From sequence record PQ871103.1: a stretch of 64,000 nucleotides of DNA; one strand, written 5' to 3'. The DNA is from Escherichia phage vB_Eco_ZCEC15. The notes under the pieces were generated by a model, which had not been told where the DNA came from, searched no databases, and saw only the letters and a list, made by a program, of their open reading frames with translations. Both the position numbers and the translations under genes were made by a program. Of this stretch, positions 1 to 64,000 are shown piece after piece. Every line of letters begins with the position of its first letter. Position 1 is the first letter of the stretch.

Positions 1-14
1 TTTCATGGTATTCC

Positions 15-905
15 TTAAGATTTAAGTAAATCGACAATTTTAATTAACTTTTCACGCTCAGATTTAGCTTTACTACTCAGTCCAGATAGTCTGAAAATTT
101 CATCATCATATTGTTGAATAGAAATATTCAGCTCTTCAATCTGTTTATTAAAATAATCAATTTGTTCAGAATGTTTTTCGTTACTACGAACTGATACAGG
201 TTTCGTAGGCAATGTAGTTGAACTGGATTCATCCGGGCGATAAATTAAAATACAACTTGAACCAATAGGGCATTTTGCACCAGATGAATATTCTAATGTT
301 CCAGCTTCTTTTAAAACTTCAAAAGCTAAACAGAGATGATGCCCCATATTGACATAATCTGTAGAGCGAGCTCTGATATAATAATCATCTCCACGAATAC
401 TAAATTTAAAGCATTTAAGGTCTTCTGTATTATTGGTCTTAAAAATCATTTGTTTATCTAGACCTTTAGCTAATCGAGCGCCTAATGCTAATAATCGTCT
501 TTGATTTTCCCACAAATCCGCAATCATTTGATCGAATGATAATTTTGGCATTAGTCGACCATAAAGGTCATATCCTTTATTATAATTACGAAGGATTTCA
601 CTCGCGTTAATACGAGACAATGCTCCAATTTTATTAAGGGCTTTCATAATGCGATTAGATAAACTCATTCCAGATCCGTTTGTTCGCTGCAAATGTTTTT
701 CTAATCCAAATCCAATATCAACTTTAAACTTATCTAAAATTTCTGCATGAACATCTCTGTCAATAACATTCAAATCCAAAGTTGGGTTAAATCTATGAAA
801 AAATTTATCCGGCTCTCCACGGCGAAATACAGTCCATTCATTCATCATTTTTTTATTAACTAAAGATTTAATTACTGCATTGACATTATTAATTACTACT
901 GACAT
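15..905 (-). CDS. hypothetical protein (~296 aa)
   Basis: Long ORF; start adjusted to ATG 903-905 preceded by GAGGAAAA RBS (track start 926 is TTG); no motif recognised. Confidence 0.55.
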   Translation of the reverse strand: MSVVINNVNAVIKSLVNKKMMNEWTVFRRGEPDKFFHRFNPTLDLNVIDRDVHAEILDKFKVDIGFGLEKHLQRTNGSGMSLSNRIMKALNKIGALSRINASEILRNYNKGYDLYGRLMPKLSFDQMIADLWENQRRLLALGARLAKGLDKQMIFKTNNTEDLKCFKFSIRGDDYYIRARSTDYVNMGHHLCLAFEVLKEAGTLEYSSGAKCPIGSSCILIYRPDESSSTTLPTKPVSVRSNEKHSEQIDYFNKQIEELNISIQQYDDEIFRLSGLSSKAKSEREKLIKIVDLLKS

Positions 906-912
906 ATTTTCC

Positions 913-1320
913 TCACTCAATTTCAATTTTACTAAATATACAGAATAAGATGGAACAGACTATATAAGCACCACACACAGATTGAACTAATACCATTCCA
1001 AAGAACCAAACAATATTATCAAACAATGTCTGTTTTACGTCGAAAGGACGTAAACTTACAGTAATATTATCACCTTTTTCTATTGAAGAATACATCTCTG
1101 GGGAAATATATTCACTAAATCTATAACCGTCTTTTAGTTCATATACGGCAATAAACGATAAACTAGACCCTTTTCCTTGTGTTCCTGTAATGGTATTAAC
1201 TACAGTAACATCATAATCTTTATAATGCATATAATCATTAATTGCGTAATAACCATATGCAACTACTACACATAAACAACATATCAATAAATTCAATCTT
1301 TTAATTATCAACTGTTTCAT
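913..1320 (-). CDS. small membrane protein (135 aa)
   Basis: ORF with hydrophobic N-terminal (LLICCLCVVVAYGYYAI) and C-terminal (IVWFFGMVLVQSVCGAYIVCSILFCIF) segments. Confidence 0.5.
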   Translation of the reverse strand: MKQLIIKRLNLLICCLCVVVAYGYYAINDYMHYKDYDVTVVNTITGTQGKGSSLSFIAVYELKDGYRFSEYISPEMYSSIEKGDNITVSLRPFDVKQTLFDNIVWFFGMVLVQSVCGAYIVCSILFCIFSKIEIE

Positions 1321-1375
1321 AATAATCTCAATTAAAAGGGCTTAGAACCATTATACCATCCTTGGTATAAAGCGG

Positions 1376-1903
1376 TTATGCGAGTACCGTCTTTAACCGT
1401 TCTTCAAACTTCCGAAGAGTATTTTGGCGTTCAGCTCTTTGCTTTTTGTAAGTTTCAATACGCTCTGAAATGAGAGTGTATCGTTCATTTACTGATTCTT
1501 TCATAAAATCAGGAATTTCACGAGAAGCTTTAATCTCGTCAAATTTATCAATAACAGCTTGCTCTTCAGCAATTAAGTTATCATACATTAAAATATCTTT
1601 CTTGATGAACTCAATATCTTCTTGAGTTACACGAGATAATTTAGATGCTTTATCCTTTTTGTACTGTTCGTTAGTATCACGAGACCAGTGTAATGTACGA
1701 TTTTTATTCGTATTCTTGTAAATTTCTACAATACCGATCTCATCAATAATAACGATCCAATTCCAACGGGATTTGTAAATTTGTCCTCCATCAACAGTGA
1801 TTTCACCTCCGATTGAGATGTCATTAAAGAACTTGCTTTGTGCCTCAGATTTAAATTTACCATCGTTGTAATTTACCAAGTTGAAAATATCTTTAGCGTT
1901 CAT
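1376..1903 (-). CDS. hypothetical protein (175 aa)
   Basis: ORF preceded by early-promoter motif and GGAGGAA RBS 7 nt upstream of ATG. Confidence 0.6.
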   Translation of the reverse strand: MNAKDIFNLVNYNDGKFKSEAQSKFFNDISIGGEITVDGGQIYKSRWNWIVIIDEIGIVEIYKNTNKNRTLHWSRDTNEQYKKDKASKLSRVTQEDIEFIKKDILMYDNLIAEEQAVIDKFDEIKASREIPDFMKESVNERYTLISERIETYKKQRAERQNTLRKFEERLKTVLA

Positions 1904-1931
1904 TTTGTGTTCCTCCGTAGTTGATAGTTGT

Positions 1932-1961
1932 ATAGTACCACAGAGGAACAGTCTTGTAAAC
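1932..1961 (-). promoter_or_regulatory. T4-type early (sigma70) promoter
   Basis: Minus-sense GTTTAC-N18-TACTAT with TGG extended -10; part of repeated 22-mer TGGTACTATACAACTATCAACT. Confidence 0.6.
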
Positions 1962-1963
1962 CA

Positions 1964-2266
1964 CTAAAAGAAACTTCTTTCACAATTTTTTCCACTGAAC
2001 CATGCACTTACCGCTTTCTTGGTCTCAGGAGCAGTGTTATCCATAAACCATTCAAAGGCAGCCTTTTTGTGATTCTGGAGGGCTTCTCGGGCTTTAATCT
2101 GCTCACGGTCTATTAACACTAACATATGAGCCTTTCTTGTCACCATGGGCTTCTTATGATTTTTTGAATACTCCCAGTCATTTGTCCATCGCATTGTCGT
2201 TGCAAACTGAAATACTGCTTCTTTAATTTTAGTTTCGTAAATTTCACGAGCCTTTGAGTATAACAT
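1964..2266 (-). CDS. hypothetical protein (~100 aa)
   Basis: ORF; start adjusted to ATG 2264-2266, 5 nt downstream of GGAGG. Confidence 0.5.
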   Translation of the reverse strand: MLYSKAREIYETKIKEAVFQFATTMRWTNDWEYSKNHKKPMVTRKAHMLVLIDREQIKAREALQNHKKAAFEWFMDNTAPETKKAVSAWFSGKNCERSFF

Positions 2267-2367
2267 CATTACCTCCATTCACCAGTTTAATTCTAGTCAT
2301 CTTTTTAATGGCAGTCCATATAATCTATTTCTGAACTGCCTTTTTGTTATAGAAGTCCTCTTATGAA

Positions 2368-3336
2368 TTATTTCAGAAGAGTAACCTCAGCGATTTCTTC
2401 CCAACCGTTTTTGTCGGTCATAATAAAGTCAGCAAGATAAAGAGCAGTACGCAGTGAAACATTGCGTAAACGATTAACATTAACTTTCATCCATGATAAT
2501 GCTTTATAAGTTTCTTCATCAGAAAGACCACGCTTTTGCATCATGTCAGTTGAAAGAATAACATCTTCAACCCTGACCATAATTTCTTCATTAGTGTGAA
2601 CACCCAAATCTAAATAAACCGAGCGGGACACTAATGCTTGTAAATGTGGAGCAAGTTTAGTACCACGGTCTAATTCGCGGTCAATGTCAACGTTTGTGAT
2701 AAAAACAATCGTTCCTTTAAATTCAAACTCACGCTCAATGCCTTTTTCTTCTAAGTAAGAAGACGCAGTGCTCCAGCAGACTTTACGGGTCTCTCCAGTG
2801 TCCAGAGCGGCTTTTAGAAGATTAAGAATGTCCATATCAGAGAAAACATCCACATCATCAATCAAAAGGACAGAATTCTCTTCACGATTATTCCAAAGCT
2901 GCTCATAAAGACCAATACCAGAGATTTTACCATTAATGCTTTTATATTCAATGTATCCAATATCATTTGCTTTATTTAAAGCTTTATCTAAAGAATACGT
3001 TTTACCAATACCTGCTGCACCAGAGATAATCAATGAACGAATATTTCCATTAATAATACCATTCGTCATCATTCCCATAACATTAAATCTTTTATTAATG
3101 CGGGTTTTCATATCTTCATATGATTCTTTAACTTCTTCAACTTTTACACCATCATATGAAATATCTGATTTGTAAACCCAAACACCGCGACGTTTACCGT
3201 CAATTTCAACAAAAACTTTACCATCTCCTTGTGCATCTACCGGAGCATTATCTGGGAACCATTCGCCTAAGAGCTCAAAAGTTCCAGAGATTTCTTTACC
3301 GAAGTAGATACCCTTATTGATAGTTACAGTTTTCAT
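2368..3336 (-). CDS. AAA+ family ATPase (~322 aa)
   Basis: Walker A GAAGIGKT, Walker B VLLIDDVD, sensor-1-like TIVFITN; start adjusted to ATG 3334-3336 after GGAG (track start is GTG); early promoter upstream. Confidence 0.65.
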   Translation of the reverse strand: MKTVTINKGIYFGKEISGTFELLGEWFPDNAPVDAQGDGKVFVEIDGKRRGVWVYKSDISYDGVKVEEVKESYEDMKTRINKRFNVMGMMTNGIINGNIRSLIISGAAGIGKTYSLDKALNKANDIGYIEYKSINGKISGIGLYEQLWNNREENSVLLIDDVDVFSDMDILNLLKAALDTGETRKVCWSTASSYLEEKGIEREFEFKGTIVFITNVDIDRELDRGTKLAPHLQALVSRSVYLDLGVHTNEEIMVRVEDVILSTDMMQKRGLSDEETYKALSWMKVNVNRLRNVSLRTALYLADFIMTDKNGWEEIAEVTLLK

Positions 3337-3372
3337 TTTATTCTCCAATTTCACATTTGTTTTGATAGGGTA

Positions 3373-3402
3373 ATAGTATCACACTACTACCCTACTGTAA
3401 AC
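3373..3402 (-). promoter_or_regulatory. early promoter within stem-loop (PeSL-like)
   Basis: GTTTAC-N18-TACTAT; -10 sits inside inverted repeat TAGGGTA...TACCCTA; upstream of AAA+ gene. Confidence 0.6.
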
Positions 3403-3405
3403 AAT

Positions 3406-3669
3406 TTATTTTAGTGTTTGCCAAATTTTTACTGCTTCGCGACGAGATACTTCTACAGCTCCAAGTTCTACGGCTTTTTGACGTCGGCGAGCATGTAAGT
3501 CATAATGTTTAATGCGTTTATCTTGAAACCAAGAACGTTTCATTCCTATTGCTTCTGCCATTTCATGGAGCTCTTCAATATCTCCATCAGTGAACATATG
3601 ACAATTTTTAGTTAGATGACCGCGAAGTTTCCATCCATGATTCATTAAAACATCTACGTAAACTGTCAT
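3406..3669 (-). CDS. small DUF4031-like protein (87 aa)
   Basis: ORF MTVYVD...HYDL...GAVEV resembling DUF4031 family as recalled; ATGA start/stop overlap with upstream gene. Confidence 0.5.
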   Translation of the reverse strand: MTVYVDVLMNHGWKLRGHLTKNCHMFTDGDIEELHEMAEAIGMKRSWFQDKRIKHYDLHARRRQKAVELGAVEVSRREAVKIWQTLK

Positions 3670-4859
3670 TGATTCTGCTCCAAATATGTTTCTATAATTT
3701 TCTGAGCGAGATAAACTGCGTTATCTTCAGTTGCATCTTCTAAGAAATTTTCAAAATAAGCTGAAATTTCTTCTGTGTCAATCAACTTTTTTACTTCAAT
3801 TAACGTAGTTTTCATTTTATTCCCCAAATCCGTATCAGTTGATAGTTGTATAGTACCATATCGGTGGTTTTCAAGATAAACCCTCTCAAGGAAGTCATCC
3901 CAGAACCCCATGTCTACTTTTTGCTGCATACCGTTCTTAGAAGCTTCAATGGATGCTGCTTCTACTTGATCGACCACATCTTCCAAAAACTCTTGAACCG
4001 TTTTAAATGGATGTTTACCCAGCTTCACGTCGAGAATAAATGAAGCATCTTGAAGTGGATAGACCAAGTCACCAGTTTTGTAAATTTCCAATAGTTGGAG
4101 TCCACCACGACAAGCATGACTCAGGGCTTTCCAGTCAATGCCCTCATTCGCCTCAGCCTTACGAGCACGTTCGCCGTATTCAGCATCTAATTTGTTCAGT
4201 GACTGCTTAAGCTCAATAAGAGAAAGCGTTGTCTGATATTTACGACCCAACACCGTATAGAATGTTTGTGGGCCTGTTTTCTCATGATTATGGAATACCC
4301 ATTCACAGAATTCGTTTTCTGGAAGACGATGCTTAATATCTTCTACCTTAGTCCGACGTAAACGATCTGGAATGCCTTCTTGATAATCAACCCATTGTTC
4401 AGGAATCTGGTTAACAATTTCCAATACACCACGCAGTGCAGCCAATCGAGAACCCTTAACGCCGTATTTAGAAGCTTGCTTGCGAACATATCCTAAATAG
4501 GATTTCATGTTAGTCGTATAAAAACGAGAACGATTGTCTTGAACAAATTTCCATACATCAGGCAAATCAGATTTAACTACCAGTTCAGGTGGAGTGTGGA
4601 GCATATCCAATGCTACAGTTTCACCATCTGCTGCTAATTTAAAGAAATACTTAAGACTGTATAGTTCATGGTCAATATCATCTTTAGTGTTTTTAGATGA
4701 TGTGCTGTTAGTGTTTTTACTCATATGCTCTTTAACATTTCCGATAAGAATATCACGAGCAGGAGGAACAAAGATTTCTTTAAAATCTACATCAGATTCT
4801 GGAGTAGAAGTTCCATAAAGATGACTACCAAAATAGCTTTTCATTACTGTTTTCATCAT
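3666..4859 (-). CDS. Pol-beta-superfamily nucleotidyltransferase-fold protein (397 aa)
   Basis: N-terminal motif FGSHLYGTSTPESDVD (GS...DxD) plus downstream acidic cluster DDIDHE; ATGA overlaps at both ends. Confidence 0.6.
   Translation of the reverse strand: MMKTVMKSYFGSHLYGTSTPESDVDFKEIFVPPARDILIGNVKEHMSKNTNSTSSKNTKDDIDHELYSLKYFFKLAADGETVALDMLHTPPELVVKSDLPDVWKFVQDNRSRFYTTNMKSYLGYVRKQASKYGVKGSRLAALRGVLEIVNQIPEQWVDYQEGIPDRLRRTKVEDIKHRLPENEFCEWVFHNHEKTGPQTFYTVLGRKYQTTLSLIELKQSLNKLDAEYGERARKAEANEGIDWKALSHACRGGLQLLEIYKTGDLVYPLQDASFILDVKLGKHPFKTVQEFLEDVVDQVEAASIEASKNGMQQKVDMGFWDDFLERVYLENHRYGTIQLSTDTDLGNKMKTTLIEVKKLIDTEEISAYFENFLEDATEDNAVYLAQKIIETYLEQNQ
3850..3881 (-). promoter_or_regulatory. 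early-promoter-like repeat copy inside the nucleotidyltransferase ORF
   Basis: Third exact copy of TGGTACTATACAACTATCAACT; -35 spacing atypical (GTTTAT-N20), so function uncertain. Confidence 0.35.
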
Positions 4860-5341
4860 TCAGCCTTATATTCAATAACAGGACATACTTTAGCTTTATG
4901 CGCTTTTAAAAATTCGACGATAATAGATTTCTTGGGTTGAATAGGCTCAAGTCCATTTTTGATTCGTTCTTCGTTTTGTACAATGAGCTCAATTTCTTTA
5001 TTGAGCTTTCGGTCGTTATATTTGTCTAACAACCAGGAAGGACCAATTACCGCCCCGACAGCAATAAGAACCATGACCGATAATGCTAAAATGCCTATAC
5101 CAATTGAAGCTGGAATTAATGTCCATAGACTACTAAAGACAAAGAATTTAATTAAAATTTCTTGGCCAATTATTGCAGCACCTGTTAAAGTTGCAAATCC
5201 AACAATTGAAACCGCTAATACCGGGAGAAACGTTTTCCAAAAATAAGCACATAACGTTTTTGGACGATTCCATGTGCTGTTAAATGCCGAGTAAATTTTA
5301 AAGTGCCAAGAGTTTTCATTAATAATCATAATTATAATCAT
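4856..5341 (-). CDS. multi-pass membrane protein (161 aa)
   Basis: ORF with 3-4 hydrophobic helices (LPVLAVSIVGFATLTGAAIIG, IGIGILALSVMVLIAVGAVIG); ATGA overlap with flanking genes. Confidence 0.55.
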   Translation of the reverse strand: MIIIMIINENSWHFKIYSAFNSTWNRPKTLCAYFWKTFLPVLAVSIVGFATLTGAAIIGQEILIKFFVFSSLWTLIPASIGIGILALSVMVLIAVGAVIGPSWLLDKYNDRKLNKEIELIVQNEERIKNGLEPIQPKKSIIVEFLKAHKAKVCPVIEYKAE

Positions 5342-5859
5342 CCTTTCATTGAAGGTGTAACAGTTGTTAAATACTTAATCATAGCTTCAGCTTCTGATTT
5401 TGATAATGAAATTTCTCCATTGTTTTGACGAATAGAAATAAAATCCGGATGACGGTCACCACCAGCTTTTAAAACACACATATAAGTATCAGTTTCATCT
5501 TCAATATCTGAAATGATTGAAGCAGTTCCACATGAATGTGGTTTTTGATAAATCAATACAGCTTTTCTTCCACCGTTTGACTGTTCATAAACTTTTAACA
5601 CATCAAACAAATCGCTTCTTTTATCAATAGCTAAGATGTTGTTTTCATCTTCAATATTAAATCCTTCGGATACTTCATAAAGTGTCACCCATAAATCACC
5701 AATATCAATAACAGCGTTCACTTTTCCATGACTTTCAAGAGCATTACAAATTTTCTTAATTTCATCATAACTCATTTTAATAATATCATCTCCTTGAATA
5801 AGGAAGATGTCATTTTTAAATTCAACACGAATTAAACCACTTCCACTTGAAATAAACAT
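5338..5859 (-). CDS. hypothetical protein (173 aa), paralog of next gene
   Basis: GAGGAAAT RBS before ATG; C-terminal region alignable with adjacent 180-aa ORF (shared ...A..KYL..V.P.M). Confidence 0.6.
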   Translation of the reverse strand: MFISSGSGLIRVEFKNDIFLIQGDDIIKMSYDEIKKICNALESHGKVNAVIDIGDLWVTLYEVSEGFNIEDENNILAIDKRSDLFDVLKVYEQSNGGRKAVLIYQKPHSCGTASIISDIEDETDTYMCVLKAGGDRHPDFISIRQNNGEISLSKSEAEAMIKYLTTVTPSMKG

Positions 5860-5865
5860 ATTTCC

Positions 5866-6408
5866 TCACTTTGAAATCATAGTTGGAATGACAGAATCAA
5901 GATAAGTCTTTAGCGCAATAGCTTCGTCTTTGGTAAATGTGACAATATGTGCTCGAGAATCATCAATTTGGCGAACAAGTACGACATCACCATCTTCATA
6001 AGAAGTTTTGACATCCAAAGTCGTAGTATAGTTTGCAGCTACTGGATTAATAATGCTAGCACTGCGATCTTTAGCCCATTGAAGTTTAGCCTTTTCGGAT
6101 GTTTCGGCTGATTCAGATTCCAAGAATTCTTTCACCTTAACAACGAATGTTGCCCAATTATCGATAGAAAGACACGCAAGTTCAGTTTCAATATTACCAC
6201 CGTGAGTGCCACGATAAAAACGAACTTGGAGGTCGCCTGTGATATTAGTTACACTGGTAACTCCTGAGGGAGTATAAGATAAAATCGCAGCTAGTTCCAT
6301 AGGAAGAATAGTAATACTATCGTCTTCCTGTGTCAGAACGTATGCATTACCACGTTTTTCGATAACTAGATCACCGAACAAATCAGTTGTTTCAATTACA
6401 GCTTTCAT
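5866..6408 (-). CDS. hypothetical protein (~180 aa), paralog of previous gene
   Basis: ORF; start adjusted to ATG 6406-6408 (track start is TTG); paralogous to 5338-5859. Confidence 0.6.
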   Translation of the reverse strand: MKAVIETTDLFGDLVIEKRGNAYVLTQEDDSITILPMELAAILSYTPSGVTSVTNITGDLQVRFYRGTHGGNIETELACLSIDNWATFVVKVKEFLESESAETSEKAKLQWAKDRSASIINPVAANYTTTLDVKTSYEDGDVVLVRQIDDSRAHIVTFTKDEAIALKTYLDSVIPTMISK

Positions 6409-6409
6409 A

Positions 6410-6604
6410 TTATTTACCAATTAAAGTTTCAATATAAGAATCAAGATGTACTTTAGCTTCTTCCATAAGAGTTTTGTATTTAATCTTAATCTTATTAGCA
6501 TGTCTGGAGAAAGCTGATTCTTCATCAATAACTGTTGATGCATGAACAGCTTTACTATAAATCTCAATTAATTCTCTTAACTCAAAAGCTTGTTCATTTG
6601 TCAT
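6410..6604 (-). CDS. hypothetical small protein (64 aa)
   Basis: ORF with AAAGGAG RBS upstream of ATG. Confidence 0.45.
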   Translation of the reverse strand: MTNEQAFELRELIEIYSKAVHASTVIDEESAFSRHANKIKIKYKTLMEEAKVHLDSYIETLIGK

Positions 6605-6708
6605 TACATGCTCCTTTGAATAATATCAATAATGTTGTTCACCAGATTATAAGTAAACATTGGGTAATTATATTGAATCATCACATACACAACAAACAAA
6701 ACTTTCAT
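6604..6708 (-). CDS. possible hydrophobic micro-protein (34 aa)
   Basis: Not in track (<60 aa); AAGGAGAAGAGA RBS then ATG directly downstream of an early promoter; stop overlaps next start. Confidence 0.3.
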   Translation of the reverse strand: MKVLFVVYVMIQYNYPMFTYNLVNNIIDIIQRSM

Positions 6709-6736
6709 TCTCTTCTCCTTGGAAGTTGACAAGATT

Positions 6737-6766
6737 ACTATATCATAACCTTGCCAACTTGTAAAC
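6737..6766 (-). promoter_or_regulatory. T4-type early promoter
   Basis: GTTTAC-N18-TATAGT followed by RBS and ATG. Confidence 0.55.
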
Positions 6767-6768
6767 CA

Positions 6769-6915
6769 TTAAATGACGTTTTCAATAAAATTCTGAAGCT
6801 TTGTGTGAGCATTAACCATGATTTTCATTTCTTCCTTTGCGAAAGCTGTACCTCTTTCTCGAGCAGAATACTCATAGTCAGAAACTGCATTAGCATATTC
6901 TTCAATTAGCTTCAT
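6769..6915 (-). CDS. possible small protein (48 aa)
   Basis: Unlisted ORF filling the gap between flanking minus-strand genes; weak RBS. Confidence 0.25.
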   Translation of the reverse strand: MKLIEEYANAVSDYEYSARERGTAFAKEEMKIMVNAHTKLQNFIENVI

Positions 6916-6931
6916 TAAAAACATCTGCTTT

Positions 6932-7126
6932 TCAGTTTTCATTATTCCACCTAATCATTTCAAGATATTGAACTAACTTAGCTTTGGATTTATCCAAATC
7001 CTTTTTAGCTGCTTCTATACCATCGTATGAGTATCCTTCACAATGCTCAACTGCTAATTGGTATGAATCTATTTCAATATCACGTGCTAATTTAATGATT
7101 TTTTCAAACTGTTCACTTGTCAGCAT
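6932..7126 (-). CDS. hypothetical small protein (64 aa)
   Basis: ORF in compact same-strand gene array. Confidence 0.45.
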   Translation of the reverse strand: MLTSEQFEKIIKLARDIEIDSYQLAVEHCEGYSYDGIEAAKKDLDKSKAKLVQYLEMIRWNNEN

Positions 7127-7128
7127 AC

Positions 7129-7332
7129 TTAAACTCTCGTATTATGATCGATAATTTCATCAAGAAACATATCTAAAGCTTCTACAGCATTATTAACTTT
7201 AGCTTCAAATTTTTCAATACCTTTATTTGCAATGCCTGCCGAAAACCAAGCAAAGTCACTAAGTTCCTCATCTGCTTTGCGAATTAAAGCTACCAATTCT
7301 TTAATTTTATCTGCTTGTTCAATTCTAGTCAT
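7129..7332 (-). CDS. hypothetical small protein (~67 aa)
   Basis: ORF; start adjusted to ATG 7330-7332 (MTRIEQ...) overlapping upstream stop. Confidence 0.45.
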   Translation of the reverse strand: MTRIEQADKIKELVALIRKADEELSDFAWFSAGIANKGIEKFEAKVNNAVEALDMFLDEIIDHNTRV

Positions 7333-7520
7333 TATTCCACCACATATGAAAGAGAGAATATTGCACACGCCATATGAGTTGCAGCTTCATCACACATATC
7401 ATAACGTTTCTTAAGAAGTTCTACAAGTTCTTCACTAGTAACTTCATCCATGTCGACGAAAAAATCACCATTAATGATGACGTAGATATTTCCTTCTTGA
7501 TTGAGTGCTTCAATTTTCAT
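7332..7520 (-). CDS. hypothetical small protein (~62 aa)
   Basis: AGGAG RBS 7 nt before ATG 7518-7520; early promoter immediately upstream. Confidence 0.55.
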
Positions 7521-7548
7521 GATGTTCTCCTCTTTATCCGATGGTTGT

Positions 7549-7578
7549 ATAGTATCACGGCTCAAATTGAAAGTAAAC
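7549..7578 (-). promoter_or_regulatory. T4-type early promoter
   Basis: GTTTAC-N18-TACTAT, then AGGAG RBS and ATG at 7520. Confidence 0.6.
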
Positions 7579-7587
7579 TGGTAAAAT

Positions 7588-7611
7588 GAAAAAAGTCTCC
7601 CGAAGGAGACT
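7588..7611 (-). terminator. rho-independent terminator after rI.-1
   Basis: Hairpin AGTCTCC-TTCG-GGAGACT followed by U-run on minus strand. Confidence 0.6.
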
Positions 7612-7615
7612 AATG

Positions 7616-8002
7616 TTATTCGAGGGAAAGAAGATATTTGCTCTGGTAAAACATCCCAGTAATATCATCTATCGTGCTTTGAATGGCTGGAGGCATTTCT
7701 TTATAAATGCTGTTAGATTGGTCTAGTATGTGATCAATCATTTTAATTGTGTCGGTAGGAAGTTTACTGGCATCTGGAATAGAAGGCGTGTATTTTCTAC
7801 CAGAATACCCTAAATATTGCTCACCAAATTTATCAATCAAATCTGGCAATTCAGAGAAAATAAAATCGTATGCTTTGTGTCTAGCATAACTTTTAGTTTC
7901 AAAATGTGCAGAATGAAAATAAGCTTGTGCAGCCATTAATAAACCTAAGTATTCATCTGCCTTTGAAGGTTTTCCACTTTGTGAAAAGTCGCTGAATTTC
8001 AT
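7616..8002 (-). CDS. rI.-1-like protein (128 aa)
   Basis: ORF immediately downstream of rI with 4-nt overlap; position matches T4 rI.-1. Confidence 0.65.
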
Positions 8003-8292
8003 TCAGTCTCCAATTTAATGTTCATAATTCTAGCGTATGATTGTGCCATCTCCGCGCCTCGCTCTATACATTCAAAATCGGAAGAGCACGGGTCATTTTT
8101 ATAAGTCGTTCGCATAAAACTATAGAACTGTTCAGATGATTCTACGCTTTTATTTTCAAAAAGCATATAAACGTGTCTAATACCAGATTCCATAAATTTA
8201 TCAAAATGAGGATCGACATTCGCTTCAATTGGTGGAGATAAAGCAAACGCTAATCCTAGCATGGCAAATAGTGCCGTTGCTTTTAAGGCCAT
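7999..8292 (-). CDS. rI: lysis-inhibition regulator (antiholin) RI
   Basis: 97 aa with N-terminal signal-anchor MALKATALFAMLGLAFALS; sequence and length match T4 RI as recalled. Confidence 0.85.
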   Translation of the reverse strand: MALKATALFAMLGLAFALSPPIEANVDPHFDKFMESGIRHVYMLFENKSVESSEQFYSFMRTTYKNDPCSSDFECIERGAEMAQSYARIMNIKLETE

Positions 8293-8304
8293 AAAGGCCT
8301 CCTA

Positions 8305-8517
8305 TCATTTTTGTCCTGTATTTACTTTATGCCGATGCACGGCCTTAACTTTATCAAGGTATTTTTCAAAATTTCGCAATCTAGTATAGTCTGCCGGAGA
8401 TTGGTTGAGTGATACTTCTCGACGCAAAGCTGAAATGATATTTCCAACTTCCCTACGAATTTCATCTAATTGAAGAACAGTAAGATTGCGAAGTTGCTTT
8501 TCAGTTAATTGTAGCAT
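8305..8517 (-). CDS. hypothetical protein (70 aa), rI.1 position
   Basis: ORF between tk and rI. Confidence 0.55.
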
Positions 8518-8559
8518 ATATACCCCTTTAGTTAGATAAACCTATTTATAACTTTTGCA

Positions 8560-9141
8560 CTAACCGAGCTTTTTAGTTAATTCATTCCAATGTTTTCTAC
8601 ACAAAGAAACATAAATTTCATCACCAATACAGATTTGATTACCTTCTTTAACTGGTGTTCCATCTTCCATTAATCGAGCTGTCATAATAGCTTTTTTACC
8701 ACAATGACAAACTGCCTTTAGTTCAATAAGTTTATCTGCAATCGCCAAAAGTTCTTTAGAACCTTCAAATAATTTTCCAGCGAAATCAGTCCTTAGTCCA
8801 TAAGCCATAACAGGAACATTATATGTATCAACAATTCGGCTTAATTGATGCACCTGTTCAGTTTTTAAAAACTGGGCTTCATCTACAAATACACAATGAA
8901 TATCTTTTTGTGCTTCAGCCCATTTATAGAACTCAAAAATATCCATATCATCCGTAATAATATTCGCTTCCTGCTTAATTCCAATGCGAGAAACGACTTC
9001 ACAGACAGAATCACGAGTATCAATAGCAGGCTTAAGAACTAATACACCCATTCCGCGTTCTTTATAATTATGTGCAGCAGTCAAAAGAGAAGCAGATTTT
9101 CCAGCATTCATTGCTGCGTAAGTAAAAATTAAACTCGCCAT
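8560..9141 (-). CDS. tk: thymidine kinase
   Basis: 193 aa; P-loop AAMNAGKS and C-terminal Cys cluster CHCG...C..C typical of thymidine kinase; T4 synteny. Confidence 0.95.
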   Translation of the reverse strand: MASLIFTYAAMNAGKSASLLTAAHNYKERGMGVLVLKPAIDTRDSVCEVVSRIGIKQEANIITDDMDIFEFYKWAEAQKDIHCVFVDEAQFLKTEQVHQLSRIVDTYNVPVMAYGLRTDFAGKLFEGSKELLAIADKLIELKAVCHCGKKAIMTARLMEDGTPVKEGNQICIGDEIYVSLCRKHWNELTKKLG

Positions 9142-9150
9142 ATCACCTTC

Positions 9151-9336
9151 TTAAAGCGTATTCACATAAGCTATTAATTCATTTTCTTTCTTATCAAACC
9201 GATCAGCAAATTCTTCCTGCTGTTCGGGAGATAGCGGGCCATATTCATCATAAAAGGTGTTTGCTTCTGTATGCTCATCTAGAAGTTCATGGATAAGCTC
9301 AAACAATTTATCTTTTTGTTCTTTACTCAGACTCAT
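9151..9336 (-). CDS. hypothetical acidic small protein (61 aa)
   Basis: ORF downstream-adjacent to tk on the map (tk.1 position). Confidence 0.5.
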   Translation of the reverse strand: MSLSKEQKDKLFELIHELLDEHTEANTFYDEYGPLSPEQQEEFADRFDKKENELIAYVNTL

Positions 9337-9506
9337 ATATTAATTTCCAGGAGTTTTAAAATAATTCGCTTTTGCTTAAATATTTCCATAGTTAAATGAC
9401 CAGTATCTTTTTGACCGATTCCAATGGCAAAACCTTTATTGACAGCGAGTTCAATTAAATTATCAAGCTCACATAACACTTCATATTGTAACTCAAAACT
9501 ATTCAT
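9333..9506 (-). CDS. possible small protein (57 aa)
   Basis: Unlisted ORF; ATGA overlaps with both neighbours suggest translational coupling. Confidence 0.4.
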   Translation of the reverse strand: MNSFELQYEVLCELDNLIELAVNKGFAIGIGQKDTGHLTMEIFKQKRIILKLLEINI

Positions 9507-9730
9507 TTTGGTTTACCTTCTTTAACGAAATCGGGATAAGGATAAAATCCTGAATAAAATCCTTCACCTTTATGATTGATGCATCCTTTATTAGAACAAT
9601 AGCACCAATAATCGAAATCACAAGCCATTTCATCATTACATAAAGCAAAAACAACTGGCCATTCACACTTTTCGCAGTGGGCATTTTTAAGAATACTTGT
9701 TTGGCTCATAACCATGTAACCTTTAAACAA
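9503..9730 (-). CDS. Cys-rich small protein (75 aa)
   Basis: ORF with multiple Cys/His (CEKCEW...CDFDYWCYCSNKGCINH), possible zinc-binding. Confidence 0.45.
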   Translation of the reverse strand: MFKGYMVMSQTSILKNAHCEKCEWPVVFALCNDEMACDFDYWCYCSNKGCINHKGEGFYSGFYPYPDFVKEGKPK

Positions 9731-9918
9731 TATTCTTCTACGTGTTGTTTACGACCTTTCTTATCAATAAAGGTATATTCAACGAATGTTCCAATATAGT
9801 CTTTATCTACACCATGTGGACTATTAATTGGGCATTTAGTACGGCAAATGCGTTCCCATTGACGAATAATTTCCACTTTGTTTTTAGGATCAAACGGATG
9901 CGGGTAATGTACTTTCAT
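9706..9918 (-). CDS. hypothetical small protein (70 aa)
   Basis: ORF in tk-vs interval. Confidence 0.45.
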   Translation of the reverse strand: MKVHYPHPFDPKNKVEIIRQWERICRTKCPINSPHGVDKDYIGTFVEYTFIDKKGRKQHVEEYCLKVTWL

Positions 9919-10369
9919 AATCCACCACTATTAAATCAATATCAGGAGTAAACATGTCGATTAATTTAGAAACCTTATCCCAATCGCCGCCAGCAATACC
10001 GCAACCTATACGTGGAATGTAAATTACTGGTTTAAACAAAAGGGTTTCTGCCTGTAGATTTAATTCTATCATGCAGTTTACTAAAGCACCATAATCAAGA
10101 TTAGGACCCGGTTCGTATTGTGTATACAGGTTATAGCATATACCAAATCCCGTAGGACTATGTTTAAAAACAATAGACATATCGCCTAATTTATCACGAG
10201 AACCGTACTCGGTAGTGGTTTTATCTATTTCTAAAATTTTGGGATAGGCTCTTGCTAATTGACCCGCTACGCCAGAGCCCATTGTGTGGAAGCAATTGCA
10301 CCCGTGCGCAATAATATTACCTTGAAGAAATAGGGCGACAATATCGCCCTTGATATATTTTACAATCAT
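9890..10369 (-). CDS. macro domain protein, TARG1/OARD1-like (159 aa)
   Basis: Motifs YIKGDI, HGCNCFHTMGSGVAGQ and IPRIGCGIAGG align with TARG1-type macrodomain blocks as recalled. Confidence 0.75.
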   Translation of the reverse strand: MIVKYIKGDIVALFLQGNIIAHGCNCFHTMGSGVAGQLARAYPKILEIDKTTTEYGSRDKLGDMSIVFKHSPTGFGICYNLYTQYEPGPNLDYGALVNCMIELNLQAETLLFKPVIYIPRIGCGIAGGDWDKVSKLIDMFTPDIDLIVVDYESTLPASV

Positions 10370-10713
10370 CTAGTACTCAATCCTCGATTATAAGAATCTA
10401 CTAAACGGTCAACCATTGAATGACAAGCGGCTTTATCTTTCTCCTCCGCAACTGAACATTCTAAGGTATTCCACTTTTTAGCATATCGTTTTAACAATGT
10501 ATCATTTTTGTATCTGCTTGATTTATCTCTTTCTCCGTCTTTATATGCATATATTAATTTCTGCGCAAATTCAGCTTGGCATGCTTTATTTTTCCCACAA
10601 TAATCCGCGGCAGTACGGTTTACATACTCTCTAATTTCAGTATATGATGTATCTGCTAACGCAGAAGCAGAAAATGAAATTAATCCTATACATAAAACCA
10701 AAATTTTAGTCAT
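10366..10713 (-). CDS. secreted small protein (115 aa)
   Basis: Signal-peptide-like N-terminus MTKILVLCIGLISFSASALA; length equals T4 vs but identity not confirmed. Confidence 0.55.
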   Translation of the reverse strand: MTKILVLCIGLISFSASALADTSYTEIREYVNRTAADYCGKNKACQAEFAQKLIYAYKDGERDKSSRYKNDTLLKRYAKKWNTLECSVAEEKDKAACHSMVDRLVDSYNRGLSTR

Positions 10714-11251
10714 TTACTATTTCCAAAAGTTTATTATTTTTAAGGTAATTAGCCTTTTCTAGGACTTCAGAAGCATATTTAGAACCTGCTTTAACATTCC
10801 ATCCCGAATTATAAGAGGATATCGCCTTTCTTATATCGCCCTTATGTATATTTAACCAATAAGAAAGTTCAATGTACGCCCAGGAAGCTGAATTGGACCG
10901 TTTATTCAACATTCTTTTTATTTCAGCATCGGTCATATTATAACCAAGTTCCTTAACTCTTGCTCGCATAGTAGGCAAATAATTTTGGAACATTCCATAG
11001 GCATGATGCTTTGGTTTAGATTTTAAATTAACTCCGGCAGAGCTTTCTTGCCATAAAATAGCAGCCATTATATGACCCAATCCGCTCTTGTGGATATTTT
11101 TGTGTGTTTTATATTTTCCATCCTTAGAAAATTGTTCCCCGAATTGATACGCGTAACGCATGTTATCGAGTTGGACATTACTGAAAGTATGCTCGGAGCT
11201 ATGCGCCATCATTGAAATGGCCAATAGACCAGCGAGTAGTGCTTTTCTCAT
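10706..11251 (-). CDS. secreted lytic-transglycosylase-like protein (181 aa)
   Basis: Signal peptide MRKALLAGLLAISMMAHS; SLT-like catalytic block ILWQESSAG...YGMFQ. Confidence 0.65.
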   Translation of the reverse strand: MRKALLAGLLAISMMAHSSEHTFSNVQLDNMRYAYQFGEQFSKDGKYKTHKNIHKSGLGHIMAAILWQESSAGVNLKSKPKHHAYGMFQNYLPTMRARVKELGYNMTDAEIKRMLNKRSNSASWAYIELSYWLNIHKGDIRKAISSYNSGWNVKAGSKYASEVLEKANYLKNNKLLEIVND

Positions 11252-11258
11252 GCTTACC

Positions 11259-11720
11259 TCATTGAGTTTTAATTACTGCTTTAGAAGCCTTTCCTGGTAA
11301 ACGACGACTGTTGATAATTGCCATCCTGCATTGAAGCGACGGGTCTTTGAACTTCGCATTAGGTTTACAAACTGTAAATCCAAGCCAAAGATTTCCATCT
11401 GTGATTTCTAAACGTCCAGGGCGATATTCAACCCCATCAATAAAATCCTCGTCAATGTCAGGACGCGGAGGCATACTCAGGAATTCATTAACTTCTAAAA
11501 CATGGTCTTTTATTTTGTGGAATAATTCAAAAACATATGTCTCATCAATCTCCCGTTGAATTGCACGATCAAGAAGATGCTGAGAATATTTTAGATGAAA
11601 CGATGAGACCCCTGCTGCTTTTGATGCCTCACGAATCTCATTGTTAATTTGACGAAACTCCGACTCAAAGTGACGACGAAGCTTATTTCGACGGATAAAA
11701 ACTTCTGTGTTGATAGTCAT
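11259..11720 (-). CDS. regB: probable RegB endoribonuclease
   Basis: 153 aa, same length and map position as T4 regB; sequence identity not independently verified. Confidence 0.55.
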   Translation of the reverse strand: MTINTEVFIRRNKLRRHFESEFRQINNEIREASKAAGVSSFHLKYSQHLLDRAIQREIDETYVFELFHKIKDHVLEVNEFLSMPPRPDIDEDFIDGVEYRPGRLEITDGNLWLGFTVCKPNAKFKDPSLQCRMAIINSRRLPGKASKAVIKTQ

Positions 11721-11779
11721 GTTATTCTCCTCTTAACTGATAGAAAAATTATACCACAGTCAAGAGGAAAAGTAAACAG

Positions 11780-12100
11780 TTATTCTTTAAATCTAATCAA
11801 TTTATTCATAGACTTTGAAACTTCTGCACGGACCTCATGTAGGTTTTTAAGCTGTTCAAGACGCTGCTCATAGTAAGCAATTTCATCTTCTTCGAGACAG
11901 TCCTGTGAATCTTCTTTAAGATAACGTGCATAGTCCTGGAAAGCTTTACGGACTACTTCTTGGAAGTCATCAAGACTTTGAATTTTCTTAGGAGCAACAG
12001 ATACACGACGAGGGGCAGTATAATACTCATAACCAAACCCTGCGCTTAATTGAGCCATTAATATTTTTCCTCTGGTTGGAACACAGCACGACAAGCCCAC
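11780..12100 (-). CDS. hypothetical protein (106 aa)
   Basis: ORF; vs.3 position. Confidence 0.5.
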
Positions 12101-12360
12101 ATACTAGCTTCTTTGAGTTTCGTTTTAGCAATAGTTAACTGATCGAGGCTTTCAGCATAATTCTTTGCGAATTCGTAGTCTTCACAATTATCTAGTGCTT
12201 CCCAGAATTCATCATATAAAGCGTCAAAGATAAGTCCTAAACGAACTTCAGCGTCTTTGATAGCATTCACTTTATCGATTTTCTCTTCAGTGTGCGGCTT
12301 ATAACCTTTAATATCTTCAATCATATTTGACTTCCTCGCCCGTTCCCAAATCATATTCAA
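12058..12360 (-). CDS. hypothetical helical protein (100 aa), vs.4 position
   Basis: ORF; fourth gene after the vs/regB block, the position of T4 vs.4 (reported Acb2 locus). Confidence 0.5.
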
Positions 12361-12538
12361 CTAAACGAATAGGTTCATAAATGCCATATCCCTGAACAGA
12401 AATTTCTGTCGTAGGATAAATTCCACTAATATCACCCATATTCCACGCTTCATTAAATTGCTGTTCGCCTGAATTACTAAACCATTCTGCGAAAGCATTT
12501 AACACATCTTTAGAACCTTCAATAATTATCTTTGCCAT
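12317..12538 (-). CDS. hypothetical protein (73 aa)
   Basis: ORF; vs.5 position. Confidence 0.5.
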   Translation of the reverse strand: MAKIIIEGSKDVLNAFAEWFSNSGEQQFNEAWNMGDISGIYPTTEISVQGYGIYEPIRLVEYDLGTGEEVKYD

Positions 12539-12900
12539 TACAAGCTCTCAGTAAAGGTACGAGCGATAACGTCGCGCTGCTGTTCCGGAGTCAGAGAGTT
12601 AAAGCGAACTGCATAACCGGATACACGGATGGTCAGCTGCGGATATTTTTCCGGATGCTTAACTGCATCTTCCAGAGTTTCACGACGCAGAACGTTAACG
12701 TTCAGGTGTTGACCACCTTCAATTTTAACTGTAGGTTGTGGTTCAATTTCAATTTCACGGGTGTGCAAACCGTAGAAAATTTCTGGGTCTACAAAAGAAT
12801 CCTCTTTAAAGGTTTTAGAAACAATAATTCGTGCTTGAATACCATCTTCAAAATAAATAGTACCTTTATGTGTGCCTTCAAGAATTTGATATGCTTTCAT
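12538..12900 (-). CDS. GrcA/YfiD-like autonomous glycyl radical cofactor
   Basis: 120 aa; C-terminal [62 protein letters not shown] with glycyl-radical motif RVSGYAV, near-identical to E. coli GrcA as recalled. Confidence 0.85.
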
Positions 12901-12906
12901 ATAACC

Positions 12907-13287
12907 TCAATTAGAAAATAAATTTATCCAAGATTGTTCTTTAATTAAAAATGGCTCAGAATCGTATGCCATTAAACTTTGGGTGATTAGTCCTTTAAAA
13001 GGTCCATCAATAAATTCCATGGTAAAATATGGAATTTTATTCATTAATCTTGCATTAGGAGCAGTACACAAAACTCTGCATCCTTTGAATACACCTTTTT
13101 GCAATTTGTATTGCTTAGGATAAAATTCGCTCAAGACGTTGTTATTTGCCAAAATTTCAAAATGATTCACCAATTTATTTTTAATAGTTTTTGGCGAAAA
13201 ATAAAGATATTCGAAAAGCTGTGTGTCTGTCATCATTGCATTCCGATTACGAAAAACTGCGGACGAGTAATACCACCAATGCAACAT
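12907..13287 (-). CDS. hypothetical protein (~126 aa)
   Basis: ORF; start uncertain. Confidence 0.45.
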   Translation of the reverse strand: MLHWWYYSSAVFRNRNAMMTDTQLFEYLYFSPKTIKNKLVNHFEILANNNVLSEFYPKQYKLQKGVFKGCRVLCTAPNARLMNKIPYFTMEFIDGPFKGLITQSLMAYDSEPFLIKEQSWINLFSN

Positions 13288-13823
13288 TTACTATTACAGC
13301 AGTGTTGCACAGTTTCAATATGAATATCGTAAATTTTATCCATATCAGGAGATTTAACAGGCTCATCGATTATATACAAAATTCGCGAAAGAGATAAACC
13401 TCTGAACTTGCTTCCTTTATTACCGATAAAACTACGGACAGAATCAGTAAATAAACGGAATCGAATATCATCGCTAGAATAACGAGAAAATTCTTTTTTA
13501 ATGTGGTCCGCAGAAATTTTAGCGTAAGATGAAGTATTAGAAAGAACAATAACTGTTCCACCGTCATACAACCAATTAGCAGCAAAGTTAGTCACAGCAA
13601 TTGATTTACCGGATTGACGTCCACCATCTAGTCGAAGTGTGCAGTATTCTTTAAATAAATGTGGCGAATCAGGTACATAAAATCCACTATTACAAATTTC
13701 TTCTACTCTAGCATCAGAATGGTGTGTAAAAGCATTCATCAGGGATAGATAAGGACCAGTTAAAAATGTTCTCATTTTGTTATCTCTAAATTTGGGCCAT
13801 TCCATGGCGCATGAATTTTCCAT
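13233..13823 (-). CDS. P-loop NTPase, terminase-ATPase-like (~196 aa)
   Basis: Walker A GGRQSGKS and Walker B ILYIIDE, similar layout to gp17 N-terminal ATPase in this window (SRQLGKTT...MIYIDE); start uncertain. Confidence 0.5.
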   Translation of the reverse strand: MENSCAMEWPKFRDNKMRTFLTGPYLSLMNAFTHHSDARVEEICNSGFYVPDSPHLFKEYCTLRLDGGRQSGKSIAVTNFAANWLYDGGTVIVLSNTSSYAKISADHIKKEFSRYSSDDIRFRLFTDSVRSFIGNKGSKFRGLSLSRILYIIDEPVKSPDMDKIYDIHIETVQHCCNSKCCIGGITRPQFFVIGMQ

Positions 13824-13920
13824 TTCTGTATTTACCCATTACCGCACTTGGGCTCGACCTTATTACAGGTTGGCGGGAATCCCTCATAGAATCATGAGGT
13901 CCAGCTTGTTCCCATGTTAT

Positions 13921-14337
13921 TTAAATGTAAATATTTTTGCCGTAATACTTATACCAGTGTGGCTTCATTAAAATTTTTTCATCGAGTCGTTGTTGACTCA
14001 ACTTAATAGCTGATTTGCATGGATTATAATCATTTTTCCATTCTACTGGAATATCGCTGATGTCAGGAACTTCAGTATCTTTTATACTGAACCCGCGTTT
14101 TAAGCATTCCGTTATAATGTCCGATTGACGCTTTCGCAAAAATTCTAACTTATCATAAAAGAACGTAACATGACCAGAACCTAAAATAAACTCGGAAGAT
14201 ATTTTAAAATCTTTAACCCGCTTACCATTTGCTACATGTTTACGAACTATACCAAAAACACGCGGCAATTCACGGTATTCTGCGATTAAATGTTGATCAG
14301 CAAGTTCAGATACTAAAGTCAAATTAATACGAGTCAT
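13921..14337 (-). CDS. denV: endonuclease V (pyrimidine dimer DNA glycosylase)
   Basis: 138 aa; [17 protein letters not shown]...[11 protein letters not shown] matches T4 DenV; early promoter and GGAGG RBS upstream. Confidence 0.95.
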
Positions 14338-14362
14338 TTTATCCCTCCAAGCAATTGTGAAT

Positions 14363-14392
14363 ATACTATCACAATTCTAGGAGAAAGTAAAC
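14363..14392 (-). promoter_or_regulatory. T4-type early promoter (denV)
   Basis: AAAGTTGTTTAC-N18-TAGTAT upstream of denV RBS GGAGG. Confidence 0.6.
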
Positions 14393-14396
14393 AACT

Positions 14397-14927
<531 letters not shown>

Positions 14928-15368
14928 TTAAAAGAGGCTGTTCATTATTCGGTAAAGTGAAGGGCCCATCACATATTGCCACTGAGTACGAGGAATAAGA
15001 GCAAAAGCATCCATCTCTGGAATCATAACGCCATCTTTATTTTCAAAATAAGACTCGCAATGGCAATTTCTAAACATCTCATGCTCTACTGGAATCGTAT
15101 AATAAAATAACTGTAAGTCTTTATTACTAGAATATTTAAATACACCTAAGTCTTCTAGAAGGTCTGGATTATAATTGCTAAAGCCAGTCTCTTCTAAGCA
15201 TTCTCTTCGTGCTGCATCTAGTGCGCTTAAATCAGAACTTTCTACACGCCCCTTTGGAATATCCCAGCGATGTGCCATCATTCCATGTTTACGAGAACCA
15301 GTAACTCGTCCCATAAATAAATCTTTATCTTCTGTCATAAAGATAATACCAGCTGATAGTGTTTTCAT
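14928..15368 (-). CDS. nudE: Nudix hydrolase
   Basis: Nudix box GRVESSDLSALDAARRECLEETGF; start adjusted to ATG 15366-15368 after AGGAAA (track start 15383 lacks RBS). Confidence 0.85.
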   Translation of the reverse strand: MKTLSAGIIFMTEDKDLFMGRVTGSRKHGMMAHRWDIPKGRVESSDLSALDAARRECLEETGFSNYNPDLLEDLGVFKYSSNKDLQLFYYTIPVEHEMFRNCHCESYFENKDGVMIPEMDAFALIPRTQWQYVMGPSLYRIMNSLF

Positions 15369-15853
15369 TTTAATTTCCTGCATTCAGTGATAAAATTATT
15401 TAAATTTTGAGCATATTTCTTTTCATCAAAAATCTTTTGTTGTCTGCGCATCCGCCATGGCATTTCAATGAACATGTACCATATTCCTGATAATATTGAT
15501 GCTGTAAAAATATTAACAAGTATGGTTAAAAGAATCCAATCTCCTATTCTGTCCATTGGATTTTTTATAAAAAAGTAAAATACGAATGATGACACAGGAA
15601 GACTAATGATATACCACAGAATCATAATCTTATCTGTGAACCATTCAGCATTCGTTAACTTAGCACGACCATTATGAATACACACGAATTTATCATCTGT
15701 TACAGTAGATGGCTTAACTGCTTGATATCCCATTCTAAACTCCCTAATTAATCGTTTCTTTGTATCTTCAGAACAGCCGCTCCAGTCAACTCTATCAACT
15801 GAAATGCCATCGTCCCCATCATCTAAATCATACCAGTGAGTTTTTAAAATCAT
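15365..15853 (-). CDS. membrane protein (162 aa), e.2-position family member
   Basis: Two hydrophobic helices; C-terminal FITECRKLK motif shared with neighbours; ATGA coupling. Confidence 0.55.
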   Translation of the reverse strand: MILKTHWYDLDDGDDGISVDRVDWSGCSEDTKKRLIREFRMGYQAVKPSTVTDDKFVCIHNGRAKLTNAEWFTDKIMILWYIISLPVSSFVFYFFIKNPMDRIGDWILLTILVNIFTASILSGIWYMFIEMPWRMRRQQKIFDEKKYAQNLNNFITECRKLK

Positions 15854-16224
15854 TTAATTTTCCTACAATCACTCACAAACTCTTCCATTGATTCTTTTTC
15901 AATATAAGACATATAGCTATTATATTCCTTTAATTGTATTTTGTAATCCTTTTTTCTTTGCCAATTTATTTTAAAATTATCATAATGAAAATATAACACG
16001 GTACCAAAGAATGAAAATAATGAAATTGCTATAGTATAATGAAGTTCACTCCAAACTTCTATTATATCTACTATACCGCTGACGTTACTGCGGATGTTTA
16101 AAATAAAACAGTCAATTAACAATCCAATAAAACTACCCGCAAGAGCTGCAGCCAATGCCACAGCAAAAATTGAAAATGACTCAGAAAAAGAATATTTGAC
16201 TTTATTTAGTTTTGGCTTTTGCAT
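15850..16224 (-). CDS. membrane protein (124 aa), family member
   Basis: Two hydrophobic helices; C-terminal FVSDCRKIK. Confidence 0.55.
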   Translation of the reverse strand: MQKPKLNKVKYSFSESFSIFAVALAAALAGSFIGLLIDCFILNIRSNVSGIVDIIEVWSELHYTIAISLFSFFGTVLYFHYDNFKINWQRKKDYKIQLKEYNSYMSYIEKESMEEFVSDCRKIK

Positions 16225-16619
16225 CGTGATTCCTTAACAAATTTCATAATTTCATCAAATTCATACATATCTAGCTTAAGCTGGTGTTCCTTTTTAATCT
16301 TTTTACACTGAGCTTTCCAATCACGTACGCGTTTACGATAATGCCTTCCTTGATACCAGTATCCTACCCAATTTACGGGTACTAATAAAAGTGGAACTAT
16401 TAATGGAAGAATTAGCATTAACACAAGTATTTCGCCAGAATCAATATCAGTCATAACATCTAAAACACCTCCAATAATCAATAGAATTACAAATGATATG
16501 AGTATAACAGGACCTATTAACACATCAGTAGAAATTATCTGACGCTTTGGTTCATACTTCAACGGTTTACTTGGAAGGTATAGTGATGGCTTTGACATAT
16601 TCTCTACATTCCTTAACAA
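16206..16619 (-). CDS. membrane protein (137 aa), family member
   Basis: Two hydrophobic helices; C-terminal FVKESRCK. Confidence 0.55.
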   Translation of the reverse strand: MLRNVENMSKPSLYLPSKPLKYEPKRQIISTDVLIGPVILISFVILLIIGGVLDVMTDIDSGEILVLMLILPLIVPLLLVPVNWVGYWYQGRHYRKRVRDWKAQCKKIKKEHQLKLDMYEFDEIMKFVKESRCKSQN

Positions 16620-17181
16620 ATTTTTCTAATAATAAATCGCTTTCAAAATTGGGATTTTCTACGAATTTATCAAAAAGATCATCAACAATAGTTAAGATAT
16701 TCTTTTTACTAAGAATACGCTTATTTTCATATTTTGTTTCAGAGTCAACTATAAGAGTAAAGAAATATTTCTTTCCCTGAAATTTTACCGTAGTATCAAT
16801 ATAAAATAAATTTGATTTTTGTAAATTACGTTTAAACCATGCATCACTTAAACTATAAACGCCAAGATAATCATAATCGTCGTTTAAATAACAAACCGTC
16901 CATTCAGGAGAAATGAAATCAGTAAATTCAACATCAAAATCACACGTCAATGAATGAATTGATTCAATACTGTTAATAAGTATTCCAGGACGTATTAAAG
17001 ACTTTTTACCTCTAGAAAATCTTCCGGAAAGACTTTCATCAGTTTCATATGAAGACCCCCAATAGTAATTACGTCCTTCTGCCATACGTTTAAGAGCATT
17101 TAGTAATTGGTCTGGAACATCAACCTGTCTTTGGAACTCTTCAAACATTGAATTGAAATCACTTTGCATTTTCATTTTCAT
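16567..17181 (-). CDS. hypothetical soluble protein (204 aa)
   Basis: ORF; C-terminal FVKECREYV resembles the motif of the three downstream membrane proteins. Confidence 0.55.
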   Translation of the reverse strand: MKMKMQSDFNSMFEEFQRQVDVPDQLLNALKRMAEGRNYYWGSSYETDESLSGRFSRGKKSLIRPGILINSIESIHSLTCDFDVEFTDFISPEWTVCYLNDDYDYLGVYSLSDAWFKRNLQKSNLFYIDTTVKFQGKKYFFTLIVDSETKYENKRILSKKNILTIVDDLFDKFVENPNFESDLLLEKFVKECREYVKAITIPSK

Positions 17182-17198
17182 TCCTATTTACTCCAAGT

Positions 17199-17220
17199 AT
17201 AAGGGGCCGAAGCCCCTTAT
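17199..17220 (-). terminator. GC hairpin (terminator or RNA-stabilising element)
   Basis: AAGGGGC-TTCG-GCCCCTT; the same 19-mer recurs at 58707-58725. Confidence 0.45.
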
Positions 17221-17222
17221 CA

Positions 17223-17815
17223 TTATTTCAGAGAATTAATGTATTCCTGAACATCGGCAGAGGTAGTTTCAACCCCAGAAATATTACCATTAAAGGTTTC
17301 AACTCGAGCAAGGGTATCTTCAATATCAACCTTAGTCAGTGCTGCAATTTCAACTACATCATCTGCAGCACTAATTCCAAGGGCATTTGCCGCACGAGTT
17401 TCACGGATATATTCCAATTTAACTGCAAGCTCTTGACGAGCATCATCTAACTCAACTACTTTCTTGGCGATTTCAATTCGCATTTCAGCATAACCGTCAG
17501 CCTTAGTAGTCAACTGCTCAGCTGTTCGACGATATAGTAAACCAAGTTTAGCATGCATTGTTACATCTTGACCTTCGGAAAGAAGTTTACGAATTTCACG
17601 CTCTTTTGATTCAGCCTGTCGATTCTTTTCGACAATAAGTTCACGAATACGTTTTTCTTCATTAATAGATTTAACAGAAGCAGTTTTAGATCTTTAATTT
17701 TATCAAGTAGTTTTGCTGCCGCAGCAGTATACTGTTCTTCAACAGATAAATTTTTAGCCATAGCAGAACCAAGTTTAGTGCGAATAAACTCAACAATTTT
17801 CTTCAGTGTGTTCAT
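17223..17815 (-). pseudogene. coiled-coil protein gene interrupted by apparent 1-nt frameshift
   Basis: Two ORFs (17561-17815 and 17223-17558) overlap in different frames; downstream frame reads as good protein up to a stop at 17694-17696, upstream frame becomes low-complexity LLLLNLL; shift site near AAAA run ~17684-17692. Confidence 0.5.
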
Positions 17816-17842
17816 AGTATTTCCTTAGGTTGATACAATTAG

Positions 17843-17872
17843 ATAATATCACGTTTTTAATAGATTGTAAAC
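17843..17872 (-). promoter_or_regulatory. T4-type early promoter
   Basis: GTTTAC-N18-TATTAT upstream of the frameshifted gene start 17815. Confidence 0.55.
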
Positions 17873-18208
17873 TTATTCTTCGTCTATCTCATCGATAAAG
17901 ACGTCAATGGCCTCGATAACGGCATCATTGATAGCCAATAAAGTAAAATCATCGTCAGTGCCTTTAGAAGATTCTAAAGCATTGATATATGCTTGGTTAG
18001 CAAGTTCCCAAGCCTTTTTAAAATAAGGAGCTTCATCATCAGGGCCAACGAAACGTACACCTTCAAAGATACGGTTAGCATAATCCAATACCCACTGTAC
18101 AGGCATGTTTTGAGAGCGTTCGTTAAACTCTTTAAATTCCTTAGATTCAAAAAGCTCTTCGGGATAATAATTTCGATTACAAAAAGCTTTACTAAAGTTA
18201 CGTTTCAT
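17873..18208 (-). CDS. hypothetical acidic protein (111 aa)
   Basis: ORF with acidic C-terminus; early promoter -35 overlaps its stop. Confidence 0.5.
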   Translation of the reverse strand: MKRNFSKAFCNRNYYPEELFESKEFKEFNERSQNMPVQWVLDYANRIFEGVRFVGPDDEAPYFKKAWELANQAYINALESSKGTDDDFTLLAINDAVIEAIDVFIDEIDEE

Positions 18209-18263
18209 AATGTTCTCCTCAAGTTACAGGCTCATAATATCTCAATCATGAGCCTGTGTAAAC

Positions 18264-18527
18264 TTATTTCATATTATTGAAATATTCTTCTGCGATTTCG
18301 TCGTTATCATGGTAAACTTTAGAAGACAGTTTAACATAACCTTCTGCTGTGAACATATTAATCACAACTTTTACAGTATACCACTGACCGTCTTCATTAC
18401 CCATTACTGCGTAAGTTTCAAACATCGGATGATCAGGACCGATAACTTTAATATCATTCACTGTACGACCGAAATCTTCTGAAACGCATTTCATAAAGAA
18501 GTTGAACAGTTCGCCGTAATTATCCAT
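18264..18527 (-). CDS. hypothetical protein (~87 aa)
   Basis: Start adjusted to ATG 18525-18527 after GGAG; the track's extra N-terminal codons are the promoter -10 read in frame. Confidence 0.5.
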   Translation of the reverse strand: MDNYGELFNFFMKCVSEDFGRTVNDIKVIGPDHPMFETYAVMGNEDGQWYTVKVVINMFTAEGYVKLSSKVYHDNDEIAEEYFNNMK

Positions 18528-18571
18528 TTCATTCTCCAAGTTGTTTTTCTGTATCAGTAGTTGATAGTTGT

Positions 18572-18601
18572 ATAGTACCATGGAAGAACAGGGATGTAAA
18601 C
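18572..18601 (-). promoter_or_regulatory. T4-type early promoter
   Basis: GTTTAC-N18-TACTAT; exact 22-mer repeat copy. Confidence 0.6.
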
Positions 18602-18735
18602 AGTTTTGTGAAAAAAATTTTTAAAAAGTTTTAGGGAATTCTAGGGTCAGGAGGGACAATTAAAAGGTAGGATAATATATTATAAAGGGTATAAACTAAA
18701 TGATGCCTAGAGAGACAAGGAAAGGCCTAGATACC

Positions 18736-18763
18736 AAAAAGCCCCAACCTTTTGGTCGGGGCT
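18736..18763 (-). terminator. rho-independent terminator after internal-protein-like gene
   Basis: Hairpin AGCCCCGACC-AAAA-GGTTGGGGCT plus U-run; near-identical copy at 19271-19298. Confidence 0.7.
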
Positions 18764-18770
18764 AAGAATG

Positions 18771-19232
18771 TTATTTGATTTGTTTAGCAGACCAAATGCG
18801 GTCTTTGATGATTTTTTGGAGGTCTTCAACATACTCTAGGTCATGAGCATGTGGATTATCTTTGAAACTATGAGCTCGCGCAAGTTTCTGGCCTTCGGTC
18901 TTAATTATCAAAAGTTCTTTAAGAATTGCTTCATACCTAGAGATAATTCCTTTAGCAATATTTTTTTCTTGTGCTGCTTTAGGGTCAGCCTTAGGAGCAG
19001 GTTTACCAGAAGGTTTTTCGAAAGCCGCGCCAGTAGCAACCAGGCTTTTCCAGGCGGTGGTAACATAGTTACCCACAAAGCCTTCAGCTCTCATATCGTC
19101 GTAGAACTTGTACCGAGATTCGTCAGAAGCATCTTTATAAGAATATTTACCAGCTTTAATAGCAGCAGTTGCTACAGCGCGAACATCTGAAGCGGATGCT
19201 TCGGTCATTAAAAATTGAGCATAAGTTTTCAT
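18771..19232 (-). CDS. internal-protein-like capsid-targeted protein (153 aa)
   Basis: N-terminus MKTYAQFLMTE resembles the T4 capsid targeting sequence MKTYQEFIAE; late promoter TATAAATA and AGGAAA RBS upstream; own terminator. Confidence 0.65.
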   Translation of the reverse strand: MKTYAQFLMTEASASDVRAVATAAIKAGKYSYKDASDESRYKFYDDMRAEGFVGNYVTTAWKSLVATGAAFEKPSGKPAPKADPKAAQEKNIAKGIISRYEAILKELLIIKTEGQKLARAHSFKDNPHAHDLEYVEDLQKIIKDRIWSAKQIK

Positions 19233-19260
19233 TGTTATTTCCTGTGTTAATTAACTCATC

Positions 19261-19268
19261 TATTTATA
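19261..19268 (-). promoter_or_regulatory. late promoter (TATAAATA)
   Basis: Exact TATAAATA on minus strand 30 nt upstream of internal-protein-like gene. Confidence 0.55.
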
Positions 19269-19270
19269 CT

Positions 19271-19298
19271 AAAAAGCCCCAACCTTTCGGTCGGGGCT
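19271..19298 (-). terminator. rho-independent terminator after tRNA/small-RNA cluster
   Basis: Hairpin AGCCCCGACC-GAAA-GGTTGGGGCT plus UUUUU. Confidence 0.7.
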
Positions 19299-19612
19299 AA
19301 GCCTTGCGGCAACCTTGTCGGGGTTCCACCTGCTAAGGCAAGTGTTTGTACGAAACGCCGGGATTCGAACCCGGTTATTAAGTAGTTGACGCTACTCAAT
19401 ATTTTTAAAAGGCCATATCTCGACCATATCCGAACGTTCCGTCAAAAACGCTACTCGGCTTACGGCAAAGATATTTCCTCGAATCGATAATTCGGTGCGC
19501 CGTTTCTGCTGTGATGTAAGAGGGCATCAATAAACGTGAAGATTATTAACGCAATTCCTTACTCAGGGAACATCAGTCCGACGACTTACCGGTAGCGACC
19601 CGGTTTCTTGTT
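19299..19612 (-). ncRNA. small stable RNA region (T4 species 1/2 RNA position, rnaC/rnaD-like)
   Basis: ~310 nt non-coding between tRNA-Arg and a terminator; contains tRNA-like T-arm CCGGGTTCGAATCCCGG (plus 19358-19375); individual boundaries not resolved. Confidence 0.4.
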
Positions 19613-19689
<77 letters not shown>

Positions 19690-19692
19690 TAA

Positions 19693-20358
19693 TTAAAATT
19701 TCATTTTTCTACCTTTAAACCATCCTTCTGGAATTGGGTCAGTTTTCTTAATACGTTTAGAAACTTTTTCATCTAATGAATGAATCCACATCATACCAAA
19801 TTGGGAATTCTTTTCACCTTGTTGGTGTTTATTTTTGGCGTGAGATTCTTTCATTTTATTAATAGTTTCAGGAGTATGATGCTTATTTAAAAATCTGCTA
19901 TTATTTAAAAATTTTTCCCTGTATTCAGGAGTTGACCACAAACGTTTAAATACATTTGAACCATGTTTACGATATTTTTCTTGAAGTAAAATATCATTTT
20001 TAAAACGTGACTTAAACGATTTAGCTCCTTTTAAACTAGCGTCTTTCTTCTGATTTAGCATCTCAGGAATATTTATATGGTCCCATCCACCTTCACCACC
20101 AAGTTTTAAATTATACACATCTGGTCTATTTAAAAACTCTTCTGTGACAATATTTTTCTCGGCTTCAAGCATAGATTCTTTATCATCAAAATACTCTAAT
20201 ATTTCTTTAGAGAAATTTTCTATACCATACTTGTCTTGGGCTCTTTTTAATAATTTACCAGAACCCATATATCCATCATCTAAATTTTCGGTAGAATGCA
20301 CACCAATATAAATTTTATTATTAATTTTATTTGTTATTTTATAAGTGTAATGGAACAT
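19693..20358 (-). CDS. segB: GIY-YIG homing endonuclease
   Basis: 221 aa; N-terminal YTYKITNKINNKIYIGVHS...GYMGSG GIY-YIG motif; located inside the tRNA cluster as T4 segB. Confidence 0.85.
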   Translation of the reverse strand: MFHYTYKITNKINNKIYIGVHSTENLDDGYMGSGKLLKRAQDKYGIENFSKEILEYFDDKESMLEAEKNIVTEEFLNRPDVYNLKLGGEGGWDHINIPEMLNQKKDASLKGAKSFKSRFKNDILLQEKYRKHGSNVFKRLWSTPEYREKFLNNSRFLNKHHTPETINKMKESHAKNKHQQGEKNSQFGMMWIHSLDEKVSKRIKKTDPIPEGWFKGRKMKF

Positions 20359-20399
20359 AAATATCTCCTATTTCTAAGAGTATTTATGTTCCCAAAATA

Positions 20400-20471
20400 T
20401 GGCCCTGGGTGGAATTGAACCACCATCTGGCGATTATGAGTCGCTTGCTTGAACCTTCCAGCTACAGGGCC
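20400..20471 (-). tRNA. tRNA-Ile (anticodon CAU, lysidine-type)
   Basis: Acceptor GGCCCTG/CAGGGCC, anticodon loop CTCATAA, T-arm GGTGGTTCAATTCCACC; no encoded CCA. Confidence 0.8.
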
Positions 20472-20472
20472 T

Positions 20473-20548
20473 TGGTGCTGATTGACGGAATCGAACCGCC
20501 GACGTCCTCATTACAAGTGAGGTGCTCTACCTACTGAGCTAAATCAGC
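20473..20548 (-). tRNA. tRNA-Thr (anticodon UGU)
   Basis: GCTGATTTAGCTCAGTAGGTAGAGC..., anticodon loop CTTGTAA, T-loop GGTTCGATTCC, encoded CCA. Confidence 0.85.
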
Positions 20549-20555
20549 GAAATTA

Positions 20556-20642
20556 CGGAGGCGATAGGATTTGAACCTATGAGTCGCCGGAGCGACTGCC
20601 GGTTTTCAAGACCGGTGCATTAAACCACTCTGCCACGCCTCC
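20556..20642 (-). tRNA. tRNA-Ser (anticodon UGA)
   Basis: Class II tRNA with long variable arm; acceptor GGAGGCG/CGCCTCC, anticodon loop CTTGAAA, T-loop GGTTCAAATCC. Confidence 0.85.
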
Positions 20643-20644
20643 AG

Positions 20645-20718
20645 TCTCCATACAAGGATTTGAACCTTGGACCTCCTGATCCCAAATCAGGCGCTCTACC
20701 AAACTGAGCTACACGGAG
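20645..20718 (-). tRNA. tRNA-Pro (anticodon UGG)
   Basis: TAGCTCAGTTTGGTAGAGC D-arm, anticodon loop TTTGGGA, T-loop GGTTCAAATCC. Confidence 0.85.
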
Positions 20719-20728
20719 TAAATTAAAT

Positions 20729-20802
<74 letters not shown>

Positions 20803-20807
20803 AAATT

Positions 20808-20894
20808 TGGTGCGAGAAGTGGGACTCGAACCCACAAGGAAATCATTCCGCAGCATTTTAAGTGCTGTGCCTTTACCAATTTGACCATTCTCGC
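20808..20894 (-). tRNA. tRNA-Leu (anticodon UAA)
   Basis: Class II tRNA; acceptor GCGAGAA, anticodon loop CTTAAAA, long variable arm, T-loop GGTTCGAGTCC, encoded CCA. Confidence 0.85.
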
Positions 20895-20895
20895 G

Positions 20896-20968
20896 CTGGG
20901 AATAAAGGACTCGAACCTTTGCATCCTGGAATCAAAATCCAGTGCCTTACCAACTTGGCTAATTCCCA
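20896..20968 (-). tRNA. tRNA-Gln (anticodon UUG)
   Basis: Acceptor TGGGAAT/ATTCCCA, anticodon loop TTTTGAT, T-loop GGTTCGAGTCC; 1-nt spacer to tRNA-Leu. Confidence 0.85.
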
Positions 20969-21054
20969 ATTATTAACAAAGGCTCTTAAGCAAGAACCCT
21001 TGATGATAGAGGGTATTAATCAGTGCGATATGAGTTAATAATAACAAATAATTC

Positions 21055-21579
21055 TTAAAGCAAATTAAACATTTTAACGGTCGGCAAAACAATTTCTTCT
21101 TCTATATAAGAGTATTTAACACTCTCAACTACACGCAAAAAATCATAATCATAATACTCAGAAGCATTACCTAAAATATTAATAAGTCCTTCAAGCACCT
21201 TATTACTATTCACAAAGAATAAGTCAAATACACGTTCTTCATCTTCTTCAGATTTATTACCAAGATCAACTTCTATGCGAAAGACCTTTTTAATGAATTC
21301 TGGATAAAGCTGATCTGAGAACAGTCCTTCAACCAAGTATTCATAAATAAAAAGAGATTGCTCGCTGAACAAACCATTACCACAATAGCGCTCAATTTTA
21401 GTACTAGAATATCTGCTTTTAAACTTCTTTAAAAGATACTGAAATTGTAAGATTTCATGCTCTTCTACGCCAAACAGTGTTTTGGTTTTATAGTTGTCAC
21501 CATCATTTTCCCAGGTAGTGACATCAATTACGTAACCCTGCGGAATTGTAGTACCCAAACAAATATTCATTTTCACCAC
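21055..21579 (-). CDS. hypothetical protein (174 aa)
   Basis: ORF in operon between internal-protein genes and tRNA cluster. Confidence 0.5.
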   Translation of the reverse strand: MVKMNICLGTTIPQGYVIDVTTWENDGDNYKTKTLFGVEEHEILQFQYLLKKFKSRYSSTKIERYCGNGLFSEQSLFIYEYLVEGLFSDQLYPEFIKKVFRIEVDLGNKSEEDEERVFDLFFVNSNKVLEGLINILGNASEYYDYDFLRVVESVKYSYIEEEIVLPTVKMFNLL

Positions 21580-21863
21580 GCTGCATTAATGTAAGTATAT
21601 TTAATACATTCAAGACCCAAAGGATTCTTGAAAATATCATATTCAAGAGGACCTTTTTCTGTTTCGATAAAGAAATCAAAATTTACTGTATTAAATTTAC
21701 GGTCTTCCTTCACTAATTTAACTTGTGAAGATGAACGGTCAATGTAAACCTTTTCAACTTCAAAATATGTTAAAATGCCATAATCATCAATCAAAGCTTT
21801 AGCCGCGTCTTGATCATATTTATATCCATTTTCAATGGATGATACTTTCGCATAAAGAATCAT
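21573..21863 (-). CDS. hypothetical protein (96 aa)
   Basis: ORF, overlapping neighbours by a few nt. Confidence 0.5.
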   Translation of the reverse strand: MILYAKVSSIENGYKYDQDAAKALIDDYGILTYFEVEKVYIDRSSSQVKLVKEDRKFNTVNFDFFIETEKGPLEYDIFKNPLGLECIKYTYINAAW

Positions 21864-21865
21864 TA

Positions 21866-22264
21866 TCAGCCTTCATCAACAATAGTGTGAGTATTAGCAT
21901 TTACAATTTGCCACCAATCAAAGCGATTAGAATCCATCGGTTTGTTTTCATTTTCTTTGATAATGTCACGGAGTTCATCTTCAGAGAATGCTTTAGCAAT
22001 TAAATCGGTATACCCACCACGGGGATAATAATTATCACCTGCAAACAAAAGGAAATTTACCTTCCCGGAAGCAACATATGCTTCCTTAGGATACTTGTTT
22101 CCTGCGTGGTCAACCACTTCAATATAACGGTAAGGAATATCGGTTCTTTCAACCCATTGCCATGCCGCCGCAGGGGAATCGAAAGCATCTACACCTAAAC
22201 GATTATCTTCATCTTTAGACGGATTATTTTCGTAATCCGCATATACATAATATTCAACGTTCAT
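21866..22264 (-). CDS. hypothetical protein (132 aa)
   Basis: ORF. Confidence 0.5.
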   Translation of the reverse strand: MNVEYYVYADYENNPSKDEDNRLGVDAFDSPAAAWQWVERTDIPYRYIEVVDHAGNKYPKEAYVASGKVNFLLFAGDNYYPRGGYTDLIAKAFSEDELRDIIKENENKPMDSNRFDWWQIVNANTHTIVDEG

Positions 22265-22449
22265 TATTCACCTTTAGAAATTTTATCCATAACAATAGCA
22301 ATTAAACCAATTAAAAATGCTACTACAAGTGAAAACACATTTTCTGCTGTAGTCAATAATCCACATATAAATCCAACAAACATTGAAAAACTAAAAGCGG
22401 AAGCAGAAATTGCAATAGCAACATTTCGAATTAATTCACAACGTTTCAT
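22264..22449 (-). CDS. small membrane protein (61 aa)
   Basis: Hydrophobic ORF; GAGGAG RBS and early promoter upstream. Confidence 0.5.
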   Translation of the reverse strand: MKRCELIRNVAIAISASAFSFSMFVGFICGLLTTAENVFSLVVAFLIGLIAIVMDKISKGE

Positions 22450-22477
22450 TTTATTCTCCTCAGTAGTAAATAGGGTA

Positions 22478-22507
22478 ATAGTATCACTACCCTATCTAAA
22501 AGTAAAC
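22478..22507 (-). promoter_or_regulatory. early promoter within stem-loop (PeSL-like)
   Basis: GTTTAC-N18-TACTAT embedded in hairpin ATAGGGTA...TACCCTAT. Confidence 0.6.
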
Positions 22508-22741
22508 TTATTTTTTACGAAAAATTGATTTATTTTCTGCTGCCCATTTTTCAATAACTGCAGCAGGACCAGTAACAACAATTTTATCACCGTAATCTTC
22601 TGCGGCGAGTTGACCGAAATTATCTAATGCATCACGAAGAACTCCATGAGGCATTTCACCCATTTTATCTTTCTTGCCAGTGTAAATAAACTCAACTTTT
22701 ACATCAGCAGTTTCAGCAATAAATTCTTGGTAAGTTTTCAT
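22508..22741 (-). CDS. internal protein (capsid-targeted), ~77 aa
   Basis: Starts MKTYQEFIAE, the T4 capsid targeting sequence as recalled; start adjusted to second ATG; own early promoter. Confidence 0.7.
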   Translation of the reverse strand: MKTYQEFIAETADVKVEFIYTGKKDKMGEMPHGVLRDALDNFGQLAAEDYGDKIVVTGPAAVIEKWAAENKSIFRKK

Positions 22742-22775
22742 TTTGATTTCCATTTGGTTTTGTTTTGATAGGGTA

Positions 22776-22805
22776 ATAGTATCACAACTAAAACCCTATG
22801 TAAAC
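22776..22805 (-). promoter_or_regulatory. early promoter within stem-loop (PeSL-like), internal protein gene
   Basis: AAAGTTGTTTACA-N17-TACTAT; 30-nt 3' flank identical to the copy at 23125-23155. Confidence 0.6.
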
Positions 22806-22817
22806 AACTTTGTGAAA

Positions 22818-23075
22818 TTATTTTAAATCTTCTAATCGTTTCTTCATCTTAGAACCATTTTTAGCAATTTCTCCTGCATCGGAGCATAATGCTAAAAGTG
22901 CTTTAACTTTAGTTTGGTCTCCTTTAAAAGATGAAGGATCGACCGCAGCAGCAAGTTCTTTAATACGAGAGAAAAGACGCTCAGCTTCAGCTAAAGCCAT
23001 TCCAAGCTTTACTTCCATACCGTGGGAAGATTCAGTGATAGTAGTTTTTGTAGCAAACTCTTTGAAAGTTTTCAT
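22818..23075 (-). CDS. internal protein (capsid-targeted), 85 aa
   Basis: Starts MKTFKEFATK (CTS-like); own early promoter; ipI position next to 57B. Confidence 0.65.
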   Translation of the reverse strand: MKTFKEFATKTTITESSHGMEVKLGMALAEAERLFSRIKELAAAVDPSSFKGDQTKVKALLALCSDAGEIAKNGSKMKKRLEDLK

Positions 23076-23106
23076 TTTTATTTTCCTAATTAATTTTGAT
23101 GAGGTA

Positions 23107-23136
23107 ATAGTATCACTACCTCATCAGTATGTAAAC
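23107..23136 (-). promoter_or_regulatory. early promoter within stem-loop (PeSL-like), internal protein gene
   Basis: AAAGTTGTTTACA-N17-TACTAT within hairpin GATGAGGTA...TACCTCATC. Confidence 0.6.
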
Positions 23137-23148
23137 AACTTTGTGAAA

Positions 23149-23833
<685 letters not shown>

Positions 23834-23834
<1 letters not shown>

Positions 23835-24559
23835 TATAGTACCTTTAGTGTATTTTTAATTTTAGAAAAAAGTTCTTCAAGAGAACCATCGTTTGTAATT
23901 ACTAAATCGCCATCACGAATTGGCAATCCAGCTTCTGTAATATGTGTATCATTGGATTTTTGACCAGGACGAACTACATGAATTACTGTAGCACCCATCG
24001 CCCTAGCCGCATCCATTTCATGATCTTGACGGGTATCAGGAACGATATAATAATCATAACCTGAGTTAAATTTATCAAGATAATCTAAAGCAAATAATTT
24101 TACCCAGTACATGCGGTCGAAGTTATTAACAATCAAATCCGTACCTAGGGCTTGCATCAGACGACGGACTGACCATTGATCTTCAATATTATTTATAACG
24201 TCAATAATCTTGTTAAATGCTACGGAATTAACTGATTCTTGTCCTTCGTCATCAAAAACAAACACACCTTTAATTGGGCTTTTACCATTAAGATAGCAAA
24301 ATGCTTGTTCCATAATCGTGATTACTTCTAATTTAGTTAGATTTAAATTAGTCTCACGATCATAGTCAATTCCTTCAAACTCTTTACGAGTTAAGCAAGG
24401 ATAGTCGGTATTTGCTGCAAATACTCCCCATGCATAAGCCAATGCATCCTTAATAGGACCAGCAAGTTGGTATTTAACTGCAGAATAATTGCTCATGATA
24501 AAATCTGCAGTAGTATCTTTTCCACTACGCTTTACACCGCTTAAAAAGATTAGTTTCAT
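23834..24559 (-). CDS. 1: deoxynucleoside monophosphate kinase
   Basis: 241 aa; P-loop LSGVKRSGKDT; matches T4 gp1 start MKLIFLSGVKRSGKDTTADFI. Confidence 0.95.
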
Positions 24560-24608
24560 ATGTTTATCCTCAAATTTAGTTAAGATTATAACACATGAAA
24601 CTGAAGCA

Positions 24609-25139
24609 TTAAACTTCCGCTATAATTTTTCCATCTTTTTCTACTTGAAAATACGTATAAGGAATCGTTGCTGTACATACTAAAGCTGGGTCTGAATCTT
24701 CCGTGTAGCTAAATTCTACTTCAGACAGGTCAGAAACCCAAGGCTTATAAAAATTTATTGACATCACGATTTCAGTTTTACTATTATCTAAAATGTAAAG
24801 CGTAATGTATTCAGGACCTGTTTTTTGGGCAGTATTTTCGCCTGTAAGATAGTTACTAGTTCCTAGCATCCATTCATACATTCCTATCCACGACTTAAGC
24901 TCTTCATCAACTATAAATCTCACGATGAGTGGATCGTACTCAAACGTAACTCCTGGACGCTGTGCTCGACCTAGTCCAAACGGCCCAGTCACGGTATCAG
25001 TAACAGGTATTCTAATTCCTGGAATAGGAACTGACTGAGCATTTAAAGTAAAAGCAGATGTAGTATTACTATGTGGTATTGATACTACAAAGTTAGTTGT
25101 ATTTGCTTGGTTAAAAATTTGTTGCAGTGCTTGCGACAT
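24609..25139 (-). CDS. 3: tail completion / sheath stabilizer protein gp3
   Basis: 176 aa from ATG 25137-25139 (MSQALQQIFNQ...) with GAGGAA RBS; track ORF extends 27 codons upstream. Confidence 0.9.
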   Translation of the reverse strand: MSQALQQIFNQANTTNFVVSIPHSNTTSAFTLNAQSVPIPGIRIPVTDTVTGPFGLGRAQRPGVTFEYDPLIVRFIVDEELKSWIGMYEWMLGTSNYLTGENTAQKTGPEYITLYILDNSKTEIVMSINFYKPWVSDLSEVEFSYTEDSDPALVCTATIPYTYFQVEKDGKIIAEV

Positions 25140-25245
25140 ATATTCCTCATAATGCTTTATAAATGTTGGTGGTATAATGGGTCTAAGTCCCTTCCATTCA
25201 ATTCCAATTAGAACAAACAATAGAAAAGAATGGAAGATAATAGAA

Positions 25246-26070
25246 TTAGATATTTGACCAGACTTTGTTTGCAGAGAAACGTTTTCCTTTTGAAACGAAC
25301 TGCTGAAGTGGCATTAACACAACGTTCGCCCAGTCTTTCGGGGCGATTTCAACAAGGCTACCCATAATATTACCGGGGATATATGCCTTAATCATTTGGT
25401 CTGCACCTCTAAATCCTTTCACTTGACTCCAATCAATTTTTAATTTCGTTTTATTAGTAATAGTAGGTGTATTTGAATATTGCTTTAAAAGCTCTTCTAG
25501 AAATTGCTGACGAGCTTTAGGTGGAATATAGTGCAAGTTCAATCCGTACATTAAATTATGCTTACCTAAACCAAGGTAAATTATCAAAGGAAATTTATCC
25601 CAGTAAGGAAGAGTTTCCTTGTGTTTAGCATCATAAGCAAAAGCATATATTCGTCCCGGCTGCGGGCGAACAACTTTATGTCCTTTTACTTGCTTAATAG
25701 TTTCAGCAAACCACTTTCTGGTTTTATTATTAATTGCTGCACCTTCATTACGAATTTTATCACGCAATGTTTGTCTGAATGAATTTATCATAAGCAGTTG
25801 TCTTTCTTGCTTATTGAGTTTATTCATTGGTTTTGATTCAAGCTTTTGAATCTTTTCAGCCGTTTTAATTCCTGAAGCATATTTTGACATTGCTGAAGTA
25901 AACGTAGAGTATTTGATTCCTCTTTCTTCAGCAAATTGCTTTCCTGTCATTCCTTTTGCTTTGGCCTTTTTATATTCAAGACCTATCTGAATCCATTTCT
26001 TCTCGTTTAATGATTGCTTAACCTTTGGAACTTGGGGAGTGCTTTCATTAATTATTTGAAAAATAGCCAT
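25246..26070 (-). CDS. 2: DNA end protector protein gp2
   Basis: 274 aa, same length and position as T4 gp2. Confidence 0.9.
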
Positions 26071-26522
26071 TATGCCCCCTTAAAGCCAAGAGCTCGTAAT
26101 CCATCTTCTGTTAGAATTCTAAATTTTATTCCACGCTTTTCAGCTAAAGATTGTGCTGCTTTCCATTTGTCAGTATTAACAGAATATGTATAAATTTCAT
26201 TCATAAATCTTTTCTTCGCTGCAGTTGTTAGATGTGCCGGTTTAACTGGTGGTTGTGTTTCTTTTTTAGGTTTTATTTCAATAAAAAATTCTTGTCCAGA
26301 AGAATCTTTCATCCAAATATCCATGAAGTATCTACGTTTTTTCCCTTCTGCATTACAAAAATAAGGAATTACTGCTGTTTCACTACCCCATGCAATAATT
26401 TCTGGATTTTTATCTAACCATTCAAAAAAGAATTTTTCCCAATTTGATCTATACGTAATTTTTTTAGGGTCACCTCTATATTTTGATATATTTTTAGGAA
26501 CCCATTTTCCAGAATATGCCAT
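26070..26522 (-). CDS. 4: head completion protein gp4
   Basis: 150 aa; ATGA overlap with gene 2; late promoter upstream. Confidence 0.9.
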
Positions 26523-26533
26523 TGGATTCTCCT

Positions 26534-26541
26534 TATAAATA
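26534..26541 (+). promoter_or_regulatory. late promoter (gene 53)
   Basis: TATAAATA ~30 nt upstream of gene 53 start. Confidence 0.65.
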
Positions 26542-26548
26542 GATAATA

Positions 26549-26556
26549 TATTTATA
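26549..26556 (-). promoter_or_regulatory. late promoter (gene 4, divergent)
   Basis: TATAAATA on minus strand ~27 nt upstream of gene 4 start. Confidence 0.6.
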
Positions 26557-26569
26557 AACAGGAGGGCCC

Positions 26570-27160
26570 ATGCTCTTTACATTTTTTGATCCGATTGAAT
26601 ATGCGGCCAAAACGGTGAATAAAAACGCGCCGACTATTCCTATGACAGATATTTTTAGAAACTATAAAGACTATTTCAAACGTGCTCTTGCGGGATACCG
26701 CTTACGTACTTATTATATTAAAGGTTCACCACGTCCGGAAGAATTAGCAAATGCTATATATGGAAATCCGCAGTTGTATTGGGTTTTATTGATGTGTAAT
26801 GATAATTATGATCCGTATTATGGATGGATTACTTCGCAAGAAGCTGCTTATCAAGCATCTATACAAAAATACAAAAACGTAGGTGGAGACCAAATAGTAT
26901 ATCATGTGAATGAGAACGGTGAAAAATTTTATAATTTAATATCATACGATGATAATCCATATGTTTGGTATGACAAAGGCGATAAAGCTAGAAAATATCC
27001 TCAATATGAAGGAGCACTTGCTGCTGTTAATACGTATGAAGCTGCTGTTCTTGAAAATGAAAAACTTCGTCAAATAAAAATAATAGCAAAATCAGACATC
27101 AATTCATTTATGAACGACCTTATACGTATAATGGAGAAATCTTATGGAAATGATAAGTAA
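26570..27160 (+). CDS. 53: baseplate wedge protein gp53
   Basis: 196 aa; late promoter TATAAATA and AGGAGG RBS upstream. Confidence 0.9.
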   Translation: MLFTFFDPIEYAAKTVNKNAPTIPMTDIFRNYKDYFKRALAGYRLRTYYIKGSPRPEELANAIYGNPQLYWVLLMCNDNYDPYYGWITSQEAAYQASIQKYKNVGGDQIVYHVNENGEKFYNLISYDDNPYVWYDKGDKARKYPQYEGALAAVNTYEAAVLENEKLRQIKIIAKSDINSFMNDLIRIMEKSYGNDK

Positions 27161-28871
27161 TAACCTTAATTGGTTTGTTGGTGTTGTTGAAGATAGAATG
27201 GACCCATTAAAATTAGGTCGTGTTCGTGTTCGTGTAGTTGGTCTGCATCCACCTCAAAGAGCACAAGGCGATGTAATGGGTATTCCAACTGATAAATTAC
27301 CGTGGATGTCAGTTATTCAACCCATAACTTCCGCAGCAATGTCTGGAATTGGAGGCTCCGTTACTGGTCCGGTAGAAGGAACTAGAGTCTATGGTCATTT
27401 TTTAGACAAATGGAAAACTAACGGAATTGTCCTTGGCACGTATGGTGGAATAGTTCGCGAAAAACCTAATAGACTTGAAGGATTTTCTGATCCGACTGGA
27501 CAGTATCCTAGACGTCTAGGAAATGATACTAACGTATTAAACCAAGGCGGAGAAGTAGGATATGATTCGTCTTCTAATATTATCCAAGATAGCAATCTAG
27601 ACACTGCGATAAATCCCGATGATAGACCGCTATCAGAAATTCCAACTGATGATAATCCAAATATGTCAATGGCTGAAATGCTTCGCCGCGATGAAGGATT
27701 AAGACTAAAAGTTTATTGGGATACTGAAGGATATCCGACAATTGGTATTGGTCATCTTATCATGAAGCAGCCAGTTCGTGATATGACCCAAATTAATAAA
27801 GTTTTATCAAAACAAGTTGGTCGTGAAATTACTGGAAATCCAGGTTCTATTACAATGGAAGAAGCGGTAACTTTATTTGAACGTGATTTGGCTGATATGC
27901 AACGTGACATTAAATCACATTCTAAAGTTGGCCCAGTTTGGCAGGCAGTTAATCGTTCTCGTCAAATGGCATTAGAAAATATGGCATTTCAGATGGGCGT
28001 TGGTGGTGTAGCTAAATTTAACACAATGTTAACTGCTATGTTAGCTGGAGATTGGGAAAAGGCATATAAAGCTGGTCGTGATTCATTGTGGTATCAACAA
28101 ACAAAAGGCCGTGCATCTCGTGTTACCATGATTATTCTTACAGGTAATTTGGAATCATACGGTATTGAAGTGAAAACACCGTCTAGGTCTTTGTCAGCAA
28201 TGGCTGCTACTGTAGCAAAGTCTTCTGATCCAGCTGATCCTCCTATTCCGAATGATTCGAGAATTTTATTTAAAGAACCTGTTTCTTCATATAAAGGTGA
28301 ATATCCGTATGTTCACACAATGGAAACTGAAAGCGGTCATATTCAGGAATTTGATGATACCCCTGGGCAAGAACGATACAGATTAGTTCATCCGACTGGA
28401 ACATATGAGGAAGTATCACCCTCAGGAAGAAGAACAAGAAAAACTGTTGATAATTTGTATGATATAACAAATGCTGATGGTAATTTTTTGGTAGCCGGTG
28501 ATAAAAAGACTAACGTCGGTGGGTCAGAAATTTATTACAATATGGATAATCGTCTCCACCAAATAGATGGAAGCAATACAATATTTGTACGTGGCGATGA
28601 AACTAAGACGGTTGAAGGTAATGGAACTATCTTAGTCAAAGGTAATGTTACTATTGTAGTTGAAGGTAATGCTGACATTACAGTTAAAGGAGATGCTACC
28701 ACTTTAGTTGAAGGAAACCAGACTAATACAGTAAATGGAAATCTTTCTTGGAAAGTTGCTGGGACAGTTGATTGGGACGTTGGTGGTGATTGGACGGAAA
28801 AAATGGCATCTATGAGTTCTATTTCATCTGGTCAATACACAATTGATGGATCGAGGATTGACATTGGCTAA
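27144..28871 (+). CDS. 5: baseplate hub + tail lysozyme gp5
   Basis: 575 aa; MEMISNNLNWFVGVV start; internal lysozyme domain EMLRRDEGLRLKVYWDTEGYPTIGIGH. Confidence 0.97.
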   Translation: MEMISNNLNWFVGVVEDRMDPLKLGRVRVRVVGLHPPQRAQGDVMGIPTDKLPWMSVIQPITSAAMSGIGGSVTGPVEGTRVYGHFLDKWKTNGIVLGTYGGIVREKPNRLEGFSDPTGQYPRRLGNDTNVLNQGGEVGYDSSSNIIQDSNLDTAINPDDRPLSEIPTDDNPNMSMAEMLRRDEGLRLKVYWDTEGYPTIGIGHLIMKQPVRDMTQINKVLSKQVGREITGNPGSITMEEAVTLFERDLADMQRDIKSHSKVGPVWQAVNRSRQMALENMAFQMGVGGVAKFNTMLTAMLAGDWEKAYKAGRDSLWYQQTKGRASRVTMIILTGNLESYGIEVKTPSRSLSAMAATVAKSSDPADPPIPNDSRILFKEPVSSYKGEYPYVHTMETESGHIQEFDDTPGQERYRLVHPTGTYEEVSPSGRRTRKTVDNLYDITNADGNFLVAGDKKTNVGGSEIYYNMDNRLHQIDGSNTIFVRGDETKTVEGNGTILVKGNVTIVVEGNADITVKGDATTLVEGNQTNTVNGNLSWKVAGTVDWDVGGDWTEKMASMSSISSGQYTIDGSRIDIG

Positions 28872-28905
28872 TATACTTCCAATGAGCGCTGATTTAGGAG
28901 AATCC

Positions 28906-29400
28906 ATGGAAGGTTCTTCTATCGACGTCACCTTTACCGCTCAATTAGAAACAGGTGAAACGTTAGTATCTATAAATATAACTAGTTACGAAGAAACTCC
29001 TGGGGTTTTAGTAGAAGAAAATCGTTTATATGGAACGTATGAATCTGTGTTTGGATTTGGAAATGATGCGTTGAAATATCGTTTAGATAATGAATTTAAA
29101 ACTGCTGCTTCATGGGAAGACCTTCCAACTGATTCTAATACTCAGTTATATTTATGGAAAGCTCCTCAGAACCTCCAGAAGACATTCACTTACGAAGTAA
29201 CATTAATATATGACTACCAAGAACAAAGTGAATCTGGAGGTTCTGGTAGTAATTCTAGGTCATCTTCTGATACCACTGAACCAACTGATCCTCCAGCTCC
29301 AATAAGAAAAACTCTTGTTAAAAATTACACAAAAACTATAGTTGGAAATTGGAGTCGTTGGGCTAATAAATTGAGAAGCTACGTGTATGAGAGGCAATAA
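28906..29400 (+). CDS. 5.1: gp5.1-like protein
   Basis: ORF; start adjusted to ATG 28906 after AGGAG (track start 28843 is TTG inside gene 5). Confidence 0.6.
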   Translation: MEGSSIDVTFTAQLETGETLVSINITSYEETPGVLVEENRLYGTYESVFGFGNDALKYRLDNEFKTAASWEDLPTDSNTQLYLWKAPQNLQKTFTYEVTLIYDYQEQSESGGSGSNSRSSSDTTEPTDPPAPIRKTLVKNYTKTIVGNWSRWANKLRSYVYERQ

Positions 29401-29694
29401 ATGTCAGGATTAAGCTATGATAAGTGTGTTACTGCTGGCCATGAAGCATGGCCTCCAACAGTTGTGAATGCTACACAAAGTAAAGTATTCACTGGAGGAA
29501 TTGCTGTTCTCGTAGCAGGCGATCCAATTACAGAACATACAGAAATTAAAAAGCCATATGAAACACATGGCGGAGTGGCACAACCTAGAACTTCTAAGGT
29601 ATATGTCACTGGAAAGAAAGCTGTTCAAATGGCTGATCCAATATCATGCGGTGATACTGTGGCTCAGGCATCATCTAAAGTATTCATTAAATAG
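29401..29694 (+). CDS. 5.4: baseplate spike tip (PAAR-like) gp5.4
   Basis: 97 aa; length and position match T4 gp5.4. Confidence 0.85.
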
Positions 29695-29702
29695 GATTTA
29701 AA

Positions 29703-31685
29703 ATGGCAAATACCCCTGTAAATTATCAATTAACAAGAACAGCAAATGCTATTCCCGAGATATTCGTCGGGGGTACATTTGCTGAAATAAAACAAAACCT
29801 CATTGAATGGCTTAATGGCCAAAATGAATTTTTGGATTATGATTTTGAAGGCTCAAGATTAAACGTTCTGTGTGACCTTTTGGCTTATAATACATTGTAC
29901 ATTCAGCAGTTTGGTAATGCTGCCTTGTATGAAAGCTTTATGCGTACTGCTAATTTACGTAGTTCAGTAGTTCAAGCTGCACAAGATAATGGATATTTAC
30001 CTACTTCAAAATCAGCTGCTCAAACTGAAATTATGCTAACTTGTACAGATGCATTGAATAGAAATTACATTACTATTCCTCGTGGTACTCGCTTTTTAGC
30101 ATATGCAAAGGATACTTCCGTTAATCCTTACAACTTTGTATCTACCGAAGATGTTATTGCTATTCGTGATAAAAATAACCAATATTTTCCACGTTTAAAA
30201 TTGGCCCAGGGGCGTATAGTAAGAACTGAAATCATTTATGATAAATTAACACCTATTATCATTTATGACAAAAATATAGATAGAAACCAAGTTAAACTAT
30301 ATGTCGATGGAGCAGAATGGATTAACTGGACAAGAAAGTCAATGGTTCATGCTGGTTCTACATCAACAATTTACTACATGCGTGAAACTATTGATGGAAA
30401 TACTGAGTTTTATTTTGGTGAAGGCGAGATTTCTGTTAATGCGGCAGAAGGAGCATTGACTGCTAATTATATTGGAGGTCTTAAACCTACCCAGAACTCT
30501 ACGATTGTTATTGAGTACATCAGTACTAACGGTGCAGATGCGAATGGCGCAGTCGGATTTTCATATGCAGATACATTAACAAATATAACTGTCATCAACA
30601 TTAATGAAAATCCAAACGATGACCCAGATTTTGTTGGGGCAGATGGCGGCGGCGATCCAGAAGATATTGAACGTATTCGCGAATTGGGTACTATTAAACG
30701 CGAAACCCAGCAACGCTGCGTAACTGCGACTGACTATGATACATTCGTTTCAGAGAGATTTGGTTCTATTATTCAAGCAGTTCAGACGTTCACTGATTCT
30801 ACTAAACCTGGTTATGCATTTATTGCTGCTAAACCTAAATCAGGACTATATTTAACTACTGTACAGCGCGAAGATATTAAAAATTATCTCAAAGACTATA
30901 ATTTAGCTCCTATTACGCCATCAATTATTTCTCCTAATTACCTTTTTATTAAGACTAATTTAAAAGTCACATATGCTTTAAATAAGCTGCAAGAATCCGA
31001 ACAGTGGCTCGAAGGTCAAATAATTGATAAAATTGATCGTTATTATACCGAAGATGTAGAAATTTTTAACTCATCTTTCGCTAAATCTAAGATGTTGACA
31101 TATGTAGATGATGCAGATCATTCTATCATTGGCTCATCCGCGACAATTCAAATTGTTCGTGAAGTACAAAACTTCTATAAAACGCCTGAAGCAGGTATTA
31201 AATACAATAATCAAATAAAAGACCGTTCTATGGAATCTAATACGTTTTCATTTAATTCTGGACGAAAGGTTGTAAATCCTGATACTGGTTTAGAAGAAGA
31301 TGTATTATATGACGTTCGCATAGTATCAACAGACCGAAATTCTAAAGGAATTGGTAAAGTTATTATTGGTCCATTTGCTTCTGGCGATGTTACAGAAAAT
31401 AAAAACATTCGTCCATATACAGGAAACGATTTTAACAAATTAGCAAATTCTGATGGACGCGACAAATACTATGTTATCGGTGAAATAAATTATCCAGCTG
31501 ATGTGATTTATTGGAATATCGCTAAAATTAATTTAACATCTGAAAAATTTGAAGTTCAGACCATTGAATTATATTCTGACCCAACCGATGATGTTATCTT
31601 TACTCGCGATGGTTCACTGATTGTATTTGAAAATGACTTACGTCCACAATACTTAACTATCGATTTGGAGCCTATATCACAATGA
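29703..31685 (+). CDS. 6: baseplate wedge protein gp6
   Basis: 660 aa; synteny and length. Confidence 0.95.
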   Translation: MANTPVNYQLTRTANAIPEIFVGGTFAEIKQNLIEWLNGQNEFLDYDFEGSRLNVLCDLLAYNTLYIQQFGNAALYESFMRTANLRSSVVQAAQDNGYLPTSKSAAQTEIMLTCTDALNRNYITIPRGTRFLAYAKDTSVNPYNFVSTEDVIAIRDKNNQYFPRLKLAQGRIVRTEIIYDKLTPIIIYDKNIDRNQVKLYVDGAEWINWTRKSMVHAGSTSTIYYMRETIDGNTEFYFGEGEISVNAAEGALTANYIGGLKPTQNSTIVIEYISTNGADANGAVGFSYADTLTNITVININENPNDDPDFVGADGGGDPEDIERIRELGTIKRETQQRCVTATDYDTFVSERFGSIIQAVQTFTDSTKPGYAFIAAKPKSGLYLTTVQREDIKNYLKDYNLAPITPSIISPNYLFIKTNLKVTYALNKLQESEQWLEGQIIDKIDRYYTEDVEIFNSSFAKSKMLTYVDDADHSIIGSSATIQIVREVQNFYKTPEAGIKYNNQIKDRSMESNTFSFNSGRKVVNPDTGLEEDVLYDVRIVSTDRNSKGIGKVIIGPFASGDVTENKNIRPYTGNDFNKLANSDGRDKYYVIGEINYPADVIYWNIAKINLTSEKFEVQTIELYSDPTDDVIFTRDGSLIVFENDLRPQYLTIDLEPISQ

Positions 31686-34600
31686 CAGTAAAAGCACCTT
31701 CAGTCACTAGTCTCAGAATTTCCAAGTTATCCGCAAATCAGGTGCAAGTACGCTGGGATGACGTTGGTGCTAATTTCTACTATTTTGTAGAAATCGCTGA
31801 GACAAAGACAGACTCGGGGGAAAATCTCCCGAGTAATCAATATAGATGGATTAACTTAGGATATACTGCAAATAACAGCTTCTTTTTTGACGATGCTGAC
31901 CCATTGACATCATACATTATTAGAGTAGCTACAGCTGCACAAGATTTTGAGCAGTCTGATTGGATTTATACCGAAGAGTTTGAAACTTTTGCTACAAATG
32001 CTTATACATTTCAAAACATGATTGAAATGCAATTAGCTAATAAATTCATTCAGGAAAAATTTACTCTTAATAATTCTGACTATGTTAATTTTAATAATGA
32101 CACTATAATGGCTGCATTGATGAATGAATCATTCCAATTCAGCCCATCATATGCTGATGTTTCATCAATAAGTAATTTTATTATTGGTGAAAATGAGTAT
32201 CATGAAATACAAGGTTCTATTCAGCAAGTATGTAAGGATATTAATCGAGTTTATTTGATGGAATCAGAAGGGATTCTATATCTTTTTGAGCGTTATCAAC
32301 CTGTAGTTAAAGTATCCAATGATAAAGGTCAAACCTGGAAAGCTGTAAAGCTCTTCAATGACCGTGTAGGATATCCTTTATCTAAGACTGTATATTACCA
32401 ATCTGCGAGCACAACATATGTTCTAGGATACGACAAGATTTTCTATGGCCGCAAATCTACTGATGTTAGATGGTCAGCTGATGATGTCAGATTTAGTTCG
32501 CAGGACATAACATTCGCTAAACTTGGTGATCAACTTCATTTGGGATTTGATGTTGAAATCTTTGGTACTTATGCTACATTACCTGCAAACGTGTATCGTA
32601 TAGCTGAAGCTATTACTTGCACCGATGATTACATTTACGTTGTCGCCAGAGACAAAGTTAGATACATAAAAACGAGTAATGCACCTATAGATTCTGATCC
32701 ATTATCTCCAACATATTCGGAAAGGCTATTTGAACCTGATACAATGACTATAACTGGAAATCCTAAAGCAGTATGCTATAAAATGGATTCTATTGGTGAT
32801 AAAGTTTTTGCTCTTATTATCGGTGAAGTTGAAACATTAAATGCTAATCCTAGAACGTCAAAAATAATTGATTCTGCTGATAAAGGAATATATGTTTTAA
32901 ATCATGACACAAAAACGTGGAAAAGAGTTTTTGGCAACACTGAAGAAGAAAGAAGACGTATTCAACCAGGGTATGCGAATATGTCAACTGATGGTAAATT
33001 AGTTTCTCTATCTTCGAGTAATTTTAAATTTTTAAGTGATAATATTGTTAATGACCCTGAAACTGTAGCAAAATATCAGTTAATCGGTGCCGTTAAATAT
33101 GAATTTCCTCGTGAATGGTTAGCTGATAAGCATTATCATATGATGGCATTTATAGCAGATGAAAAGTCTGATTGGGAAACTTTTACGCCTCAGCCGATGA
33201 AATACTATGCAGAACCATTCTTTAACTGGTCTAAAAAGTCTAATACACGGTGCTGGATAAACAACTCTAATAGGGCTGTGGTAATTTATGTAGATTTAAA
33301 ATATACTAAAGTTATTGAAAATTTTCCAGAAACATCGCCATATAGATTAGTTCATGAATACTGGGATGACGGCGATTGCACTATAGTAATGCCAAACGTT
33401 AAATTCACGGGATTTAAAAAATATGCGTCTGGGATGCTTTTTTATAAATCCTCTGGTGAAATAATTTCTTATTATGATTTTAACTATCGAGTGAGAGACA
33501 CGGTTGAAATAATTTGGAAGCCAACTGGAATATTTTTAAAAGCATTTTTACAAAACCAAGAGCATGAAACTCCTTGGTCACCAGAAGAAGAGCATGGATT
33601 AGCTGACCCTGATTTAAGACCATTGATTGGCACAATGATGCCTGATTCTTATTTACTACAAGATTCGAATTTTGAGGCATTTTGCGAAGCATATATTCAA
33701 TATCTTTCTGATGGATATGGAACTCAGTATAACAATTTACGAAATTTAATTCGTAACAAATATCCACGAGAAGAGCATGCATGGGAATATTTGTGGTCAG
33801 AGATATATAAAAGAAACATTTATTTAAATGCTGACAAACGTGATGCTGTTGCAAGATTTTTTGAATCGCGTAGCTATGATTTTTATTCTACTAAAGGAAT
33901 TGAAGCATCATATAAATTTCTTTTTAAAGTTCTTTATAATGAAGAAGTTGAAATTGAAATTGAATCTGGTGCTGGTACTGAATACGATATAATCGTTCAA
34001 TCTGATTCTTTAACTGAAGATTTGGTAGGACAAACGATTTATACAGCTACAGGAAGATGTAATGTTACTTATATAGAAAGAAGTTATTCTAATGGTAAAT
34101 TGCAATGGACCGTAACTATTCATAATCTTTTGGGAAGATTAATTGCTGGTCAAGAAGTTAAAGCAGAAAGACTCCCTAGTTTTGAAGGCGAAATTATTCG
34201 TGGAGTTAAAGGAAAGGATTTGCTTCAAAACAATATAGACTATATTAATAGAAGTAGATCATACTATGTAATGAAAATTAAATCCAATTTACCTTCTTCC
34301 CGCTGGAAATCTGACGTTATTCGTTTTGTTCATCCAGTAGGATTTGGATTTATAGCAATTACCCTTTTAACGATGTTTATTAATGTTGGTTTAACTCTTA
34401 AACATACAGAGACTATAATTAATAAATACAAAAACTATAAATGGGATTCTGGATTGCCTACTGAATATGCTGATAGAGTAGCTAAATTAACTCCAACCGG
34501 TGAAATTGAGTATGATTCAGTAACAGGCGAAGCAATTTATGAGCCTGGCCCAATGGCTGGTGTAGAATATCCTCTTCCTGATGACTATAATGCTGAAAAT

Positions 34601-34780
34601 AATAATTCAATATTTCAAGGTCAATTGCCTTCTGAACGACGCAAGTTAATGAGTCCTCTATTTGACGCATCTGGAACAACATTTGCACAGTTTAGGGATT
34701 TAGTTAATAAACGTCTAAAAGATAATATAGGAAATCCAAGAGACCCTGAAAATCCAACACAGGTTAAAATAGATGAATGA
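31682..34780 (+). CDS. 7: baseplate wedge initiator gp7
   Basis: 1032 aa; synteny and length. Confidence 0.95.
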   Translation: MTVKAPSVTSLRISKLSANQVQVRWDDVGANFYYFVEIAETKTDSGENLPSNQYRWINLGYTANNSFFFDDADPLTSYIIRVATAAQDFEQSDWIYTEEFETFATNAYTFQNMIEMQLANKFIQEKFTLNNSDYVNFNNDTIMAALMNESFQFSPSYADVSSISNFIIGENEYHEIQGSIQQVCKDINRVYLMESEGILYLFERYQPVVKVSNDKGQTWKAVKLFNDRVGYPLSKTVYYQSASTTYVLGYDKIFYGRKSTDVRWSADDVRFSSQDITFAKLGDQLHLGFDVEIFGTYATLPANVYRIAEAITCTDDYIYVVARDKVRYIKTSNAPIDSDPLSPTYSERLFEPDTMTITGNPKAVCYKMDSIGDKVFALIIGEVETLNANPRTSKIIDSADKGIYVLNHDTKTWKRVFGNTEEERRRIQPGYANMSTDGKLVSLSSSNFKFLSDNIVNDPETVAKYQLIGAVKYEFPREWLADKHYHMMAFIADEKSDWETFTPQPMKYYAEPFFNWSKKSNTRCWINNSNRAVVIYVDLKYTKVIENFPETSPYRLVHEYWDDGDCTIVMPNVKFTGFKKYASGMLFYKSSGEIISYYDFNYRVRDTVEIIWKPTGIFLKAFLQNQEHETPWSPEEEHGLADPDLRPLIGTMMPDSYLLQDSNFEAFCEAYIQYLSDGYGTQYNNLRNLIRNKYPREEHAWEYLWSEIYKRNIYLNADKRDAVARFFESRSYDFYSTKGIEASYKFLFKVLYNEEVEIEIESGAGTEYDIIVQSDSLTEDLVGQTIYTATGRCNVTYIERSYSNGKLQWTVTIHNLLGRLIAGQEVKAERLPSFEGEIIRGVKGKDLLQNNIDYINRSRSYYVMKIKSNLPSSRWKSDVIRFVHPVGFGFIAITLLTMFINVGLTLKHTETIINKYKNYKWDSGLPTEYADRVAKLTPTGEIEYDSVTGEAIYEPGPMAGVEYPLPDDYNAENNNSIFQGQLPSERRKLMSPLFDASGTTFAQFRDLVNKRLKDNIGNPRDPENPTQVKIDE

Positions 34781-35777
34781 TTCAAGTGTTATCTATCGTG
34801 CGATAGTTACTTCAAAATTTAGAACAGAAAAAATGTTGAATTTTTATAATTCAATTGGGAGTGGTCCGGATAAAAACACTATCTTTATCACATTTGGAAG
34901 ATCAGAACCGTGGTCATCAAATGAAAATGAGGTGGGCTTTGCTCCACCTTATCCAACTGATTCTGTATTGGGTGTAACTGACATGTGGACTCATATGATG
35001 GGAACCGTAAAGGTTCTTCCATCTATGCTTGATGCGGTTATTCCTCGTAGAGATTGGGGAGATACTAGATATCCGGATCCATACACATTTAGAATTAACG
35101 ATATTGTAGTATGTAACTCAGCTCCTTACAATGCTACTGAATCAGGCGCAGGCTGGCTAGTATATCGTTGTTTAGATGTTCCTGACACAGGAACATGCTC
35201 AATAACATCTTTGACTGACAAGGATGAATGTATTAAGTTAGGTGGAAAATGGACTCCTTCTGTTAGGTCAATGACTCCTCCTGAAGGTCGAGGAGACGCG
35301 GAAGGAACAATCGAACCTGGAGACGGATATGTTTGGGAATATCTTTTTGAGATTCCGCCTGATGTATCTATAAATAGATGCACAAATGAATATATCGTAG
35401 TTCCTTGGCCTGAGGAATTAAAAGAAGACCCAACTAGATGGGGGTATGAAGATAATCTCACTTGGCAACAAGATGATTTTGGATTAATTTACCGTGTTAA
35501 GGCAAATACTATCCGTTTTAAAGCATATTTAGATTCAGTTTACTTTCCTGATGCTGCATTACCGGGAAATAAAGGATTTAGACAAATATCAATAATCACC
35601 AATCCTCTTGAAGCTAAAGCTCATCCAAATGACCCAAATGTTAAAGCTGAAAAGGATTATTATGATCCAGAAGATTTAATGAGGCATTCGGGCGAAATGA
35701 TTTATATGGAAAATAGGCCACCTATTATCATGGCAATGGATCAAACAGAAGAAATCAATATTCTGTTTACATTTTAA
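34773..35777 (+). CDS. 8: baseplate wedge protein gp8
   Basis: 334 aa; synteny and length. Confidence 0.95.
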   Translation: MNDSSVIYRAIVTSKFRTEKMLNFYNSIGSGPDKNTIFITFGRSEPWSSNENEVGFAPPYPTDSVLGVTDMWTHMMGTVKVLPSMLDAVIPRRDWGDTRYPDPYTFRINDIVVCNSAPYNATESGAGWLVYRCLDVPDTGTCSITSLTDKDECIKLGGKWTPSVRSMTPPEGRGDAEGTIEPGDGYVWEYLFEIPPDVSINRCTNEYIVVPWPEELKEDPTRWGYEDNLTWQQDDFGLIYRVKANTIRFKAYLDSVYFPDAALPGNKGFRQISIITNPLEAKAHPNDPNVKAEKDYYDPEDLMRHSGEMIYMENRPPIIMAMDQTEEINILFTF

Positions 35778-35782
35778 ATTAA

Positions 35783-35808
35783 GGGAGCCCATGGGCTCCC
35801 TTTTTTTC
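35783..35808 (+). terminator. rho-independent terminator after gene 8
   Basis: Hairpin GGGAGCCCATGGGCTCCC followed by TTTTTTT. Confidence 0.75.
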
Positions 35809-35810
35809 TT

Positions 35811-35818
35811 TATAAATA
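35811..35818 (+). promoter_or_regulatory. late promoter (gene 9)
   Basis: TATAAATA 25 nt upstream of gene 9. Confidence 0.7.
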
Positions 35819-35842
35819 CTATAAACTCATAAGGAAACCGCT

Positions 35843-36709
35843 ATGTTCATTCAAGAACCAAAGAAATTGATTGATACCGGCGAAATTGGTAACGCTTCTA
35901 CTGGTGATATCTTATTCGACGGTGGTAATAAAATTAATAGTGATTTTAACGCAATTTATAATGCGTTTGGCGATCAGCGCAAAATGGCAGTAGCAAATGG
36001 CACTGGAGCAAATGGCCAAATTATCCATGCTACTGGATATTATCAAAAGCACTCTATAGCAGAGTACGCAACTCCAGTAAAAGTTGGCACTAGACATGAT
36101 ATTGATACCTCTACTGTAGGTGTTAAAGTTATCATTGAAAAAGGCGAACTTGGCGACTGTGTTGAATTTATTAACTCAAATGGATCAATATCAGTTACTA
36201 ATCCTTTAACAATTCAGGCTATTGATTCAATCAAAGGCGTTTCGGGTAATTTGGTAGTAACTAGCCCATATAGTAAAGTTACTTTACGATGTATTTCATC
36301 TGATAATTCTACATCTGTTTGGAATTATTCTATTGAAAGTATGTTTGGACAAAAGGAATCACCAGCTGAAGGTACATGGAATATTTCTACATCTGGATCA
36401 GTTGACATTCCACTATTTCACCGTACTGAATATAACATGGCTAAATTGTTAGTTACGTGCCAATCGATAGATGGAAGAAAAATTAAAACAGCAGAAATAA
36501 ATATTCTTGTGGATAATGTTAATTCAGAGGTCATTTCTTCTGAATATGCTGTCATGCGAGTTGGGAATGAAACTGAAGAAGACGAAATCGCTAATATTGC
36601 ATTTAGTATTAAAACAAATTATGTAACAGCGACTATAAGTTCTTCAACTGTCGGTATGAGAGCAGCAGTTAAAGTTATCGCTACGCAGAAAATCGGGGTG
36701 GCTCAATAA
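35843..36709 (+). CDS. 9: baseplate wedge / long tail fiber socket gp9
   Basis: 288 aa; late promoter and terminator upstream. Confidence 0.95.
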   Translation: MFIQEPKKLIDTGEIGNASTGDILFDGGNKINSDFNAIYNAFGDQRKMAVANGTGANGQIIHATGYYQKHSIAEYATPVKVGTRHDIDTSTVGVKVIIEKGELGDCVEFINSNGSISVTNPLTIQAIDSIKGVSGNLVVTSPYSKVTLRCISSDNSTSVWNYSIESMFGQKESPAEGTWNISTSGSVDIPLFHRTEYNMAKLLVTCQSIDGRKIKTAEINILVDNVNSEVISSEYAVMRVGNETEEDEIANIAFSIKTNYVTATISSSTVGMRAAVKVIATQKIGVAQ

Positions 36710-38514
36710 TGAAACAAAATATTAATATCGGTAATGTTGTTGATGATGGTACCGGTGACTACCTGCGTAAAGGTGGTATAAAAATAAATGAAAACTTTGA
36801 TGAACTTTATTATGAACTTGGCGATGGAGATGTTCCATATTCAGCCGGTGCCTGGAAAACTTATAATGCTTCATCCGGTCAAACATTAAAAGCTAAGTGG
36901 GGAAAATCATACGCTATTAATACCTCTTCTGGAAGAGTAACTTTACAACTTCCTAAAGGAACTGTTAATGATTATAATAAAGTAATTAGAGCTAGGGATG
37001 TATTTGCAACATGGAACATTAATCCAGTTACTTTAGTAGCTGCTTCTGGGGATACAATTAAAGGGTCGTCATCGTCAGTTGAAATTAATATTCAATTTAG
37101 TGATTTAGAGCTCGTTTATTGCGCTCCAGGACGTTGGGAGTATGTCAAAAACAAACAAATTGATAAAATTATTAGTTCAGATATTAGTAATGTAGCTCGC
37201 AAAGAATTTTTAGTAGAAGTTCAAGGACAAACTGACTTTTTAGATGTTTTCCATGGAACTAGTTATAATGTCAATAACATCAGAGTAAAACACCGCGGTA
37301 ACGAATTATATTACGGCGATGTATTTAGTGAAAACAGTGACTTTGGCTCTCCGGGGGAAAATGAAGGAGAATTAATTCCTCTTGATGGATTTAATATTAG
37401 GTTAAGACAGCCTTGTAATATTGGCGACACTGTTCAAATTGAAACGTTTATGGATGGTGTATCACAATGGAGAAGTTCATATACAAGACGCCAAATAAAA
37501 GTACTAGATTCAAAACTAACATCAAAGACTTCTTTAGAAGGAAGCATTTATGTTACTGATTTATCGGCGATGAAATCAATTCCATTCTCTGCGTTTGGAT
37601 TAATTCCTGGCGAACCCATTAATCCTAATTCTCTCGAGGTTCGTTTTAATGGAATTTTACAGCAACAGGCTGGAACAGCTGGGTATCCTCTGTTTTTGTG
37701 CGAAGGCGCTAATTCAGATACGCAAGAAGGATGTATATCTCTTGGTGGCGAATGGAAAGAATCAAACACAGATTATTCTATAGAATATGAAGATGGAAAA
37801 CCTACAAGTCTTTTATTTGATAGAAAATTTGAATCAGGCGATATAATCGTTATAACGTGGTTCAATAATGATTTAGGAACTCTTTTAGAAAAAGATGACA
37901 TCATTGAATTAACGGATGACCGTTATGTTAGTAAAGGATCATCTACCGAAGTTACTGGTGATGTAGCCTTAACGGATTTTGATAAAATCGGTTGGCCAAA
38001 TGTTGAAAAAGTTGATTCTTATACTAGAACGTATAATTCAATATCATCTATTTTCGATAGCATTTATCCTGTAGGTTCAATTTATGAAAATGCTATAAAC
38101 CCAAATAATCCGGTGACTTATATGGGGTTTGGTTCGTGGAAATTATTTGGTAAAGGACAAGTTTTAGTAGGATGGAATGATGATGTTACAGATCCAAACT
38201 TTGCATTAAACAATAATGATTTAGATTCTAGCGGAAATCCTTCACATACTGCCGGTGGAACAGTTGGAACAACGTCAGTAACGCTTGAAAATGCAAATCT
38301 TCCTGCGACTAAAACTGACGAAAGAGTTTTAATTGAAGATGAAAATGGATCAGTTATTATTGGAGGTTGTCAATATGACCCAGATGAAACTGGTCCTATA
38401 TATACAAAATATCGTGAAGACTATGCAACAACAAACTCTTCACATACTCCTCCTACTAATATTAGTAATATTCAACCGTCTATTACTGTATACCGTTGGA
38501 TAAGGATTGCATAA
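36709..38514 (+). CDS. 10: baseplate wedge / short tail fiber attachment gp10
   Basis: 601 aa; synteny. Confidence 0.95.
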
Positions 38515-39173
38515 TGAGTTTACTTAATAATAAAGCGGGAGTTATTTCCCGCTTAGCAGATTTTCTTGGTTTTAGAACTAAGAAAAATGATATTTCGGTT
38601 ATGAATAATCAGCCAGTAGGTGCTGTAACAATTTCACAAATAGCAAAAGGGTTTTATGACCCAAATGTAGAATCTGCTATTAATGATGTTAGAAATATGG
38701 CAGAGCAACAGGTTGGAGCTGTATTAGTTAATATAAGTGGCGTATCTCCTACTGGCGTGCAGCAAACAGACTATTGGTCATTTGAAGGAACTGTCAATGA
38801 TACTTCAGCCAAACCAGGTGACCCGGTTATTGTTAACATGTTTGGCATTCCTGTTAAAGCTACTAATGGAATGACTTCAATCGAATTTACCAGTGCCGTT
38901 AGAACAGCTCTACAGGAAATGGTTGCAAAATTTATTGCAATTGATTCATTTGAAGACCATCCTACCATAGGAAATAAAATACAAGTTAAGTATTTAGATA
39001 ACCAAGAACATATCTTAGAACAATACTCTGATAAAGGAATTACTTTCAAACAAGAAATAATTTCTCCTTCTAAACCTGGGTATGGAACTTGGCAATTATT
39101 AGGTGCGCAAACTGTTACGCTAGATAGTCACACACAACCTACAGTATTTTATTATTTTGAGAGAATAGCATGA
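38514..39173 (+). CDS. 11: baseplate wedge / short tail fiber connector gp11
   Basis: 219 aa from ATG 38514 ([17 protein letters not shown]), overlapping gene 10 stop. Confidence 0.9.
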
Positions 39174-40720
39174 GTAACAATACATATCAGCACGTATCAA
39201 ATGAATCAAAATATGTTAAATTCGATCCTACTGGATCGAATTTTCCTGACACTGTCACGACAGTGCAGTCTGCATTATCAAAAATAAGTAATATCGGCGT
39301 AAATGGTATTCCTGATGCAACTATGGAAGTTAAAGGAATAGCAATGATTGCGTCAGAACAAGAGGTTTTAGATGGAACTAATAACTCTAAAATCGTTACA
39401 CCAGCTACATTAGCAACAAGATTATTGTATCCAAATGCTACTGAAACTAAATATGGTTTAACGCGCTATTCAACAAATGAAGAAACTTTAGAAGGCTCAG
39501 ATAATAATTCGTCGATAACTCCACAAAAATTGAAATACCACACTGACGATGTGTTCAAAAATAGATATTCGTCTGAGTCATCAAACGGGGTTATTAAAAT
39601 ATCATCAACACCTGCAGCTTTGGCTGGTGTTGATGATACTACTGCGATGACTCCGCTAAAAACCCAAAAACTTGCAATAAAATTAATTTCGCAAATAGCT
39701 CCTTCAGAAGACACTGCAACAGAATCGGTGAGAGGAGTAGTTCAATTATCTACTGTTGCACAAATTCGTCAAGGAACTCTCCGCGAAGGATATGCAATTT
39801 CCCCGTATACCTTTATGAATTCTGTTGCAACACATGAATATAAGGGTGTTATACGCCTAGGAACGCAGACTGAAATTAATAATAATTTGGGTGGTGTTGC
39901 AGTAACAGGCGAAACATTAAATGGTCGAGGAGCTACTGGTTCTATGCGCGGTGTAGTAAAATTAACGACGCAAGCCGGTATTGCCCCTGAAGGTGATAGC
40001 TCTGGAGCATTAGCGTGGAACGCAGATGTAATTAATACTCGTGGTGGACAAACTATTAATGGTTCTTTAAATTTAGACCATCTTACAGCAAATGGAATTT
40101 GGTCACGCGGTGGAATGTGGAAAAATGGCGATCAACCTGTTGCCACTGAAAGATATGCGTCCGAAAGGGTTCCAGTTGGAACTATTATGATGTTTGCGGG
40201 TGATTCAGCACCTCCAGGTTGGATTATGTGTCACGGTGGAACCGTGTCAGGTGACCAATTTCCTGATTATAGAAACGTAGTTGGATCAAGATTTGGTGGT
40301 GATTGGAATAATCCTGGTATTCCTGATATGCGAGGTCTTTTCGTCAGAGGAGCCGGTACTGGCGGTCATATTTTAAATCAACGAGGACAAGATGGTTATG
40401 GAAAGGATAGACTTGGTGTAGGATGTGACGGAATGCATGTTGGTGGTGTCCAGGCACAACAAATGTCATACCATAAACACGCCGGTGGTTGGGGGGAACA
40501 TAACAGAAGTGAAGGCCCATTTGGCGCGTCTGTTTATCAAGGATATCTTGGAACTAGAAAATATGCCGACTGGGATAATGCTTCATACTTCACTAATGAT
40601 GGATTTGAATTAGGCGGACCGAGAGATGCCCTTGGTACACTTAATCGTGAAGGATTAATTGGTTATGAAACTAGACCATGGAATATATCATTAAACTATA
40701 TTATTAAAGTTCATTACTAA
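39170..40720 (+). CDS. 12: short tail fiber gp12
   Basis: 516 aa; [20 protein letters not shown] start and C-terminal ...[13 protein letters not shown] as in T4 gp12. Confidence 0.93.
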
Positions 40721-40729
40721 GGATTACAA

Positions 40730-42187
40730 ATGATTGAATTAAAAGATTTACCTTTTGTTGATAGCGTTCCTGATGAAGGTCAGGAACGTATTTCATGGAT
40801 TAAAAATGGTGAAGAAATATTAGGAGCTAGTACTAAGTATGGAAATGATGGATCAATGAATAGACCTATTGTTTCCGTGTTTAAAAATGTCGAAGTTCTT
40901 GATGAAAATGTGGGAATTCTTAAAACTGCCATTGAAACATCGCAGAAAGATATTAAAACAATTCAAGGAGTTTTAGATGTATCAGGAGATATAGAAGCAC
41001 TAGCACAGATCAGTGTTAATAAAAATGACATATCAAATTTAAAGACACTTACTAATGAACACACTGATATATTAACTGGAACTAATAATACAGTTGACAA
41101 AATTATTGCTGATATAGGTCCATTTAATGATGAAGAAAACTCTGTTTATAGAACAATTAGAAATGATTTATTGTGGATTAAACAAGAACTAGGGCAATAT
41201 TCTGGCCAAGACATTAACGGTCTTCCTGTTGTTGGTAATGCTAGCACAGGAATGAAACATAGAATAATAACAAATAGTACATTATTATCTTCACAAGGCA
41301 TTCGTTTAAGTGAATTAGAAACTAAATTTACTGAATCTGACGTAGGATCATTAACTGTTGAAGTTGGTAAATTACGCGATGAACTTGGTAATAAACCGGT
41401 AGATTTTGGGCCAAATATTTATAATAGATTAAACACCATAGATGATAAACAAACTTTAATAAATTCTGATATAGCAGAAATTAAATCTTCTATTGGATAC
41501 CCAGAAAATGTTTCTATAATAACAGAAATTAATAATAACAAAAGTAGCATTGAAGCTATTAATAATGAATTAAATCAGAGTGAAGGTGTTAAACAGCGCT
41601 TAACGGCTATTGAAACTTCTATAGGTTCAGATGATATTCCTTCTAGTATTAAAGGAAAAATTAAAAATCACACAACTTCTATTGAGTCTTTAAATGGAAT
41701 TGTCGGTGAAAACACTTCGTCTGGTTTAAGAGCGAATGTTTCGTGGTTAAATCAAATTGTTGGAACTGACTCCAGCGGAGGACAACCGTCTCCTTCTGGA
41801 TCTCTATTAAATAAAGTTTCAGTGCTTGAAGGAGAAGTTTCAGTTTTAAACAATAATGTTCAAAATATACAAGTTGAAATAGGAAATAATAGAACAGGAA
41901 TTAAAGGTCAAGTTATTGAACTTACTTCACTTATAAATGGAAATAATCCTGACGGATCAACTGTTGAAGAACGAGGATTAACTAATTCTATAAAAACGAA
42001 TGAAACTAACATTGCGGTAGTCACGCATGAAGTAAATACAGCTAAAGACAATATATCCTCTTTACAGAGCAACGTTCAAGCTCTACAAGAAGCAGGTTAT
42101 ATTCCTGAAGCTCCAAAAGATGGCCAAGCTTACGTTCGTAAAGACGGCGAATGGGTATTGCTTTCTACCTTTTTATCACCAGCATAA
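40730..42187 (+). CDS. wac: fibritin (whisker antigen control)
   Basis: 485 aa coiled-coil; C-terminal foldon [27 protein letters not shown]. Confidence 0.95.
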
Positions 42188-42190
42188 CAT

Positions 42191-42215
42191 GGGGCCGCAG
42201 GGCCCCAAAGGATTT
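42191..42215 (+). terminator. hairpin after wac (weak terminator)
   Basis: GGGGCCGCAGGGCCCC hairpin, poor T-run. Confidence 0.4.
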
Positions 42216-42218
42216 TAA

Positions 42219-43920
<1,702 letters not shown>

Positions 43921-43961
43921 TAAATATTATAAACTAATTAAAGCCCAGATTAGGAGAAATC

Positions 43962-47102
<3,141 letters not shown>

Positions 47103-47130
47103 TATTAAAGCATATTAAAGAGGATTAAAA

Positions 47131-49110
47131 ATGACTTTATTATCTCCGGGCATTGAGCTCAAAGAAACTACGGTTCAAAGCACCGTGGTTAATAACTCTA
47201 CTGGTACAGCAGCTTTGGCCGGTAAATTCCAGTGGGGTCCTGCTTTTCAGATTAAACAGGTTACAAACGAAGTAGATTTAGTTAATACTTTTGGTCAACC
47301 TACAGCTGAAACTGCTGACTATTTTATGTCTGCAATGAATTTCTTACAATATGGAAATGATTTGCGAGTTGTGCGCGCTGTCGATAGAGATACCGCTAAA
47401 AACTCATCTCCGATTGCTGGTAATATTGAATACACAATTTCTACCCCAGGTAGTAACTACGCGGTTGGAGATAAAATCACGGTCAAATATGTTTCAGAAG
47501 ATGTTGAAACAGAAGGTAAAATTACCGAAGTAGATGCTGATGGAAAAATTAAGAAAATTAATATTCCTACTGCAAAAATTATTGCTAAAGCTAAAGAAGT
47601 TGGCGAATACCCAACATTAGGTTCTAACTGGACTGCAGAAATTTCTTCGTCTTCCTCTGGTTTAGCTGCAGTAATAACTCTTGGAAAAATTATTACTGAT
47701 TCTGGTATTTTATTAGCTGAAATTGAAAATGCTGAAGCTGCTATGACAGCTGTTGACTTTCAAGCAAGTCTCGAAAAATATGGAATTCCAGGAGTAGTAG
47801 CTCTTTATCCAGGTGAGTTGGGCGATAAAATTGAAATTGAAATCGTATCTAAAGCTGACTACGCAAAAGGGGCTTCTGCATTACTCCCAATTTATCCAGG
47901 TGGCGGAACACGCGCATCTACTGCCAAAGCAGTGTTTGGATATGGACCACAAACTGACTCGCAATACGCTATTATAGTTCGTCGCAATGATGCTATTGTT
48001 CAAAGCGTTGTTCTTTCAACGAAGCGTGGTGAAAAAGATATTTACGATAGTAACATCTATATTGATGACTTTTTCGCAAAAGGCGGTTCAGAATATATTT
48101 TTGCAACTGCACAAAACTGGCCAGAAGGCTTCTCTGGAATTTTAACTCTGTCTGGTGGATTATCATCAAATGCTGAAGTAACAGCAGGAGATTTGATGGA
48201 AGCTTGGGACTTCTTTGCTGACCGCGAATCTGTTGACGTTCAGTTGTTTATTGCGGGTTCTTGTGCCGGTGAATCTTTAGAAACAGCATCTACTGTCCAA
48301 AAACACGTCGTTTCAATTGGAGATGCTCGCCAAGATTGCTTAGTATTGTGCTCACCACCGCGTGAAACTGTTGTTGGAATTCCTGTAACTCGTGCTGTTG
48401 ATAACTTAGTCAATTGGAGAACCGCATCAGGTTCATACACTGATAATAACTTTAATATCAGTTCAACCTACGCAGCAATTGATGGTAACTACAAGTATCA
48501 GTATGACAAATATAATGATGTAAATCGTTGGGTTCCATTAGCAGCTGACATTGCTGGTTTATGCGCGAGAACTGATAACGTTTCTCAGACTTGGATGTCT
48601 CCAGCTGGTTATAATCGTGGCCAGATTCTTAACGTTATTAAACTTGCTATTGAAACTCGCCAAGCTCAGCGCGACCGTTTATATCAAGAAGCTATCAACC
48701 CAGTAACTGGTACAGGTGGTGATGGTTACGTATTATATGGTGATAAAACAGCTACTTCTGTTCCTTCTCCATTTGATCGTATTAACGTTCGTCGTCTGTT
48801 TAATATGTTGAAAACGAATATCGGACGTAGTTCAAAATATCGTTTGTTCGAATTAAACAACGCGTTTACTCGTTCATCATTCCGCACAGAAACTGCCCAG
48901 TACTTACAGGGAATTAAAGCTCTCGGTGGAATTTATGAATATCGTGTAGTTTGCGATACAACAAATAATACTCCGTCAGTAATTGATAGAAATGAGTTTG
49001 TTGCAACATTCTACATCCAACCGGCGCGCAGTATAAATTATATTACTTTGAATTTCGTCGCAACTGCTACTGGTGCAGACTTCGATGAGTTAACTGGTCT
49101 TGCAGGTTAA
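47131..49110 (+). CDS. 18: tail sheath protein gp18
   Basis: 659 aa; late promoter upstream. Confidence 0.97.
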   Translation: MTLLSPGIELKETTVQSTVVNNSTGTAALAGKFQWGPAFQIKQVTNEVDLVNTFGQPTAETADYFMSAMNFLQYGNDLRVVRAVDRDTAKNSSPIAGNIEYTISTPGSNYAVGDKITVKYVSEDVETEGKITEVDADGKIKKINIPTAKIIAKAKEVGEYPTLGSNWTAEISSSSSGLAAVITLGKIITDSGILLAEIENAEAAMTAVDFQASLEKYGIPGVVALYPGELGDKIEIEIVSKADYAKGASALLPIYPGGGTRASTAKAVFGYGPQTDSQYAIIVRRNDAIVQSVVLSTKRGEKDIYDSNIYIDDFFAKGGSEYIFATAQNWPEGFSGILTLSGGLSSNAEVTAGDLMEAWDFFADRESVDVQLFIAGSCAGESLETASTVQKHVVSIGDARQDCLVLCSPPRETVVGIPVTRAVDNLVNWRTASGSYTDNNFNISSTYAAIDGNYKYQYDKYNDVNRWVPLAADIAGLCARTDNVSQTWMSPAGYNRGQILNVIKLAIETRQAQRDRLYQEAINPVTGTGGDGYVLYGDKTATSVPSPFDRINVRRLFNMLKTNIGRSSKYRLFELNNAFTRSSFRTETAQYLQGIKALGGIYEYRVVCDTTNNTPSVIDRNEFVATFYIQPARSINYITLNFVATATGADFDELTGLAG

Positions 49111-49116
49111 TTGATT

Positions 49117-49139
49117 ATGGGGCTTCGGCCCCTATTCTC
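49117..49139 (+). terminator. hairpin after gene 18
   Basis: GGGGC-TTCG-GCCCC hairpin directly after gene 18 stop. Confidence 0.5.
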
Positions 49140-49149
49140 GAGGAAACAA

Positions 49150-49767
49150 GTGATTATTTCTAAGTTTGTTAAAGTGAAAATTGTACCATCAAATTTTAAA
49201 CATTATCAATCAAAGGGTTATAAATTAACACCTCTTGGAGCGGTTAAACATGGATTTAGGTATTATGAAATTGATGTTAAAGTTGAAGACATTAAAGGTA
49301 GTACCGCGTATGTAAAATGCCGTTGCGATAAATGTGGAATTGAATATAACCAACGCATTGGAAGAAACACTGATATTTGTCGTGATTGCCGTCATAAAGA
49401 TAAAATGCGCAATAATTCATATGGTTCCGCGAATAAAGGAAAAACAGTAGAATGTATGCATGGCGTAAATCATCCAAGATGGAACCCAAATAAATCTGAA
49501 ATGCGTGAATATATTTCATTGGTATATAAAGAAACTCGTAAGCATAAGAAAATTTGGTCAAAATGGCCAAATGCTGATAAAATAGGAGTGTGCGGTACAA
49601 AAGGTGCTTACCAACTTGATCATAAGGTATCTATCAAATACGGTTTTGATAATTTAATTCCTGCTGAAATAATTGGCGGTATTAATAATTTAGAAATAAT
49701 CACTTGGGAATCTAACCGAGAAAAATCAAAAAGAAATAGTGTAGATCTTTGGGATTTACTAGAATGA
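49150..49767 (+). CDS. HNH-family homing endonuclease (free-standing)
   Basis: Zinc-finger-like CRCDKCG...CRDCRH plus C-terminal HNH-like YQLDHKVSIKYGFDNLIPAEIIGGINNLEIITWESN; start adjusted to GTG 49150 after GAGGAAA; lies between genes 18 and 19. Confidence 0.7.
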   Translation: MIISKFVKVKIVPSNFKHYQSKGYKLTPLGAVKHGFRYYEIDVKVEDIKGSTAYVKCRCDKCGIEYNQRIGRNTDICRDCRHKDKMRNNSYGSANKGKTVECMHGVNHPRWNPNKSEMREYISLVYKETRKHKKIWSKWPNADKIGVCGTKGAYQLDHKVSIKYGFDNLIPAEIIGGINNLEIITWESNREKSKRNSVDLWDLLE

Positions 49768-49793
49768 TTCTAAAGGCCTGTTTCGGCAGGCCA

Positions 49794-49801
49794 TATAAAT
49801 A
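49794..49801 (+). promoter_or_regulatory. late promoter (gene 19, distal)
   Basis: TATAAATA. Confidence 0.55.
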
Positions 49802-49852
49802 CACTATATCCTTAATTCTTTAATTCTATATGCCCTAGGTTAAACATAGGGA

Positions 49853-49860
49853 TATAAATA
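49853..49860 (+). promoter_or_regulatory. late promoter (gene 19, proximal)
   Basis: TATAAATA 15 nt upstream of gene 19 ATG. Confidence 0.65.
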
Positions 49861-49874
49861 CTACAGAGGCTAAT

Positions 49875-50366
49875 ATGTTTGTAGATGATGTAACACGCGC
49901 GTTTGAATCGGGTGATTTTGCGCGACCTAACTTATTCCAAGTAGAAATTTCTTATCTTGGACAAAATTTTACGTTTCAATGTAAAGCCACTGCTTTACCA
50001 GCTGGTATTGTAGAAAAAATCCCAGTCGGATTTATGAACCGTAAAATTAACGTAGCAGGCGATCGTACATTCGATGACTGGACTGTTACAGTAATGAACG
50101 ATGAAGCTCATGATGCTCGCCAGAAGTTCGTTGATTGGCAAAGCATTGCTGCGGGGCAAGGAAACGAAATTACTGGTGGAAAACCTGCAGAGTATAAAAA
50201 GAGCGCTATCGTTCGTCAATATGCTCGTGATGCTAAAACAGTAACAAAAGAAATTGAAATTAAAGGTCTGTGGCCTACTAACGTGGGTGAACTTCAATTA
50301 GATTGGGATTCAAACAATGAAATCCAAACATTTGAAGTAACTCTCGCTCTCGATTATTGGGAATAA
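49875..50366 (+). CDS. 19: tail tube protein gp19
   Basis: 163 aa; two late promoters upstream. Confidence 0.97.
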   Translation: MFVDDVTRAFESGDFARPNLFQVEISYLGQNFTFQCKATALPAGIVEKIPVGFMNRKINVAGDRTFDDWTVTVMNDEAHDARQKFVDWQSIAAGQGNEITGGKPAEYKKSAIVRQYARDAKTVTKEIEIKGLWPTNVGELQLDWDSNNEIQTFEVTLALDYWE

Positions 50367-50398
50367 AATGAATGGGGAGAAATCCCCATCCTGCTTAA

Positions 50399-52023
<1,625 letters not shown>

Positions 52024-52024
<1 letters not shown>

Positions 52025-52263
52025 TGGAAGGTTTAATTGAAGCTATTAAATCAAACGACCTCGTAGCCGCTCGTAAATTATTTGCTGAAGCCATGGCTGC
52101 AAGAACGACTGATTTAATTAAAGAAGAAAAAATCGCTATCGCTCGTAATTTCTTAATCGAAGGTGAAGAACCTGATGACGAGGATGATGACGAAGACGAA
52201 GATAGTGATGATAAAGACGACAAAAAAGACAAAGACTCTGACGAAGACGAGGATGATGAATAA
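52024..52263 (+). CDS. 67: prohead core protein gp67
   Basis: 79 aa with highly acidic C-terminal tail; synteny. Confidence 0.9.
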
Positions 52264-52688
52264 TGCTTCTGATCCCTGAAACTCATGAATTAGTTCTCGA
52301 GAATGTCGAAGCACTTATTCCTGAAGCACAGGGTCGCTTTGACGAATTGTCTTCTGCTTTAAATAAAGACGATATAAATACAATTGTCGAGAATATGCTT
52401 GATGATGAAACTGATTTAGCGGTTGCATTAGCTTCTATTAATGAAAATATGCCGTTAAATGAATTTATCGTTAAACATGTTTCTGCCCGTGGTGAAATTA
52501 CTCGCACTAAAGATCGCAAAACCCGCGAACGTAATGCATTTCAAACTACCGGGTTGTCTAAAGCAAAACGTAGACAAATTGCTCGTAAAGCTACCAAAAC
52601 GAAGATTGCCAATCCAGCAGGTCAATCTCGTGCTCAGCGTAAGCGTAAAAAAGCTCTTAAACGCCGTAAAGCATTAGGATTAAGCTAA
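52263..52688 (+). CDS. 68: prohead core protein gp68
   Basis: 141 aa; synteny. Confidence 0.9.
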
Positions 52689-53326
52689 TGAATGAACCCC
52701 AATTACTAATTGAAACTTGGGGTCAACCTGGCGAAATTATTGATGGCGTACCAATGCTTGAATCTCATGATGGAAAAGACTTAGGTTTAAAACCGGGTTT
52801 ATACATCGAAGGAATATTCATGCAAGCGGAAGTCGTCAATAGAAATAAACGTCTTTATCCAAAACGTATATTAGAAAAAGCGGTAAAAGACTATATTAAT
52901 GAGCAAGTTTTAACTAAACAAGCTCTCGGAGAATTAAATCATCCTCCACGCGCTAATGTTGACCCGATGCAAGCCGCTATCATTATAGAAGATATGTGGT
53001 GGAAAGGAAATGACGTATACGGACGAGCTCGTGTTATTGAAGGTGACCACGGTCCTGGAGATAAATTAGCAGCTAATATTCGTGCCGGATGGATTCCAGG
53101 AGTTTCTTCTCGTGGATTAGGTTCATTGACTGACACAAATAAAGGTTATCGTATCGTAAACGAAGGATTCAAATTAACTGTAGGTGTTGATGCAGTATGG
53201 GGTCCAAGTGCTCCAGATGCATGGGTAACTCCTAAGGAAATTACCGAATCACAGACGGCGGAAGCCGATACAAGTGCCGATGACGCCTATATGGCTCTCG
53301 CAGAGGCCATGAAAAAAGCGTTATAA
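52688..53326 (+). CDS. 21: prohead core protease gp21
   Basis: 212 aa; synteny. Confidence 0.95.
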   Translation: MNEPQLLIETWGQPGEIIDGVPMLESHDGKDLGLKPGLYIEGIFMQAEVVNRNKRLYPKRILEKAVKDYINEQVLTKQALGELNHPPRANVDPMQAAIIIEDMWWKGNDVYGRARVIEGDHGPGDKLAANIRAGWIPGVSSRGLGSLTDTNKGYRIVNEGFKLTVGVDAVWGPSAPDAWVTPKEITESQTAEADTSADDAYMALAEAMKKAL

Positions 53327-53329
53327 ATA
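53322..53329 (+). promoter_or_regulatory. late promoter (gene 22)
   Basis: TATAAATA ~28 nt upstream of gene 22. Confidence 0.7.
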
Positions 53330-53356
53330 TTATTATCTAAACAACAGGACTACAAA

Positions 53357-54166
53357 ATGCTTAAAGAACAACTGATTGCTGAAGCGCAAAAAATTGATGC
53401 TTCCGTTGCTCTTGATAGTATTTTCGAATCAGTTAATATTTCTCCGGAAGCAAAAGAAACTTTCGGCGCTGTATTCGAAGCTACCGTCAAGCAGCACGCC
53501 GTTAAATTAGCTGAATCTCATATCGCTAAAATTGCTGAAAAAGCAGAAGAAGAAGTAGAAAAAAATAAAGAAGAAGCCGAAGAAAAAGCTGAGAAGAAAA
53601 TCGCTGAGCAAGCTTCTAAATTCATCGACCATCTTGCGAAAGAATGGCTCGCTGAAAATAAATTAGCAGTTGATAAAGGCATCAAAGCCGAACTGTTTGA
53701 ATCCATGCTTGGTGGATTAAAAGAGCTCTTTGTTGAACACAACGTTGTTGTTCCAGAAGAATCAGTTGATGTTGTAGCTGAAATGGAAGAAGAGCTGCAA
53801 GAACATAAAGAAGAATCAGCTCGTCTGTTCGAAGAACTCAATAAGCGTGACGCATATATCAATTATGTGCAGCGTGAAGTGGCATTGAGCGAAAGTACTA
53901 AAGATCTGACTGAGTCTCAAAAAGAAAAAGTCTCTGCTCTGGTCGAAGGTATGGATTATTCAGATGCATTCTCAAGTAAATTGAGTGCCATCGTAGAAAT
54001 GGTGAAGAAGTCTAATAAAGATGAAAGCACTATTACTGAGGGTATAAATACTCCTGATACTGAAGCAGCCGGACTGAATTTCGTCACTGAAGCTGTAGAA
54101 GATAAAACTGCACCTGGTGCAGAAGATATTGTAAGTGTATATGCGAAAGTCGCATCTCGTTTCTAA
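53357..54166 (+). CDS. 22: prohead core scaffold protein gp22
   Basis: 269 aa, Glu/Lys-rich helical; late promoter upstream. Confidence 0.95.
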   Translation: MLKEQLIAEAQKIDASVALDSIFESVNISPEAKETFGAVFEATVKQHAVKLAESHIAKIAEKAEEEVEKNKEEAEEKAEKKIAEQASKFIDHLAKEWLAENKLAVDKGIKAELFESMLGGLKELFVEHNVVVPEESVDVVAEMEEELQEHKEESARLFEELNKRDAYINYVQREVALSESTKDLTESQKEKVSALVEGMDYSDAFSSKLSAIVEMVKKSNKDESTITEGINTPDTEAAGLNFVTEAVEDKTAPGAEDIVSVYAKVASRF

Positions 54167-54184
54167 TTTTAAAGGTTAACACAA

Positions 54185-55750
54185 ATGACTATCAAAACTA
54201 AAGCTGAACTTTTGAACAAATGGAAGCCATTACTGGAAGGTGAAGGTTTACCGGAAATTGCTAATAGCAAACAAGCGATTATCGCTAAAATCTTTGAAAA
54301 CCAGGAAAAAGATTTCCAGACAGCTCCAGAATACAAAGACGAAAAAATCGCTCAGGCGTTCGGTTCTTTCTTAACAGAAGCTGAAATCGGTGGTGACCAC
54401 GGTTACAACGCTACTAACATCGCTGCTGGTCAGACTTCTGGCGCAGTAACTCAGATTGGCCCAGCTGTTATGGGTATGGTACGTCGTGCTATTCCTAACC
54501 TGATTGCTTTCGATATTTGCGGTGTTCAGCCGATGAATAGCCCGACTGGCCAGGTATTCGCACTGCGTGCAGTATATGGTAAAGACCCAATCGCTGCTGA
54601 TGCTAAAGAAGCATTCCACCCAATGTATGGTCCAGATGCAATGTTCTCTGGTCAGGGTGCTGCTAAGAAATTCACTGCTTTAACTGCTGGCGCTACTACT
54701 GTCAAAGGTGACATCTATACTTATTTCTTCCAGGAAACTGGTACTGTATATCTGCAGGCTTCCTCTGCAGTAAAAATTAGTTCAAGTGCTGTTGATGCAG
54801 CTAAATTAGATGCTGAAATTAAGAAACAAATGGAAGCTGGTGTACTGGTAGAAATCGCTGAAGGTATGGCTACTTCTATCGCTGAACTTCAGGAAGGTTT
54901 CAACGGTTCTACCGATAACCCATGGAATGAAATGGGCTTCCGTATCGATAAACAAGTTATCGAAGCTAAATCTCGTCAGCTGAAAGCTGCTTACTCTATC
55001 GAATTAGCACAAGACCTCCGCGCTGTTCACGGTATGGATGCTGATGCTGAACTGTCTGGTATTCTGGCTACCGAAATCATGCTGGAAATCAACCGCGAAG
55101 TTGTTGATTGGATTAACTACTCAGCTCAGGTTGGTAAATCTGGTATGACCCTGACTCCGGGTTCTAAAGCTGGTGTATTTGACTTCCAGGATCCGATTGA
55201 TATTCGTGGTGCTCGCTGGGCGGGTGAATCCTTTAAAGCTCTGTTGTTCCAGATTGACAAAGAAGCAGTTGAAATTGCTCGTCAGACCGGTCGTGGTGAA
55301 GGTAACTTCATTATCGCTTCCCGTAACGTAGTTAACGTTCTGGCTTCAGTTGATACTGGCATTTCTTATGCTGCACAGGGTCTGGCTACCGGCTTTAACA
55401 CTGATACTACCAAGTCAGTATTTGCTGGTGTTCTGGGTGGTAAATACCGTGTATATATCGACCAGTATGCTAAACAGGATTATTTCACTGTAGGTTATAA
55501 AGGTCCGAACGAAATGGATGCTGGTATTTACTACGCTCCATATGTAGCTCTGACTCCGCTGCGTGGTTCCGATCCGAAGAACTTCCAACCGGTAATGGGA
55601 TTCAAAACTCGTTACGGTATCGGTATCAACCCATTTGCAGAATCCGCTGCTCAGGCTCCGGCTTCTCGCATCCAGAGCGGTATGCCTTCTATTCTGAATA
55701 GCCTTGGTAAAAATGCTTACTTCCGCCGTGTATATGTTAAAGGTATCTAA
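54185..55750 (+). CDS. 23: major capsid protein gp23
   Basis: 521 aa; MTIKTKAELLNKWKPLLEGEG start; codon usage of a highly expressed gene. Confidence 0.98.
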   Translation: MTIKTKAELLNKWKPLLEGEGLPEIANSKQAIIAKIFENQEKDFQTAPEYKDEKIAQAFGSFLTEAEIGGDHGYNATNIAAGQTSGAVTQIGPAVMGMVRRAIPNLIAFDICGVQPMNSPTGQVFALRAVYGKDPIAADAKEAFHPMYGPDAMFSGQGAAKKFTALTAGATTVKGDIYTYFFQETGTVYLQASSAVKISSSAVDAAKLDAEIKKQMEAGVLVEIAEGMATSIAELQEGFNGSTDNPWNEMGFRIDKQVIEAKSRQLKAAYSIELAQDLRAVHGMDADAELSGILATEIMLEINREVVDWINYSAQVGKSGMTLTPGSKAGVFDFQDPIDIRGARWAGESFKALLFQIDKEAVEIARQTGRGEGNFIIASRNVVNVLASVDTGISYAAQGLATGFNTDTTKSVFAGVLGGKYRVYIDQYAKQDYFTVGYKGPNEMDAGIYYAPYVALTPLRGSDPKNFQPVMGFKTRYGIGINPFAESAAQAPASRIQSGMPSILNSLGKNAYFRRVYVKGI

Positions 55751-55763
55751 TCTTTGACGATTT

Positions 55764-55795
55764 AAGGGACCTTCGGGTCCCTTTAGTTGTTTTTA
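55764..55795 (+). terminator. rho-independent terminator after gene 23
   Basis: AGGGACC-TTCG-GGTCCCT followed by T-rich tract. Confidence 0.75.
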
Positions 55796-55798
55796 TGG

Positions 55799-55806
55799 TA
55801 TAAATA
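55799..55806 (+). promoter_or_regulatory. late promoter (gene 24)
   Basis: TATAAATA ~28 nt upstream of gene 24, just after a terminator hairpin. Confidence 0.7.
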
Positions 55807-55833
55807 AATCATATAAACCAAAAGGAAAGCGCA

Positions 55834-57117
55834 ATGGCTAAAATCAACGAACTTCTGCGCGAATCAACCACAACGAATAGCAACTCAATCGGTCGCCCAA
55901 ATCTCGTTGCTTTGACTCGCGCTACCACTAAATTAATATATTCTGACATTGTAGCAACGCAAAGAACTAATCAACCTGTTGCTGCTTTTTATGGTATCAA
56001 ATACCTTAACCCGGATAACGAATTTACATTTAAAACTGGTGCTACTTATGCTGGCGAAGCTGGGTATGTAGACCGAGAACAAATCACAGAATTAACAGAA
56101 GAGTCTAAATTAACTCTCAATAAAGGCGATTTATTCAAATATAATAATATCGTTTATAAAGTATTAGAAGATACACCATTTGCTGATATTGAAGAAAGCG
56201 ATTTAGAATTAGCTCTTCAGATTGCAATTGTTCTTTTAAAGGTTCGTCTATTTTCTGATGCTGCAGTAACAAGCAAATTTGAAAGCTCTGATAGTGAAAT
56301 TGCGGATGCTAGATTCCAGATTAATAAATGGCAAACCGCAGTTAAATCTCGTAAACTTAAAACTGGCATCACAGTCGAATTAGCACAAGATTTAGAAGCA
56401 AATGGATTCGATGCTCCTAATTTCTTGGAAGATTTGCTTGCAACTGAAATGGCGGATGAAATCAATAAAGATATTCTACAGTCTTTGATTACAGTATCAA
56501 AACGCTATAAAGTTACAGGAATTACTGATACTGGATTCATTGATTTGAGTTATGCATCTGCACCTGAAGCTGGTCGTTCATTATACCGAATGGTGTGTGA
56601 AATGGTTTCACATATCCAGAAAGAATCAACTTATACAGCAACGTTCTGTGTTGCTTCAGCTCGTGCCGCTGCGATTCTTGCTGCATCAGGTTGGTTAAAA
56701 CATAAACCAGAAGATGACAAATATCTTTCACAAAATGCCTACGGGTTCTTAGCTAATGGTTTACCGCTTTATTGCGATACCAACAGTCCATTAGATTATG
56801 TAATCGTTGGCGTAGTAGAAAATATTGGTGAAAAAGAAATTGTTGGATCAATTTTCTATGCTCCGTATACAGAAGGTCTTGACTTAGATGACCCTGAACA
56901 TGTAGGTGCATTTAAAGTTGTAGTTGATCCAGAAAGTTTGCAGCCATCTATCGGTTTATTAGTTAGATATGCTTTATCTGCAAATCCTTACACTGTAGCA
57001 AAAGATGAAAAAGAAGCAAGAGTAATTGATGGTGGAGATATGGATAAAATGGCGGGTCGTTCAGATTTGTCTGTTTTATTAGGTGTTAAGCTACCAAAAA
57101 TTATCATTGATGAATAA
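55834..57117 (+). CDS. 24: capsid vertex protein gp24
   Basis: 427 aa; terminator plus late promoter upstream. Confidence 0.97.
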   Translation: MAKINELLRESTTTNSNSIGRPNLVALTRATTKLIYSDIVATQRTNQPVAAFYGIKYLNPDNEFTFKTGATYAGEAGYVDREQITELTEESKLTLNKGDLFKYNNIVYKVLEDTPFADIEESDLELALQIAIVLLKVRLFSDAAVTSKFESSDSEIADARFQINKWQTAVKSRKLKTGITVELAQDLEANGFDAPNFLEDLLATEMADEINKDILQSLITVSKRYKVTGITDTGFIDLSYASAPEAGRSLYRMVCEMVSHIQKESTYTATFCVASARAAAILAASGWLKHKPEDDKYLSQNAYGFLANGLPLYCDTNSPLDYVIVGVVENIGEKEIVGSIFYAPYTEGLDLDDPEHVGAFKVVVDPESLQPSIGLLVRYALSANPYTVAKDEKEARVIDGGDMDKMAGRSDLSVLLGVKLPKIIIDE

Positions 57118-57120
57118 AAC

Positions 57121-57146
57121 AAAGGGACCGAAAGGTCCCTTTTTAT
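57121..57146. terminator. bidirectional terminator between gene 24 and rnlB
   Basis: Hairpin AAAGGGACC-GAAA-GGTCCCTTT flanked by T-run on plus and A-run on plus (U-run on minus); convergent genes. Confidence 0.75.
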
Positions 57147-58151
57147 TTAACTTACCAATTCAATCCAAGCCGGACGAAGTACATCTTGTACCATTTTAAC
57201 TAATTCCTTCTTAATCAAAGAAGGATTATCCGCTTGAGTTAGAGTAATACCTTCACGAGAAGTTTCTTCCAAAATATCTTGAACAGTTAGCCCCATCACC
57301 TTTCCAAAATCTTTTGGACCAATTTCACCAATTTTAGAAATAACGTTATTTACTCGGTTCAGTGTAACGTAACAAGCTAAAATTCCAACCAATTTGTTAT
57401 CAGCTTCTGACAGTTCAACTTTAGCTTTAATAGGCTTATCAGACTTTTTCTTTTCACTAAATTTAGAGTTCTTGCATTTGATAGCTACGCGATTGCCATT
57501 AGGCATCCAAGAAGGATAACAAGGTTTCAATACATATCCTTCAGCGGTAAATACTTCGCCTTTTACTTCAGCATTCCAAACGCATTTATTTGCATCAACT
57601 AATCCAGCATGGTCTACCGTAAAATTATAATCCTGGACGACAGAATCTAAATCATTTGGCAATTTAATAAGTTCTTCAAATTTACCGCGACCTAAAAGTG
57701 GAGCCATTTTAAATTTAAATGTATTACAGAATGATTCCATCATATAATCATCGACATAAGTCACATCACCACTTTCTGTAGTAACAATAATGTCAAATAC
57801 ATAAAAATCTTTATCGCCATAATCGACATTCTTCTGAATGCCAGGTCCGGCAAATTCACCGAAGACTTGATAAGATACAACCGCTGAAGTTTCCATAATA
57901 TCTTGTACTGCTTTAATGGAATCAGCGTAATTCTTCAAAATAATTTCATACCCAAAGAAATCTTCAGCAGGAAGAATAGGACCAGTTCGTTTAGCACAAG
58001 TTACTTTATCACGCTCAATAATCAATGAGAAATTTGTGCCATGAATCTTTTCACGAGCTACCCATTCGCCACCAGTCAATCCTAAACTATAAAGTTTTTC
58101 AATGAATTTAGAATTGTAATGATTTTCAAGACTGCTATACTTTTTAAACAT
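57147..58151 (-). CDS. rnlB: RNA ligase 2
   Basis: 334 aa; [16 protein letters not shown]...[11 protein letters not shown] with ligase KxHG adenylation motif. Confidence 0.95.
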
Positions 58152-58160
58152 AATTAATCC

Positions 58161-58439
58161 TCAAAATGTAATTTCTAACCAATCACCATCACGCTGATCA
58201 CTATTGACTTTAAAGCTAAACCCTTCTTTTCTCAGCCAATCACCAATTTCTTCAGTAATCAATTTATCGCGAGCAGTACAATAATAACTAAAATATGTTT
58301 TACCTTGTTCAGCTGCTTTATTAGCAAGTTCCGAAAAATCTTTAATAAAACACTCTAACTTAAACTGTTTACTTTTAAGTGCTTTTTCACGTAATTGATT
58401 AGCAAAAGATTCATTTTCATAAAGATCATACTGTTCCAT
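58161..58439 (-). CDS. hypothetical protein (92 aa), 24.2 position
   Basis: ORF between rnlB and hoc. Confidence 0.6.
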   Translation of the reverse strand: MEQYDLYENESFANQLREKALKSKQFKLECFIKDFSELANKAAEQGKTYFSYYCTARDKLITEEIGDWLRKEGFSFKVNSDQRDGDWLEITF

Positions 58440-58442
58440 TTT

Positions 58443-58640
58443 TCACCTTTTATTAATATGTCTTTTTCTATAGACAACTTTTTCTCGAGTTTCAAATTTA
58501 TTCTTAGCAGTCATAGCTCGAGCCCATAATACAGCCACTTCTTTCGCCTGTAAGTTTAATTCACGAGCAATTTCAATGAATGACTTTCCAGACTCATGAA
58601 GAGTAAACACCACAACCTCAGTTCTCATAATCAATCTCAT
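58443..58640 (-). CDS. hypothetical protein (65 aa), 24.3 position
   Basis: ORF between rnlB and hoc. Confidence 0.55.
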   Translation of the reverse strand: MRLIMRTEVVVFTLHESGKSFIEIARELNLQAKEVAVLWARAMTAKNKFETREKVVYRKRHINKR

Positions 58641-58699
58641 GTTATCGAGTTGATGCCATTATATACATCATTTTCTGAGTATGTTTTGTGTGCTTTCAA

Positions 58700-58726
58700 A
58701 ATGAAGAAAGGGGCCGAAGCCCCTTA
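58700..58726 (-). terminator. rho-independent terminator after hoc
   Basis: Hairpin AAGGGGC-TTCG-GCCCCTT followed by UUUCUUCAUUUU on minus strand. Confidence 0.65.
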
Positions 58727-58735
58727 TGATTATGA

Positions 58736-59872
58736 TTATGGATAGGTATAGATGATACCAGTTTCTAAAGCAGTTTTATGAATGATGTATCCATTACGTG
58801 ATTCTTGAACATCAACTTCTGGATAGTCTTTCATCATCTTTTGAAGAGTGTAACGATGCAGATAGTATTTACTGTCTGGATCTTCAGTTTTCCAATCTTT
58901 ACCTTCTTCGGTCATTTTTTGGATTTCATCCATAACCCACCAACCGCACCAGATATAAGCTGAAGTACGATGTGGAAGAGGATGAACATAAGGCAATTCA
59001 CCTTCTGGTTCCGGAGCAACTTTATCAGTTACCTGAACTTGGCCTGTTGCTTTAACTGTTTTACTATCATAGTCGGTTGCTGTAACGACAGCAGTAACTT
59101 CAATAGTTTGACTTCCAATAGATGAGGTGTCAACGGTGTATACGTTAGTTGACCCTTCTACAAGAGAAGAATCTTTCTTCCATGAATAAGTAATTTGTGC
59201 TGCTTCAGGTGCTCCAGTAACATTAGCCGTAAATGTAGCCGAAGCATCTTGCTGAACGTTAATAGAAGGAGGAGTCAATGTAACCTGTGGATTCATTGTC
59301 TTCTTATTAACTGTCAATGATACTTCATTAGAAGTAACTTCCTTTTCATTGTAATTTTCAGCCGTTACTTGGGCTACACACTTAACTGTTTTAGCTCCAA
59401 CTGTGGTAGGAGTATAGTTAAATGTAGCAGAAGTCGCTTCACCAATTTGAGAATCATCTACATACCACTGATACGTAGCGTTTGCACCTGATGGCTGTGA
59501 AGCTAAGGCAGCGGTAAATTCAATTGGAGTTCCAATCACTCCAGCATCAGGGCTACCAGGAGTTACAGCTAAAGTAGTTGTTTGTGTCTTATTTTGAACT
59601 GTGATAGTTGTCGTAGTTTCTGCTGTTTCAGGTTCAGCTTCAGATTCTGGAACTGTATTTGTTGCAACTACTTTAATAGTCTTTTGACCTGCAGGTCCTT
59701 TTAGTACATAGCTAAAAGTTGCTTCAGCTCCATCCTGTGGAACATTATCTACACTCCAAGCATAGGTAATAGTTCCACCTTCAGTTTGACCACTGGGTGT
59801 AGCAGTAAACTGCTTGGTTTCATCAATAACTCCTGTTGGGGTTTTAGGAGTTATATCAACTGTAAAAGTCAT
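58736..59872 (-). CDS. hoc: highly immunogenic outer capsid protein Hoc
   Basis: 378 aa; MTFTVDITPKTPTGVIDETKQF start, repeated Ig-like domains, C-terminal capsid-binding ...YVHPLPHRTSAYIWCGWW. Confidence 0.95.
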   Translation of the reverse strand: MTFTVDITPKTPTGVIDETKQFTATPSGQTEGGTITYAWSVDNVPQDGAEATFSYVLKGPAGQKTIKVVATNTVPESEAEPETAETTTTITVQNKTQTTTLAVTPGSPDAGVIGTPIEFTAALASQPSGANATYQWYVDDSQIGEATSATFNYTPTTVGAKTVKCVAQVTAENYNEKEVTSNEVSLTVNKKTMNPQVTLTPPSINVQQDASATFTANVTGAPEAAQITYSWKKDSSLVEGSTNVYTVDTSSIGSQTIEVTAVVTATDYDSKTVKATGQVQVTDKVAPEPEGELPYVHPLPHRTSAYIWCGWWVMDEIQKMTEEGKDWKTEDPDSKYYLHRYTLQKMMKDYPEVDVQESRNGYIIHKTALETGIIYTYP

Positions 59873-59881
59873 AAGTTATCC

Positions 59882-60562
59882 TTATTTTAATGTTACGAAA
59901 GAAGAATTGCGTGTTTCACGAATTAGAACTGATCCGTCACGATTAATGTAGTAAATTAAGCTAAATAAAGTTTGATGCGCAGACGCATGTTCAAAACTGG
60001 TTGGGCGAGATTTCCAATCTGGAGTTTCAGCAATCCATTGGTAAATCCACCAAGGAACAGTGCAGAATCCTGGATTTTTTCCAATCAGCTGAAGATTCGG
60101 ACTAAAGTTTTCCGGAAGAGTAAATACAGACGGCTTTTCAGATTCAATAATCTCAGATACAGCCTGTTCAAATTTTTCTTCAACAAAAGGAGTATCTTCA
60201 ATCAAAACATCGGTATTTTCAGGAATTTTATCCGTTTCTACTACTTCAATTTTAATGTCAGATTTAACCGGAGAATCAATCAGAAGTGCTGCTTCTGGAT
60301 TGACTTCTTCATCGTCATATTTTAATCCCTCTGCAGCATCAGCAGCATCAATTAAGTCTTTAATAGATAACCCATCAGTCTCCGGCATAGGTTCACTAGC
60401 GAGCTTCTGGAGGGCTTCTTCAATATCAACAACGATATTATCAAAAGATTTATTCTTTTTGACCTTTATACCAAACTGTTCAGCGTATTCAGCTAATTTA
60501 GCTTTAGCTTCTTTATTATCATCAAGAGCCTTCAGCTCTGCAATATAATCTTTATCTATCAT
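59882..60562 (-). CDS. inh: inhibitor of prohead protease
   Basis: 226 aa; position between hoc and segE as in T4. Confidence 0.85.
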   Translation of the reverse strand: MIDKDYIAELKALDDNKEAKAKLAEYAEQFGIKVKKNKSFDNIVVDIEEALQKLASEPMPETDGLSIKDLIDAADAAEGLKYDDEEVNPEAALLIDSPVKSDIKIEVVETDKIPENTDVLIEDTPFVEEKFEQAVSEIIESEKPSVFTLPENFSPNLQLIGKNPGFCTVPWWIYQWIAETPDWKSRPTSFEHASAHQTLFSLIYYINRDGSVLIRETRNSSFVTLK

Positions 60563-60575
60563 AATATTTCCTCAG

Positions 60576-60583
60576 TATAAATA
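60576..60583 (+). promoter_or_regulatory. late promoter (segE/uvsW)
   Basis: TATAAATA ~30 nt upstream of segE-like gene. Confidence 0.5.
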
Positions 60584-60611
60584 TAGATATATTTATTACT
60601 CGGAAAATAGT

Positions 60612-61229
60612 ATGTACCACTTTGTATATGAAACAACAAATCTAATAAATGGTAAAAAGTATATAGGAAAACACTCTACTGATGACTTGAATGATGGTTA
60701 CCTTGGTTCCGGTAAGGCAATTCAGCAGGCTATAAAGAAATATGGTGAAAACAATTTCTCTAGAACAATACTAAAAGAGTTTAAAACTTCCGAAGAAGCG
60801 TACATGTATGAAGAAGAAATTATAACTCCTGAACTAATAAAAAGCAAAAATTATTATAATATGAAACCTGGTGGAATTGGTGGAATTGTTATGACTACAG
60901 AGGTTATAGCAAAGATGAAAGAATCTTCCGCTAAAAGATTTGAAAACTCACCAGGCACGGTATTAGGTAAAACTTGTTACACTAATGGAACTAAAAATAT
61001 TTTTATTAAACCTGGAGAACTTGTTCCAGAAGGATTTGTAAAAGGGATGGTTCATCCTAATAGAAAGTCCAGAAAAGGATGTAAAGTCAAACCGACTACC
61101 ACAGGAACTTTTTGGGTCAATAATGGCGCAATAAATAAATTAATACAACCAGACGGTATTATTCCCGACGGATTTATTAAAGGTCGTCTCATGAAAAGAG
61201 ATTCTAAAGGCAAATTTAGTAAGGCATAA
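60612..61229 (+). CDS. segE: GIY-YIG homing endonuclease (segE-like)
   Basis: 205 aa; N-terminal FVYETTNLINGKKYIGKHS...GYLGSG GIY-YIG motif; position of T4 segE. Confidence 0.75.
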   Translation: MYHFVYETTNLINGKKYIGKHSTDDLNDGYLGSGKAIQQAIKKYGENNFSRTILKEFKTSEEAYMYEEEIITPELIKSKNYYNMKPGGIGGIVMTTEVIAKMKESSAKRFENSPGTVLGKTCYTNGTKNIFIKPGELVPEGFVKGMVHPNRKSRKGCKVKPTTTGTFWVNNGAINKLIQPDGIIPDGFIKGRLMKRDSKGKFSKA

Positions 61230-61231
61230 TT

Positions 61232-62740
61232 ATGGATATTAAAGTACATTTTCACGACTTCAGTCATGTACGCATCGATTGTGAAGAGAGCACGTTCCAC
61301 GAATTAAGAGATTTCTTTTCGTTTGAAGCTGATGGGTATAGATTTAACCCTCGCTTCAGATATGGCAACTGGGATGGACGAATCCGTCTTTTAGATTATA
61401 ATCGACTTCTTCCATTCGGCTTAGTCGGGCAAATTAAAAAGTTCTGTGATAACTTTGGCTATAAAGCCTGGATTGATCCACAAATTAACGAAAAAGAAGA
61501 ATTATCAAGAAAAGATTTTGATGAATGGCTTTCTAAATTAGAAATCTATTCAGGAAATAAAAGAATTGAACCACACTGGTATCAAAAAGATGCAGTGTTC
61601 GAAGGATTAGTTAATCGTCGTAGAATTCTTAATCTTCCAACATCCGCAGGTAAATCTTTAATTCAAGCTTTGCTTGCTCGGTATTATTTGGAAAATTATG
61701 AAGGTAAAATTCTTATCATTGTTCCAACAACTGCTCTGACAACTCAGATGGCTGATGACTTTGTTGACTATCGTTTATTCAGTCATGCAATGATAAAGAA
61801 AATCGGCGGTGGAGCATCAAAAGATGATAAATATAAAAATGATGCACCGGTCGTTGTTGGTACATGGCAAACTGTAGTAAAACAACCAAAAGAATGGTTC
61901 TCACAGTTTGGAATGATGATGAATGATGAATGCCATCTTGCTACAGGAAAAAGTATTTCATCTATCATATCAGGTTTAAATAACTGTATGTTTAAATTTG
62001 GTTTGTCTGGTTCATTGCGCGATGGCAAAGCCAATATCATGCAGTATGTTGGAATGTTTGGTGAAATATTTAAGCCAGTAACGACTTCTAAATTAATGGA
62101 AGATGGACAAGTAACTGAGTTAAAAATTAATAGTATTTTTCTTCGCTATCCCGATGAGTTCACTACTAAATTAAAGGGAAAAACTTACCAAGAAGAAATA
62201 AAAATTATTACTGGGCTCAGTAAAAGAAATAAATGGATCGCTAAATTAGCTATTAAGCTTGCGCAAAAAGATGAAAACGCTTTTGTCATGTTTAAACACG
62301 TATCACATGGTAAAGCTATTTTCGATTTAATTAAAAATGAATACGATAAAGTTTATTACGTATCAGGGGAAGTTGATACCGAAACCCGCAATGTAATGAA
62401 AACCTTAGCTGAAAATGGTAAAGGAATAATTATAGTAGCTAGTTATGGTGTATTTTCTACTGGTATTTCAGTTAAAAATCTACATCACGTTGTTTTAGCG
62501 CACGGTGTTAAATCAAAAATCATTGTATTACAAACAATCGGTCGTGTATTACGTAAGCATGGTTCTAAGACAATAGCAACAGTCTGGGACCTCATAGATG
62601 ATTGCGGTGTTAAGCCAAAATCTGCTAATACGAAAAAGAAATACGTTCATTTGAACTATCTTTTAAAACACGGCATTGATCGTATTCAGCGCTACGCAGA
62701 TGAAAAATTTAATTACGTAATGAAAACAGTTAATTTATAA
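61232..62740 (+). CDS. uvsW: UvsW helicase
   Basis: 502 aa; MDIKVHFHDFSHVRIDCEE start; helicase motifs LNLPTSAGKS (I) and MMMNDECH (II). Confidence 0.95.
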   Translation: MDIKVHFHDFSHVRIDCEESTFHELRDFFSFEADGYRFNPRFRYGNWDGRIRLLDYNRLLPFGLVGQIKKFCDNFGYKAWIDPQINEKEELSRKDFDEWLSKLEIYSGNKRIEPHWYQKDAVFEGLVNRRRILNLPTSAGKSLIQALLARYYLENYEGKILIIVPTTALTTQMADDFVDYRLFSHAMIKKIGGGASKDDKYKNDAPVVVGTWQTVVKQPKEWFSQFGMMMNDECHLATGKSISSIISGLNNCMFKFGLSGSLRDGKANIMQYVGMFGEIFKPVTTSKLMEDGQVTELKINSIFLRYPDEFTTKLKGKTYQEEIKIITGLSKRNKWIAKLAIKLAQKDENAFVMFKHVSHGKAIFDLIKNEYDKVYYVSGEVDTETRNVMKTLAENGKGIIIVASYGVFSTGISVKNLHHVVLAHGVKSKIIVLQTIGRVLRKHGSKTIATVWDLIDDCGVKPKSANTKKKYVHLNYLLKHGIDRIQRYADEKFNYVMKTVNL

Positions 62741-62765
62741 GGGCTTCGGCCCTTTGGAGAAAAAG

Positions 62766-62996
62766 ATGTTACTAGAATTTAAACAATTTCTTTATGAAGC
62801 TTCTATTGATGAATTTATGGGTAAAATTGCCTCTTGTCAAACAATAGAAGGTCTAGAAGAACTTGAAGCTTATTATAAGAAAAGAGTTAAAGAAACTGAA
62901 TTAAAAGATACTGATGACATCTCTGTGAGAGATGCTTTGGCAGGAAAAAGAGCTGAATTAGAAGATTCAGACGATGAAGTAGAAGAAAGCTTTTAA
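62766..62996 (+). CDS. uvsW.1: UvsW.1 small acidic protein
   Basis: 76 aa from ATG 62766 after GGAG (track start 62754 is TTG). Confidence 0.75.
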   Translation: MLLEFKQFLYEASIDEFMGKIASCQTIEGLEELEAYYKKRVKETELKDTDDISVRDALAGKRAELEDSDDEVEESF

Positions 62997-63051
62997 ATTA
63001 AAAAAGGCCCAACCAAAAAGGAAGGGCCAAAACTATAGACTAAAGGTCACA

Positions 63052-63219
63052 CTATAGCAAAAGTTGTGTTTCATTTAATTGTTCTTCCGAACTTTCTGAA
63101 ACTGGTAGTTCTTTAATGTAATTATAACAAGGCCCAGGATGTACAGGACCTTTGTCTGTTTCAACAACCAATGCAGAATCGATTGGAGTTTTACAGACAA
63201 CGCAAATCTTATCTGACAT
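63052..63219 (-). CDS. small Cys-containing protein (55 aa), uvsY.-2 position
   Basis: Unlisted ORF MSDKICVVCKTP...PGPCYNY with two Cys pairs. Confidence 0.4.
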   Translation of the reverse strand: MSDKICVVCKTPIDSALVVETDKGPVHPGPCYNYIKELPVSESSEEQLNETQLLL

Positions 63220-63247
63220 GATTGTCTCCTCTAAATTATATATCTAT

Positions 63248-63472
63248 TTATATAACTCTCATATGCATATCAATGCCCATATCTTTAGAATAAAAATATT
63301 CATCAAGATATCCGGCAAATTTTCCTTTAACATAAAGTACATCTTCACCACATGGATGGTCGGCCAGGATACGAATATCCTGACGCTTGAGATTATACTT
63401 TTTCATTAAGAATTGAATTTCCGTTTCGAATTCTTCTTCATAATTAAAAGCATCATCAATGCTATATTTCAT
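63248..63472 (-). CDS. hypothetical protein (74 aa), uvsY.-1 position
   Basis: ORF immediately downstream of uvsY, stop/start overlap. Confidence 0.6.
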   Translation of the reverse strand: MKYSIDDAFNYEEEFETEIQFLMKKYNLKRQDIRILADHPCGEDVLYVKGKFAGYLDEYFYSKDMGIDMHMRVI

Positions 63473-63885
63473 TATTTTCCAGCCTCAAATGCTCGCATGT
63501 CTTGAATATGCTTAATAGCAAATCCGCGTGATTTAATAGCATCAAGAGCTCCGCTACAGAAATCCAATAAAATTCCCCAATACTGCAATGAAGTATCAAC
63601 TTTTAAAACATCCTTATCAGCTGATAGAACTGTCTTCATTTCTGATTTCTCATAACGGTCCATACTAAATTCATCACCATCTCCTCGTCCCGAGTAGTAG
63701 TCTAATTTAGCTTTAAGAGCAACTTTTTTCTGTGCTTCAATTCTAAGCATTTCCTTTTTAATACTTGAATGCTTATTGAGCCATTTACTATATAACATCA
63801 CATTATTAGCTGCTTCATACTGTAATTTAGTCGAATCTATAAACACATCTTTCTTCAATTCTTCTTGAAGATCTTCTAATTTCAT
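63472..63885 (-). CDS. uvsY: recombination mediator UvsY
   Basis: 137 aa; matches T4 UvsY (MKLEDLQEELKKDVFIDSTKLQYEAANNVMLYSKWL). Confidence 0.95.
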   Translation of the reverse strand: MKLEDLQEELKKDVFIDSTKLQYEAANNVMLYSKWLNKHSSIKKEMLRIEAQKKVALKAKLDYYSGRGDGDEFSMDRYEKSEMKTVLSADKDVLKVDTSLQYWGILLDFCSGALDAIKSRGFAIKHIQDMRAFEAGK

Positions 63886-64000
63886 ATTGTTCTCTATTCA
63901 ATTGTTATTGGATGGACTTAGATTCATTATACCACGTTTATACGTGAAGCATTATACTCTGTTACTGGAAGCCAGTTGTAGTTTTATCTGCTCAATATCA

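What the first reader, a model, noticed from the sequence alone, without database searches (positions are those of the whole stretch)
49111..49874. HNH homing endonuclease inserted between tail sheath (18) and tail tube (19) genes
A ~205-aa ORF with a Cys-rich zinc finger (CRCDKCG...CRDCRH) and a C-terminal HNH-like motif (LDHKVSIKYGFDNLIPAEIIGGINNLEIITWESN) sits in a ~760-bp spacer between two structural genes that I recall as adjacent in T4. The 5' edge coincides with the gene 18 terminator hairpin and the 3' edge with two late promoters. This is typical of a free-standing homing endonuclease.
Basis: partly seen in the sequence, partly recalled or inferred. Interest (0 to 1): 0.5.

Follow-up and report, generated by a model that had tools for sequence, protein, structure and literature searches.

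The report
Optional HNH homing endonuclease after sheath gene
A 656-bp optional insert between the tail sheath and tail tube genes of this T4-like phage encodes an uncharacterised zinc-ribbon plus HNH-type nuclease that looks like a selfish free-standing homing endonuclease, an ordinary kind of element in T-even phages, although this family always sits behind the sheath gene.

Summary
A 205-aa ORF (GTG 49150 to TGA 49767) lies between gene 18 (47131-49110) and gene 19 (49875-50366). It has a CxxC...CxxC zinc ribbon and a C-terminal D-H...N...N motif.

Against T4 and T2, it lies on a precise 656-bp insert (49111-49766) that replaces 8 bp (TACGGTGC). About 502 close relatives (Tequatrovirus records) show three junction states:
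- about 385 are empty, including T4 and T2;
- 47 carry this allele (A), including RB3 and HY03;
- 70 carry a second allele (B), including T6 and PST.

The best reading is a free-standing HNH homing endonuclease gene. Nuclease activity and mobility are inferred, not shown.

In all 19 other loci examined, relatives with this N-terminal domain lie directly behind the tail sheath gene, even where gp18 is only 35% identical. In three lineages, two unrelated N-terminal cassettes sit on nearly identical C-terminal halves and flanks.

Verdict: a new, uncharacterised member of a known kind.

The parts
49111..49766 (+). Optional 656-bp insert relative to T4 and T2. It replaces the 8 bp TACGGTGC that lie between the gene 18 stop codon and ATTCTAAAGGCC.
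   Evidence: Alignment with T4, T2 and PST. blastn of the window against T4 shows a gap of 655 nt in the window against 7 nt in T4. Empty-site records span 1153 bp against 1801 bp here. There are no flanking direct or inverted repeats.
49119..49132 (+). Insert-borne GC hairpin with a UUCG tetraloop (GGGGCUUCGGCCCC), directly after the gene 18 stop codon. It probably attenuates read-through into the ORF.
   Evidence: Sequence and RNA fold. It is identical in allele B, and the same 14-mer precedes the homologue in Shewanella phage Thanatos-2. The attenuating role is inferred.
49140..49143 (+). Shine-Dalgarno GAGG, six bases upstream of the GTG start.
   Evidence: Sequence.
49150..49767 (+). ORF of 205 aa from a GTG start. 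It encodes an N-terminal beta/zinc-ribbon domain, a flexible linker and a C-terminal HNH-like nuclease. The final A of the TGA stop codon belongs to the conserved flank.
   Evidence: PHROG 5104, unknown function, E 3.5e-92. AlphaFold pLDDT 85. dN/dS 0.03-0.25 among four allele-A copies.
49318..49395 (+). Coding region for the CxxC...CxxC zinc ribbon (residues 57-82). This is the putative DNA-binding, specificity-giving part.
   Evidence: C59, C62 and C77 are invariant. Eight of 32 family members hit Pfam DUF4379 (treble-clef zinc finger), best E 8e-4. A profile hit to the zinc-ribbon protein mS66 has E 5e-3.
49173..49535 (+). Central cassette (most of the N-terminal domain) that distinguishes allele A from allele B. 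It is 45% nt identical to PST, whereas the flanks are 86-100% identical.
   Evidence: Segment identities. The same pattern occurs in two other lineages and in four protein pairs.
49609..49725 (+). HNH (beta-beta-alpha-metal) core, residues 154-192. D157-H158 lie at the end of strand 1, N180-L181 at the start of strand 2, and N189 and K192 on the helix.
49775..49792 (+). Ancestral hairpin that directly follows gene 18 in T4 and T2. In this window the insert has displaced it to the 3' side of the ORF.
   Evidence: 100% shared with T4 and T2. RNA fold -13.9 kcal/mol, z -3.1.
49794..49801 (+). First late-promoter octamer TATAAATA upstream of gene 19. It is ancestral and not part of the insert.
   Evidence: identical in T4.
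49853..49860 (+). Second late-promoter octamer TATAAATA upstream of gene 19. It is ancestral and not part of the insert.
   Evidence: identical in T4.
47131..49110 (+). Gene 18 (tail sheath), the upstream flank. Its 3' end is the constant neighbour of this ORF family, and its late promoter (TATAAATA at 47095) is the nearest promoter upstream of the ORF.
49875..50366 (+). Gene 19 (tail tube), the downstream flank.

Best explanation
This is a free-standing homing endonuclease gene of a divergent, uncharacterised HNH family. It sits as a 656-bp optional cassette exactly between the stop codon of tail sheath gene 18 and the ancestral hairpin and late promoters of tail tube gene 19.

Shown here:
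- the precise insert;
- the three junction states among near-identical phages;
- the two-domain protein with an invariant zinc ribbon and an invariant D-H...N...N motif on an HNH-like fold;
- purifying selection on the gene;
- a history for the ORF that does not match that of its flanks.

Inferred:
- The ORF has no promoter of its own in this lineage. It would be transcribed late by read-through from the gene 18 late promoter, damped by the insert's own UUCG hairpin and by a GTG start.
- The N-terminal zinc-ribbon domain would bind DNA at or near the empty 18/19 junction of a co-infecting phage that lacks the element (TAA-TACGGTGC-ATTCTAAAGGCC, or the conserved 3' end of gene 18).
- The C-terminal HNH domain would nick or cut there, with H158 as general base and D157 and N189 holding the metal.
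- T4-type recombination-dependent repair would then copy the cassette, and some flanking DNA, from the donor genome.
- The carrier would be immune because the insert itself disrupts the site.
For: Precise insert with identical boundaries and no repeats.

Presence/absence polymorphism. Of about 502 Tequatrovirus-type records, 47 carry allele A, 70 carry allele B and about 385 are empty. T2 and T4 are empty and T6 carries allele B. Some empty phages (T2, 98.9%) have flanks closer to the window than some carriers (96.8-98%). Only 236 of 2014 phages with a T4-type gp19 carry a homologue.

Modular design typical of homing endonucleases. The same C-terminal domain is joined to other N-terminal modules (DUF7487 repeats, an A2L-type zinc ribbon, a helix-turn-helix-like N-terminus) at other loci.

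Incongruent history. For PST, gp18 is 99% identical but the ORF 54%. For Thanatos-2, gp18 is 64% and the ORF 63%.

Functional gene. dN/dS is about 0.1. Truncated remnants of 59, 104 and 137 aa elsewhere fit the gain-decay-loss cycle of such elements.

Late expression signals. Relatives carry TATAAATA directly upstream of their copies.

The window also differs from T4 at other known homing-endonuclease loci: segC, segD and mobD are absent.
Against: No nuclease activity, cleavage site or biased inheritance has been shown here or in any paper found.

Synonymous divergence of the ORF is similar to that of its flanks in four carriers. These copies have therefore mostly travelled with their flanks and were not recently invaded.

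No fixed sequence differences between carriers and non-carriers were found in the last 110 nt of gene 18 or in the gene 19 leader. The target and the immunity mechanism are therefore guesses.

Constant position behind the sheath gene across very distant phages is also what an old, vertically inherited accessory gene would show.
Confidence: 0.72

Rival explanations
1. It is an old, vertically inherited accessory nuclease that belongs with the sheath gene and has been lost repeatedly, for example in T4 and T2. It would serve the phage, for instance by attacking competing phage or host DNA late in infection, rather than copying itself by homing.
For: All 19 other loci examined whose ORF has this N-terminal domain lie directly behind a tail sheath gene. 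This holds down to Sinorhizobium phage phiM7, where gp18 is 35% identical, and in metagenomic contigs where the next gene is not a tail tube. There is purifying selection. Synonymous divergence is similar to that of the flanks.
Against: All empty sites in about 385 records have one identical junction rather than varied deletion scars. The ORF's history is incongruent with gp18 and gp19. Cassette exchange occurs inside the gene. Distribution is patchy in every genus. The two readings also overlap: homing endonucleases can both home and exclude competitors (PMC2993671).
Confidence: 0.15
2. It is a packaging helper of the kind found in HK97- and GVE2-type phages, where a small HNH protein encoded near the terminase and portal genes stimulates terminase cutting.
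For: One of the two best structural matches, GVE2 HNH (5h0o), is a small phage-encoded HNH endonuclease. I recall it as terminase-associated, but this was not checked here. The gene lies inside the 17-18-19-20 block, between terminase and portal.
Against: T4, T2 and about 77% of close relatives package DNA without it. T4 gp17 carries its own nuclease (annotation). In contig L011 the sheath gene and this ORF are not next to a terminase gene. The extra N-terminal zinc-ribbon domain and its cassette dimorphism are not features of those helpers.
Confidence: 0.04
3. It is an inactive relic of a former homing endonuclease gene, carried along passively.
For: Truncated copies exist in other phages. 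This copy has a weak GTG start and no promoter of its own.
Against: The ORF is intact, all invariant family residues are present, and dN/dS is 0.03-0.25 among allele-A copies.
Confidence: 0.07

Closest known systems
T4 MobE and the other free-standing mob genes (mobA-E), HNH-family homing endonucleases of T-even phages
   Same: A free-standing ORF inserted in an intergenic spacer between two conserved genes. It is optional among close relatives, has an HNH-type catalytic motif, and is expected to spread by intronless homing in mixed infection (PMC2988022, PMC2790892).
   Different: There is no detectable sequence similarity. tblastn finds 237 places in 236 records, and the ~385 empty-junction records (the class that holds T4, with its five mob genes) are not among them. 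The nuclease domain is C-terminal here, behind a zinc-ribbon domain. No activity is known.
SegH and Hef, which replace mobC and mobE at the same loci in some T4 relatives (from my own knowledge of Sandegren, Nord and Sjoberg 2005; not read here)
   Same: Alternative endonuclease genes occupy one and the same intergenic site in different close relatives, as alleles A and B do here.
   Different: Here the two alleles share the catalytic half and the flanks and differ only in the N-terminal domain cassette. SegH/Hef and MobC/MobE are unrelated proteins.
Gme HNH (PDB 4h9d), phage GVE2 HNH (5h0o) and T5 SciA (9qgx), small HNH nicking endonucleases
   Different: Similarity is at fold level only. Those proteins are single-domain, and the canonical zinc-binding CxxC pairs flanking the HNH motif are not seen here, where only one Cys (C148) lies near it.
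I-HmuI and I-TevIII, intron-encoded HNH homing endonucleases of phages
   Same: HNH catalytic motif combined with separate DNA-binding modules. I-TevIII also uses zinc fingers (PMC2988022).
   Different: Those are intron-encoded and this one is free-standing. No Rfam intron is present. From my recollection their catalytic domain is N-terminal, the opposite order to this protein.
Pfam DUF4379 (probable treble-clef zinc finger) and PHROG 5104
   Same: The N-terminal zinc ribbon of 8 of 32 members matches DUF4379 weakly. The whole protein matches PHROG 5104 at E 3.5e-92.
   Different: Both are families without assigned function, so membership adds no mechanism. The window protein itself does not reach any Pfam threshold.

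Membership tests
HNH (beta-beta-alpha-metal) nuclease superfamily | Beta-hairpin plus helix fold of the catalytic core | tested here: met
HNH (beta-beta-alpha-metal) nuclease superfamily | Conserved His at the end of strand 1, Asn at strand 2 and Asn/His on the helix | tested here: met
   D157-H158, N180-L181 and N189 are invariant in 32 sequences. D, H and N180 remain invariant and N189 is at least 90% conserved in 90 sequences.
HNH (beta-beta-alpha-metal) nuclease superfamily | Significant match to a curated HNH sequence profile | tested here: not met
   Pfam gives no HNH hit for the window protein. Among 32 members, one hits HNH_4 at E 0.078 and one hits HNH_5 at E 0.22. NCBIfam gives none. 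PDB profile searches find no HNH.
HNH (beta-beta-alpha-metal) nuclease superfamily | Metal-dependent DNA cleavage | not testable with these tools
   This needs purified protein.
Free-standing homing endonuclease genes of T4-type phages | Presence/absence polymorphism at one locus among close relatives, with precise boundaries | tested here: met
   47 allele A, 70 allele B and about 385 empty records among about 502. Boundaries are at 49111 and 49766.
Free-standing homing endonuclease genes of T4-type phages | Not a transposon or an intron: no target duplication, no terminal repeats, no ribozyme | tested here: met
   No flanking repeats. No Rfam match.
Free-standing homing endonuclease genes of T4-type phages | Gene history differs from that of the flanking genes | tested here: met
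   For PST, gp18 is 99% identical but the ORF 54%. For Thanatos-2, gp18 is 64% and the ORF 63%. Cassette mosaics are seen.
Free-standing homing endonuclease genes of T4-type phages | Site-specific cleavage of the allele that lacks the gene | not testable with these tools
   The target is only inferred: the empty junction or the gene 18 3' end. No fixed carrier/non-carrier differences occur in the flanks.
Free-standing homing endonuclease genes of T4-type phages | Biased inheritance in mixed infection | not testable with these tools
   This needs phage crosses, for example T6 or RB3 with T2 or T4.
T4 Mob (mobA-E) family | Sequence homology to Mob proteins | tested here: not met
   tblastn at E 1e-5 finds 237 places in 236 records. 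The records at 95% identity or more are the 47 allele-A carriers, so the empty-junction class that holds T4 and its five mob genes gives no hit.
Terminase-associated HNH (HK97 gp74 / GVE2 type) | Needed for packaging and conserved next to terminase in all relatives | tested here: not met
   The gene is absent from about 77% of close relatives, including T4 and T2. It is not next to a terminase gene in L011.

The most novel reading that the evidence does not exclude
The ORF may belong to a very large family of homing endonucleases (6211 cluster representatives at E<=0.001) in which one sub-family has stayed faithful to a single site, the 3' end of the tail sheath gene, across the whole T4 superfamily. 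That sub-family exists as two ancient, unrelated N-terminal 'specificity' cassettes (long and short type) that are repeatedly swapped onto lineage-specific catalytic halves. The dimorphism would then reflect competition between two endonuclease types for one site, for example each type cutting genomes that carry the other type or no element. That would be element-against-element homing, not just invasion of empty sites.
Probability: 0.3. Interest if true: 0.6.

Novelty: new member of a known kind. Interest (0 to 1): 0.4.

Why it matters
Free-standing homing endonucleases shape which markers win in phage crosses and where T-even genomes recombine. This one lies in the middle of the most conserved structural gene block (17-18-19-20). 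It belongs to a very large family with no curated annotation: PHROG gives 'unknown function' and Pfam gives nothing for the nuclease domain.

If it is active, it adds a new HNH lineage with the nuclease at the C-terminus. It would also offer a natural three-state system (empty in T2 and T4, allele B in T6, allele A in RB3 and this phage) that can be tested with classical laboratory phages.

The constant position behind the sheath gene and the swappable N-terminal cassette could show how such enzymes keep or change target specificity. Practically, the ORF should be annotated as a putative HNH homing endonuclease. In public records it is currently labelled hypothetical protein, holin, head morphogenesis protein or restriction enzyme.

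Tried and rejected
Sequence-level searches did not recognise the nuclease domain:
- Pfam, NCBIfam and PADLOC scans of the protein gave no nuclease family.
- phmmer and two profile searches against PDB sequences found only zinc-ribbon proteins, no HNH.
- Foldseek against the PDB was not significant; the top hit was a Cas9 HNH domain at E 1.8.
- hhalign against the Bp7 gene annotated 'HNH endonuclease' was useless, because that gene is really a GIY-YIG/NUMOD3 protein.

Other kinds of element were ruled out:
- Transposon or intron readings were rejected: there are no terminal or direct repeats and no Rfam match.
- The generic sigma-70 promoter and terminator scan gave nothing above background. 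T4 late promoters were searched separately.
- The minus-strand ORFs inside the region (49292-49600 and 49225-49395) were treated as chance ORFs, because all conservation follows the plus-strand frame.

I looked for protective substitutions that distinguish carriers from non-carriers in the last 110 nt of gene 18 and in the gene 19 leader. None were found, in only four sequences.

Literature searches for this ORF ('gp19.1', genes 18 and 19, tail sheath plus homing endonuclease, DUF7487, DUF4379) found no study of it. One search failed on a term that was too short.

Full report
**What is in the sequence**

The window is a T4-like coliphage genome segment. It is 99.1% identical to phage HY03 and 98.7% to RB3 over the region. 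It is colinear with T4 from about 52.0 kb to 115.5 kb.

Gene 18 (tail sheath) occupies 47131-49110 and gene 19 (tail tube) 49875-50366. Between them lies a plus-strand ORF that the ORF listing reports as 49111-49767. Homologues start at a conserved M/V-I-I-S-K. The matching start here is GTG at 49150, preceded by GAGG at 49140-49143.

The zinc-ribbon motif (CRCDKCG...CRDCRH) and the HNH-like stretch (LDHKVSIKYGFDNLIPAEIIGGINNLEIITWESN) are both present. The two late-promoter octamers TATAAATA lie at 49794 and 49853.

**The insert and its boundaries**

Alignment with T4, T2 and PST and blastn against T4 show that positions 49111-49766 (656 bp) replace 8 bp (TACGGTGC). In T4 and T2 these 8 bp lie between the gene 18 stop codon and ATTCTAAAGGCC. 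The last A of the ORF's TGA stop already belongs to the shared flank.

The insert brings its own GC hairpin with a UUCG loop (49119-49132). The hairpin that follows gene 18 in T4 (49775-49792) and both late promoters lie downstream of the ORF and are 100% identical to T4.

There are no direct or inverted terminal repeats and no Rfam match. The insert is therefore neither a transposon nor an intron.

**Distribution among relatives**

Among about 502 Tequatrovirus-type records the junction has three states:
- 47 records carry this allele (A) at 95-99% identity, including RB3, RB5-10, HY03, HP3 and pSs-1.
- 70 carry a second allele (B), including PST, PP01 and ECML-134.
- About 385 are empty with one identical junction, including T4, T2, RB32 and RB33.

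T6 carries allele B, annotated only as 'T6ORF160, hypothetical protein'. Some empty phages have flanks closer to the window (T2, 98.9%) than some carriers do (96.8-98%). In the whole phage collection, 2014 records have a T4-type gp19 but only 236 have a homologue of the ORF. The gene is optional and patchy in every genus.

**What the protein is**

No curated library recognises the protein, apart from PHROG 5104 (unknown function, E 3.5e-92).

An alignment of 32 homologues shows these invariant residues: C59, C62 and C77 in the zinc ribbon, and D157, H158, N180, L181, W186, N189 and K192 in the C-terminal part. D, H and N180 remain invariant in a set of 90 sequences.

AlphaFold gives a confident model (pLDDT 85; 91 for the C-terminal domain alone). 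It has an N-terminal beta/zinc-ribbon domain, a low-confidence linker (residues about 87-110) and a C-terminal domain. In that domain D157-H158 end a strand, N180-L181 begin the next strand, and N189 lies on the following helix.

Against this, Foldseek is not significant. Profile searches of PDB sequences find no HNH. Pfam HNH models appear only at E 0.08-0.2 in single family members. JGI's pipeline named three relatives 'McrA'.

I conclude that the HNH fold is supported at moderate strength, and that this is a divergent HNH lineage not covered by Pfam. The N-terminal zinc ribbon matches DUF4379 (treble-clef zinc finger) in 8 of 32 members, and the zinc-ribbon protein mS66 in the PDB.

**Evidence on function and mobility**

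Among four allele-A copies dN/dS is 0.03-0.25. The gene is therefore under purifying selection, although less strongly than gp18 and gp19.

The ORF's history does not follow that of its flanks. PST has 99% identical gp18 and gp19 but a 54% identical ORF. Shewanella phage Thanatos-2 has 64% identical gp18 and a 63% identical ORF.

The family is very large: 6211 cluster representatives at E<=0.001. The same C-terminal domain is joined to other N-terminal modules (DUF7487 'YGV' repeats, an A2L-type zinc ribbon, a helix-turn-helix-like N-terminus), and the two of those variants whose neighbours could be read lie at other genomic positions. This beads-on-a-string modularity is what the review of T4 mobile elements describes for phage homing endonucleases (PMC2988022).

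Truncated copies of 59, 104 and 137 aa occur in other phages. This fits the gain-decay-loss cycle expected of such elements.

The window also differs from T4 at other known endonuclease loci: segC, segD and mobD are absent and segB is present. This is the usual mosaic among T-even phages (PMC2993671).

First, every family member examined that has this N-terminal domain lies directly behind a tail sheath gene. That is 19 of 19 other loci:
- Tequatrovirus (PST, T6);
- Gaprivervirus VR7, where it is called gp19.1;
- Acinetobacter phage Melin;
- Serratia phage CHI14;
- Dhakavirus Bp7;
- Shewanella phage Thanatos-2;
- Sinorhizobium phage phiM7, whose gp18 is only 35% identical;
- eleven metagenomic or genomic contigs, including two loci (phiM7 and contig L011) where the next gene is not a tail tube.

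Many of these copies have TATAAATA or a hairpin immediately upstream, which suggests late expression.

Second, alleles A and B are mosaics of each other. Compared with PST:

| Window segment | Nucleotide identity |
|---|---|
| 49111-49172 | 98% |
| 49173-49535 | 45% |
| 49536-49767 | 86%, rising to 97-100% at the 3' end |
| spacer before gene 19 | 100% |

The same pattern recurs in a VR7-type pair and in a third lineage. There the flanks are 87-98% identical, the N-domain cassette 42-44% and the C-terminal part 88-89%. Four protein pairs have 85-92% identical C-terminal parts (residues 129-205) with only 21-30% identical N-terminal parts. Two ancient N-terminal cassette types ('long' and 'short') are therefore exchanged within an otherwise lineage-specific gene.

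**Most likely mechanism**

The most likely reading is a free-standing HNH homing endonuclease gene.

The following are shown: the insert, the polymorphism, the domain anatomy, the conserved catalytic-type residues, purifying selection and the incongruent history.

The following are inferred:
- The gene is transcribed late by read-through from the gene 18 late promoter at 47095. No TATAAATA lies between that promoter and the ORF. Expression would be damped by the insert's hairpin and the GTG start.
- The zinc-ribbon domain binds DNA at the empty junction or at the conserved 3' end of gene 18.
- The HNH domain nicks or cuts there.
- The donor genome is copied by recombination-dependent repair.
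- The carrier is immune because the insert splits the site. No fixed protective substitutions were seen in the flanks.

Confidence is about 0.7.

**Rival explanations**

- An old accessory nuclease inherited with the sheath gene and often lost (0.15). The constant position and the flank-like synonymous divergence favour it. The single empty junction, the incongruent history and the cassette exchange count against it.
- A packaging-helper HNH (0.04). T4 and T2 lack the gene.
- An inactive relic (0.07). The ORF is intact and dN/dS is low.

**Comparison with known systems and novelty**

The closest known systems by mode of action are the T4 mob genes and MobE in particular. The SegH/Hef replacements of mobC/mobE are a precedent for alternative endonuclease genes at one site. 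There is no sequence homology to Mob proteins, and the domain order appears reversed relative to I-HmuI-type enzymes (from my own recollection). The closest structures are small HNH nicking enzymes.

I found no paper that studies this ORF. The 2010 inventory of homing endonuclease genes in T4 relatives lists none of the 'other HNH' class for RB3, which carries this allele (PMC2993671). Public records label the ORF mostly 'hypothetical protein', and occasionally 'homing endonuclease', 'HNH endonuclease', 'type II restriction endonuclease', 'holin' or 'head morphogenesis protein'.

Verdict: the finding is correct and is a new, uncharacterised member of a known kind. The sheath-gene fidelity and the N-terminal cassette dimorphism raise its interest somewhat, and both can be tested with the classical phages T2, T4, T6 and RB3.

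Noticed in passing
window 49173-49535; L001 (PST), L002 (VR7) vs L023, L024 vs L025: The N-terminal domain of the ORF occurs in two unrelated cassette types ('long' and 'short'). They are swapped within otherwise near-identical genes and flanks in at least three phage lineages: the cassette is 42-45% nt identical while the flanks are 87-100% identical.
   Followed up: partly
window 29397 (T4 80217-80775), window 55762-55821 (T4 106521-107311), window 4861-5840 (T4 mobD region): Relative to T4, the window lacks the homing endonuclease genes segC (with most of 5.3) and segD. It also has other ORFs, including a predicted membrane protein, where T4 has mobD. segB is present at 19693-20358.
   Followed up: partly
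window 14341-14348 (T4 65359-66454): The T4 internal head protein genes ipII and ipIII (about 1.1 kb) are absent at this point.
   Followed up: no
window 3349-3860, 6001-6600, 9142-9704, 18766-19265, 21075-21597: These segments have no T4 counterpart. Examples are an 87-aa ORF at 3406-3669, a 153-aa ORF at 18771-19232 and a 174-aa ORF at 21055-21579. Their functions were not examined.
   Followed up: no
L007 (phage Bp7) 4269-6481: The gene annotated 'HNH endonuclease' between gp19 and gp20 is really a GIY-YIG/NUMOD3 (Seg-like) protein by Pfam. The portal gene next to it is annotated as two ORFs (4908-5231 and 5237-6481).
   Followed up: partly
L015 vs L016 (metagenome contigs), about 5116-5682 of L016: These two otherwise identical contigs differ by a 188-aa ORF with a NUMOD3 motif inserted between the tail tube and portal genes. 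This is another presence/absence endonuclease-like insert in the same gene block.
   Followed up: no
L018 5093-7390: The portal gene of this metagenomic T4-like phage contains an intein: an Intein_splicing domain lies inside Portal_T4.
   Followed up: no
L006 (Shewanella phage Thanatos-2) 1-1444 and 3465-3500: The large terminase gene is annotated as two overlapping CDS. The hairpin GGGGCTTCGGCCCC upstream of the ORF homologue is the same 14-mer as in the window, although gp18 is only 64% identical.
   Followed up: no
GenBank MG010123.1 and NC_041919.1 (hits H34/H41, H12/H49): The record named 'Staphylococcus phage SAJK-IND' (32 kb) is 98-99.5% identical to this T4-like coliphage region, so it is probably mislabelled or contaminated. 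Phage HP3, a T4-like phage, carries the taxonomy line 'Rosemountvirus'.
   Followed up: no
L002 (VR7) and L003 (Melin), just upstream of the ORF homologue: In VR7 and Melin the late-promoter octamer TATAAATA lies inside a hairpin directly upstream of the ORF. This recalls the hairpin and late-promoter control known for I-TevI and mobE.
   Followed up: no
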